Below are positions 1 to 32,000 of a stretch of 32,000 bases of DNA, in pieces. Under the pieces are notes generated by a model. It did not search any database, was not told the DNA's origin, and saw only the letters and a list, made by a program, of their open reading frames with translations. Source of the DNA: Candidatus Jordarchaeales archaeon (lineage in GTDB: Archaea > Asgardarchaeota > Jordiarchaeia > Jordiarchaeales > Freyrarchaeaceae); contig JAWAHN010000001.1 in the NCBI GenBank assembly GCA_038889235.1, positions 584,499 through 616,498 on the forward strand, read 5' to 3'. Made by a program: the position numbers and the translations under genes. Within the stretch, counting starts at the first letter, position 1; each line of letters begins with the position of its first letter.

Positions 1-2
1 CT

Positions 3-497
3 GGATGTGGAAAGAGTACGCTTGCATCCAAAGTCATTGAAAAAGCAAGAGAGAAGGGGCTGCGGGTTGGGGGAATAATCACTCCAGAGATAAGAGAAGG
101 GGGGACAAGAAAGGGGTTCTTGATTGTGGACTTGCTCACAGGGGAGAAGGAACTGATGGCCAGTGTTGGCGAGGGAGCTCCGAAAGTTGGAAAATACGTT
201 GTACACACCAGCGCCATTGCAAGTTTAGGATTCAGGGCGCTGATAAGAGCTGCTGAAGAAGCCGACATCATAGTGGTGGACGAGATAGGAAAAATGGAGC
301 TAATGGTGGATGAGTTCTCGCAAGCTGTTCGAAGGGTCATTGACTGCAAGAAGCCGTTCCTTGGAACAATAGGGTTAAACCTAAAACACCCGCTAGCTCT
401 CGAACTCAAGAGAAGAAACGACATCGAGCTTATATTCCTTTCACGTGAAAATTGGCGGGAAAATTACGAGCTTGTTTTAAGGGAACTCGGAATATAA
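3..497 (+). CDS. NTPase (THEP1/NTPase_1 family), 5'-truncated by the window edge
   Basis: Frame is open from nt 3 and reads GCGKSTLASKVIEKAREKGLRVGGIITPEIREGGTRKGF (Walker A), continuing into the ORF at 120. Walker B-like IIVVDEIGKME is typical of archaeal NTPase_1. Confidence 0.9.
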   Translation, partial: GCGKSTLASKVIEKAREKGLRVGGIITPEIREGGTRKGFLIVDLLTGEKELMASVGEGAPKVGKYVVHTSAIASLGFRALIRAAEEADIIVVDEIGKMELMVDEFSQAVRRVIDCKKPFLGTIGLNLKHPLALELKRRNDIELIFLSRENWRENYELVLRELGI

Positions 498-543
498 GGC
501 GCCCCCGGTAATCAACGGCTAATCAATTAGACAATCTACTCTT

Positions 544-1203
544 TTACATTATCTTAAGGTAGTTTGAGGCTACTGCTTCGAAACAACACATCAAGTCAAT
601 GTTTGCGTCCAGCTCTAAGAGGAAACTGTTAAGCTTGAAAACGGGGACCACTGGAATTTTTCTGTAAAATCCTTCCTGCAGCAGGGTCACGACCAAAGGA
701 AGCACCTTAATTTTCCCCCAGCCTGACACACCTAACTCTAAGCTTAAACCTGGAATGGAATCTGCCAGCGCCTTCGTCCTTTCAGCGTGCCTTTCCAAAA
801 TTCGCCTATCCGGGGCAACAGTTCTCGGCCTCTTATAGTGCTTACATTCGACACATATTACGAGTGGCTTTTTCAAAGCTAAGATGTCCACTTCAAACCT
901 GCGCCCGCTGCGAGAAAACCTAAAGTTTCTTATCAGAGAGTAGCCATGTCTATCGAATACACCCCCTAAGAACTCCTCGAAAGCCTTCCAGGTTAAAAGG
1001 CGCGCCAGGTACTCTGCTGTGAAACCGTAGGAGAGAAGGGCCTCCACGAGAGATACTCTGTCGGGGGCTATGAGCTTATCTCCCTCCTTGAGTAGGACCC
1101 CTCTTTCGAGTAGGGAGTTCACGACAATCCTAGCTTCCCACGAGTCTGAAAGTTCGTCCTCAGTGAGGAACTCGCTAAGAAGCTTTCTGACGACCGTTTC
1201 CAA
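544..1203 (-). CDS. PD-(D/E)XK restriction-endonuclease-like protein (Mrr-like catalytic domain) with N-terminal helical region
   Basis: Motifs W..FEE, EVDILA and VECKHY form the PD-(D/E)XK core. Likely start is TTG at 1203 after a GGTG RBS (ORF track extends to 1215). Confidence 0.75.
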   Translation of the reverse strand: METVVRKLLSEFLTEDELSDSWEARIVVNSLLERGVLLKEGDKLIAPDRVSLVEALLSYGFTAEYLARLLTWKAFEEFLGGVFDRHGYSLIRNFRFSRSGRRFEVDILALKKPLVICVECKHYKRPRTVAPDRRILERHAERTKALADSIPGLSLELGVSGWGKIKVLPLVVTLLQEGFYRKIPVVPVFKLNSFLLELDANIDLMCCFEAVASNYLKIM

Positions 1204-1277
1204 GCAGTACACCAAGAAGCATTAAAAACACAGGTAATTAATTCCTTTTTCGACAATTTTCCTGGAGGAACGCGGAA

Positions 1278-2399
1278 ATGATACCGATCAACAAACCCAT
1301 CTTGGGCAAAGAGGAAGAGGATAATGTTGTCAGAGTTCTGCGCTCAGGGATACTTACAGGGAGAGGCGTTGATGGAGGGATGGTTTCCGAGTTCGAAAAG
1401 CTTTTCGCACAGTTCCTCGGGGTCAAGCATGCTGTGGCCGTTAGTTCCGGCACTGCGGCTCTCCATGCTTCCCTAATATCACTGGGAGTTGGCCCGGGAG
1501 ATGAAGTCATAGTTCCCTCCTTCACTTTTTCGGCTACAGCTAATGTTGTACTCCACGTAGGTGCAAAACCAGTTTTCGTCGACATAGACCTCGACACTTA
1601 CACTATGGACCCCAATGAGGTTAGGAGGGCGCTAACCCCTAAAACTAAGGCAATAATACCAGTGCATCTCTACGGCCACCCGGCCGACATGAAGCCCATA
1701 ATGGAGCTTGCCGAGGACAACAATGTTTACGTGATTGAGGACTGTGCCCAAGCTCACGGAGCTGAATATGAGGGTGTTAAAGTTGGGGGGATAGGGCACT
1801 TAGGCTGTTTCAGCTTCTACCCCACGAAGATAATTACTACCGGTGAGGGGGGAATGGTGACCACGAACAGCGAGGAGCTTGCAGAAAAAATCAGGATGAT
1901 AAGAAATCAAGGGGAGAGAGGAGATTATTCAACGATGATTTTGGGTCACAATTGGAGGCTCACTGAGATTAACGCTGCGATAGGAGTTGCCCAGATGAAG
2001 AAGATCGGCGAGTTTCTGGCTAAGAGGAGGAGAAATGCGCAAATGCTCACAGAGCTTTTAAGCGATGTCGGCGAGCTTTCTCTCCCCTTTGAAAGGAGCA
2101 ATGTAAAGCATGCCTGGAACCTGTACACAGTGAGAGTAAAGAGCGGCGGGGATAAAAGGGACGAGATAGTCTCCCTCATTAGGAGGCGGGGTGTCGGAGC
2201 TACAGTTTACTACCCAATTCCAGTTCACTTAACTCCACTGTACAGGGAGAGGGGTTTTCATGTATCCCTTCCGAGCACGGAGCTGGCGTCAAGAACAGTT
2301 TTTTCGCTTCCAGTTCATCCTTCGATGACTGAGGGAGACGTTGAGAAAGTGGCTTCAGCCGTTAAGGATTCCTTGAAGGAGTTAAAATCTTCTCCATGA
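1278..2399 (+). CDS. DegT/DnrJ/EryC1/StrS family PLP-dependent sugar aminotransferase
   Basis: SSGTAALH, VIVPSFTFSAT, PVHLYG, IEDCAQAHG and SFYPTKIITTGEGG (PLP lysine). GGAGGA RBS upstream. Confidence 0.95.
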   Translation: MIPINKPILGKEEEDNVVRVLRSGILTGRGVDGGMVSEFEKLFAQFLGVKHAVAVSSGTAALHASLISLGVGPGDEVIVPSFTFSATANVVLHVGAKPVFVDIDLDTYTMDPNEVRRALTPKTKAIIPVHLYGHPADMKPIMELAEDNNVYVIEDCAQAHGAEYEGVKVGGIGHLGCFSFYPTKIITTGEGGMVTTNSEELAEKIRMIRNQGERGDYSTMILGHNWRLTEINAAIGVAQMKKIGEFLAKRRRNAQMLTELLSDVGELSLPFERSNVKHAWNLYTVRVKSGGDKRDEIVSLIRRRGVGATVYYPIPVHLTPLYRERGFHVSLPSTELASRTVFSLPVHPSMTEGDVEKVASAVKDSLKELKSSP

Positions 2400-2823
2400 C
2401 TATACCATCCCTATCACCATAATAATTTTTGACAACACCCACTTTGCGATAGCCCATCTTGGAGTAAAGCCGGATAGCTGGCGTGTTTCCATCCATCACT
2501 TCAAGGCGGCACCTCACAACCCCCCTTTCAGCAAACTCTTCCTCAAGTTTTCCGAGAAGCAAACTACCAATACCTCTCCTTCGGAACTCTGGAAGAACAT
2601 CGAGGGTGTATATTCTGCCTTTACCTTTCCCTTCTATAACTCCTATGGTGAAGCCGACGATTCTGCCCAAATAGGTGGCAACGAGGCCAATAGAGTAAGG
2701 ATGTTCTAATAATAGGCGGATGAAGTATTTTGGGAAGTAATGCTTCGGGAAACACACACGGTCTATCAAGTAGAGCTCATCTAAGTCTTCCAGAGATGTC
2801 TTTCTCAAAACAATGCCATGCAT
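2362..2823 (-). CDS. rimI: RimI/Ard1-like GNAT N-acetyltransferase
   Basis: Acetyl-CoA motif VLPEFRRRGIGSLL, plus LEV..GN..AIRLY.K.GY and NYY..D. Exact substrate not determinable. Confidence 0.8.
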   Translation of the reverse strand: MHGIVLRKTSLEDLDELYLIDRVCFPKHYFPKYFIRLLLEHPYSIGLVATYLGRIVGFTIGVIEGKGKGRIYTLDVLPEFRRRGIGSLLLGKLEEEFAERGVVRCRLEVMDGNTPAIRLYSKMGYRKVGVVKNYYGDRDGIVMEKILTPSRNP

Positions 2824-2943
2824 TTAAACGCAGCACCTCGGAAGGAGCCTTAAAACGCTTCCACTTCCCATGATGGAAAACACTATTTCACAGTTAATAC
2901 ATTACGTGTTCTTTCTTTCTAGAAGCTTCCTGGAAGGGAGGAA

Positions 2944-3020
2944 GTTGAAAGTTTTCTGTTCAACGAAATAAGGTTTAAATTGTTTCCCACTATTGTTACC
3001 CTTGAATTAAGCGTTAATTC
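2944..3020 (+). promoter_or_regulatory. sufC promoter: TATA box (TTTAAAT, 2974-2980) flanked by two inverted repeats (candidate operators)
   Basis: GTTGAA-n9-TTCAAC at 2944-2964 lies upstream of BRE/TATA. Perfect GAATTAA-GCG-TTAATTC at 3004-3020 lies at the expected TSS, just before the GGTGA RBS. Confidence 0.5.
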
Positions 3021-3036
3021 TAGTGGTGATGTTTGA

Positions 3037-3756
3037 TTGTTGGCACTTGAAATAAAAGATCTTGTTGCCGAAGTTGATGGAAAAAGAGTGCTCGATGGAG
3101 TGAATCTCGAAGTTCCAAGGGGGGAGGTGCACGTCCTCTTCGGACCAAACGGCTCAGGTAAGACTAGTTTGATATTGACGATACTCGGTTACCCGCAGTA
3201 TAAAGTGGTACGTGGACGGATACTTCTCAACGGCGAAGATATAACAAACCTTCCGATAAATGAAAGAATTAAAAGAGGAATTGGGGTCCTCTTCCAAAAC
3301 CCCCCGCCGATAAAGGGGGTTCGTCTCGGAGACGTGATAAAAAAGCTTGCAAAAGATGAGTCACCGACCGAGATAGCAAGGAAAGTTAACTTTCCAACGT
3401 ATTACTTGAACAGGGAGCTTAACTGCGGTTTTTCTGGAGGAGAGATTAAAAGGTGCGAGCTAATGCAACTTATGGCTCAAAAACCGAGCTTCTTGCTCCT
3501 TGACGAACCGGACTCAGGAGTGGATGTCGAAAACCTTGCGCTCGTTGGATCTATTATAAACGAACTAGTGAGGGGGCGCTCTGGCATTCTGATAACACAC
3601 TTGGGGTATATTTTGAGGTACGTTGAAGCGCATAAAGCGCACGTGATTTTAAAAGGAAAAATAGCATGCTCGGGGAGACCTATAGAAATATTGGACCATA
3701 TACTACGGGAAGGTTACTGGTGGTGTGACAAGTGCAAGGAGATCGGTGGTGACTAG
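3037..3756 (+). CDS. sufC: Fe-S assembly ABC ATPase SufC (SmsC-type)
   Basis: GPNGSGKT, FSGGEIKR, LDEPDSGVD and ITH motifs. C-terminal CDKC as in archaeal minimal-SUF ATPases. Adjacent to sufB. Confidence 0.92.
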   Translation: MLALEIKDLVAEVDGKRVLDGVNLEVPRGEVHVLFGPNGSGKTSLILTILGYPQYKVVRGRILLNGEDITNLPINERIKRGIGVLFQNPPPIKGVRLGDVIKKLAKDESPTEIARKVNFPTYYLNRELNCGFSGGEIKRCELMQLMAQKPSFLLLDEPDSGVDVENLALVGSIINELVRGRSGILITHLGYILRYVEAHKAHVILKGKIACSGRPIEILDHILREGYWWCDKCKEIGGD

Positions 3757-3759
3757 ACG

Positions 3760-5001
3760 ATGAAAGCTTGGGAAGAGGAGATAAGAGAGAGGGCATTGAA
3801 AGCATTAGACAAGAAGGCAAAATATGGTCCAGACATAGACCTTTCCGCTTTCGAAAGAAAAGCCGGAGAACTGGATGTTAAGGGGATCGATGAGCTACCC
3901 TCCGATATTAAGGAGCAAGCACTTATGGTTGGCGTTAGACCAGACATGAGAGAAAGGGCAGGCACATATTTTCAACTCGACCACTCTATTGTCTTTAGCG
4001 GTGTGAGTAAACATTTTGACGGGAATGTCGAATTTATCAGCACACTAGAAGCTAAGAAGAAGTACGACTGGTTGGATAAGTATCTCTGGAGAGCAGTTCC
4101 GGTAGACACAGATAAGTATACCGCTTTTGCCGCACTGGAGTGGGATCATGGATATTTCCTCAGGGTCGCAGCAGGGAAAAAAGTAACCGTACCTTTGCAG
4201 TCCTGTCTCTACATACGCCGTAACAGGTTAGATCAAAATGTCCACAATGTTATTCTGATGGAGCCAAACTCGGAGGCCCAGATTATAACTGGGTGCGTGG
4301 TTCACCCTAATGTTTCGAGGGCGCTCCACATAGGCATAACTGAAATTTATTTAATGGAAGGAGCCAAACTGACATTTACCATGATCCACAATTGGACAGA
4401 AGGAATAGACGTCCGCCCCAGAACTGGTATTATACTTGAGAGAAACGCCACATTCATCAGCAACTACGTTTGCCTCAAGCCCGTTGGTAGCATACAGACA
4501 TATCCAGAAGCCCAGTGTAATGGGGATGCGGCAACCGTGGTCTTCAACTCCATAGTGTACGGCGATAAAAAATCAATCATAGACATAGGCGGGAAAGTCA
4601 TCTTGCATGGAAAGGGAAGCCGAGGAGAGGTTAGGTCTAGGGTGATAGCGGCAGGAAACGCCCAAATATACTCCAGGGGATTAATCATAGGCAAGGAAGA
4701 GGGAACACGCGGCCATCTCGAATGCAGGGGACTCTTACTCTCAGACGAAGCATTAATCCACGCTATCCCGGAGCTTAAAGGCGAAAACAGCAAAACCGAG
4801 CTAAGCCACGAGGCGGCCGTTGGAAAAATAGCGGAGGAAGCAATATACTACTTAATGGCACGCGGATTCAGTGAAGAAGAAGCAGTATCGATCATAGTGC
4901 GAGGATTCCTTGACACAAGAATATTCGGGCTGCCAGAAATACTTCAAAGAGAAATAGATCACGCTGTGGACATGGTGCTTTCTTATAGTCTTGAGAAGTG
5001 A
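3760..5001 (+). CDS. sufB: Fe-S assembly scaffold SufB/SufD family (SmsB-type)
   Basis: QNVHN, TGC, HIGITE, MIHNW, GHLECRGLLL, PEL..LSHEAAVGKI..YLMARG motifs. Confidence 0.92.
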   Translation: MKAWEEEIRERALKALDKKAKYGPDIDLSAFERKAGELDVKGIDELPSDIKEQALMVGVRPDMRERAGTYFQLDHSIVFSGVSKHFDGNVEFISTLEAKKKYDWLDKYLWRAVPVDTDKYTAFAALEWDHGYFLRVAAGKKVTVPLQSCLYIRRNRLDQNVHNVILMEPNSEAQIITGCVVHPNVSRALHIGITEIYLMEGAKLTFTMIHNWTEGIDVRPRTGIILERNATFISNYVCLKPVGSIQTYPEAQCNGDAATVVFNSIVYGDKKSIIDIGGKVILHGKGSRGEVRSRVIAAGNAQIYSRGLIIGKEEGTRGHLECRGLLLSDEALIHAIPELKGENSKTELSHEAAVGKIAEEAIYYLMARGFSEEEAVSIIVRGFLDTRIFGLPEILQREIDHAVDMVLSYSLEK

Positions 5002-5013
5002 GAAACTGGAAAA

Positions 5014-6648
5014 CTAGGAGACGTTGTTGATGGGAGACACTGCTTTAGGATAGAGGCTCAGTATTACCTCGGTTACGGCTTCTCCAATCTTCTTCCACTT
5101 CTTCTTCCCTGTTTCCGTCACGTAAATTCTTTTTAGTTGCATCCCTTTTCTGATGCAAACTTCCTCTACTTTCGCGTCCTCCTGGTCGCTTTCAACTATT
5201 ATGACTGCTTTGTAGTTATGTTTTTCGATAAAATCGCGGATCGAGGCTGCCATGTGTTCCCTCGAGTACGCGAAGTCGGAGACACCCAAGTGTTGTGAAA
5301 GAGGGTAAACGTCTTCTACCTCTTCTGGAATAATGCCGAAGAAGCTCGATTTAAGGACAAACTGCACCTTCCTCTTGATGTGCTCTGGAACGTTTAAGCT
5401 TTGGTCCAGAATCTTCTTCTCTTTCGATCTGTAAAACGGGCGAGACGATGGTTCCGGCAAAATGACAAGTATCTCTACATCCTCCGGTTTTGGTAGCGAG
5501 CTAAGCTTTTTTAGGTGAGAGTAGACCTCCGGTCTCCTAAGCGATTCAGGGCTTAAGAAGAGAATGGCTCTCTTTTTGACCGATGGAGTAAACTTTGTAA
5601 TGTAGTGAGAGTATTCGCAGAGTCTTCTCAGACCTTTTAGTAGGGCGGGGTGACTTTTGCTTCTCGCCTCCAAGAGCTCCCAAAGTCTCCCATCTACAAT
5701 CGCTTGCCTTATAGTTTGAACTTCACTAAGCGAAACGTAAAGGTTATGAGTGGCCAGCAGCTTTTCTCTTTCAAACTTAGGCTCTTTGAGCAGCTCTTGA
5801 GGCGTGTACTCTAGGCATATGGGACAACTGCAGGGAAAATACTTTAAATCGGAAAGGTTCAGCGTTCCGTAATGTGTCATATACCTTTCATCCCTCGCGT
5901 ACAACGCGTAGGCCGCTGAGTCGAACAAGTCTATGCCCATAGCTACTGCGAGCGAAAACATCATGGGGTGCCCTGCACCAAAGAGGTGAACGGGCTTGTC
6001 AAGTGGGAGGTTTTGTTTGGCAGCCATAACCACGTCCACTAGGACGTCGAAAGAGTAATTTTCCATCAATTGCACTACGCTTCCGACCGCATACAAGTTG
6101 AAGGGCATTTTTCCAATTTCAGCCGCGCAAGTCCTCACTAGGTCCGGGTAGGGACTTCCCTGAACGGGGCCCACCCAAAGTATATCATTTCTCTTTCTCT
6201 GGGAGAAGCTTTTTTCTGCATTGGAGAGGGTTTCCTTTACAGCTTCCTCAGCTTCCGCCCTGTTTTTCGCACCGCCGGATGGTACGTCGAGGATGACCGC
6301 TATGTCGCTTCCTATCTCTTCTTGAAATTTTATAATCTCCTCTTGGCTAATTTCCAGCTTACCATAGACCATAAGTTGATATGCTCCCGAGTCGGTCATT
6401 ACCACCCCATCGAAGTCTAGGGCGGCGTGTATCCCCTTCGATCTTGCCTCGTCCGGAAGGTGTTTAAGGGTTATCATAGCATTGGTTATTATGCAATCAC
6501 AGTTCATCTTCCGGATATAGGAGGGGGGCACTACTATCCGCGTAGGGTTAATGACAGGGAAGAGGGCAGGAGTAGTTATACGCCCGCTTTTAGTCTCAAG
6601 AAGGCCTATTCTCCCCATAAGGTCCCTTTCATGCACTTCGAAACTCAT
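5014..6648 (-). CDS. tgtA: Archaeosine tRNA-guanine(15) transglycosylase, lacking the C-terminal PUA domain
   Basis: TDSGAYQL, VQGSPYPDL, HLFGAGHP, DLFDSAAYALYA and the Zn site CSCPIC...HNL. The C-terminus does not resemble a PUA domain. Confidence 0.93.
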   Translation of the reverse strand: MSFEVHERDLMGRIGLLETKSGRITTPALFPVINPTRIVVPPSYIRKMNCDCIITNAMITLKHLPDEARSKGIHAALDFDGVVMTDSGAYQLMVYGKLEISQEEIIKFQEEIGSDIAVILDVPSGGAKNRAEAEEAVKETLSNAEKSFSQRKRNDILWVGPVQGSPYPDLVRTCAAEIGKMPFNLYAVGSVVQLMENYSFDVLVDVVMAAKQNLPLDKPVHLFGAGHPMMFSLAVAMGIDLFDSAAYALYARDERYMTHYGTLNLSDLKYFPCSCPICLEYTPQELLKEPKFEREKLLATHNLYVSLSEVQTIRQAIVDGRLWELLEARSKSHPALLKGLRRLCEYSHYITKFTPSVKKRAILFLSPESLRRPEVYSHLKKLSSLPKPEDVEILVILPEPSSRPFYRSKEKKILDQSLNVPEHIKRKVQFVLKSSFFGIIPEEVEDVYPLSQHLGVSDFAYSREHMAASIRDFIEKHNYKAVIIVESDQEDAKVEEVCIRKGMQLKRIYVTETGKKKWKKIGEAVTEVILSLYPKAVSPINNVS

Positions 6649-7972
6649 CGAGTACCTTCCTCCATCCTATACCGCGATAAATGAATCCTGCGTTAGCCGC
6701 CTTAGCCGGGTCAATAATCCTTCTCCCATCTACCAGCACGGGGCGCCTCATCACTCTTCTAGCATCACTAAGAGGTAGTTCAGCATATTCCTTCCATTCC
6801 GTTACTATAATGCAACAATCCGCCCCCCTTAACGCGTTCAATGGTGTTTCAGCATAGTCAACGGCTTTCCCAAAGATTTCTTTTGCCTTTTCCATCGCTT
6901 TTGGATCATGAACCACTACCTCAGCCCCCCGCTCTAGTAAGGCGCGAACTATCTTTATTGACGGAGCCTCCCTCATATCGTCTGTTTCTGGCTTAAAAGC
7001 GAGACCGAGAACGGCGACTTTTTTCCCACGAAGATCGCCGAGAACGCTTTCAGCCAGCTCCACTACCCTCAAAGGCTGCTTGTTGTTGACATTTAAAGCC
7101 GCTTCCAAGAGCACTGGGTTATAGTTCTTGCTTCTAGCAGCCGAGATGAGAGCCCTTAAGTCTTTAGGTAGGCAAGATCCGCCGAAACCGCAGCCAGCTC
7201 TCAGGAACTCCGGGTTAATCCTGAAATCGAGACCTATAGCGTAAGCGACCTGTTTTACGTCGATGTCGAAGAGCTCACATATATTAGCTATCTCGTTTAT
7301 GAAGGATATTTTCATAGCTAGGAAGGCGTTATTGGCGTACTTTATCATTTCCGCCGTACGGAGATCAGTCTTCACGATGATACTCTTAATGCCGCTAAAA
7401 ACTGACTCGATGACCTTGCACGCTTTCTCATCCCGGTAGCCTATCACTATCCTATCGGGGTTCATAAAGTCACGTATGGCGTTTCCTTCACGAAGGAATT
7501 CAGGGTTCACACAAACACCGAAATCCTTCCCTTCAACCTTGCCTGACGTGGCTTCTATCGTGGGTATAACCAGCTCTTCGGTAGTTCCAGGTATAACTGT
7601 GCTCTTAACCGCGACCACGTGGTAGTCATCTCTTTCAGCTATACCAGCACCTATGTCTTTCGCAGCGCTCTCAACCCAACGTAGATCTATTTCCCCGTTG
7701 AGACTCGGGGTTCCAACAGTTATAAATGACACAAAAGACTCAGCAACGGCTTTAGCGGTGTTCGTCGTCGCCTTAATGTTACCCGCATTCTTGTGCTTAG
7801 TAAGCATCTCCTGCGCTCCAGGCTCGTAAATAGGCGCTACGCCTTGGTTTACCAGCTCAACTTTACCGGCATCTAAGTCGGCAAAAATTACCTTAAAGCC
7901 CAAGTCTGCGAGACAAAGACCAGTAACCAAACCAACATAACCGAGACCGATCACCGCTATACTCCTTTCCAA
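6629..7972 (-). CDS. ugd: UDP-glucose/GDP-mannose dehydrogenase family
   Basis: GLGYVGL Rossmann motif, VGTP, KSTVIPGT, NPEFLREG, KYANNAFLAMKISFINE, GFGGSCLPKD, GLAFKPETDDMREAPS. Probable TTG start at 7972 (ORF track to 7987). Confidence 0.93.
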   Translation of the reverse strand: MERSIAVIGLGYVGLVTGLCLADLGFKVIFADLDAGKVELVNQGVAPIYEPGAQEMLTKHKNAGNIKATTNTAKAVAESFVSFITVGTPSLNGEIDLRWVESAAKDIGAGIAERDDYHVVAVKSTVIPGTTEELVIPTIEATSGKVEGKDFGVCVNPEFLREGNAIRDFMNPDRIVIGYRDEKACKVIESVFSGIKSIIVKTDLRTAEMIKYANNAFLAMKISFINEIANICELFDIDVKQVAYAIGLDFRINPEFLRAGCGFGGSCLPKDLRALISAARSKNYNPVLLEAALNVNNKQPLRVVELAESVLGDLRGKKVAVLGLAFKPETDDMREAPSIKIVRALLERGAEVVVHDPKAMEKAKEIFGKAVDYAETPLNALRGADCCIIVTEWKEYAELPLSDARRVMRRPVLVDGRRIIDPAKAANAGFIYRGIGWRKVLDEFRSA

Positions 7973-8270
7973 GCTGCAACACCACACACGACACTATTTG
8001 AATAAAAATGTTCGTTAGTTATGATTACAGGCACCAGTCTTCTCCCCAATTCTAACATGAGTCTTAAAATATTTAACGTGTATCGACAACCACTTCCACA
8101 AATAAAGAAACCTTACTTTGACTATCCTTCCATGATCAGTGCTTCAACAAGCCGGTTGTCTCGCAAGTTCAATTTTATAGATCTTCTTATCCATTCCAGG
8201 AAGTAAATGTAAGGTGAGGGAGCTGAAAGTATTAAGACGAAGAATTCTTCACGCATTTAACCCCTCAATT

Positions 8271-8651
8271 TTATTGAGGCCTTAGAGATTTTTTGAGACG
8301 TGCTGTCAAGCTCCTTAGGCACGAAATCTTTGACGGTTCACCATTAAACTTTTCCATTATCTTCTCCGCGTAGTCAAGGAATTCCTCGAGCTTTGCGTCC
8401 TTCCTAAGCATGAAGCATAATAGGTTGTAATCTTTCGCAGATACGACCACGTTTTTGTCATCAAAAATCATAGCTCGCGGGATTATGTTTCTGGAGGCAC
8501 CGACCATGAACATGGTGTATAATTCGACGAGTATGTTCCTTATCCCATCATCCCCGTCAACGTTTAACTCCCATTTCATGACTGGCCCATATACTTTGTC
8601 CATGTTGAGAAGTGCAATGGACTTGATACCAGCGTTTCTAAGCAGGTTCAT
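8271..8651 (-). CDS. Hypothetical 126-aa protein with longin/uDENN-like pattern
   Basis: Strong RBS GAGGTGAGGAGG before ATG at 8651. Hydrophobic strand followed by D-x3-GP (IKSIALLNMDKVYGP), and a beta-beta-alpha-beta-beta-beta-alpha-alpha pattern judged by eye. Confident that it is a CDS, less so on the fold. Confidence 0.6.
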   Translation of the reverse strand: MNLLRNAGIKSIALLNMDKVYGPVMKWELNVDGDDGIRNILVELYTMFMVGASRNIIPRAMIFDDKNVVVSAKDYNLLCFMLRKDAKLEEFLDYAEKIMEKFNGEPSKISCLRSLTARLKKSLRPQ

Positions 8652-8840
8652 GTACCTCCTCACCTCTTCGTTCCTAGGACTGCAGGGGGTGAGATATCAA
8701 GTTTTGTGTTTTTTCAATGTTACCAGAAGTTTTCCGAGAATATGTGTCAAATGAGGCAAGTCTTCAGAGAGTAATTTGAACGTTGGCTCCAAAGAAGTTA
8801 ACGAGGTCGACAGTGCTTTTAGAGCAACGTTTTGACTGGA

Positions 8841-8859
8841 TTTAAAGAAAAACTTTAAA
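8841..8859. promoter_or_regulatory. Back-to-back TATA-like boxes / inverted repeat between the divergent longin-like and APC permease genes
   Basis: TTTAAAG-AAAAA-CTTTAAA, a perfect 7-5-7 inverted repeat in the divergent intergenic region. Confidence 0.4.
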
Positions 8860-8973
8860 GGGATGTTCGTCTTACTGGTTTTTCTAAATTTTGAGAATTA
8901 GTTGGAGTGGGGTGCGTCAAATTTAGTAACAAACTGGTGTTGGTGCCTACTGTACTAGAAAATCTGAAGGTCG

Positions 8974-10434
8974 ATGTTCAGGATGGACAAGGAAGGCGGT
9001 ATTTTGCACATACCATACGAGAGGCGTCTTATAAGGCGTCTCAGTATCACAGAGGCTGTTACGATAGGTGTCGGAGCAAGTATAGGTGCAGGAGTGTTTA
9101 CATCCATAAACCTGGCGATGTGGGAGTCTGGTATAGGGAGTGTTTTAACTTTTCTTCTTTGCAGCATCTCAGCATTTCTTGTAGGTTATAGTTACATCAA
9201 GCTTTCTTCTATTTACCCTGAGAGTGGTGCGAGCTACTCGTATATCGCAAAGGCATTTAAACACCCCTTCATTGTTTTTGTGTCGGGCTGCACCTTGTGG
9301 TTTGCCTACGTAATTGCGTGTTCAACGTATACTGTTGGTTTTGCAAACTACTTTAGCTATGTATTAAACTGGGAGAATAAATGGGTAATCGACTTACTGC
9401 TTGAAGTTAACGGGCTGCGTTATGCCTCGCAATTGGTATGGAGCCTTGTAATGCCGTCGCACACTAAGAAGCTTTTGATGGTTATTCTGACCGCCGTTTT
9501 CACGTGTCTTAACATAATTGGGGTTTCAGAGACCGGCAAGATACAGACAGGAATGGTTATTGGGAAAGTGTTAATACTTCTCTTCTTCGTCGCCGTAGGT
9601 CTCATAGAAACCCTTTCAAGGCCAAAGGTAGCGTTTTTATCGTCTCAACCCGAGATTTTGCTTTCACAAATCTACACTTACTACATTCCATTGCTGTTTC
9701 CATTTAAGAATGCATTGTGGGGGGTGTTTTCTGCGGTTGCCGTGGTTTTCATCGCTTTTGAGGGATTCGACTTGATACCTACAGCCGGCGAGGAGCTCAA
9801 GGACCCGAGGGTGATAGGAAAGGCGATTTTGATTACAATAGCATCAATCTCCATAATTTATATACTTACACTTTTCACCCTAATGCTTCTAGTTCCATGG
9901 TACCAGACAGGGGTAAGCGAGGCACCTTTAGCTGAAGCGATGAGGGAAACGTGGTTGAACGGGTGGGGGGAAGCCGTATTAGTTGCTGGAGGAATACTTT
10001 CAACTGCTTCAGCTTTTAACGCCACGCTTTTTGGGGCATCCAGGTTAATGTTTGCCATGGCTAGAGAGAACGTACTACCCGAATGGCTTTCCAATCTCAG
10101 TAAGAAGGAGCGCGTACCATACATCAGCATTTTATTAGCCGCGTCTGTCTCTCTTGCTTTCGCGCTGACGGAAAATCTTGAACTCGTAACTAGCACCACC
10201 GGGGTGGCTTTCATGACCATTTTCTTGCTTGTAAGCGCATCGAACCTTAAGCTTAGGAATAAAACAAGGTCCAATGCTCTGATACCGCTAATGGCGATTA
10301 TACTTTTATCTCTTTTCCTAATCTCTGTGAAAATTTACATCATGAGTATGTTCCTAATTTTGGTTGGAGTAATCGGCGTGTTGTACATAGTTTTCAGGAG
10401 AATGCAAGGAGAACGGGGCAAGGAGATTTTCTGA
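8974..10434 (+). CDS. APC superfamily amino acid permease
   Basis: About 12 hydrophobic segments. TM1 GASIGAGVF, ESGASYSY, TM6 AFEGFD...GEE.KDP, and SRLMFAMARE..LP. Confidence 0.92.
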   Translation: MFRMDKEGGILHIPYERRLIRRLSITEAVTIGVGASIGAGVFTSINLAMWESGIGSVLTFLLCSISAFLVGYSYIKLSSIYPESGASYSYIAKAFKHPFIVFVSGCTLWFAYVIACSTYTVGFANYFSYVLNWENKWVIDLLLEVNGLRYASQLVWSLVMPSHTKKLLMVILTAVFTCLNIIGVSETGKIQTGMVIGKVLILLFFVAVGLIETLSRPKVAFLSSQPEILLSQIYTYYIPLLFPFKNALWGVFSAVAVVFIAFEGFDLIPTAGEELKDPRVIGKAILITIASISIIYILTLFTLMLLVPWYQTGVSEAPLAEAMRETWLNGWGEAVLVAGGILSTASAFNATLFGASRLMFAMARENVLPEWLSNLSKKERVPYISILLAASVSLAFALTENLELVTSTTGVAFMTIFLLVSASNLKLRNKTRSNALIPLMAIILLSLFLISVKIYIMSMFLILVGVIGVLYIVFRRMQGERGKEIF

Positions 10435-11278
10435 GAAGGGTGTTCATGAAAGAGACGTAGGACAGAGGGATCATCTGTGCGATGCTCGAAGGATACTTCT
10501 TGCGGCTCGTTCCGACGATAATTATGTCTGCTTTGACCTCCTTAGCATAAGATGCCAGTCCTTCTGCTTCATTTCTCGCGTAAAGAGTTACAGGAGTGAT
10601 GGGCATACCAATGATTTTTATCTTAGAGCTTATTCGGCGTATGAAGTTCTCCTCTTCTTCCTTAACTTCTCTAGTGATATACGCTAGATCAATTGGCATA
10701 GAACAGTGAACTCTTATGGGGTAAACAGAGATTACTTCACCGTTTGCCGCTAACCGAGACCTAGTGAGAACCATGGCGACGCTGTACGCGTTGATGTCCT
10801 CATTTATGTTCTTGTGAACAATCAGCACCCTGTTTAGGACGTGTGGGATGGTGCCGTACCCCTTCGGAGTGTGAACGACTATCATTTTCGTCTTGCTATG
10901 TTTAATCAGCTTTTTAGCTACATCCCCAAGAATTCTTATTCCACTTCCTGAAGAGCAAACGCATAAATCGTAGCCTTTACCCAATTCGCTAAGCAGTTCT
11001 TCCGCTACACTTCTCTTTCTTTTTTCTCGATATGATACATTAAACCGTACGTTAAATTCCTTTGCGAGACTAGAAAGGGTTTTCACGAACTCCTGGTTAA
11101 CTTTTTTATCCTTTAAAACGTGGAAACAGGAAACTTCTCCCCCCATTTCTTCAACTATCTCAAAAGCGACGAGCGCAGCGTTAATTTCATCCTTTCGGCC
11201 GGTGAAGGGCAGTAATACCTTTAAGAGAGGAGTAAGCCACTCCTTCTCCGACAACCCTCCCTCCAGGGGAACATTCAT
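10394..11278 (-). CDS. Tandem universal stress protein (USP)-domain protein
   Basis: Two USP-like repeats: KVLLPF...HV...YDLCVCSS...ILGDVAKKLIKHSKTKMIVV and RVLIV...ADIIIVGT...LLRKSPCPVLL. Confidence 0.75.
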   Translation of the reverse strand: MNVPLEGGLSEKEWLTPLLKVLLPFTGRKDEINAALVAFEIVEEMGGEVSCFHVLKDKKVNQEFVKTLSSLAKEFNVRFNVSYREKRKRSVAEELLSELGKGYDLCVCSSGSGIRILGDVAKKLIKHSKTKMIVVHTPKGYGTIPHVLNRVLIVHKNINEDINAYSVAMVLTRSRLAANGEVISVYPIRVHCSMPIDLAYITREVKEEEENFIRRISSKIKIIGMPITPVTLYARNEAEGLASYAKEVKADIIIVGTSRKKYPSSIAQMIPLSYVSFMNTLLRKSPCPVLLAFS

Positions 11279-11425
11279 CGTAATCTACTCACCCCTTTAA
11301 GGTATGGATACTTTTGAATCCTCTGTTTAAAAATAGTATTCCCCCTACTTTAAAATAACGTATTAAAAGCGAGGAATTTCTCGAGAAAAGCTACAAAATT
11401 CTTTTGAGAAAAGTTAGACAGCATT

Positions 11426-11614
11426 CTAAACTATTCTAACTCTGGTCATGGGTTTCTTGTTTTGCCATGAGTAGCGCCTTATCCTCTTAGAGCGGCCGAA
11501 ACCGCACGCAGCGCACCTCTTTTTGCGCACGTGGTACGCGTGCCTGCCACATCTTCTGCATCTTATATGCGTCTTTTTGTTTTTCTTACCCATAGATGGA
11601 GTGCCTTTCACCAC
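11426..11614 (-). CDS. rpl37e: 50S ribosomal protein L37e (eL37)
   Basis: [24 protein letters not shown]...CAACGFG. Confidence 0.97.
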
Positions 11615-11625
11615 GATAACCCCCC

Positions 11626-11877
11626 TTAGTCTGACTGGGATTTAATTGCCGGGCTTAACATAATTACATTATCTCCTCTAACAATTACGGTTCCTATTTG
11701 CTTGGGTTCCGAGTCTTTATCTAGTATTTCTTCAGCCTCTCCGAGTATTAGGTTCATGTGTGAGTCGAACCCTTTGAGCTTCCCTCTTAGTTCTCTGCCG
11801 CCTTTAAGTTTGACAAGAACTCTGGAGTTTAGTGACCTAGAAAGGAGATCCGTAGGTTTTTGTCCTTGGTTGCTCAT
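11626..11877 (-). CDS. lsm: Sm-like (Lsm/SmAP1) RNA-binding protein
   Basis: Sm1 (V.VKLKGG..LRG.L.GFD.HMNL) and Sm2 (IVRGDNV) motifs, in the conserved lsm-rpl37e pair. Confidence 0.95.
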
Positions 11878-12102
11878 ATGTTTTCCTCTCCCGGAAACAG
11901 TTACAACGCGAAAGTTCTTCTGAAGTTAGAGGCATATGTCCGTTATTTAAGGATATCGATTAGTCAACTTACGCTAAAAGTAGCTTCGAATAGAGGAAAA
12001 CATTAAACGGGTTAGGAAAAGGTCATCTGAGAAAGGTTATCTGCCGCCTTCTTCATGTTATTCATAAAGTTCATTGAAGGACCGGTCTCTAGAGGTGAGA
12101 GC

Positions 12103-12537
12103 TTGAACTCCTCGTTTATTCACGAGAAGGACGAGGTGAACTTAGAGGATGTGTTGCGGAAAGTTAAATCGAACCCTCGAATTCGTGAGGCGGGTGCAAT
12201 CGCCTGTTTTATCGGCATTGTTAGAGGAGTCACAGGGGATGGTGTACCCGTTGAGAGGCTGGAGGTGGAAGCATATGAAGAGAAAGCTAATGAAACTCTA
12301 GCTAGAATATGTAGTGAGCTCTCGAAAAGGGAGGGAGTAATTGACGTGCAGATACACCACAAAGTTGGAGTTTTCAATGTAGGGGAGGATTTAGTGTATG
12401 TCGTCGTCGCGGGAAAACATCGCGAGGATGTTTTTCTAGTGCTTGTAGAGGCTGTTGAACGCTACAAGAGGGAGGCTGAGCTGTGGAAGAAAGAGTATAC
12501 CGCTAGCGGAACTTACTGGGTAAGTGACAAAAAATAA
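12103..12537 (+). CDS. moaE: Molybdopterin synthase catalytic subunit
   Basis: GAIACFIGIVR, EAYEE, HKVG...VGE, HREDVF and LWKKE. TTG start at 12103 after GAGGTG (ORF track starts at 12055). Confidence 0.9.
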   Translation: MNSSFIHEKDEVNLEDVLRKVKSNPRIREAGAIACFIGIVRGVTGDGVPVERLEVEAYEEKANETLARICSELSKREGVIDVQIHHKVGVFNVGEDLVYVVVAGKHREDVFLVLVEAVERYKREAELWKKEYTASGTYWVSDKK

Positions 12538-12579
12538 AATAGGGACGGAAACGGGAAAGTGGTTGAGGTGAGTAAGCGC

Positions 12580-13074
12580 ATGGTCCTAGTGGGCGTCATG
12601 TCTGACTCGCACGATAATCTAGAAGCTATAAAGAGGGCTGTGGAGTTTTTCAACAGTAAAAAGGTAAAACTGGTTCTTCATGCCGGAGATATAATTAGCC
12701 CATTTACAATAAGAGTTTTTAGAGATCTAACCTGCCCTATCAAGGCAGTTACCGGGAATAACGATGGAGATCTGTTATCGCTTAGGAGATTCTTCGAAAA
12801 TAAGGGAGAGATATACAACTTTTTCCTCTCGTTAGAAGTTGATGGAGTAAAGATAGCGGTTAACCACGGCCACTACCCTGAGGTCTTAGATTCCCTAATC
12901 TCCTCTGGAAAGTACGATGTTGTAATCTGCGGTCATACACATGAAAAAGTGAACAAGATTGTTGGAAAAACACTGGTTGTGAATCCAGGTGAAACATGTG
13001 GCTACCTAACAGGGGGAAGGAGCATAGCAATTCTTGACACCGAGAAGCTGCAAGCAGAAATAGTAGAAATATAG
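12580..13074 (+). CDS. Metallophosphoesterase, YfcE/MJ0936 (Vps29-like) family
   Basis: SDSHDN, HAGD, GNND, NHGH, GHTH and NPG motifs. ATG at 12580 follows GAGGTG (ORF track 12559). Confidence 0.9.
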   Translation: MVLVGVMSDSHDNLEAIKRAVEFFNSKKVKLVLHAGDIISPFTIRVFRDLTCPIKAVTGNNDGDLLSLRRFFENKGEIYNFFLSLEVDGVKIAVNHGHYPEVLDSLISSGKYDVVICGHTHEKVNKIVGKTLVVNPGETCGYLTGGRSIAILDTEKLQAEIVEI

Positions 13075-13165
13075 AGGCTAGAACATCCAGCTTGCGTCCA
13101 AAACAACCTTTCTTTTAATTTACACCTTGCTGGGAAGTGTATCATCTGGAAACTTGCTGGGACAC

Positions 13166-14389
13166 TTAGCTACAAGTATTTGAGAAGTGCATGGTATCCT
13201 TGACTTTCCTCATTTTTGCTATGAAAAAGCCGGGGGTTTCATGCGTGTCGGGGAAGAAGCGTTGAACAAAACTAGCACTTTTACCTTTAACTCCTCTACT
13301 TCCAAGGTATAGTTGCTGCTCTTCGACCTCAAACCCAAGCTCGTTTATACAAAATTCCACATTATCCTCGTTTTCCTCTACAGTTAGTGTACAGGTGCTG
13401 TAGACTAGTACGCCTCCGGGCTTCAGGAGGCGCGCGGCAACCTTAAGGAATTGGCGCTGGTATCTTGCCACGGCTTTAATAGCTTCTAGGTTCTTTTCCT
13501 CGTAAAGCTTGGGTCTTACCCCCAAATCGGAGCAAGGCGGGTCTACCAGAACAGCGTCAGCCTTTAAGTTGGGATATTCTAAGTCGAGAAACAGGGAGTT
13601 TTTAACTGCAACAATAACGTTTTTCAGTTTCATGCGTCTTACCTGTTCCTCCATCTTGCAAGCTCTAGCTTTGGACCTGTCGAACGCTAAAACTAACCCT
13701 TCGCCCCGCATCAACTGGGCAATGTGCGTGGCTTTCCCCCCGGGAGCAGCACACATGTCTACGACTAGGCTTCCGGGTTTTGGATCCAGAATGCGACTGG
13801 TTAAAATTGAGGGGAGACTTTGCTCATAAACATAACCTTCCTCGTAGAGGGGGGTTCCTCTAATGCTTGGAACCTTGTAGATGGATTTAACCACTTTGAC
13901 TGCAACACCTTTTCTCGCCGCAAGGATTTCCTTTGAATTCATTAGAGCTATGCCTAGTGCGATTTGCTCCCCATGCTTGTCGACTATGGCTACTCGGTCT
14001 CCTTTTTTTACGTCCTTGGCTGAGATCACTCCTGGAACGTAAAGGTCTGCCCCCATCATTACGGACTCGCAAGCAAACTTGTCGGCCACAACTTTTTTCT
14101 CGCAAGGTTCTATTTCAAAAGGTCCTTCGACTGGTATACCCACCGCTTCTTCAAGCTGCGGGTGTGGAATAGCTCTAATGCCGATTTCCTCCAGCATATC
14201 AATTATTTTGTCTCTGTCTACTAGCATCGTGTTGACTCGAAGGTAGTAAATTGGCGGTGGCGTCCTAAGACATGTAAGGATGCGTTCACATTTCTCAAAT
14301 CCAAAAGTTTCTGAAAGCAGTGCTACTATGTCTGGAGGAAAGCGGTGCTGTTCTGCCAGTTTAGCTATGCGCTCATCAACGGTTATCAT
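13166..14389 (-). CDS. RsmB/NOP2-class RNA m5C methyltransferase with PUA domain (NSUN6-like)
   Basis: PUA (ESVMMGADLYVPGV), DMCAAPGGKATH, VLVDPPCS, VYSTCT and RFFP..H...GFFIAK. Confidence 0.9.
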   Translation of the reverse strand: MITVDERIAKLAEQHRFPPDIVALLSETFGFEKCERILTCLRTPPPIYYLRVNTMLVDRDKIIDMLEEIGIRAIPHPQLEEAVGIPVEGPFEIEPCEKKVVADKFACESVMMGADLYVPGVISAKDVKKGDRVAIVDKHGEQIALGIALMNSKEILAARKGVAVKVVKSIYKVPSIRGTPLYEEGYVYEQSLPSILTSRILDPKPGSLVVDMCAAPGGKATHIAQLMRGEGLVLAFDRSKARACKMEEQVRRMKLKNVIVAVKNSLFLDLEYPNLKADAVLVDPPCSDLGVRPKLYEEKNLEAIKAVARYQRQFLKVAARLLKPGGVLVYSTCTLTVEENEDNVEFCINELGFEVEEQQLYLGSRGVKGKSASFVQRFFPDTHETPGFFIAKMRKVKDTMHFSNTCS

Positions 14390-14941
14390 TTATGTTCTCC
14401 TCCTTTTAGAACGAACCCTTCTGAGTGGACTACCGCAAACTTCACAAGTTTCACTTGGGTAATCTGTTGGATACTTCTGCCTGCAAGAAGGACAGAAAAG
14501 TGCCCACTTGACTACACTACGTATCCCTTCACGCACAAGGGTTTTGAATGTGAAGCCAGCGTCGCGGGCAACGTTTTGCAGAGCGTAGTCGTCGGTAACT
14601 ATTATAGGTTCATAACCTTCAGCGGCAAGGTCGAAAGCTAAGGCGATAATGTGCTTATCAACTAACGAGAGAACTCTGGAGTCGCCCGTCCTCCTCGCAA
14701 CCTCTTCAGCTAGCTTCATTCCTTCACTGCTGGGATTCCTAACTATGACCACTCCACTTTTTGCCGCAGCTTCGAAGAGGGAGCGAGAACGTAGATCCTT
14801 GAGCTCTTCTTCGACCGCGAAAGGAGTATAATGTTTCTCTTCAACAAAGAAGGGGGAATAACCACTAATGAAAGCAGACGAGTCGAGTACAAAAACTCTT
14901 TTCTTTTGTCTCTCTAGTTTCTCCTTAAAACCGTCAGTCAT
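14390..14941 (-). CDS. nob1: Nob1 endonuclease (PIN domain plus Zn ribbon)
   Basis: VLDSSAFI, LS.VD, TDDYALQNVA, and Zn ribbon CPSC...CEVCGSPL. Confidence 0.92.
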   Translation of the reverse strand: MTDGFKEKLERQKKRVFVLDSSAFISGYSPFFVEEKHYTPFAVEEELKDLRSRSLFEAAAKSGVVIVRNPSSEGMKLAEEVARRTGDSRVLSLVDKHIIALAFDLAAEGYEPIIVTDDYALQNVARDAGFTFKTLVREGIRSVVKWALFCPSCRQKYPTDYPSETCEVCGSPLRRVRSKRRRT

Positions 14942-15336
14942 CCTTTGACACGGGTGATCTTCTTCCTGCCCATTATGTCCCAGTATTCCACCTCGACGCC
15001 TTCAGCTATTTTCGACGCTATCTCTTCTTCCTTTGGAATCGGAGTCTCAAACGTCTGGTAAGTTTCAAGGTCCATTAACATCACGTTGTCACCCATGACA
15101 GACAACACTTGACCGTTTCTCTTTTCGATTACAGGCACTTCCACCTTGCTGTCAGAAGGAAGCACTATGTCTTTTTTAGACCCGTCAAAGAGACCAATAG
15201 CCACTATTCTAGTCTTAGCTGAACCGTGCTTACCAACTTTGGATGTCGCGAGGTCTACAATCCTGCATGGCTCATCGTCTATCACTATAAAAGAGTTTAC
15301 TTTCAGTTTGGAGACTTCGGTTATCCTTTTGCTCAT
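14938..15336 (-). CDS. eif5a: Translation factor aIF-5A
   Basis: Hypusine loop SKVGKHGSAK, plus PC.I, and MDLETYQTFE. Confidence 0.97.
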   Translation of the reverse strand: MSKRITEVSKLKVNSFIVIDDEPCRIVDLATSKVGKHGSAKTRIVAIGLFDGSKKDIVLPSDSKVEVPVIEKRNGQVLSVMGDNVMLMDLETYQTFETPIPKEEEIASKIAEGVEVEYWDIMGRKKITRVKG

Positions 15337-15588
15337 TTAAACCACCTTAACATTTTCTTCACGGGCATTGTTCTTGAATGACCTTAAATTTCTTCCTTGC
15401 TTATTTGAAGTTGTCGATAACAACGCCTCTGAAGTATACTAAAAATTCGAAAGGAAATTTGTTTATAGAGTGTCAGAGTAACACTAAAGTTCTAAGGGTT
15501 ATTGCAATACATAGAGGTGATGAAGCTAAAGGCGTTCTCTGGTAGAGTTGCTACAAGCTTTGTTGGAATATAAGCTGAGTTAGGGTGG

Positions 15589-16053
15589 CTAATCTATTTT
15601 TATTGGTGTCGCTTGAATTTTTCTGGGTAGAATTATTCTGAGTATGCCGTTTTTGAATGTAGCTTTGGCCTTTTCAGGTATGACTTTCTCTGGAAGGCGG
15701 AGGATTTTTCTATATCTCCGGAAGGATGTTTCGCGCTGTATTGTACCCCACTTTTCGAAGCGCACCTCTTTTTTCATCTCTGCAAGAAGCTCCAGTGTGT
15801 CTTCTGTAGCGTTTATTTTAATGTCGTCTTTGCTTTCTACATATGGTAAGTCAGCGGTCACTATTACACTTTCCGGCGTGGTTTCTACGTGGACTAACGG
15901 CTCGATGCAGCAGGTTTCAATGTCCCAGTCTGGTTTAGAGAAGCTTATTGCTTCAAACATGGACTCAACGAGTGCGTCTATCTCCTCCCCTATTTCGGCA
16001 AAATAGTTTAGTATCCTATCGAAGAAATCCTTTCTTCTCCTCCTTTCGTACAT
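15589..16053 (-). CDS. hsp20: Small heat-shock protein (Hsp20)
   Basis: EPLVHV.T...V.VTADLPYV..DDI, YRKILRLPEKV, A.ATFKNGIL.I.LP and C-terminal I-K-I (IXI) motif. ATG at 16053 follows GGGAGGGAG. Confidence 0.9.
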   Translation of the reverse strand: MYERRRRKDFFDRILNYFAEIGEEIDALVESMFEAISFSKPDWDIETCCIEPLVHVETTPESVIVTADLPYVESKDDIKINATEDTLELLAEMKKEVRFEKWGTIQRETSFRRYRKILRLPEKVIPEKAKATFKNGILRIILPRKIQATPIKID

Positions 16054-16069
16054 GGTACTCCCTCCCTGC

Positions 16070-16822
16070 CTATGAGTACATTGCTGGTAGTTCGTACTCC
16101 TGCGACTTGCCCATTCTCTCCATTTCAAGCATCGTCCTCTTCATTAGGTCTCTCATTCTGAGCCTTATTTCCTCTGCTTGTTCCTCAAGTGGTGTTACAT
16201 CTATACCTATGTTTATAACTTTGCTGAGAACTTCGGCTGCAGCTGCAGCGGCTCCGGGATCAGGGTAGTTAGGGTAGCTCTGGGATAGTAGAGTTAAGCA
16301 TGGTATCTTGTACTTCTCGCATTCCGCGATAATCCGCGCGTAAGGTCCAACTATCATTCCTTCCTCGAAAATTTCTATGCCAAATTTCTCCGCAATTTTT
16401 CTTACATCGTCACCTACTGGTATGGCGAAGACTTTTGGTTTATCGATCATCATCCTGTTCGGAACGGGTGTACCCCCTATTGGTAGCACAAGTGAGGCCT
16501 CTTTGAGTTTAACCCATTCACATATTTCGCGTGAAGTGTCATAAATTGCGATTGGTGGGATAGCTATTTCGGACACGAACAAGAGTAAGTCATCCTTTTG
16601 GTATATTCTGAGGGGGTGGTGTGGCTTCCCTTTATGGAGAATCATGATAGGTGGAAATAAATCCGACTCCACGTAGCCTACTTCTTTCATGTTCATTGTT
16701 TGTATCATGTGGTTTACGAGTATGACTCCAACTAAGCCTACGTCTGGCAATCCTATTATAACCTTTGGGTGCTCCACTTTTATGTGATCCGTCTCAACTA
16801 TGTTGACAAGCTTTCTCTCCAA
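16070..16822 (-). CDS. Proteasome assembly chaperone 2 family protein (PbaA/PbaB-like) with C-terminal HbYX
   Basis: GLPDVGLVG, SDLFPP, P.RIY, SE.AIPP, G.IVGP, PDPGAA, and C-terminus ...PAMYS. Confidence 0.9.
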   Translation of the reverse strand: MERKLVNIVETDHIKVEHPKVIIGLPDVGLVGVILVNHMIQTMNMKEVGYVESDLFPPIMILHKGKPHHPLRIYQKDDLLLFVSEIAIPPIAIYDTSREICEWVKLKEASLVLPIGGTPVPNRMMIDKPKVFAIPVGDDVRKIAEKFGIEIFEEGMIVGPYARIIAECEKYKIPCLTLLSQSYPNYPDPGAAAAAAEVLSKVINIGIDVTPLEEQAEEIRLRMRDLMKRTMLEMERMGKSQEYELPAMYS

Positions 16823-16899
16823 TAGCCATCCCCCAAAAAGATTTTCTTCTCATAGCATATTTGAGTGCAGAAAGAGAGTATATCTGTTTTTCTTCGATT

Positions 16900-18351
16900 C
16901 TATTTTCCTTCCAGTCTGGAGAGTATCATTTTGTTCGTGATGTTTGGGTCTGCTCTGCCGCGCGTCTTTCTCATAACTTGTCCAACTAGGAAGTTTACAG
17001 CCCTCCGGTCTTTTTTAGCGTCTTCGACTGCTTTTGGGAATTCGCGGAAAACCTCGTCTACGATTTTTGCTATGAATTCTTCGTCATCTATTTTCAATAG
17101 TCCCTCGTCCTCGACTATTTTACGTGGAGGCTTTCCTGTTCTAACAGCCTCTCTGAGTATCCTCTTAGCGATTTTCGCACTAATTATTCCCTCATCTATC
17201 ATCTTGAGCAAGTCCACGAATTGTTCAACTGTGATGGCCAGTTGGGTTACGTCTAATCCAGTTTCGTTTAAGTTTCTTAGAAGGTCACCCATGATCCAGT
17301 TGGCCAGCTTCTTTGGGTTTGGGTACAATTTGCAACATTCTTCGAAGAAGTCTGCCAGCTTTTTGTTGCTGGTTAGCACCGTGGCGTCGTATTCTGTTAT
17401 CTTGTACTCTGAAATGAAGCGCTCCTTTCTAGCATCTGGAAGTTCAGGCATTTGGGCGGCTATCTTCTTTATCCACTCTTCTGATATCCTTACGGGGACT
17501 AGGTCTGGTTCGGGGAAATAGCGGTAGTCACTTTCAGTTTCTTTAACTCTTAGTGAAACAGTTATCTGCCTGTCTTCATCCCAGTGGCGGGTCTCCTGCA
17601 CGGTGGCGATACCGTGCTTTAACTGTTGCTTCTGCCGAATTATCTCGTATTGAAGGGCACGGTAAACGTCTTTGAAGGAGGAGATGTTCTTTATCTCTAC
17701 CCTGGCTCCACCTTTAATTGATATGTTGGCATCGCACCTCATCGATCCCTGCATGTTCTCGCTTGAAACGCCCAGGTGTTCGAGTATCGACCTCAGTTTT
17801 TGGAGGAAGAAGTAAGCTTCTTCTGGTGTCTTAATGTCGGGTTCAGTCACTATTTCAAGCAAGGCCACGCCAGCTCTGTTGAAGTCAACGAGAGTGTACG
17901 GTGCGGTTGTTATCGTTCCTGGGTAAACAAGGCGAGCCGGATCCTCTTCTAACTGTATACGCCTTATCCTGACTCTCTTTTTTTCTCCATTAACGCTGAA
18001 CTCCACCCATCCGCCTACGGATAGGGGAACGCCTCCAGCTTTATCGTACTGGGAAATCTGAAAGTTTTTTGGTAGATCCACGTAAAAGTAGTTTTTCCTG
18101 AAAAACAACATTTGAGGAGAAATCGAAGAGTTAAGCGCTAAGGCGACCATTATGGCATATTCTACAGCTTTCTTGTTGAGAACGGGTAACGCTCCAGGGT
18201 GCCCTAGACAAACAGGGCAAGTAAGCGTGTTGGGGGGCATACCTCTGTAGTTAGCTGAACACTTACAAAAGAGCTTGGTTTTAAGGGCGGTAAGTTGGAC
18301 GTGAACTTCTAGCCCTATTTTAATATCAAGGTCTTCGTCCATTTTTCTCAC
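16900..18351 (-). CDS. gatB: Asp/Glu-tRNA amidotransferase subunit B
   Basis: IGLEVHVQL, KLFC.C, CPVCLGHPGALP, RKNYFY.DLPK.FQISQY, EED, NRAG..LLEIVTEP, VEIKN, YRYFPEPDL. Confidence 0.97.
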   Translation of the reverse strand: MRKMDEDLDIKIGLEVHVQLTALKTKLFCKCSANYRGMPPNTLTCPVCLGHPGALPVLNKKAVEYAIMVALALNSSISPQMLFFRKNYFYVDLPKNFQISQYDKAGGVPLSVGGWVEFSVNGEKKRVRIRRIQLEEDPARLVYPGTITTAPYTLVDFNRAGVALLEIVTEPDIKTPEEAYFFLQKLRSILEHLGVSSENMQGSMRCDANISIKGGARVEIKNISSFKDVYRALQYEIIRQKQQLKHGIATVQETRHWDEDRQITVSLRVKETESDYRYFPEPDLVPVRISEEWIKKIAAQMPELPDARKERFISEYKITEYDATVLTSNKKLADFFEECCKLYPNPKKLANWIMGDLLRNLNETGLDVTQLAITVEQFVDLLKMIDEGIISAKIAKRILREAVRTGKPPRKIVEDEGLLKIDDEEFIAKIVDEVFREFPKAVEDAKKDRRAVNFLVGQVMRKTRGRADPNITNKMILSRLEGK

Positions 18352-18368
18352 ACTCGACTTTCACGCTT

Positions 18369-19826
18369 TCAAATTTCCGGTTTTTTCAAATGGAACCCGG
18401 TTTGTTCTTGAAATGCATAAGCTACTCTGAGTATTTTCTCTTCCTCAAAGAAGCCCCCGATTATTTGAAGGCCAACCGGAAGGCCGTCCACGAAGCCGCA
18501 TGGGACTGATATTGACGGGACCCCCGCCAGATTTACTGGGGCTGTGTCGATGTCTATCATGTACATAACTAGCGGGTCTTCTATCATTTCTCCTATTTTA
18601 AACGGCAGTATGGGCATCGTAGGAGTGACTAGCACATCAAACTTAGATAAAGCCTTCTCGAACTCCCTTTTTATCAAAGTCCTAACTTTTAACGCTTTCA
18701 AGTAGTACTTATCGTAATAACCTGCTGAGAGGGCAAATGTCCCCAAGAGTATTCTGCGTTTTACCTCCTCTCCAAAGCCTTCTCCTCTAGTGGTGGAAAA
18801 AACTTCATTCCAATCTCCATCGCACTCCGCTCTAAAGCCGTACCTTAAACCGTCGAAGCGAGCTAGGTTTGAGCTTGCCTCGGACATAGCTATGAGGTAG
18901 TAGGTTGGAATGGCGTAGTCTAGGTAGGAAATGCTCGTTTCACTGCAAGAAGCACCAAGATCTTCCAGGACGCCTATTGAGTCCATAACAACCTTTTCAA
19001 CCTTTTCGTCAAGCCCCTCGCCGAAGAACTCTTTGGGAACGCCCACTTTGATGCCTTTAATGTCGCATCTGAGATTCTTCGCATAGTCGTGTGGAGGGTA
19101 TGGAGCAGAAGTGCTGTCTCTTGGGTCGTGTCCCGCGATGACGCTAAGAAGAATCGCACAGTCTACTACGTCCTTAGCCATGGGGCCTATCTGCTCTAAA
19201 CTATTAGCGTATGACACTAGGCCGTACCTGCTAACAAGCCCGTATGTTGGTTTTAACCCCACAACCGAGCAGAAACTTGCAGGACATCTTATTGAGCCGC
19301 CCGTATCACTCCCTAGGGCGAGAATCGTTTCGTCTGACGCTAGAGCCGCGGCACTGCCTCCAGATGAGCCACCTGGGACTCTTGTCAAATCCCATGGGTT
19401 ATGGGTGCAGCCAAAGAAGCTGGTTTCCGTGGAGTTACCCATAGCGAACTCATCCATGTTCGTTTTTCCAATTACTATTCCGCCTGCAGCCTCTATTCTC
19501 TCAATGACCGTCGCGTCGTAGGGCGGAAAATAGTTACTAAGTATTTTTGAGCCGCAAGTGGTTAGTTTTCCGCGCGTGCATATGTTATCTTTAATTGCCA
19601 CGGGAATTCCGGCGAGAGGGCCTACTTCTTCCCCTCTCTTAATCTTCTTATCGACGGCTTCTGCTCTTCTTAAAGCGTCATCCTTGAACGTGGAGATGAA
19701 AGCCCTTATCTTACTTTCAACTCTCTTTATGCGCTCGAAGACTTGTTCGACGACGTCAACTGCCGTGACCTCTTGCGTTTTAATCTTACCGACTAATTGA
19801 TGGCACGACAAACGGTTAAGATGCAC
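18369..19826 (-). CDS. gatA: Asp/Glu-tRNA amidotransferase subunit A
   Basis: Amidase signature [40 protein letters not shown], and [11 protein letters not shown]. Confidence 0.97.
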
Positions 19827-19840
19827 TTCCTCACACCTTC

Positions 19841-20122
19841 CTAAAGTATTCTTGGCGCTTTAACGAACCCGTTTTCGCTCTCGTGAGCACTTTTTAGGAC
19901 GACTTCTTGCGGGAGGGACTCACCCTCCTCGTCCTCGCGAAAAACGTTGTAGAGGTCTAGGACGTGAAAGGTAGGTTCGACATTTGAAGTATCAACCCTG
20001 CTGATAATGTCGAAATACTCTACTATCTTCCTTAACTGTTGCGCGAACTTTTCTTCTTCATCTTTCGTAAGCTTTATCCTCGCAAGCCATGCCACATGTC
20101 TTATAACTTCTTCCGTGATCAT
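19841..20122 (-). CDS. gatC: Asp/Glu-tRNA amidotransferase subunit C
   Basis: [23 protein letters not shown] and GFVKAPRI. Located upstream of gatA. Confidence 0.95.
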
Positions 20123-20814
20123 TTTTCTCCACGCCCCTTTTCCGCTAACCTAGCTTTCTTAACTAAGAGCTGACCCCTGAAATCATCCCAATACGTTTCT
20201 GCATCGACTATTTCAACCCTCTTCTTGTAATAAGGAGCGTCTAACACTAAGGTTTCGTACTCGCCCCCTTCTCCCGCCATGCTCACTCCATACGTCTTCT
20301 TGAGGAGTAGAAGGTCTGCTATGGCTGCGTGATCCAACTTTCTTCCAAGCCAGTTGCGCGTGAACCCCAGCGCGTAAACTCCGCAAAACCTAGCGTCGAA
20401 ACCTAAATTCACTACGTTTAGGAGTAGGAGTGTTTCGTTTATATGCCAGAGTGGGGTGAAGTATTTTAATTCCAACCTTTTACAAACTTTCTCGACGGCT
20501 GTTTTCTGATACTCACTCGAAACAACCCCTGAAACCACGGCGTCTACGTTAATTCTTCCAAGCACCTCCTCTAGTTCACTAATTTCTCGGTCCTTCAACC
20601 CGGAGGAGGGAACGGGGACATAGGGGAGGCCGGCGGCTTCCGCTTGTAGTTTTGTCAACTTTATGTTCGGTACGTGGAACATGTAGCTGTCATCCCTCTC
20701 TGGGATGAAAGAGACAAGTGCCTCGATTTCGAAGTTATTGTTAAGTGCCCATAGTAGGGCTAGGCTCGAGTCTTTTCCACCGCTGAAAAGCACAGCTACT
20801 CTCAAAATGAACAC
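20119..20814 (-). CDS. dph6: Diphthine-ammonia ligase (Dph6; PP-loop ATPase)
   Basis: LFSGGKDS, SYMFH, AQAEA-like segment, S.YQK, PLW, and AGEGGEYETLVLDAP. Confidence 0.9.
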   Translation of the reverse strand: MFILRVAVLFSGGKDSSLALLWALNNNFEIEALVSFIPERDDSYMFHVPNIKLTKLQAEAAGLPYVPVPSSGLKDREISELEEVLGRINVDAVVSGVVSSEYQKTAVEKVCKRLELKYFTPLWHINETLLLLNVVNLGFDARFCGVYALGFTRNWLGRKLDHAAIADLLLLKKTYGVSMAGEGGEYETLVLDAPYYKKRVEIVDAETYWDDFRGQLLVKKARLAEKGRGEK

Positions 20815-20943
20815 CGGAATTACTTACGTCACCTTTAAAAAATTTGGGACAAGTTTAAATATTTGTCCATCCAAAACATTGAAACGCAAAATTTATTTGA
20901 CCAATATGTTGCTTCATTCCTAAGGCTTCAAGGGTGTTGAGTC

Positions 20944-21399
20944 TTGTCAACGGCAGGATACAGACACATAGTCAGGATAGCTGGGACTGATTTAGATGGC
21001 TCCCACAGGGCGGAGTTTGCGTTAACGTGGATTAAAGGGGTAGGCATGCGTATGGCACGCGCTGTTCTGACAGGGCTGGGCATAGATCCGGATAAGAGAT
21101 TGGGCTTTTTGACAGATGCAGAAGTTAAAAAGATAGAGGAGGTGCTGTCAAACCCAGCGTTGGTCAACATTCCACCCTGGATGTTTAACCGTAGAAAGGA
21201 TCTCGAAACGGGGAAAGACCTCCACCTTACTGGTACAAACTGGGTATTAGCGGTTAAGGAAGATATAGAACTTATGAAAAGAATAAAGTGCTGGAAAGGA
21301 GTGCGCCACGCGCTTGGATTAAAAGTTAGAGGGCAGAGGACTAGGACTACTGGACGCAAGGGTCGCACAGTTGGCGTCCACAGAAAAGTGAAGAAGTAA
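20944..21399 (+). CDS. rps13: 30S ribosomal protein S13 (uS13)
   Basis: RHIVRIAGTDLDG, IKGVG, PPWMFNRRKD, RHALGLKVRGQRTRTTGR. Confidence 0.97.
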   Translation: MSTAGYRHIVRIAGTDLDGSHRAEFALTWIKGVGMRMARAVLTGLGIDPDKRLGFLTDAEVKKIEEVLSNPALVNIPPWMFNRRKDLETGKDLHLTGTNWVLAVKEDIELMKRIKCWKGVRHALGLKVRGQRTRTTGRKGRTVGVHRKVKK

Positions 21400-21418
21400 A
21401 GGCGAAGGGTGTTCTAAA

Positions 21419-21943
21419 ATGGGCGACATAAAAAAGAGAAAGAAGAAGTATATTACTCCGCGTAAGCGTTGGGACAAGGAACGGTTACATGTCGAAACAA
21501 TACTGGTAGGTAAATATGGGTTAAGGAACAAAAGAGAACTTTGGCGAATGGAGGCAATCCTCCGTAAGTTTAGAGAAAGAGCAAGAGAAGCTATAGGACT
21601 ACCAGAGAAAGAAAGAGAAAAACGGAGGAATGAGATTGTCAATAAGCTCTACAAATGGGGTATACTGCCGATGGACGCAACTCTGGATGACGTGTTGACC
21701 TTAACTGTGGAAAACTTCCTTGAAAGACGGCTGCAAAGTGTAGTGGTCGCAAGAGGTCTTGCGAGGACCGTTCACCAAGCTAGGCAATTAATAGTCCACG
21801 GGCACATATCTATTGCTGGGAGAAAGGTCACCCGGCCAGGCTACATAGTTAAGAGGGGAGAAGACGAGTTAATTGAATATTCTCCCAAGTCACCTTTGAG
21901 GAATCCAGATCACCCCTTACGCAAAGCAATAGCAGGGTCGTGA
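21419..21943 (+). CDS. rps4: 30S ribosomal protein S4 (uS4)
   Basis: MGD...KKY.TP..., YGLRNKRELW, LERRLQSVV...GLART..QARQLIVHGHI. Confidence 0.97.
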   Translation: MGDIKKRKKKYITPRKRWDKERLHVETILVGKYGLRNKRELWRMEAILRKFRERAREAIGLPEKEREKRRNEIVNKLYKWGILPMDATLDDVLTLTVENFLERRLQSVVVARGLARTVHQARQLIVHGHISIAGRKVTRPGYIVKRGEDELIEYSPKSPLRNPDHPLRKAIAGS

Positions 21944-21970
21944 AAACAATGGTGGAAGAGGTGTTGAAGT

Positions 21971-22384
21971 ATGAGTGAAGGTAAGGCTGAGGAAAAGAAG
22001 AAGGCAAAATGGGGTGTTGCCCACATTTACAGCTCGTTTAACGATACGATAATCACGATAACTGACCTTACAGGGGCGGAAACCATAGCTAAGTGTAGTG
22101 GGGGAATGATCGTTGACGCTGATAGGGAAGAAGCGTCACCTTATGCCGCTATGCAAGCGGCCTTTAGAGCGGCAAGGGAAGCCATGGAAAAGGGCATCGT
22201 TGGAATAAATATTAAGGTCAGAGCCCCTGGAGGACATGGTCCAAAGACTCCTGGCCCGGGGGCACAAGCAGCGATTAGAGCGCTTGCTAGGGCAGGTTTG
22301 AGGATTGGAAGGATAGAGGATGTGACACCTATCCCTCACGATGGAACACGGCGTCCTGGCGGAAGAAGAGGACGCAGAGTATAG
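21971..22384 (+). CDS. rps11: 30S ribosomal protein S11 (uS11)
   Basis: [46 protein letters not shown]. Confidence 0.98.
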
Positions 22385-22438
22385 AAACGCCTTAAAAACA
22401 GCTTCAAGCTCCCCCCTTTGTTTCTGGTGGTGGGCTTA

Positions 22439-23257
22439 TTGGATGTTAAAATCCTTAAACTAGAGGGGAATACGCTTCGTTTCATACTGGAAGGCGTGGA
22501 CGTGTCGGTCGCAAACGCCCTCCGCAGAGTGATGTTAGCTGAGGTTCCGACTATGGCTATTGATGAAGTCATAATAATAGAGAACACGTCTCCGATTTTT
22601 GACGAAATGCTAGCCCATAGGTTAGGACTTATCCCGCTTGTTACAGACCTTGAAAGCTATGTCCTTCCCGAAGAGTGTGACTGTAAAGGTGAAGGGTGTG
22701 TTAAATGCATGGTGACGTTTGCATTAGAAAAGGAGGCTGAAGAGGAGGAGGTAATCGCTTATTCTGGCGATTTGCAGTCCCAGGACCCTGTTGTTCGGCC
22801 AGTCAGCGACAAGATTCCGATAGCTAAAATGGCTAGAGGGCAGAAAATTGTTTTAGAGGCACATGCGAAGCTGGGGAAGGGAAAGGTTCATGCGAAGTGG
22901 CAGCCGGTTTCGACATGCGCTTACAAGTACATGCCTATTCTGAACATAGACCATGAAAAATGTGTTAGGTGCAAGGATTGCGTGTTTGCCTGTCCAAGAG
23001 GAATCCTAGCTGTGGAAGGAGACAAGCTTGTCCTGAAAAACATCCTTGATTGCTCACTGTGTAAGTCGTGTGAGGAGGTGTGTCGTTTCGAAGCAATAAA
23101 AGTATCGTGGAATGACAGGGCATTCATTTTCACCGTCGAATCTACAGGCGCTCTTCCTCCGGATAAAATAGTCCATGTGGCGACCGACATACTTTTAAAG
23201 AAACTATCTAAATTCATTGAAGAGTTATCAGTAGCAATTAAGGAGGAAGCACATTGA
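22439..23257 (+). CDS. rpoD: RNA polymerase subunit D (Rpo3) with ferredoxin-like insert
   Basis: [35 protein letters not shown]. Two CxxCxxCxxxC motifs. TTG start at 22439 (ORF track 22418). Confidence 0.96.
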
Positions 23258-23616
23258 AGGTTACAGGACCCACAGACCCCAACGTTAGAAGGCTGATAGT
23301 TGCCCTTGAAAAGAAGGCGAAGGCTGAGAAAGCAAATATTTGGTTAGATATATCTGAGAGACTTAAGAAGCCTAGGAGACAAAGGGTGGCGGTTAACCTT
23401 TCAAGGATAAACAGGTACACTGAAGATGGAGACGTAGTTGTAGTTCCCGGCAAGGTTCTTGGTTCAGGATACCTTGACCACAGAGTCTGCATTGCAGCAC
23501 TCTCGTTCTCTGAAAGCGCTATAGAGAAGACTAGAAGCGCTGGAGGGGAATGCATATCTATAATGGAACTCATGCGAAGGAATCCCAAAGGAAGCAACGT
23601 CAAAATAATAGCTTAG
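23254..23616 (+). CDS. rpl18e: 50S ribosomal protein L18e (eL18)
   Basis: [41 protein letters not shown]. Confidence 0.97.
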
Positions 23617-23631
23617 AAGGAGGAGTGAAGT

Positions 23632-24075
23632 GTGGAAGCCCCCGTTGTCATAGATGCAACGGATTTAGTCCTCGGACGGATGGCGAGTGTTGTAGCTAAA
23701 CGCCTTCTCAACGGGGAACGCGTTATAATAATAAACGCAGAGAAAGCGGTGATTACAGGAAACCCGAGGTTTATCATAGAAAAGTACAAGAAGTTCCTGG
23801 AAATAAGAACGTTGACTGCCCCGTGGAAGGGACCGGTACACTATAGGAGACCGGACATGCTGGTGAGGCGGACGATAAGAGGAATGCTGCCATGGAAGAA
23901 GGCGCGGGGAAGGGAAGCGTATAAACGGCTGAGAGTTTACATAGGGGTCCCTGAGTTCCTCTCCGGGGTTGAAGCTCAGACTATACCGGATGCTCATATA
24001 AGTAAGAAAACTAACACTAAATTCATTCGTGTCGAGGATGTTTCACGAGAAATAGGTTGGGACATGCGGAGGTAG
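23632..24075 (+). CDS. rpl13: 50S ribosomal protein L13 (uL13)
   Basis: IDA...LGRMAS.VAKRLL.GE, GP...[19 protein letters not shown]. Confidence 0.97.
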
Positions 24076-24080
24076 TGGCT

Positions 24081-24506
24081 ATGAGTAAAGTTAAAAAGCC
24101 GCAGCTCAAAGTCGTTGTCACCTCGGGTAAACGTAAAACTGCAATCGCTAGAGCGGTGATAAGGCCTGGTAAGGGAAGAGTCAGGATTAACAAAGTGCCG
24201 CTTCCGCTGATTAAGCCGGACGTTATCCGGTTAAAGATTTCTGAGCCGCTTGTATTGGCAGGGGAGCTTGCAGAACAAGTTGACATAGACGTGGACGTGA
24301 GAGGGGGAGGCGTGATGGGACAGGCTTACGCTGCACGTACAGCGATCGCTCGGGGGCTTCTCGAGTACTCTGGAGGAGATACGCAACTCAAGGAAAGAAT
24401 GCTCAGCTATGATGAGAAAATATTTGTGTCAGATCCAAGAAGGAAGGAACCTAAAAAGTTCGGAGGACGTGGAGCAAGAGACAGAAGACAGAAAAGTTAC
24501 CGGTAA
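24081..24506 (+). CDS. rps9: 30S ribosomal protein S9 (uS9)
   Basis: [39 protein letters not shown]...QKSYR. ATG at 24081 follows GGAGGT. Confidence 0.97.
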
Positions 24507-24540
24507 ACCTATTAATTATTTGTCGTGGAGGTCTTGGAGT

Positions 24541-24759
24541 TTGATTATACCGATTAGATGCTTCACTTGCGGCATGCTTATTGCCGATAAATGGGAAGAG
24601 TTTTCTAGAAGAGTACGTCAGGGGGAAGACCCTAAGACTGTCCTTGATAGTATGGGTTTGAGAAGGTATTGTTGTAGGCGTATGCTTTTAAGTCACATAG
24701 ATTTAATAGATGAAATAATACCGTTCTCACAGAAAATAAAAAAGGAAGAAACCTTCTAG
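24541..24759 (+). CDS. rpoN: RNA polymerase subunit N (Rpo10)
   Basis: [11 protein letters not shown]...[17 protein letters not shown] start at 24541 after GGAGGT. The ORF-track extension to 24409 overlaps rps9. Confidence 0.96.
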
Positions 24760-24774
24760 GGGAAGTGTTAAAAC

Positions 24775-25386
24775 ATGAGCGAAGCCGAGCTCTTAATACA
24801 GCTTGATAAGTACCTTGCGGCGGGAGTTCACATAGGTACGCAGGTTAAAACGCAATCTATGCTCCCCTTCATCTATAGGGTTCGCCCAGACGGGTTATAT
24901 GTTTTGGACGTGAGGAAAACTGACGAAAGAATTAGAGTGGCGGCGCGTTTCCTCGCACGCTTTGAGCCTTCAAAGATCCTCGTTGTTTCGACTAGGACTT
25001 ACGGACAGCGGCCAGCTAAGAAGTTTGCAGAAATAACGAGAGCTAGGGTTGTAACAGACCGGTTTATTCCGGGAACGCTTACTAACCCAAGCCTTCCGAA
25101 CTACGTTGACGTCGACGTTGTAGTCGTTACAGACCCAAGGACAGACGCACAGGCACTTATAGAGGCGGAAAAGGCGGGCATACCCACTGTGGCGCTTTGC
25201 GACACCGACAATTCAACGTCAAAAGTTGACCTTTGCATACCGACAAATAACAAGGGACGGAAGGCGCTGTCCTTGATATACTGGCTACTGGCGAGACAGG
25301 TTTTAAGGGAGAGGGGTGAACTGCCAGAGGACGGCGAGCTGCAAATTCCTATTGAAGAATTTGAGGCGAAAGTTAAAGCCCAATGA
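24775..25386 (+). CDS. rps2: 30S ribosomal protein S2 (uS2)
   Basis: [51 protein letters not shown]. Confidence 0.98.
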
Positions 25387-25401
25387 ATTTCGGTGATGTA
25401 A

Positions 25402-26359
25402 ATGGTTGTAGCGTCAGCGCCGGGTAAAGTGATATTATTTCGGTGAGCATGCTGTTGTTTACGGGGAACCAGCCCTTGTTATTGCCGTGGACAAGCGTGC
25501 TTTTGCCGAGGCGCTACCGCTCCCAGGAGATAAAATTCGCATATTTTCTCGTGAATATCAATCGCAGGTCGAATTTAAGATAGATGAAGAGGCGCCCGCT
25601 GGGCTCTTTAAGCCCATATGGACGATTGTTTCTAAACTTAAAGAATATGGGTTAAAAAAAGGGTTTGAACTTAGAATTTGGTCGGAAATACCCCCGGGGG
25701 CAGGGATGGGGTCTTCTGCCGCTGTAGCTGTAGCAGCAACTGCAGCGATAAGTTCTCTGTTCGGGATAACTCTCTCCAAAAGAGAGATATGTGACATTTC
25801 TTTTGAAGCAGAGAAAGACGTGCATGGAACACCGTCTGGCGTAGATAATACTATAGCTACTTACGGCTCAGCTATAATTTTTAGGCGAGGGAAGATGAGG
25901 AGGATTGAGGTTAAGGGGGAGGTGCCTTTCGTAGTGGGTGACACTGGAGTTAAGCGAAGCACGAAAGATTGGGTTGCGAAGGTGCGTGGAAGGAGAGAAA
26001 GGTGTAGAGATTTAGTTGATCCAGTGATTAAGTTGATAGGTAAAATTTCGTTGAAAGGTGCGCGTCTTCTAATGGAGGGAAGACTTCCAGAGTTAGGGGA
26101 GCTGATGGATTTAAATCAAGGGCTTCTCGATGCACTTGGTGTTTCGACTCGAGAGTTAAGTAACTTGATCTTTGCTGCTAGAAGTGCTGGTGCATATGGA
26201 GCTAAATTGACTGGTGCTGGAGGAGGCGGGTGTATGATTGCCCTGACGGCTGCTGAAACAAGTAGTAAAGTAGCTAGAGCGATACAAGTTGCTGGAGGAA
26301 TACCTATAACGGCAAATATTTCGATGGACGGCGTTAGGATAGATGTAGATGCGAGGTAG
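25402..26359 (+). CDS. mvk: Mevalonate kinase, split by a +1 frameshift at codon 13-14 (sequencing error, pseudogene or recoding)
   Basis: ATG at 25402 gives MVVASAPGKVILF-R-stop. The +1 frame from 25442 gives GEHAVVYGEPALVIAVDK, joining the 25487 ORF with PPGAGMGSSAA, HG.PSG.D and KLTGAGGGG. This is the canonical GHMP N-terminus SAPGKVILFGEHAVVYG with one extra T. Confidence 0.88.
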
Positions 26360-26385
26360 CGTGTTGCTGAGAGGTGCTTTAAACA

Positions 26386-27213
26386 ATGGGAGCCTCCATA
26401 AGGCCGGTCATATTGAAGATTGGAGGGAGCGTCGTCACAGATAAGAGTAAGCCCTTTTCGGTAAGGATGAAAGTCGTAAGGCAAATTTCTGAGGAGATTG
26501 CTGCTGCCACACGTTCAGGGTGCAAATCTCTGATAATAGTTCACGGTGGGGGGTCTTTTGGCCATCCCATGGCCAAGGAGTACGGAATTCACCGAGGATT
26601 TAGTGAAAGTGGGCAGTTGATTGGATTCGTCAAAACTGTTCAAGCCATGAGGAGGCTTAGCAGCATAATTGTGGAAAGTCTACAAGCTTTAGGCGTCCCC
26701 GCGTTTCCCTTACAGCCTTCGGCTTTTGTCGTGCAGAGGGATGGAAGAATCTTTACGATGTTCCAGGCAGTGTTAGATAGATCTCTAGAAGCGGGGTTCA
26801 TTCCTGTTTTATGGGGCGACGCTGTCCTAGACGAGAAAAGGGGCTTTGCTATACTTTCAGGAGACCAAATAGTATCGCATCTTTCAGAGGTTTTCTTCCC
26901 GCTGAGGGTGATATTTGGCACTGACGTGGATGGCATATATCCTTCAGATCCGAAGAAATCTAAGTCGAGGCCGTTCGAAAAACTGACATGCGATGAACTT
27001 GAAAAAATAGCTATGCAAGCTGGTGAATCTAGGGGGATTGACGTTACTGGAGGAATGGCAGGAAAGCTGGCGGAAATAATAAACATAGCGTCTAGGGGGG
27101 TGGAGGTCGTCGTGACTAATGCGATGAAAAAAGGAAACATTTTGCAAGCTTTATTAGGGAAAGAAGTGGGAACTGTTGTAAAACCGCGGAAGGTTGATGG
27201 GAGTATTGAGTAA
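26386..27213 (+). CDS. ipk: Isopentenyl phosphate kinase
   Basis: LKIGGSVVTDK, VHGGGSFGHP, GD, SGDQI, DVDGIY and DVTGGMAGK. Located between mvk and fni. Confidence 0.93.
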   Translation: MGASIRPVILKIGGSVVTDKSKPFSVRMKVVRQISEEIAAATRSGCKSLIIVHGGGSFGHPMAKEYGIHRGFSESGQLIGFVKTVQAMRRLSSIIVESLQALGVPAFPLQPSAFVVQRDGRIFTMFQAVLDRSLEAGFIPVLWGDAVLDEKRGFAILSGDQIVSHLSEVFFPLRVIFGTDVDGIYPSDPKKSKSRPFEKLTCDELEKIAMQAGESRGIDVTGGMAGKLAEIINIASRGVEVVVTNAMKKGNILQALLGKEVGTVVKPRKVDGSIE

Positions 27214-28330
27214 CACGAAAACTAAGGAGAGAAAAATGGAACACATTGAAATTTGCCTAAGGGAGAATGTTCAGTTTTTTAAGTCTGCCGGCTTCGATGA
27301 CATAGAATTCGTTCACTGCGCAGTACCCGAAGTCAACCTTGACGAGGTGAGCTTAGAGATCGAGCTTTTTGGTAAAAGATTAAGGGCACCGATAATAATT
27401 GCGGCAATGACTGGAGGAACACGGAAAGGAGGAGAAATTAACGCGTTTTTAGCGATGCTCGCCGAGGAGTTTGGAGTGGGTATAGGAGTAGGGTCGCAAA
27501 GGGCAGCTGTTGAGGACGCAAGCTTAAGGGATACTTTCTCCGTGGTTAAGGAAAAAGCACCATCAACTCTTAAGATAGCCAATATTGGTGCTCCACAATT
27601 AGTTAAGGGCTACGGCGTAAAGGAACTCGAGAACATAGTTTCGATGATAGATGCAGACGTCTTAGCAGTGCACTTGAACTCTCTTCAGGAAGCGGTTCAG
27701 CCCGAGGGAGAAGCTTTCTTTAGAGGAGTTTTAGAGAAATTGAGGCAAGTAACGGAACTACTGGACGTCCCCGTCATGGTTAAAGAGACCGGATGTGGTA
27801 TAGCGGCGGAGGAAGCTCTTTTACTCGAAGAGGTTGGTGTGAAAGCTGTGGATGTAGGGGGTGCAGGAGGGACAAGTTGGTCTGCGGTCGAACATTTCAG
27901 AAGAAAGGGGGACGAACTTGGAAAAACTTTCTGGGATTGGGGGATACCTACTGCCGTCGCCACGGTTGAAGTTGCAGCAGCAACGAATCTCAAGGTTGTA
28001 GCAACCGGCGGAGTTAGAAGCGGCGTCCACGTGGCAAAGGCTATTGCACTTGGCGCTGACGCTGCCGGGATCGCTTACCCATTCCTCGAGCACGCATATA
28101 AAGGGGACTACCATGGGGGTCGCGCCCTTATGGAGAAAATTATCAGGGAACTCAAGGTGACAATGTTCCTGACGGGATCGAGAGAAGTGAGTGACCTAAA
28201 AAGGACGCGCCTAATATTGACCGGCGCAACGGCGGAATGGTTGAAGCTTCGCGGCATCGACATCAGTCTTTTTGCTAAGGGAAAAAGACCGCGGTTAAAA
28301 GTTGCGTTTGGAGAACCAAAAGATTCATAA
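27194..28330 (+). CDS. fni: Type 2 isopentenyl-diphosphate isomerase
   Basis: RK.EH, AMTGG, GVGSQR, ANIGA.Q, HLN.LQE..QPEG, VKETGCG, DVGGAGGTSW, GG.R.G..VAKAIALGA. Confidence 0.96.
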   Translation: MMGVLSNTKTKERKMEHIEICLRENVQFFKSAGFDDIEFVHCAVPEVNLDEVSLEIELFGKRLRAPIIIAAMTGGTRKGGEINAFLAMLAEEFGVGIGVGSQRAAVEDASLRDTFSVVKEKAPSTLKIANIGAPQLVKGYGVKELENIVSMIDADVLAVHLNSLQEAVQPEGEAFFRGVLEKLRQVTELLDVPVMVKETGCGIAAEEALLLEEVGVKAVDVGGAGGTSWSAVEHFRRKGDELGKTFWDWGIPTAVATVEVAAATNLKVVATGGVRSGVHVAKAIALGADAAGIAYPFLEHAYKGDYHGGRALMEKIIRELKVTMFLTGSREVSDLKRTRLILTGATAEWLKLRGIDISLFAKGKRPRLKVAFGEPKDS

Positions 28331-28360
28331 GGAAAGAGGGTGTTCCCATCACTGCTGAAC

Positions 28361-28388
28361 CCTTATGAGGGCTAAAGCCTGAAGGAGG
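28361..28388 (+). promoter_or_regulatory. Kink-turn in the rpl7ae 5' UTR overlapping the Shine-Dalgarno sequence (L7Ae autoregulation element)
   Basis: C-stem CCU/AGG (28361-63 with 28383-85), UAU bulge, tandem G.A/A.G (GA 28367-68, GA 28381-82), NC stem GGGC/GCCU closing a UAAA loop. GGAGG SD at 28384-88. Confidence 0.8.
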
Positions 28389-28397
28389 GATCTTTGG

Positions 28398-28766
28398 TTG
28401 TCTAAGCCTCACGTTAGGTTCAAAACGCCAAGCGAAATAGCCTCAAAGGCTCTTGAGTGCCTTGAAATAGCACGTGACACGGGAAAGATAAAGAGAGGGA
28501 CTAATGAAACAACGAAGGCTGTCGAGAGAGGACTGGCAAAGCTGGTGCTTATAGCAGAGAACGTTGACCCGCCGGAAATAGTAATGCACCTGCCACTGTT
28601 ATGTGAAGAAAAGGGCATTCCCTACCTCTATGTTCCAAGCAAAGAGGAGCTGGGGTCGGCAGCGGGGATAGATAGACCGGCAGCATCAGCTTGTATAATA
28701 GATCCTGGACAAGCAGGGCAGCTAGTGAAAGACATAGCAGAGAAAATTGCTGAAATAAGAAAGTGA
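28398..28766 (+). CDS. rpl7ae: Ribosomal protein L7Ae (eL8)
   Basis: [52 protein letters not shown]. Confidence 0.98.
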
Positions 28767-28776
28767 ACTAAGCGGC

Positions 28777-30369
28777 CTACAGTTTCTTGGAAACATAAAC
28801 CCCCTCTTTTTCATATCCATGTCTGTAGTAATATTCTTTCACACCTAAACCCGAGAGCACTAATATTTTCTTTGCGTCACATTCTTCTCTAGCTATTCTT
28901 TCAGCATTTGCTAGAAGTTGTTCTCCGTAGCTCTTATGTTGCCAGGCATCTTTAAGTCTCTCACCTAAGGGGACAAGCGGACCGTAAACACGGAGTTCTC
29001 TAACTATCACTGAAGGCTGACTGGAGACTTCGGGTCTGTGAGCCTTCTCTGAGGGAACCCTCATCCTTATGAAACCAATAAGGGCCCGTCGATCTTCTGT
29101 CTCGTACGAAATAAAGTACTCTTCTCCTTCGGAGGCCTCGTACTTTTCAACGTGGAGCTTTATTTCGTCAGGTGACGGTGGAAGGCCGCCTCTGCGTAGG
29201 TAGCGCCCTATCTCTCTGCAGCGTATGCATCTGCAGCGGAGGCCCTCAGACTCGAGTTTACGTAACACGAGCTCCCTCAGATTACTCTTTTTGACGCCAG
29301 CGATAATTAGCCTGGCGGGTATATCCCTTTGTACTCTCTGGATTCTAATCCAGTAGGGCATCATTTTCTTTGCTTGAGCAATTATGTCGATAATTGTATC
29401 CAGCGGGTATGGCTGGTACTCGCCCCTCTTATACATCTCATAGAGCCTCGTGCCTTCTAGAACGAGGCACGGGTAAATCTTCAGACTGTCAGGCTTAAAC
29501 TTAGGGTCAAAGAACAAAGTCCTGAAGACTTCAACGTCGCGTTCCGGTGTAGATCCAGGCAGGTTTGGCATAACGTGAGCTGTAACCTTTAGCCCCGCAT
29601 CTTTCGCTATTCTGAACGCTTCAACGACATCTTCTACGCTGTGACCTCTTCGAATCAGGGAATAAATTTCTTCATAAACCGTCTGGACGCCTAGTTCAAC
29701 TTTTGTTGCTCCAAGATGCAGCATCCTATCGACGTGGTACTCCTTGCAGTAGTCGGGTCTTGTCTCTATCGTTATACCTACGTTTCTAATTTTAGACCTC
29801 TCTGAGAGCTCTTTAGCTTCATCTAAACTCTTCGAGGGGATTCCGGTAATTGCATCCAGGCACCGTTTCACAAAGAAGTCTTGGTAATCCTCGGGGAACG
29901 CTAAGAAAGTGCCTCCCATTATTACGAGCTTCACTTTACCTCCATCAACCGAGTGGCCCATCCTCTTATACTGTTCCAAACGGGACTTGACTTGCAGGAA
30001 AGGATCATAGTTGTTCTCTATAGCGCGTAGCGTGGCTGGCTCATGTCCGGTGTATGACTTAGGTGAGGTGACGCCACCGGGACAGTATATGCAATTTCCA
30101 GGGCAAGGGTGCGGAGGGGTCATCACTGCTACAATTAGGATTCCTGAAAGGGACCTTGTGGTTTTCCTGCGCAGAATTTGGACGACTTTTTCTTTTTCAT
30201 CTGGTGAGGCGTAACTCATGAGTTTTATATTGCTGGGGACCGCTTTCAACTTGTAGCGAGAACAGACGAAACGCTTAGCTTCCTCGGGGCGCCAACCCTC
30301 AAGGATGAGTTTGATAATCTCCTTGCACGCTTTCTCCTCTAGCGTGGCCTCCTGACCTGCAATGTACAT
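28777..30369 (-). CDS. elp3: tRNA U34 carboxymethyltransferase Elp3 (radical SAM plus KAT)
   Basis: RSLSG...VAVM, C..C.YCPGG, SYTG.EPA, MGGTF, ETRPD, ELGVQ, KIYPC, RIQRVQRDIP, CRCIRCRE, RELRVYG, QH..YG..L, SGLGVKEYY. Confidence 0.96.
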   Translation of the reverse strand: MYIAGQEATLEEKACKEIIKLILEGWRPEEAKRFVCSRYKLKAVPSNIKLMSYASPDEKEKVVQILRRKTTRSLSGILIVAVMTPPHPCPGNCIYCPGGVTSPKSYTGHEPATLRAIENNYDPFLQVKSRLEQYKRMGHSVDGGKVKLVIMGGTFLAFPEDYQDFFVKRCLDAITGIPSKSLDEAKELSERSKIRNVGITIETRPDYCKEYHVDRMLHLGATKVELGVQTVYEEIYSLIRRGHSVEDVVEAFRIAKDAGLKVTAHVMPNLPGSTPERDVEVFRTLFFDPKFKPDSLKIYPCLVLEGTRLYEMYKRGEYQPYPLDTIIDIIAQAKKMMPYWIRIQRVQRDIPARLIIAGVKKSNLRELVLRKLESEGLRCRCIRCREIGRYLRRGGLPPSPDEIKLHVEKYEASEGEEYFISYETEDRRALIGFIRMRVPSEKAHRPEVSSQPSVIVRELRVYGPLVPLGERLKDAWQHKSYGEQLLANAERIAREECDAKKILVLSGLGVKEYYYRHGYEKEGVYVSKKL

Positions 30370-30488
30370 TTCTAGTTCACCTTCTTTCTCAAGAGTTCTT
30401 GTTACCCAAGAGAATAAATAAAAAAATTTTGAGAGTTTAACAAAACCTGTAAAGAGTGTGAAGAACGGCCCATATGTAGAGGTGGATT

Positions 30489-32000
30489 TTGTTGAAGACC
30501 GGTGAAAGTGAAATAGACTGGAAGGCTGTTGGCTTTACGGCTGGTCTAGAAGTTCACCAGGAATTGCTCACGCCGCGCAAGCTTTTCTGTCGCTGTTCCC
30601 CTAAACTTAGGAATGACCCGCCTCACTTTACAATTAAAAGATTTTTCCGCCCCGTTCTCGGGGAAATGGGGGAGTACGATCCCGCTATGCTGGCAGAGTA
30701 TGAAAAAGGTAAAGTCGTCATTTATGAAGGATACTATGATACTACTTGCACGTATGAGTTGGACGAAATGCGCACGCGGTAGCGCGTGTGCACGCTAAAC
30801 GCCTCCGTTTGAAATTTCACAGGAAGCGCTGGAAATAGGGTTGGAGATAGCGCTGCTCCTGAAAGCTAGAATTATCGTTGACGAACTTCATGTCTGCCGT
30901 AAAATGTACCTTGATGGCTCTGTTCCATGCGGCTTTCAGCGCACGCTCATAATAGGTATGAATGGAAGTATACCAATAAATGGAAAGGAGATCCCCATCG
31001 AGACAATTTGCATAGAAGAGGACGCTGCGCGCAAAGTTAAGGAGGAAAAGAATACTGTATATTACCGGCTTGACAGGCTCGGCATACCTTTAGTGGAAAT
31101 AGTGACTGCGCCTTGCATAGAAAGCCCGGAGGAGCTCGTCGAAACAGCGTTCAGGATAGGGCTCCTTCTTAGGAGTACAGGGAAGGTTAAGCGCGGGATT
31201 GGAACTATAAGACAGGACATAAATGTGAGTATAAAGGGAGGGGCGCGGGTCGAAATAAAGGGTGTCCAGAAACTTGAGTGGCTTCCTAAGCTAGCTAGAA
31301 ACGAGGTCATACGACAGCTTTCCTTGTTGAGGATAAAGGAGGAGCTTACACGCAGGGGGGTTAGGGAAGAGGACTTGAAGCTGGATGTCAAGGATGTAAC
31401 GGAGATTTTCAAAAATACGCAGAGCAAGATACTTAAACCGAGAGGTGGCGAAAGAGTTTTGGCTGTACGTCTCCCTAAGTTTTCAGGAATACTTGGAGTT
31501 GAGGTGCAGCCGGGTAAACGCTTTGGTAAAGAAATCGCCGAAAAAGTGCATGCGTACACGGGTCTTGCAGGCATAATACATTCAGATGAGGACCTTAAAG
31601 AGTATGGCATTAGCGACGACGAAAGAAGAGAGCTTTGCCGGGTGCTGAGCATTGAAAGTGACGACGCCTTTGTCATAGTGAAGGCACCTCGAGACATCGG
31701 AGAAAAGGCCTTGGAAATTGTCGTTAATAGAGCTAAGCAAGCTCTAAAGGGAGTGCCAAACGAAACTAGGCGTGCTTTGGAGAACGGGAACAGTGAGTTC
31801 CTACGAGAGCTTCACGGAGGGGCACGTCTATACCCCGATACCGACACGCCTCCTATAAAAATCGGTCGAGAGCTTAAAGAAAGGGTCGCCAGCAGGCTTC
31901 CAACGCCGCCATGGAATCTCAAGGAGGAACTTGTAAGAAAATACAAGATAAGTGATAGGTTTGCTGATGAACTTATACTCGAAGGTAAGGTATTCCTTTT
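30489..32000 (+). CDS. gatE: Glu-tRNA(Gln) amidotransferase subunit E, two exons (30489-30767 and 30799 to beyond the window end)
   Basis: Exon 1: GLEVHQEL..RKLFC.C, RP..GE.GE.DP, ending ...TCTYELDE. Exon 2, read by hand from 30799 with no stop to 32000: TPPFEISQEALEI...DGS..GFQRT, EED, RLDRLGIPLVEI, KRGIGTIRQD.N.SI.GG.RVEIKGVQ, QPG.RFG.E, HSDE. Confidence 0.93.
30768..30798 (+). other. Candidate 31-nt bulge-helix-bulge (BHB) intron in gatE mRNA
   Basis: AAA bulge (30766-68), 10-bp stem UGCGCACGCG/CGCGUGUGCA with GUAG loop, central 4-bp GACG/CGCU (one A.C mismatch), AAA bulge (30797-99). Removal gives GAC GAA ACG CCT CCG = D-E-T-P-P. Confidence 0.8.

Follow-up and report, generated by a model that had tools for sequence, protein, structure and literature searches.

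A putative BHB mini-intron in the gatE pre-mRNA of Jordarchaeia, with a second insert 5 nt away in Atabeyarchaeia

Main finding

An archaeon of the Asgard class Jordarchaeia has a single gatE gene, and this gene is interrupted at positions 30768-30798 of the window (the whole stretch of 32,000 nt that was analysed) by 31 nt that are highly likely to be a BHB intron of the pre-mRNA. Judged from the sequence, it is very probable that the tRNA-splicing enzymes have to excise these 31 nt from the gatE mRNA and ligate the exons. In the mechanism proposed here, exon GACG of the folded transcript would pair with intron CGCU to form the central helix (H), flanked by AAA bulges, the intron hairpin (h') and the exon-exon helix (h). 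An (alpha-beta)2 EndA would then cleave each bulge between its second and third bases and RtcB would join the exons, giving ...GAC GAA|ACG CCU... (ELDE|TPPF) and a full-length GatE with the predicted junction peptide ...YELDETPPFEISQEALEIGLEIALLLK; the excised intron would probably be freed as a small circle. GatE, together with the GatD encoded directly downstream, would amidate Glu-tRNA(Gln). Cleavage and ligation of the transcript, and any regulatory role that they may have, are predictions from the sequence. If they hold, the essential formation of Gln-tRNA, which has no GlnRS backup, would depend on the capacity of the tRNA-splicing enzymes EndA and RtcB.

Interruption of the gatE reading frame

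The gatE frame, which begins at TTG 30489 (+) with GAGGTG ahead of it, runs into TAG at 30780-82, as the initial annotation had described, and a TAA at 30796-98 closes the frame of exon 2 just ahead of that exon. With one stop in the exon-1 frame and the other in the exon-2 frame, one change of frame is not enough to connect the two halves of the gene; both codons that had been cited against rescue by a simple frameshift were thus found in place. Translated separately, 30489-30767 gave ...TCTYELDE and 30799-31998 gave TPPFEISQEA..., and excision of 30768-30798 (31 nt) resulted in ...YELDE|TPPFEISQ.... The two pieces covered positions 2-88 and 90-480 of the NCBIfam profile NF003107 and positions 1-86 and 88-472 of TIGR00134, exon 2 being counted within the window. 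Because the pieces abut on both profiles, removal of 30768-30798 yields a seamless, uninterrupted GatE, in agreement with the LDE|TPPFE junction that had been derived by cutting after the second nucleotide of each bulge. In Pfam, the pieces matched GatB_N and GAD, with GatB_N assigned to exon 1.

Exon 1 (30489-30767, +) comprises 93 codons from the TTG start. Exon 2 (30799-32000, +) continues for about 430 nt past the window to position 616928 of contig C1 of this genome (G000), with 547 codons in all. The part of exon 2 within the window scored 497.5 bits on its own against NF003107 (cut-off 456). The whole exon 2 in the genome was free of stops and matched positions 87-622 of TIGR00134 with 579.3 bits, positions 1-88 being supplied by exon 1. 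Both exons are under strong purifying selection, with dN/dS of about 0.05. In comparison with the relative G003, dN was 0.052 for exon 1, where dS was saturated, and 0.133 for exon 2 (dS 2.9, dN/dS 0.046), and an intact exon 2 of 545-549 codons was present in six species.

This gatE is the only copy in the genome (95% complete), the remaining profile matches being gatB. No GlnRS was found in the genome with the glnS profile, whose one match (216 bits, below the cut-off of 425.8) is GluRS. A second intact gatE or a GlnRS, either of which had been named beforehand as evidence that this copy is a dispensable pseudogene, was sought and not found in the genome at this completeness. The gene 110 nt downstream of gatE is an intact gatD (C1:617038-618240, 574.7 bits). 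On the other side, divergent from gatE, window positions 28777-30369 (-) encode a 530-aa radical-SAM/GNAT protein judged by eye to be of the Elp3 type (tRNA U34 modification), and the promoters of both genes lie within the 119-nt spacer.

BHB motif of the insert

All the elements of the hBHBh'-like fold described in the initial annotation were recovered with their coordinates, and the motif was also the top hit of a blind search. Outer helix h is formed by 30756-30761 (GAGUUG) and 30800-30805 (CGCCUC) and is paired here at five of six positions. Central helix H has 4 bp, of which three are paired, between the exon strand 30762-30765 (GACG) and the intron strand 30793-30796 (CGCU); it contains two Watson-Crick pairs (C-G and G-C), one G.U and one A.C mismatch, and the motif in this genome is relaxed in respect of the last two. 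The bulges, both AAA, sit on opposite strands at 30766-30768 (predicted cut after 30767) and 30797-30799 (predicted cut after 30798), and since they are identical any symmetric cut would give the same mRNA. Within the mini-intron (30768-30798, +), which carries TAG 30780-82 as well as TAA 30796-98, hairpin h' occupies 30769-30792, with a stem of 10 bp (30769-78 with 30783-92, one G.U) and the loop GUAG (30779-82), and it is present in the minimum-energy fold. Along each strand the elements follow one another as helix, H, bulge and helix, which is also their arrangement in pre-tRNAs whose intron lies at position 37/38.

In the blind scan, a 180-nt region was searched for every BHB geometry with the reading frame ignored. 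The pair of cuts that restores the gatE frame came top with a score of 33 (runner-up 21), and this score was reached by none of 200 dinucleotide shuffles. The same held in all 14 genomes that carry an insert: the frame-restoring cuts were the top blind hit in each, and in each the frame and the D-E-x-P-P motif were restored. When BHB motifs that join ORFs were ranked across the window, gatE was first among 186 candidates. The overall fold energy of the region was unexceptional (z = -0.48), and the BHB conformation in this genome, at -17.8 kcal/mol, was 4.9 kcal/mol above the minimum-energy fold, in which the 3' bulge is shifted. No Rfam family matched the insert region.

Conservation and covariation in the class Jordarchaeia

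Each of the 11 species genomes in the class had an insert at the same codon boundary of gatE; these genomes belong to the Jordarchaeaceae and to a second family, the Freyarchaeaceae, that includes the closed Freyarchaeia chromosome CP147778, on which (CP147778.1) the insert occupies about 1472160-1472189 of the minus strand. The length of the insert was 31 nt in this genome, 29 nt in G001, 35 nt in G002 and 30 nt in G003, in G004 (another genus) and in the six Freyarchaeaceae genomes, and the internal stop codons varied by genome (TAG, TAA or TGA). Three of these four lengths shift the frame which, together with the variable stops, means that only removal at the RNA level rescues gatE throughout the class. 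The insert is genomic: it occurs in 14 species genomes (11 Jordarchaeia and three Atabeyarchaeia, described below) from at least seven separate deposited assemblies, with lengths that include non-multiples of three. All the genomes compared are metagenome-assembled and some are closed.

Covariation was scored for each pairing cell of the named structure in the alignment of the 11 Jordarchaeia sequences. Both AAA bulges were invariant (11 of 11). The stem covariation that the initial annotation had suggested looking for was seen in H and in h'. Helix H was paired in 97.5% of cells, with four of four pairs formed in most relatives, and contained one compensatory pair (C-G to U-A, split 5:5) whose exon-side change is synonymous (GAC/GAU). 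Hairpin h' was paired in 94% of cells and both sides had changed in seven of 10 pairs. Outer helix h was paired in 48% of cells, with no compensatory changes, and the motif is accordingly HBh'-like (relaxed) in the relatives and hBHBh' in this genome. The observed covariation score was reached in none of 500 shuffles, and pairing fell to 19-50% in controls in which the 3' partners were slid by 1-3 columns. In unconstrained minimum-energy folds of G001-G004, helix H was present and both bulges were free; five of the six Freyarchaeia folds lacked the full motif, four of them being without H and the fifth (G005) keeping H with the 5' bulge closed.

The insert in Atabeyarchaeia and gatE in other lineages

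Family f13 (L020, L023 and L079, with two closed genomes of 2.8 Mb) was taken to represent the Atabeyarchaeia by comparison with PMC11291895. All three of its genomes carry an insert in gatE (41, 41 and 35 nt). The best blind BHB in these genes has AGGC/GCCU as helix H and AGA/AGA as bulges; its cut falls within the Asp codon of the D-E-x-P-P motif, 5 nt upstream of that in Jordarchaeia, and removal of the insert restores EAD(E/D)EPPH. The intron sequences of the two groups could not be aligned. In the GatE tree, Atabeyarchaeia grouped with the intron-less families f12, f7 and f6, apart from Jordarchaeia and Freyarchaeia (split support 100/99), and this position among lineages without the intron suggests an independent gain. 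The simplest reading of these sequences is that the Atabeyarchaeia intron was probably acquired independently, the two gains lying a few bases apart; descent from an old shared intron whose position slid and which was lost many times is a less probable alternative. With their sites separated by 5 nt and their hosts in non-sister classes, the two gatE introns would make a tractable case for the study of intron gain.

Almost everywhere else in a 400-genome sample of the phylum, gatE was uninterrupted, and no gap at the site was found in the named loci of Odin-, Hel-, Hod-, Njord- and Promethearchaeota, Thermoproteota, Euryarchaeota and DPANN. Introns were considered and rejected in three further Asgard genomes, where gatE has a lone in-frame stop without any insert (TGA in G145:C3:682156-684039, TAG in G120:C291:37-1923 and TAA in G384:C214:1165-3051); these stops are possibly Sec or Pyl codons, or sequencing errors. 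A scan of metagenomes with a degenerate pattern of the spliced junction returned 113 loci, none of which exceeded 80% nucleotide identity with gatE of Jordarchaeia or Freyarchaeia. They were rejected as spliced cDNA or intron-less alleles, being intron-less genes of other lineages.

Splicing enzymes and tRNA introns

Two EndA paralogues are encoded in the genome, one of which (alpha, G000:C1:~1056164-1056754) keeps the Tyr/His/Lys triad and the other of which (beta, C3:~444000-444590) is without the His. This is the pattern that an alpha/beta heterotetramer predicts, and it indicates that the EndA, which had been proposed for typing, is of the two-subunit alpha/beta kind. RtcB, the second enzyme invoked, is also present and intact (599.9 bits). 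According to Kaneta et al., Asgard EndAs are (alpha-beta)2 enzymes with an L1 loop that gives broad specificity (PMC5829648); by analogy the EndA of this genome may be similarly permissive.

ARAGORN called 14 tRNA genes in the 95% complete genome, 10 of them intron-bearing, and the majority of the tRNA genes presumably escape detection because they are too heavily interrupted. Introns have been described in 92-95% of the tRNA genes of Freyarchaeia and Atabeyarchaeia, often several to a gene (PMC11291895), and the three Asgard families with the heaviest load of introns are reported to be Jordiarchaeaceae, Freyrarchaeaceae and Atabeyarchaeaceae (bioRxiv 10.64898/2026.10.13.758758). The low number of tRNA genes called here, mostly with introns, fits both reports. 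The gatE intron is distributed over exactly these three families.

Alternative explanations

The two parts of gatE could in principle be translated separately, as an N-terminal polypeptide of 97 aa and a C-terminal one that assemble into GatE without RNA splicing. A two-polypeptide GatE of this kind would be comparable to the split genes known from Nanoarchaeum. Both ORFs exist as such, and TTG 30841 could start the downstream product; a start at this codon, however, loses TPPFEISQEALEIG and with it the conserved PP of D-E-x-P-P (the TPPF segment), and only 29-41 nt lie between the two parts, without a start codon at the exon-2 boundary. Two polypeptides would also leave unexplained the conserved BHB geometry with its compensatory changes, and the fact that in 14 of 14 genomes the blind BHB cuts fall exactly at the junction that restores the frame, which makes a split gene very improbable. 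Still less probable is recoding during translation, by ribosomal bypass or, in the in-frame variants of 30 nt, by read-through of the stop with Pyl or Sec. A hairpin and a stop just past the take-off site do recall the hop in phage T4 gene 60, but the 3' end of the insert has no landing codon that matches the take-off GAA. Jordarchaeia recode UGA as Sec, whereas Pyl decoding has been reported for Sifarchaeia only and not for Jordarchaeia (PMC9723677), and the internal stops differ between genomes (TAG, TAA, TGA). Inserts of 29, 31, 35 and 41 nt shift the frame, with stops in both relevant frames, and read-through would place 10 non-conserved residues in the conserved D-E-x-P-P motif.

The least probable explanation is that gatE is dead, or that the insert is an assembly or sequencing artefact and not real DNA. 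Every source is a metagenome-assembled genome, and automated callers would report two fragments of the gene; yet 14 species genomes share homologous inserts, among them closed chromosomes such as CP147778 and at least seven assemblies that were deposited separately, the two exons are intact throughout with dN/dS of about 0.05, and gatE is single-copy in a genome from which GlnRS is absent. Two further observations were counted in favour of a BHB intron in gatE, namely that the lineages with this intron are the Asgard lineages richest in tRNA introns, and that two other genes of this genome, cbf5 and aIF5B, are likewise split.

Comparison with known introns

A cbf5 pre-mRNA intron was reportedly described in Crenarchaeota (Desulfurococcales and Sulfolobales) by Watanabe in 2002 and Yoshinari in 2006. 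This cbf5 intron, whose splicing was shown experimentally, is the only confirmed archaeal pre-mRNA intron in the searchable literature (PMC2738675, Yokobori 2009). It resembles the gatE intron in that its hosts have a hetero-oligomeric EndA of broad specificity, its presence or absence is lineage-specific and annotation pipelines misread it as a frameshift (PMC2738675). The two differ in host gene (cbf5 as against gatE, for a tRNA-dependent amidotransferase) and in lineage (Crenarchaeota as against Asgard archaea); gatE is moreover one of several split core genes in its genome, cbf5 included, and its splicing is predicted from sequence whereas that of cbf5 is experimental. Archaeal tRNA introns are said, in work by Marck and Grosjean from 2003, to have hBHBh' or HBh' motifs. 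The gatE insert shares with tRNA introns the 3-nt bulges, the 4-bp helix, the cut after the second bulge base and the size range, and with those of Freyarchaeia and Atabeyarchaeia also the lineages and the presumed enzymes (PMC11291895; bioRxiv 10.64898/2026.10.13.758758). It differs from them in that the substrate would be an mRNA without a tRNA body. In eukaryotes, splicing of HAC1/XBP1 involves the endonuclease Ire1 and a tRNA ligase, which is RtcB in metazoa. Here too a short, frame-changing mRNA intron is removed without the spliceosome and the ends are joined by a tRNA ligase; HAC1/XBP1 differs in its use of Ire1 with its stem-loop recognition sites and in being stress-regulated.

No report of an intron in gatE, or of a BHB intron in an Asgard mRNA, was found in the literature searched, outside which most subscription journals lie. 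The mechanism is that of the known cbf5-type pre-mRNA intron; what is new is gatE as the host gene, the Asgard lineage, the conservation across the class and the apparent double gain.

Other split genes in the genome

The initial annotation had also raised the possibility of further split core genes, and two were found in the same genome. The cbf5 gene (G000:C1:835691-836673) falls into two frames, with the break near position 70 of the profile, and the gene for aIF5B (aIF-2, TIGR00491; G000:C1:806522-808305) is split at the P-loop. The aIF5B insert is a BHB of 29 nt with AAA/AAA bulges, and the 5' cut after C1:806572 gives ...GHIDHGKT|SLLDAIRG...; no earlier paper on an intron in aIF5B was found. 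By eye, a candidate Rab-like GTPase at C1:996246 resembles a split of the aIF5B type. When BHB motifs that join ORFs were sought across the whole genome at loose or moderate thresholds, frame-shifted decoys were at least as numerous as real candidates; such a scan is swamped because gene boundaries dominate it, and it was therefore used for ranking only, in which aIF5B and the Rab-like gene came up, and not for a genome-wide count.

The balance tips slightly in favour of a wider reading, in which the splicing of BHB mRNA introns of about 30 nt is routine in Jordarchaeia and Atabeyarchaeia and obligatory for essential translation genes (gatE, cbf5, aIF5B and others), such introns having been gained repeatedly (in gatE twice, 5 nt apart, in two non-sister classes). 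If this wider reading is true, introns in protein genes and the cutting and rejoining of mRNA would be widespread even among certain prokaryotes that are closest to the eukaryotes. Gene callers mis-annotate core genes of these lineages as fragments or pseudogenes, with effects on estimates of completeness and on metabolic reconstructions.

A different kind of interruption was observed at the start of mvk (mevalonate kinase; window 25402-25450), where the mvk frame reads ...GTG ATA TTA TTT CGG TGA and the conserved motif (K)VILFGEHAVVYG goes on in the +1 frame. One extra C follows TTT, and the five Jordarchaeaceae genomes, which represent two genera and separate assemblies, all have ATATTATTTCGGTGA without variation. 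This invariance suggests a conserved site of programmed +1 frameshifting, with a UUU-C slip before CGG-UGA, and neither an error nor an intron.
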